Both the position numbers and the translations under genes were made by a program. The notes under the pieces were generated by a model. The model made no database searches. It saw nothing but the letters and a program-made list of their open reading frames with translations, and had not been told where the DNA came from. DNA of 11,635 bases from NCBI GenBank assembly GCA_016839585.1, contig JAEOTZ010000019.1, forward strand, positions 1 to 11,635, written 5' to 3'. Below, piece by piece: positions 1-11,635 of the stretch; position 1 is the first letter of the stretch; each line of letters starts with the position of its first letter. The stretch is from Promethearchaeota archaeon (GTDB lineage: Archaea; Asgardarchaeota; Lokiarchaeia; Sigyniarchaeales; SOKP01).

Positions 1-188
1 ACTTCAGGATAGTACTTTTTTAGAATTAGATTAATATTTTTATTAAACTCAGCACATAATTTCGCTATATCATCAACATTTTTAACTGATTTTTTATTTA
101 AAGTTCTAAGCAAGGTCCTTTCTAAGACAGGTAATTCCTTGAAAATTTGGTTGATTTTATCTCTATATTTTTTCTCTATATAGCTCAT
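1..188 (-). CDS. Hypothetical protein, 5' part only (runs off the left edge)
   Basis: Not in the ORF track. Manual translation from ATG (cat at 186-188) gives MSYIEKKYRDKINQIFKELPVLERTLLRTLNKKSVKNVDDIAKLCAEFNKNINLILKKYYPE..., 62 sense codons with no stop in very AT-rich DNA, and an amphipathic-helix pattern. No family recognised. Confidence 0.7.
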   Translation of the reverse strand, partial: MSYIEKKYRDKINQIFKELPVLERTLLRTLNKKSVKNVDDIAKLCAEFNKNINLILKKYYPE

Positions 189-319
189 TACTTATAAAAA
201 AGATAATAGTTATCATATATAATGTTAATTTTTTAAAAATGGTAGAGAAAAAGATTTAAAAAAGAAATAATTGTGCTGCTGACATAACTGATCCACTTAT
301 AATGAGAACCGTAAAATTA

Positions 320-742
320 TCATTCTTGGATTAATGGTATTTTCTTAATATCTTTTGAATCTATTACTTTTTCGAGAATTTTTGAAAATCCATGAAAGTT
401 AGAAATTTCTCCATTAAAATCCTTTAAATCATTCTTAAATTTTTTTATGAAATTATCAATTATCTTATCAGCTAAAGATTCTAATAATTCTCTATCAAAG
501 GATTCATTATCGCATTTAAATATAGTATGCAACCCTGATTGATGGGTATAAAAGAAAAATATAGAATTATCTAAAGAAATGGTCCTTAGACTTTCTTTAA
601 ACTGATTTTTAGTAAAACGACAAAGTAAATCGAAATAACTCGCTAGTGATTGCTGATCCTTAAAAATATTACTCCTCCCTGAGAAGTTATGATAAAATAA
701 AGCGATTCCTGCTCTATTGATTATCATTAACTGTTGAATCAT
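320..742 (-). CDS. Stand-alone longin-like domain protein (Asgard eukaryotic-signature type)
   Basis: About 140 aa. N-terminal beta-hairpin MIQQLMIINRAGIALFYHNF resembles longin/AP-sigma/sedlin starts. It is followed by a helix (QQSLASYFDLLCRF), three beta strands (LRTISL, IFFFYT, LHTIFKC) and two helices ending F.GEISNF.GF. ATG at 742 preferred over the track's TTG at 751. Confidence 0.7.
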   Translation of the reverse strand: MIQQLMIINRAGIALFYHNFSGRSNIFKDQQSLASYFDLLCRFTKNQFKESLRTISLDNSIFFFYTHQSGLHTIFKCDNESFDRELLESLADKIIDNFIKKFKNDLKDFNGEISNFHGFSKILEKVIDSKDIKKIPLIQE

Positions 743-989
743 ATCAAACAAATTAAATGGACGTTCTTATTTTTAGCATTAATTTTATACTATTTTATAA
801 ATACACTTACAACCCTATTAATAATAGAAATATTTTTTTCGCATAATACTGCACCAAACATGTATTTAAATTTATTCTATTTGGTAAACAATAAAAAAAA
901 TCAGTGATTTTTGTCGGTTCTTAATAATCAGTTATATTTTTTACGTAATTATGCAATTTTATATTGAAGAAATTGAACTAAATATATCC

Positions 990-1017
990 TGAGATTTTTA
1001 AAAAAAAAATAAAAAAA
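990..1017 (-). terminator. Oligo-T archaeal terminator candidate for tfb
   Basis: Long A runs on the + strand (T tracts on the - strand) about 50-80 nt downstream of the tfb stop codon. Confidence 0.45.
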
Positions 1018-1067
1018 GTCTGTTTTAATCACTCAGAACTTGGATAAATCTTACTTAATTAACCAGA

Positions 1068-1997
1068 TTATTGAAGTTTGCTCTTTATCTGTTTGGAACG
1101 ACTACGAAGTGTAACCTCGGTCACTTTTGCAACTTCACTCACTTCTGCTTGAGTTTTTCGGCAATTTCCTGCTTTAGCTGCCATATAAATAACACTTGCT
1201 GCTAATCCCTTTGGATCTTTACCAGTTCGCAATAACCCATTTTTAGATGCTTCTACAAGCATGTTAATTGCCTTTTTCTGAGTTTCCATTGGCAAACCAA
1301 GGTCATTTCCGAACCGAAATACAAGTTGCTCTGCCGTTATGGGACGATACTTTAAGTTCAAATCGGGCAAAATTTCTTTTACAACCATCCCTAAAGAGCG
1401 GTGTACAGTACGTCGGGGGGTCATAGCAGCTTCACATACTTCCTCAAGTAATCGTGGAAATTCATGTACTCGGATTGCGGCATACAAAGAAGCAGCGATA
1501 AATCCATCAATTGATCTTCCCATTGTGAGCTTTTTCTTTGCCACAACAGAATAGATTTTCCATGCAGTTTCCTTAATATACTCTGGTATATTCATCTTCG
1601 ATGTGAGCATTTTAAGTTTGGGCTTGGCTTCCCAGAAATTTCGCTCAATACTTGAAATTAATGAATTCTGAATTTTCGATAGTCGAGAAAATAACGTTTT
1701 TCCCTTTGCTCCGATTAAACGGCCTTTTGAATCAATCTTAGAGTTTGGCAACATAGTACGAGGTCCAAATTCCCTCCACCTTGGCTCTGTTCTTCGGCGT
1801 TTATTCACCTCTTCGATAGTATAAGCACGCCTTTCATTTCCCACCAAATTTCTACCAATAATCATACCACAATTAATACAAACGGCATCTCCATCACGAG
1901 ATTCGATGCTTGGGTTGCCACAGCATTGATCTGGACTGCAACTAGCCTCTTCTGAAGTAGCCTTTGCTGATCGTAGGCGGTCTTTGTAATTACTCAC
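1068..1997 (-). CDS. tfb: Transcription initiation factor IIB (archaeal TFB), divergent N-terminus
   Basis: Zn ribbon (CC...VCINCG) and two cyclin repeats with the TFIIB signatures GRSIDGFIAASLY and GKDPKGLAASVIY. C-terminal BRE-binding HTH TQAEVSEVAKVTEVTLRSR. GTG start with an upstream AAGTGA SD-like motif; an in-frame stop three codons upstream fixes the start. Confidence 0.95.
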   Translation of the reverse strand: MSNYKDRLRSAKATSEEASCSPDQCCGNPSIESRDGDAVCINCGMIIGRNLVGNERRAYTIEEVNKRRRTEPRWREFGPRTMLPNSKIDSKGRLIGAKGKTLFSRLSKIQNSLISSIERNFWEAKPKLKMLTSKMNIPEYIKETAWKIYSVVAKKKLTMGRSIDGFIAASLYAAIRVHEFPRLLEEVCEAAMTPRRTVHRSLGMVVKEILPDLNLKYRPITAEQLVFRFGNDLGLPMETQKKAINMLVEASKNGLLRTGKDPKGLAASVIYMAAKAGNCRKTQAEVSEVAKVTEVTLRSRSKQIKSKLQ

Positions 1998-2192
1998 TTT
2001 TATTCACTTTTTAGTACTTTTTTTTTTTCGATTGTTTTAATTTTGATCTTTTACAGTAATGTTTTTAATAATTCCTATACTATAATGTAAATCTTGAATA
2101 CTTAAATTTAACAGTTTTAAATTATAAATATTTATTTTTTTTTGAAATTACTAAATAATTGCAATGTAATATATTCATCACCCCTATTTAAA

Positions 2193-2266
2193 AACATTTT
2201 TATCCAAAAATGTTATATTTCCCAGAACAAATAAAATATGGGCAATCTGTGGGAATTTCGAAATTC
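2193..2266. repeat. Cluster of inverted repeats between larA and tfb
   Basis: AACATTTTT-atcc-AAAAATGTT (2193-2214), the perfect palindrome GAATTTCGAAATTC (2253-2266), and an imperfect stem TTCCCAGA...TCTGTGGGAA (2219-2255). Confidence 0.5.
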
Positions 2267-2358
2267 TTATATTTCATAATAAGCTGAAAAATTTGGTAGT
2301 ATGCAGGCGAAAGAAGTAGAATTACAAAATTAATCTGAATTAAGATATAGACTTGCAA

Positions 2359-3639
2359 TTATATCTTCAATAATGGTAAGATCTGCGGACCATTTGGTAA
2401 AATTAAAATATTTGAATTCTTTCCATGTTTTTTAAGTGATAATTGGATTGCTTCCTCAACTTTTTTTGCGTATTTTAAGCCAATATTACCCAATTCATTT
2501 TCATTTAATTTAAAAACGACGTATATTTCTGCTTTCATAAGTATTCTTGCTAAGATTTGTATCTCCCATTGATCAGGGACAATAATTTCTTTCTTTAGAA
2601 TTTTATTGTAAATATCTGCTGGTTTCATATCCGAGAAAAGTAATTCTCGAAATTCATCTTGACCTTCACCTATTCCATCACTACACTCGTTTACAGAAAT
2701 TATTGTACCACCTTCCTTTATAGCCATTTCTCCTATTGCCATGCTCTTAACTGCTTGATACAAATTGAGATCTAATGGATATCCTCCATTTCCACAGATT
2801 ACAATATCATAAGGTTCTGTAATTTCCTTAAATACTTTTTTTAATTGATATTCAACAAGTTTATTATGAGCTTTTTCCAAATCTCCAGCAGCAATTTTTG
2901 TGATTCTATGTTTTTCATCTATACATATATTAATAATAAAATCGACACCAATTAGTCTAGCTATTTCTATTGCATTTTTATGCATAGGGTTCTTTTTATA
3001 AATTCCAAATTGAGAATAGGGAGATGAAATATTTTCAGCTGAATGATTTAATTGAATTGTTTCAGCACCAGCGATACCCGGAACTAAGGATTTAGGTCCT
3101 CCAGAAAATCCAAAGAAGAAGTGAGGTTCCACATATCCAGTTAAAATTTTTACATCACTTTCATAGTAATATTTGTTAATGTAAATAGGAATATTATTTG
3201 ATGCTTTTCCTAAATATTGTAATGAGTCTTTATCTGTTGCTTTATGATCTATTACTTTTAGACGCCTTTTTAACTTATTTCCTAAAATTCTTCCTAATTC
3301 TTCTTCACGAGAGGGACGATGTAACCCAGTGGCTATTAAAACAATAATTTTTTTATCCTCAATCCCATATGAGTTTAGTTCTTCGATTAATGCTTCTATT
3401 ATCATATAGGAAGGTAGAGGTCGAGTAGCATCGCTTACAACTATGCAAATTTGATTCAAGTTTTGCTTTTCTCTAATGATCCTCTTAAGAGGGGCACATG
3501 AGATTGGATTATTTATGGCTTTTTTAATTTTTTCTACAGGATTTTCAATTATTTTTTGAGATTTTGGTTTTAAAATATCTACGTTCCAAGATGTATCTAA
3601 AGAAATTTCTAATCCAGCTTTCCCATAATCAAATTTCAT
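2359..3639 (-). CDS. larA: Nickel-pincer-nucleotide-dependent lactate racemase (LarA family)
   Basis: LarA motifs SDATRP, ATGLHR, VEPHFFFGFSGGPKSLVPG (catalytic His and cofactor-linked Lys), NHS, GGYPLDLNLYQAVK and PDQW. 426 aa is a typical length. Confidence 0.92.
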   Translation of the reverse strand: MKFDYGKAGLEISLDTSWNVDILKPKSQKIIENPVEKIKKAINNPISCAPLKRIIREKQNLNQICIVVSDATRPLPSYMIIEALIEELNSYGIEDKKIIVLIATGLHRPSREEELGRILGNKLKRRLKVIDHKATDKDSLQYLGKASNNIPIYINKYYYESDVKILTGYVEPHFFFGFSGGPKSLVPGIAGAETIQLNHSAENISSPYSQFGIYKKNPMHKNAIEIARLIGVDFIINICIDEKHRITKIAAGDLEKAHNKLVEYQLKKVFKEITEPYDIVICGNGGYPLDLNLYQAVKSMAIGEMAIKEGGTIISVNECSDGIGEGQDEFRELLFSDMKPADIYNKILKKEIIVPDQWEIQILARILMKAEIYVVFKLNENELGNIGLKYAKKVEEAIQLSLKKHGKNSNILILPNGPQILPLLKI

Positions 3640-3646
3640 AACAATT

Positions 3647-5386
3647 TCACTTTTTCTTATAAATTATTTCCCGAGCTTTCTCAAAGATTTCATATGTGTC
3701 AATCCCAGCAGGGCAGGTTGTATGACAAAGTGCACATAATGTACATGTGTTAAGAATATCTGATATTACTTCAGTTAGGTCTAATTCACCATATACTAAC
3801 CCATTTAAAATGCTCAATCGACCTCTTGGACTATAAGCTTCTAATAGATAATGGATTCTTGATGGACATGTAGCGATACAAAATCCACATCTCATACATT
3901 TTAAACTTAACAGTTTATCATTTTGGTTTTTTAACAATCGAGATTTCCTAGATTTTCTTATTGGTTGCTTTTCTCCTTTTCCAATGCCAGGATTCAAGAT
4001 TCTATTTGGATCAAAGAGTTCTTTAATTTTAATCATTATATCGATAATTTCAGATCCATGTTCTAACTCAAGATAGGGAGTTTTAATTTTACCTATTCCA
4101 TGTTCACCAGTTAGAGTACCTCCAGCAGGAATTATAATTTCTTTATATAAGAATTCAATTGCTTTTTCAAAATCTATTATATCTTGTTCATCATTTTCGT
4201 TAAATAAAAAAGTAGGATGTAAATTTCCTTCCATATGGCAAATAATAGCTACTAACAAGTTTTTTGCATTAATTTTTTCCGGTATTTTCTCAATCTTTTT
4301 TATAACCTCAGCTAAATGAGTTAACTGAACAGTACAATCTTCCACACAGGTATTTGGTCTTAATCTGGATAAAGCAGGTAAATTTGCTTTTCTTGCTAAT
4401 ATAAGCCTTTCTCTCTCTTCATTATTTTTAGCAATCTTATGATAGATTGGATTTTTTTGAATAATAATATCAAATAAGTTTGAAAAATTTTCTTCAACCT
4501 CGTTAATACTTTCTCCATCTACTTCAGCTAATAACACATATCCGTTAGGAAAATCTAAAAATTCTCCACCTAAATACTCAGTAACCGCTTTCAAAACGAG
4601 TTTATCCATAAATTCTAATAAATTAGGAACAATCCCTTCTTTACGTATTTTTAAGACAGCACTTTGCAAATCTCTAACATCCTCAAAAATAAACATACCC
4701 AATTTTCTTGCTTTAGGTAAAGGTCTAATTCTGAGACCAATCTTAGTAATAACTCCTAAAGTTCCCTCAGAACCGATGATTAAATCTTTTAAATTATAAG
4801 ATGATACAGATTTTAAAACATTTGTACCTAAATTCATAATAGTTCCATCAGGGAAGACTACTTCTAAATATAGAACGTAATTTTTTGTAACACCATATTT
4901 AAATGCCTGTATTCCTCCAGCATTAGTTGCAACCATTCCTCCTATTGTAGCAACTGAGCTTGAACCGGGATCTGGAGGAAAAAAATATCCAAGCGGCTCT
5001 AACTTTTTGTTTAAATCATCACAGATGACTCCAGGCTCAACTTCAACTAGATTATTTTCAATATCAATTTTGATGATTTTCTTTATTCTAGATAAGTCAA
5101 GAACAATTCCTCTATAAGGAGTCATAGGTCCAGCTGACAAGCTTGTCCCACTTCCTCGGGGAGTGACAGGAATTCTATATTTATTTGCTAATTTTAAAAT
5201 TTTAGAAATTTGTAAAGAATTTTGAGGTAATAAGATTAAATCAGGAATCCAATCTCTTTCAAATATCGTACCTCCAAAAGAATAAGCCCACCGAATTTCA
5301 AAGTTATCAAAACATGATTCTTCTCCTACAATTTGTTCAAACTGTGCAATTACTTGCTTTGAAATTTTATTATATTTTGGAGTCAT
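3647..5386 (-). CDS. FAD-linked oxidase (GlcD / D-lactate dehydrogenase family) fused to a C-terminal 2x[4Fe-4S] domain
   Basis: PCMH-type FAD motifs PRGSGTSLSAG, FFPPDPGSSSVATIGGMVATNAGG, KYGVTKNYV and GSEGTLGVIT. Catalytic-domain motifs GNLHP, GEHGIG and FDPNRILNPG. Then CMRCGFCIATCP and CTLCALCHTTCP. Ends 7 nt upstream of larA. Confidence 0.9.
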   Translation of the reverse strand: MTPKYNKISKQVIAQFEQIVGEESCFDNFEIRWAYSFGGTIFERDWIPDLILLPQNSLQISKILKLANKYRIPVTPRGSGTSLSAGPMTPYRGIVLDLSRIKKIIKIDIENNLVEVEPGVICDDLNKKLEPLGYFFPPDPGSSSVATIGGMVATNAGGIQAFKYGVTKNYVLYLEVVFPDGTIMNLGTNVLKSVSSYNLKDLIIGSEGTLGVITKIGLRIRPLPKARKLGMFIFEDVRDLQSAVLKIRKEGIVPNLLEFMDKLVLKAVTEYLGGEFLDFPNGYVLLAEVDGESINEVEENFSNLFDIIIQKNPIYHKIAKNNEERERLILARKANLPALSRLRPNTCVEDCTVQLTHLAEVIKKIEKIPEKINAKNLLVAIICHMEGNLHPTFLFNENDEQDIIDFEKAIEFLYKEIIIPAGGTLTGEHGIGKIKTPYLELEHGSEIIDIMIKIKELFDPNRILNPGIGKGEKQPIRKSRKSRLLKNQNDKLLSLKCMRCGFCIATCPSRIHYLLEAYSPRGRLSILNGLVYGELDLTEVISDILNTCTLCALCHTTCPAGIDTYEIFEKAREIIYKKK

Positions 5387-5459
5387 ATTGAAAAACTAAA
5401 TATTAGCCTTTTTTTATTTGGTAAAAAGAATTCTAATTAATATTTTTGCTTGATATTGA

Positions 5460-6347
5460 TTATAAAGTAGCAAATTCATTAGCAGTAAAACCCCAAGATC
5501 TAAGAATCTTTTCGGTATCAGTTATAATCTTTTCAATAAATTCTTTTACAGAAACTATTTTATCGATGTGTCCAATTGCCATTGAACCCACTACAGAATC
5601 TTTTAATTCAAAATGAAATATTTTTTTATGGAATTTCTCATCAAAGATATTTTGAGTTATTAATCTCTCTTTCCATGACTCTGATGCAGGGCTTTCTATT
5701 GTTGCTAAAATAGCAGTACCAAAACACACAGCCTCAGCACCCATAGCTAAGGCTCCCAGAAAACCCCTAGCATCTCCTAGTCCGCCAGCAGCAATGATAG
5801 GTATTTTAAGCAATTTTTTAGCCATTGTTATGTTTATTAATGTTGTATTTTGAAGAGGATTTTTAAATCCAGTACCTTCAACACCTACTATTGTCACCGC
5901 ATCAGCGCCCTGTCTTTCGGCTGATATTGCATGTTTTATAGTGGCACATTTATGAAACCAATAACAATCAGCATCATGTAGTTTCTTTCCAATTTTGGGT
6001 GCCTGATAAGCTGAAGTTGTACAAACATTAACTCCAGCGTCAATAGCTAAATCAACGAAATCTAAATATGATTCTTCTGATCTTCCCTTCCCTCCCATTT
6101 TTTCAATGAGATAGGGTGGCATTATTGAAAAGTTCACACCCCATGGTTTATTAGTTAATCTATTCATTTTGTCAATTTCAGCTTGAAAGTCTTCAAAATT
6201 CTTAAAGTTGATTGCTGTGAGAATACCAAAACCACCTGCATTTGAGAAAGCTGCAGCAAATTCAGCTTTTCCTAATCCTACAAAAGCACCCATTATTATT
6301 GGGTATTTAGTATCCATCATTTCTGAAATTCTTGTTTTCCAAATCAT
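5460..6347 (-). CDS. Nitronate monooxygenase / FabK-like FMN TIM-barrel oxidoreductase
   Basis: WKTRISEMMDTKYPIIMG, AFSNAGGFGIL, TNKPWGVN, HKCATIKHA...GADAV and the FMN phosphate-binding IPIIAAGGLGDARG...AMGAEAVCFGT. Substrate unknown. Confidence 0.85.
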   Translation of the reverse strand: MIWKTRISEMMDTKYPIIMGAFVGLGKAEFAAAFSNAGGFGILTAINFKNFEDFQAEIDKMNRLTNKPWGVNFSIMPPYLIEKMGGKGRSEESYLDFVDLAIDAGVNVCTTSAYQAPKIGKKLHDADCYWFHKCATIKHAISAERQGADAVTIVGVEGTGFKNPLQNTTLINITMAKKLLKIPIIAAGGLGDARGFLGALAMGAEAVCFGTAILATIESPASESWKERLITQNIFDEKFHKKIFHFELKDSVVGSMAIGHIDKIVSVKEFIEKIITDTEKILRSWGFTANEFATL

Positions 6348-6517
6348 CCTTTTTCGTTCTCAGAAATTTTATAGGTAAATTTGATAATAGATTCTGATGT
6401 TTTTCCTTTAATAATTTGTTTGTTCTCTGTAGTAAAATAATTTTTCCAAAAAAAAGATATTTTAAATAGAATTAATATAATAGTTGTGTATAAGAATATA
6501 GGATTTAAGGGATTTTT
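6348..6517. promoter_or_regulatory. Divergent promoter region (lactate cluster vs longin-like gene)
   Basis: 170-nt AT-rich gap between head-to-head genes. TATA-like TTTTAAATA (about 6460-6468) is preceded by an A-rich BRE-like stretch. Exact elements cannot be resolved in such AT-rich DNA. Confidence 0.4.
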
Positions 6518-6916
6518 TTGGGAAAAAACTTAAATGATATATGGGTCTTAACGGAAAGTGGGATAACAGTATATAGTCGTGTTCTTGATCCAAGGATTAA
6601 CCCCCAACTGTTTGGAGCACTTATGAGTGCATTAAATTTATTTGCAGAAAAGCTGTCTAACGGGGGTATTACGAATTTTGAGTTAAGTAGATTACGATTT
6701 ACAATTATTAAAAAAAATCATTTTATTTTTGTAGCGAATTCATCAAATAAATCAAAAGAGAAAAAAGTTTTAAATGAATTAAGTCGAATTTCAGATAAAT
6801 TTTTTGAATTATATTCAGAAGAAGTTTTAGAGAAATGGGATAATGATATTAACATCTTCGCAAGTTTTGAAAATGAAATAAAAGACTCATTAGAAGAAAC
6901 TACAAAAAAGTTCTAA
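6518..6916 (+). CDS. Stand-alone longin/roadblock-like domain protein (Asgard type)
   Basis: 132 aa, TTG start. LNDIWVLTESGITVYSR beta-hairpin, helix PQLFGALMSALNLFAEKL, strands ITNFEL / RFTIIK / FIFVANS, helix VLNELSRISDKFFELY and a W...INIFASFENEI tail give longin-type bb-a-bbb-aa topology. Confidence 0.75.
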   Translation: MGKNLNDIWVLTESGITVYSRVLDPRINPQLFGALMSALNLFAEKLSNGGITNFELSRLRFTIIKKNHFIFVANSSNKSKEKKVLNELSRISDKFFELYSEEVLEKWDNDINIFASFENEIKDSLEETTKKF

Positions 6917-7066
6917 AAAGCTTATATGTAAAATTCTTCACTATTATCTCAATATTTTATTTCTTATTGTCAATAATAGAAAAAAATTTAAGAAGAATTA
7001 GATTCTTATTTATTGAACTAAAATAAAAATAATTTTTTAAAAGTAGAATAATCAAATTAAACTAAT

Positions 7067-7411
7067 ATGGATAAAGAAGAGTACACTAAAAGGAAAAATT
7101 TTTCAAATAATCCTAATTTTCATAGAAATTTGAAAGGAGAACGAACTATTGAAAAATACAGTTCATTTTCCTCAGATTATCTTAGTGATATTATTAAAAA
7201 CATATCAAGACCAAAATTTTTAGGTTCTATTCATTTAAAAAACGACACAAATATTTACAATCGTTCAGTTGAAAATTTATTAAAAGGAGAATTAGAAGGA
7301 AAGCTAACAAAGTCTTTAAAAAACGCGTTTTTGAACCCAATCACAAAAACTTTAATAATCTTAGCACTTGTCTTTAATATTATCTGGTTCTTCTTAATTT
7401 ACATTTTCTGA
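7067..7411 (+). CDS. Small hypothetical membrane protein with a single C-terminal (tail-anchor) TM helix
   Basis: 114 aa, hydrophilic and basic N-terminal ~95 aa, then LIILALVFNIIWFFLIYIF directly before the stop. No signal peptide visible. Confidence 0.7.
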   Translation: MDKEEYTKRKNFSNNPNFHRNLKGERTIEKYSSFSSDYLSDIIKNISRPKFLGSIHLKNDTNIYNRSVENLLKGELEGKLTKSLKNAFLNPITKTLIILALVFNIIWFFLIYIF

Positions 7412-7528
7412 TTTCAAATTTAATTAGAAAAAATATTATCTCTTTTTCATAAAAGATTTTTTATAATTAGGATTTTTAATTCATAACTAATATTACTTAA
7501 AATTTTAACTTTAAAGGGTAGTTTTTAA

Positions 7529-8995
7529 TTGATTTATGATGTTATTATTATTGGTGGTGGCGTTATTGGTTGTTGTATTGCACGTACTCTTTCAAAATAT
7601 GATTTAAAAATATGTTTATTAGAAAAGGAAGCTGAACTTGCTTCTGGAACAACAAAAGGAAATTCTGGAGTTGTTCATGCTGGATATGCCGCTCCAAGAG
7701 AATATATAAAGAGAAATCTATGTATTAGAGGAAATAAACTATACACTCAAGCAGCTGAAGAATTAAATTTTCCATTTCAAAGAATTGGATCCTTTGTGGT
7801 TGCTTTAGAAGATAGTCAAATTAAAGTATTAGAGGAGCAAAGAAGACAAGGAATACAAGATGGTATACCTGGATTAGAAGTAATTTTAGATAAAGAGAAA
7901 ATAAAATATATGGAACCTAATATAAATGATGAAGTTGTTGGTGTGCTCCACGCTCCTACTGCCGGGATTGTAAGTCCTTATGAAATGACATTTGCACTAG
8001 CTGATAATGCGGCTACGAATGGAGTAAAATTCCTTTTGAATCAAAAAGTTAGAAGGATTAAGCATCAAGATTATACTTTCACAATTAAAACAAAAACTCA
8101 AGAATTTAAATCACGTAATGTTATTAATGCTGCTGGTTTATATGCGGCAAGAATTTCTAAACTGGTAGGTCTAGATTATTTTGAAATTATGCCTAGGAGA
8201 GGGGAGTATATTTTATTTGATAGAAATGCACTTCATTTAAATAAAATATTATTTCCAACACCTACAAAAGTATCTAAAGGGATCCTAGTATGTCCAACAT
8301 TACATGAAAACACATTTGTCGGTCCTAATGCTCAAAATATTACTGATAAGAAAGATATCTCTACTACTGAAGCCGGACTAAAAGAGATTTTGGAAGCTGG
8401 TAGAAAATTAGTGCCAAATTTACCTGTAAGAAGTTCAATTAGAAATTTTGCTGGATTAAGAGCAGTTCCTGATACTTATGATTTTATTATTGATAATACT
8501 GATATTTATGGTTTTATTAATATTGCTGGAATCTTATCACCAGGATTAACCTCTTGTTTTGCAATAGCGGAAAAAGTTGTAGAATTCCTTGAATTATTAG
8601 GAGTAGAATTAAAAATTAAAGAAGATTACAATCCAAGGCGTCTAAAACCAGAGAGATTTAAAGATTTTTCAAAAGAAGAACTTGATCAGAAAATTAAGGA
8701 AGATCCATCATGGGGGAGAATTATATGTCGATGTGAGACAATCCCAGAGAAAGAGATTATTAATGCAATTCATGCTCCAGTAGGAGCAACTACTGTAGAC
8801 GGCATAAAATTCAGATGTAGACCTGGCATGGGACGTTGTCAAGGTGGTTTTTGTCGACCTCGTGTAATAGAAATTCTCTCACGTGAGTTAAACATTCCCT
8901 ATGAAGAAGTAACAAAAAGAGGTGAAGACACTAACTTTTTAATAGCTAAAACTAAAGATTTAACGCTTAAGGAAATAGAAGGAGGTACCGAGTAA
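7529..8995 (+). CDS. GlpA-like FAD-dependent glycerol-3-phosphate dehydrogenase / LhgO-DAO family oxidoreductase with a C-terminal BFD-like [2Fe-2S] domain
   Basis: YDVIIIGGGVIG dinucleotide fold, GTTKGNSGVVHAG, VINAAGLYA, PRRGEY, FAGLRA and GILSPGLTS. C-terminal ICRCE...CRPGMGRCQGGFC cluster motif. TTG start. Confidence 0.85.
   Translation: MIYDVIIIGGGVIGCCIARTLSKYDLKICLLEKEAELASGTTKGNSGVVHAGYAAPREYIKRNLCIRGNKLYTQAAEELNFPFQRIGSFVVALEDSQIKVLEEQRRQGIQDGIPGLEVILDKEKIKYMEPNINDEVVGVLHAPTAGIVSPYEMTFALADNAATNGVKFLLNQKVRRIKHQDYTFTIKTKTQEFKSRNVINAAGLYAARISKLVGLDYFEIMPRRGEYILFDRNALHLNKILFPTPTKVSKGILVCPTLHENTFVGPNAQNITDKKDISTTEAGLKEILEAGRKLVPNLPVRSSIRNFAGLRAVPDTYDFIIDNTDIYGFINIAGILSPGLTSCFAIAEKVVEFLELLGVELKIKEDYNPRRLKPERFKDFSKEELDQKIKEDPSWGRIICRCETIPEKEIINAIHAPVGATTVDGIKFRCRPGMGRCQGGFCRPRVIEILSRELNIPYEEVTKRGEDTNFLIAKTKDLTLKEIEGGTE
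8981..8986 (+). promoter_or_regulatory. Shine-Dalgarno sequence for the 8995 gene
   Basis: GGAGGT 8 nt upstream of the ATG, which overlaps the upstream stop (TAATG at 8993-8997), indicating translational coupling. Confidence 0.75.
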
Positions 8996-10293
8996 TGAAA
9001 CAGTATAATGCAGATGTGATTGTTATTGGATCAGGTGCTGCGGGTTTAGCAGCAGCAATAGAGGTTAAAAAAGCAAACTTAAGTGTTTTAGTTATAGAAA
9101 GAGATAAAGAACTAGGGGGAATCACCTTACAATGTATTCATAATGGATTCGGATTAAAAGAATTTGAAGAGGAATTAACTGGTCCCGAATATATCCAAAG
9201 ATTTATAAATCAAATTAAAGAATTAGAAATTCCTTATATATTAAATACAATGGTTATTGAGATTTCCAATGATAAAAAACTATATGCTGTTAATAATGAG
9301 GATGGTCTTATTGAAATAAAAGCGAAAGCAATAATTTTAGCGATGGGATGTCGTGAAAGAACAAGGGGAGCAATAAATATACCAGGATTTAGACCCGCAG
9401 GAATATATACAGCAGGTCAAGCTCAAAGATTTGTAAATATTGAAGGATATTTACCAGGCAATACCTTTGTTATTTTAGGAAGTGGAGATATAGGCATGAT
9501 TATGGCAAGAAGATTAACATGGGAGGGCTGTAAAGTTAAAGCTGTAGTTGAAATCTTACCTTACGTGAGCGGATTACTAAGAAATCAAGTCCAGTGTTTG
9601 GAAGATTATGATATTCCGCTTATTACTAGCTATACAGTGACTAAAATTCATGGGAGAGACAGAGTGAAAGGGGTTACAATCTCTAAGGTTGACAGAAATT
9701 TTGATAGAATCATTGGTTCAGATAAATTTATTGAATGTGATACTTTGCTCTTGTCCGTAGGATTAATTCCTGAAAATGAACTTACTTTAAATGCTGGAGC
9801 AGAACTATCCAAAAATGGAGGTCCTGTTGTTGATAACAATTTAGAAACTACGATTGCGGGAATTTTTACTTGTGGAAATGTTTTACAGGTTCATGATTTA
9901 GTTGATTTAGTAAGTGCAGAAGCAAAGAGAGCTGGTCAAAATGCTGTAGAATATGTTAAAAATAGATATGATAAAAAATCAAGTAAAAAAGAGATAATTA
10001 AATGTTTATCAGGAGAAAATGTCAATTATGTTAAACCCGATCGTATAAATAAAAGAGATTTGTCGAAAGATATAATATTTACGTTAAGAGTGAATTATCC
10101 TGATAGAAGAGTACTTATTCAGTTAAAGGATAATAATAACAATCTAATATATAAAAGAAAGAAAATTTACGTAATTCCTAGTGAAATGGTTGAATTAATT
10201 GTTAATTTAGAGAAAAATGGGATAGATCCTAAATGTAAATCAATTAATATTGAAGTAATACCTCGGCCAGAGGTACTAATTGAAGAGGAGTGA
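8995..10293 (+). CDS. FAD/NAD(P)-dependent oxidoreductase (pyridine nucleotide-disulfide family), partner subunit of the GlpA-like enzyme
   Basis: DVIVIGSGAAGLAAA, LGGITLQCIHNGFGL, ELTGPEY, AMGCRERTRG, second Rossmann motif VILGSGDIG, CDTLLLSVGLIPENEL and CGNVLQVHDLVD. This family typically sits between GlpA-like and DUF1667 genes. Confidence 0.85.
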   Translation: MKQYNADVIVIGSGAAGLAAAIEVKKANLSVLVIERDKELGGITLQCIHNGFGLKEFEEELTGPEYIQRFINQIKELEIPYILNTMVIEISNDKKLYAVNNEDGLIEIKAKAIILAMGCRERTRGAINIPGFRPAGIYTAGQAQRFVNIEGYLPGNTFVILGSGDIGMIMARRLTWEGCKVKAVVEILPYVSGLLRNQVQCLEDYDIPLITSYTVTKIHGRDRVKGVTISKVDRNFDRIIGSDKFIECDTLLLSVGLIPENELTLNAGAELSKNGGPVVDNNLETTIAGIFTCGNVLQVHDLVDLVSAEAKRAGQNAVEYVKNRYDKKSSKKEIIKCLSGENVNYVKPDRINKRDLSKDIIFTLRVNYPDRRVLIQLKDNNNNLIYKRKKIYVIPSEMVELIVNLEKNGIDPKCKSINIEVIPRPEVLIEEE

Positions 10294-10301
10294 TATTAAA
10301 C

Positions 10302-10688
10302 TTGTCAGAAAGTAGTCAAAGTATAGTAAAAGTAATAAGATGTATAGTTTGTCCAACTGGTTGTGAAATTCAAGCAAAAAAAAATCCAAAAGGTCAAATT
10401 TCATTTGAGGGTTATACTTGTGAAAGAGGGTTGGAATATGCAGAACAAGAGTTTTATGAACCAAAAAGGATTCTTACAACTACTATGCGGGTTGAGAATG
10501 GATTATTACCTTTAATTCCAGTAAGATCAGATAAACCTATCTTAAAAGATAAATTAAAAGATGTATTAAAGGAAATTGCAAAGATTAAAATAAAAGCGCC
10601 AATTCAAATGGGCGATGTGTTAATAGAAAATATCCTAGAATTAGGAGCAAATGTTATCGCAAGTCGTAATTTAATTAAAATAAGTTAA
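10302..10688 (+). CDS. DUF1667 family CxxC small metal/Fe-S-binding protein
   Basis: CIVCPTGC...GYTCERG..YAEQE...PKRILTTT...PVRSDKPI...APIQMGDVLIENIL..GANVIASR. TTG at 10302 preferred because GGAGTGA (10287-10293) lies 8 nt upstream; the track's GTG at 10290 is the alternative. Confidence 0.85.
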   Translation: MSESSQSIVKVIRCIVCPTGCEIQAKKNPKGQISFEGYTCERGLEYAEQEFYEPKRILTTTMRVENGLLPLIPVRSDKPILKDKLKDVLKEIAKIKIKAPIQMGDVLIENILELGANVIASRNLIKIS

Positions 10689-10691
10689 CTG

Positions 10692-10699
10692 TTTTTTTT
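10692..10699 (+). terminator. Oligo-T terminator candidate after the oxidoreductase trio
   Basis: T8 run 3 nt after the DUF1667 stop codon. Confidence 0.4.
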
Positions 10700-10716
10700 C
10701 CATTAAATCTAGTATA

Positions 10717-11172
10717 ATGACAGAAATGGATCAAATCTATAAGGTTCATGATAACTTGTACATCGGTGCATATTGGCCAAGGTTAAATTTTGAAAAATTT
10801 AAAAAAATTGGCATTACGGCTATTGTCAATTTAATGGAAGAGAATCTTTATAATCCTACACCTCAAGGTTTTTTTTATTTGCATAAAGGATTTCCAGATG
10901 ATTGGTATCCTCCTCATGAATATCTTGAAGAAATTCTCTCGTTTATTGATAAACATATAAAAACTGGAAAAATATTAGTCCATTGCTCAATGGGGGTTTC
11001 TAGAAGTGGGGGAATTATTGTTGCATGGCTATTAAAGGAAAATCCAGGTTGGAGTTGGAATGATGCTCTAAAGTATGTAAAAAAATCAAGATTGATATAT
11101 CCCGCAATAGAAATAAAACAATCTATATTGGATTATTTAGAATCAAGGGAAGGATACAGAAGATCTGATTAA
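10717..11172 (+). CDS. Dual-specificity (Cys-based PTP superfamily) phosphatase
   Basis: P-loop ILVHCSMGVSRSG (HCxxGxxRS), N-terminal DNLYIGA, GITAIVNL, general-acid loop FPDD, and C-terminal ALKYVKKSR..IYP. Confidence 0.92.
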   Translation: MTEMDQIYKVHDNLYIGAYWPRLNFEKFKKIGITAIVNLMEENLYNPTPQGFFYLHKGFPDDWYPPHEYLEEILSFIDKHIKTGKILVHCSMGVSRSGGIIVAWLLKENPGWSWNDALKYVKKSRLIYPAIEIKQSILDYLESREGYRRSD

Positions 11173-11240
11173 TTATATATTCTTCTATTGAGAGGAACGA
11201 AAATCTTTATTATTTTAAATTTTAATGAAATTAAAAAATA

Positions 11241-11257
11241 ATAAAAAAAAAATAAAA
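11241..11257 (-). terminator. Oligo-T terminator candidate for the heliorhodopsin gene
   Basis: A10 plus A4 runs on the + strand (T tracts on the - strand) 10-25 nt after the stop at 11268. Confidence 0.45.
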
Positions 11258-11267
11258 TTCTTCAAAA

Positions 11268-11635
11268 TTAACTCGGGGAGAGTACTCCTGCGAAGACAAA
11301 CCATGCAAGAAATGTCTTAGCGAATAAACTTAGTAACTGATACACCCTTTCTCCATATAGATAATCTTTCCATTTTCCTACACCTTTATATTGAAGAACC
11401 ATGTTAATAGCAAATGTATTAAAGAAAAATAGTTCAATTCCATAAATCCAATAAACAAACCAAGGAATTTCTCCTCCAATTGTCTGCGTACTAAGGAAAT
11501 AACTTGTTATAACAATCCAAGGTACAGCACCAATAATACATCCAAGTATAAAGGGAGTCCATTTTATTTTCTCATTGTTTTCCCGAGTATAAACATTATA
11601 TAGTTCCATCATTAAACCGAACATATTCATCATCG
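11268..11635 (-). CDS. Heliorhodopsin (HeR), 3' half: end of helix D to helix G; 5' part lies outside the window
   Basis: HeR motifs MNMFGLMME, G.VPW, PWFVY, FFNTFAINMVLQYKGVGKWKDYLYGERVY and SLFAK (SxxxK with the retinal-binding Lys, codon 11316-11318), followed by LAW. The frame is open to the window edge. Confidence 0.93.
   Translation of the reverse strand, partial: MMNMFGLMMELYNVYTRENNEKIKWTPFILGCIIGAVPWIVITSYFLSTQTIGGEIPWFVYWIYGIELFFFNTFAINMVLQYKGVGKWKDYLYGERVYQLLSLFAKTFLAWFVFAGVLSPS

Follow-up and report, generated by a model that had tools for sequence, protein, structure and literature searches.

The locus considered here raises the question of whether a glutamate within helix F of an archaeal heliorhodopsin (HeR) is a sign of proton transport. 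The gene runs off the end of a stretch of 11,635 nucleotides (hereafter 'the window', that is, the whole stretch of DNA that was analysed) from a Promethearchaeota archaeon (GenBank assembly GCA_016839585.1, contig JAEOTZ010000019.1). The function of HeRs is largely open, and only one viral/algal branch of the family is known to move ions, in a manner that depends on a Glu at the very same position; an earlier note on this DNA had proposed that the window protein may likewise conduct protons. The evidence collected so far favours the ordinary reading over that of a new transporter: we are dealing with a known family and a known kind of substitution, found in a lineage and an architecture for which it seems to be undescribed.

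It is then of importance to establish that the gene is intact. The window constitutes a complete contig (C91) in which the HeR frame, comprising 121 codons and ending with TAA, is open at the contig end. The Pfam family Heliorhodopsin (PF18761; curated cut-off 26.7 bits) matches this frame with 152 bits (E 2e-44) at profile positions 130-242. The full gene, retrieval of which the earlier note had advised, could be assembled: a same-genome family search located the N-terminal half at G000:C5:3-455 (-), a frame of 151 codons which is open at the beginning of contig C5 and matches PF18761 with 127.8 bits at profile positions 1-125 (G000:C5:3-389, -). Two close relatives, L006 (97% protein identity) and L007 (92%), possess an uninterrupted HeR gene and both span the junction; when aligned to them, the ends of C5 and C91 are 8 nt apart. 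We infer that these 8 nt complete the two split codons, beginning with AT and ending with CG, respectively, around M-A-N-A of the full-length relative P0003, which is 100% identical to the window protein over the fragment and serves as numbering reference. The flanks are likewise the same in L006 and L007: the gene for a Zn-ribbon protein lies on the C5 side, and those for a dual-specificity phosphatase and DUF1667 lie on the C91 side. The uninterrupted genes of the relatives, the 8-nt junction gap and the matching flanks indicate that the HeR gene is intact, single-copy and ∼276 codons long, and that the split is one of assembly only. The features located in the window are collected in Table 1.

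Table 1. Features of the heliorhodopsin gene and its convergent neighbour, with positions in the window.
Feature	Position	Strand	Basis
3' part of the HeR gene (helix D end to C-terminus), stop codon and 2 nt of a split codon	11268..11635	-	translation, PF18761
Helix-F Glu, codon GAA (ttc on the + strand), E224 of P0003	11433..11435	-	alignments; clade-invariant
Helix-E Thr, codon ACA, T200 of P0003 = 48C12 L177	11505..11507	-	co-fixed with the Glu; candidate hydrogen-bond partner
Retinal Schiff-base Lys, codon AAG, K263 of P0003 = 48C12 K241, in SLFAK	11316..11318	-	alignment
Gln in YQLLS, codon CAG = 48C12 I234 = Cv06 Q291	11337..11339	-	alignment; 30/41 clade members
Conserved Schiff-base-cavity Glu, codon GAA = 48C12 E230 = V2HeR3 E215	11349..11351	-	alignment
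Phe in AWF, codon TTT = 48C12 Q247	11298..11300	-	alignment
Dual-specificity protein phosphatase (DSPc, HCxxGxxRS), convergent neighbour	10717..11172	+	Pfam PF00782, E 1e-18

Both halves of the protein exhibit the residues expected of the family. The window frame holds VYWIYGIELFFFNTFAINM, YQLLS, the Schiff-base lysine in SLFAK, and AWF, so that the Glu codon and all motifs quoted by the earlier note were found in the translation, and its LLSLFAK, which contains the SxxxK motif with the Schiff-base Lys, is aligned to LSLVAK of 48C12 and TaHeR. The half on contig C5 (P0002) provides the counterion Glu of helix C in RWFEY (48C12 E107), the possible absence of which had been named as an argument against proton conduction, as well as both cavity His (48C12 H23 and H80) in LHLIQ and AIAHL; equivalents of 48C12 E149 and E230 are both present in the HeR halves. 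The AF2 model, which was obtained for the full-length relative P0003 and not for the split gene itself, has a pLDDT of 91 and comprises seven helices and strands at 51-82. Its top Foldseek matches are all HeRs, with a TM score of 0.92 and an r.m.s.d. of 1.6 Å for TaHeR. Judged by homology, the window protein is a heliorhodopsin (type-3 rhodopsin) of a Lokiarchaeial (Promethearchaeota) genome; its identification as an Asgard HeR was correct in view of the PF18761 match and of the nearest genomes, which are labelled Promethearchaeota.

In HMMER alignments free of gaps within helix F, the window Glu is paired with 48C12 L202 (K241 serving as the anchor for the numbering), TaHeR chain residue 205, and Cv06 Y250. 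TaHeR chain residue 205 is I199 of the literature, the offset of 6 being verified on E108, E150, N204, E227 and K238, and Kornilov et al. have independently equated 48C12 L202, TaHeR I199 and Cv06 Y250 as a retinal-pocket position. In TaHeR, I199 and the retinal sandwich F203 (PMC9448325). For V2HeR3, Hososhima et al. (PMC9448325) equate E191 with TaHeR I199, W195 with TaHeR F203, E205 with TaHeR Q213 / 48C12 Q216, and E215 with E227 / E230, respectively. The local sequence of V2HeR3, which we took from the published mutagenesis primers, reads E191-F-G-L-W195 with 14 residues to E205, and the window reads E-L-F-F-F with 14 residues to a Gln; the invariant Phe and SxxxK are in register between the two. 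Going by these alignments, the window Glu is at the position of V2HeR3 E191, the residue needed for viral proton transport. The assignment to 48C12 L202 and to the first V2HeR3 Glu, which had been made in the earlier note, is thus borne out by the gapless HMMER alignments, by PMC9448325 and by the primer-derived sequence, and alignment with 48C12, TaHeR and Cv06 places the Glu in the retinal pocket instead of at a lipid-facing or loop position. The accompanying proposal of an Asn at the second V2HeR3 Glu position has to be corrected: E205 is equivalent to 48C12 Q216 and thus to the family-consensus Gln of the window's VLQYK. Equating V2HeR3 E236 with 48C12 Q247 was considered and rejected as well; given the shorter F-G loop, E236 corresponds to 48C12 G251, i.e., to the Gly in FAGV of the window.

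Two residues of helix G had also been singled out in the earlier note, and both can be explained in ordinary terms. The Gln in YQLLS matches Cv06 Q291, which according to the Cv06 structure paper (bioRxiv 10.1101/2025.11.27.691015) merely hydrogen-bonds the conserved cavity Glu (E287/E230). The Phe replacing Q247 is common to the neighbouring Tyr- and Gln-type archaeal clades. In 48C12, Q247 pairs with S201 on the outer protein surface, and in the window both partners are hydrophobic (Phe and Ile, respectively), as in all Tyr-, Gln- and Glu-type relatives. The Phe thus represents the loss of this surface pair, and not a channel feature.

The helix-F Glu is found in all 41 of the closest 90%-identity clusters, the pairwise identities of which extend down to 59% and among which only 36% of the columns are invariant, so that a substitution by chance can be dismissed. 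The other sequences among the best 120 full-length relatives have Tyr (35), Ile (25), Gln (9), Leu (8) or Met (2) instead. In the tree of relatives, the Glu bearers form one monophyletic clade with a support of 100 and a long stem, the sister of which is represented by Tyr/Gln-type HeRs of Bathyarchaeia and Methanobacteriaceae (loci L039-L085). A Gln is nested inside the Glu clade (P0044/L038; GAA to CAA), with P0044 being sister to a Glu-bearing sequence; at the level of species representatives, 32 of the 33 Loki-type loci (L006-L038) encode Glu, L038 with its CAA being the exception. These loci are mostly labelled Promethearchaeota, while a few bear other Asgard labels, and one of them, L034 (DATKTW010000016.1; 69% identity), is labelled Candidatus Nanopelagicaceae bacterium and is probably a mis-binned archaeal contig carrying a Loki-type Glu HeR. 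HeR genes occur in 78 of the 138 genomes sampled from the class and are nearly always single-copy. Because the Glu is strongly conserved in more than 30 species, it would appear to have a specific function that is not fully replaced by Tyr, Gln or Ile, as such conservation implies.

Across the entire family, the residue at position 202 is L, Y, I, M, E, T or Q. Glu is present in ∼6% of 150 diverse 50%-identity representatives, which belong to several unrelated lineages, and on the sampled tree Glu must have been gained or lost about 7 times or more. Kovalev et al. (2020) reported Glu202 for viral subfamily 2 and eukaryotic U8 only, and a conserved Tyr202 for archaeal subfamilies 7-9, with Asgard members in subfamily 7. 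In the literature searched, we found neither a description of a Lokiarchaeial HeR with this Glu nor a characterised member of the Glu clade. Hence, the substitution itself is already known, and the Lokiarchaeial clade in which it is fixed appears, as far as that literature goes, to be undescribed. Two distant Asgard HeRs at 52-54% identity, L053 (Heimdallarchaeota YT1_002) and L073, have Glu or Gln at the helix-F position and also Ser at the helix-E position discussed below; the polar pair may have arisen there a second time.

When the alignment was scanned for columns specific to the clade, T200 in helix E (48C12 L177) stood out: each of the 41 clade members has Thr here, and the residue is hydrophobic elsewhere. 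The species between them use all four ACN codons for it, a synonymous turnover from which it follows that the Thr is under selection. In the AF2 model of P0003, in which helix E spans residues 183-209 and helix F residues 215-240, T200 and E224 are each located nine residues from the short extracellular E-F loop, and in both cases an aromatic residue that faces the pocket follows four residues further inward (W196 for T200, F228 for E224). A hydrogen bond between T200 and E224 is plausible in this model, since the two residues are at the same depth of adjacent antiparallel helices. The pairing may also be one of simple co-inheritance: Thr accompanies Glu in 43 of 47 Glu rows, but once the association of Glu/Gln at 224 with Thr/Ser at 200 is corrected for phylogeny, only 5 independent contrasts are left and the sign test is not significant.

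As to the supply of the chromophore, a search of the genome for genes of retinal or carotenoid synthesis, which the earlier note had likewise advised, returned none: neither a Blh-type dioxygenase above cut-off, nor a phytoene synthase, nor an RPE65-type oxygenase was found in this 99%-complete genome. Retinal must thus come from outside, which fits ideas of exogenous chromophores put forward in the literature (preprint). No type-1 rhodopsin was found in the window's own genome either. Short type-1 rhodopsin genes (∼205-220 aa, schizorhodopsin-like in size) are present in 11 of 138 related genomes (L093-L095 and eight others).

The gene neighbourhood was inspected for a partner that might support a sensory relay, and among the loci examined none is conserved clade-wide. 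The candidate arrangement, i.e., synteny of the Zn-ribbon, HeR, DSP phosphatase and DUF1667 genes, was rejected on this account as it is restricted to L006, L007 and L038; the HeR neighbours in other subclades are DUF1761, a Redoxin-like ORF, an ARPP-1 protein together with an ArsR-type regulator, or an ATP10-like protein. Since no neighbour is conserved across the clade, the genomic context yields no functional clue. The individual neighbours may nevertheless be recorded. The DSPc phosphatase (active-site loop HCSMGVSRSG) is convergent with HeR at 95 nt from the HeR stop, a pairing seen only in L006, L007 and L038. It is preceded by a three-gene operon (window 7529-10688, +) encoding a DAO FAD oxidoreductase with a BFD-like 2Fe-2S domain, a Pyr_redox_2 flavoprotein and DUF1667, which is kept beside HeR in L006, L007, L036, L038 and L046 and resembles anaerobic glycerol-3-phosphate or opine-type dehydrogenase clusters. 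Farther away, window 6518-6916 (+) encodes a 132-aa protein with a weak match, just below cut-off, to the FUZ/MON1/HPS1 first longin domain (E 1.5e-5), that is, a eukaryote-signature type typical of Asgard archaea, and window 2359-5386 (-) encodes a homologue of the lactate racemase LarA and, after it, an FAD-linked oxidase that carries a fused 4Fe-4S dicluster domain, a pair which likely serves lactate/2-hydroxyacid utilisation. On contig C5 (L004), a divergent protein of 117 aa, the C-terminal part of which contains a CPxCG...CxxCG zinc ribbon (611-964, +), is kept in L006, L007, L036 and L038 and is followed by a radical-SAM-like gene (1122-1889, +). In L013-L018, a DUF1761 membrane protein is encoded on the same strand about 125 nt upstream of HeR, and in L009-L018 and L037 a divergent Redoxin/AhpC-like ORF of ∼90 aa, possibly cut at an in-frame UGA, is located 411-983 nt upstream of HeR.

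Based on this evidence, we consider it probable that the window protein is a non-transporting photosensory HeR in which a protonated Glu tunes the retinal pocket. The protein would be a slow-cycling retinal photoreceptor acting on partner proteins, and may bear a carotenoid antenna. The Glu belongs to the pocket of the retinal, where it occupies the extracellular side of helix F at one turn's distance from the Phe in contact with the retinal; it would be buried and protonated there, and hydrogen-bonded to the co-fixed helix-E Thr or to water. Its job could then be that of the Tyr or Gln in the sister archaeal HeRs, namely to tune colour and photocycle, or to relay the isomerisation of retinal. 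Several observations are consistent with such a role: (i) the window HeR is nested among archaeal non-viral HeRs, outside the viral/algal clade (subfamily 2 of Kovalev et al.), (ii) the carotenoid-site motif of 48C12 (F162/C166/G169/F206/A210) is complete (F185/C189/G192/F228/A232), whereas viral subfamily 2, including the tested transporters, is reported to be devoid of it (preprint), (iii) the positions of 48C12 L73, V69, I116 and L253, which are charged in other HeR groups, are hydrophobic, and (iv) Cv06, which has Tyr at the Glu site, exhibited no transport in BLM (bioRxiv 10.1101/2025.11.27.691015).

The foremost competing explanation, which we regard as rather unlikely, is that of a proton transporter on the V2HeR3 model, either light-gated or light-driven. 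In this case, the helix-F Glu would be protonated in the dark, deprotonate when the gate opens, and serve as a relay for protons between Schiff base and extracellular side, with the conserved Q238/E252 pair representing the proton-accepting group on the cytoplasmic side. One argument in its favour also counts against the sensory reading: by alignment, the Glu is exactly the hallmark of, and the prerequisite for, proton transport by HeRs, being present at the E191 position of all transporting HeRs tested (PMC9448325). It is fixed throughout the clade along with a helix-E Thr at equal depth, and helices E and F have more hydroxyl residues at their extracellular ends (T200, S201, Y202, S205, Y218, Y221) than those of TaHeR, and thus leave room for a proton path. 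The Gln and Glu at the E/Q205 and E215 positions (Q238, E252) are likewise as in the transporters; however, they are the consensus of the whole HeR family and thus do not discriminate. Finally, inward proton-pumping schizorhodopsins are reported to exist in Asgard archaea already (PMC7148096).

On the other hand, the Glu is essential but not sufficient, as EhHeR and McHeR carry it and did not transport when tested (PMC9448325). W195 has been named as a further requirement for transport by V2HeR3 (PMC9448325), and at this position (that of BR W182, the proposed gate together with E191) the window has Phe, as do 118 of 120 relatives. Moreover, helix G terminates on the outside in the hydrophobic FAGV where V2HeR3 has N234-S235-E236-N237. 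The hallmark Glu on which the earlier note built its proposal of a proton-conducting HeR thus stands, while its sufficiency does not, and further features of V2HeR3 argue against the proposal, with W195 and the polar helix-G exit missing and the full fenestration motif kept, unlike in viral subfamily 2. Placement of the clade among archaeal non-viral HeRs points in the same direction, and so does the natural change from Glu to Gln inside the clade, given that E191Q abolishes the current of V2HeR3 while the pigment is retained (PMC9448325). A passive inward proton leak would also waste the proton-motive force of the cell. A complementary distribution of HeR and schizorhodopsin was considered and rejected: 9 of the 11 genomes bearing schizorhodopsin-like genes also have HeR, i.e., the two co-occur and do not replace each other. 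That the Glu-type HeRs, which most Lokiarchaeial genomes possess, are as a group light-driven or light-gated proton transporters that use the E191-equivalent Glu and in which the helix-E Thr replaces the viral Trp gate is, in our view, unlikely. If this were nonetheless true, prokaryotes would thereby have their first ion-transporting HeRs, and Asgard archaea a second rhodopsin system for proton transport beside the schizorhodopsins.

A further explanation, which seems very unlikely, assigns the Glu/Thr pair to ligand handling at the lateral fenestration, where it would contact the polar ring of an exogenous xanthophyll antenna or aid the uptake of exogenous retinal, the organism being unable to make either. 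With homologues of Blh, phytoene synthase and RPE65 not found in a genome that is 99% complete, the chromophore has to be taken up from outside; the fenestration/carotenoid-site motif has all its residues, and the Glu is one turn from F228 in the fenestration wall and next to L225, the equivalent of the F203 which narrows the fenestration in 48C12. However, the helix depth predicted by the model places the Glu approximately one turn extracellular of the fenestration, facing the retinal pocket instead of the surface, and the binding of carotenoids by any HeR is a matter of docking only (preprint). That the Glu has no role of its own, and has been passed on by descent as a neutral change which the protein tolerates, is hardly credible in spite of the variability of position 202 and the repeated changes to and from Glu within the family, considering its invariance across the 41 clusters of limited overall conservation, the cost of a buried carboxyl group in a hydrophobic half unless it is used, and the synonymous codon turnover of the co-fixed Thr.

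Quite apart from the role eventually assigned to the Glu, a large and coherent archaeal clade is thereby defined which combines it with an otherwise TaHeR-like, fenestrated architecture. With this clade, nature offers a clean test: either the Glu can open a proton path by itself, or it is a pocket-tuning residue interchangeable with Tyr or Gln. Either outcome will sharpen the rules that relate structure to function in HeRs, and there is a bearing, too, on the question of why sediment-dwelling Asgard archaea lacking retinal synthesis keep a light receptor.

Comparison with known systems places the sensory reading favoured here in context. The best solved relative is TaHeR of Thermoplasmatales archaeon SG8-52-1 (PDB 6IS6, 7U55; E 5e-58, ∼46% identity), which shares with the window HeR the counterion, both His, SxxxK and the fenestration residues, as well as Met at the position of 48C12 Q213, Asn at that of I142, and Phe at the BR-W182 position. 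The two proteins differ in that TaHeR has Ile199 in place of the Glu, Phe in place of T200 and Ile in place of the Gln in YQLLS, keeps the Ser/Gln surface pair (48C12 S201/Q247) where the window has Ile and Phe, and is devoid of the insert by which the window protein's D-E loop is 4 residues longer. Features common to the window HeR and V2HeR3 of Emiliania huxleyi virus 202 (PMC9448325) are the helix-F Glu (E191), the cavity Glu (E215) and the counterion Glu. Unlike the window HeR, V2HeR3 has Trp195 instead of Phe, Glu205 instead of Gln, and Ile at the conserved fenestration Asn, and it alone possesses the polar N-S-E-N end of helix G (F-A-G-V in the window), Glu165 in helix E, and the shorter F-G loop; it also belongs to the viral/algal subfamily reported without the carotenoid site, whereas the window protein is nested within the archaeal HeRs. 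The Glu+Trp pattern of V2HeR3 is absent from the 7 HeR loci found in viral contigs.

Cv06 of Chromera velia (PDB 9VFC) is comparable to the window HeR in having a polar residue at position 202, Gln at that of I234, and Leu/Phe for Q247. It differs by its Tyr in place of the Glu and by being a eukaryotic protein with a long N-terminus and a long insert in the F-G loop, and it is non-transporting in BLM. Lastly, the Tyr202-type archaeal HeRs (subfamilies 7-9 of Kovalev et al. 2020), represented here by the sister loci of Bathyarchaeia and Methanobacteriaceae, likewise exhibit a polar residue at position 202, Leu/Phe/Ile at Q247 and Met at Q213, and are distinguished from the window HeR by Tyr/Gln in place of the Glu and by Ala/Phe/Tyr/Leu in place of the Thr at position 200.
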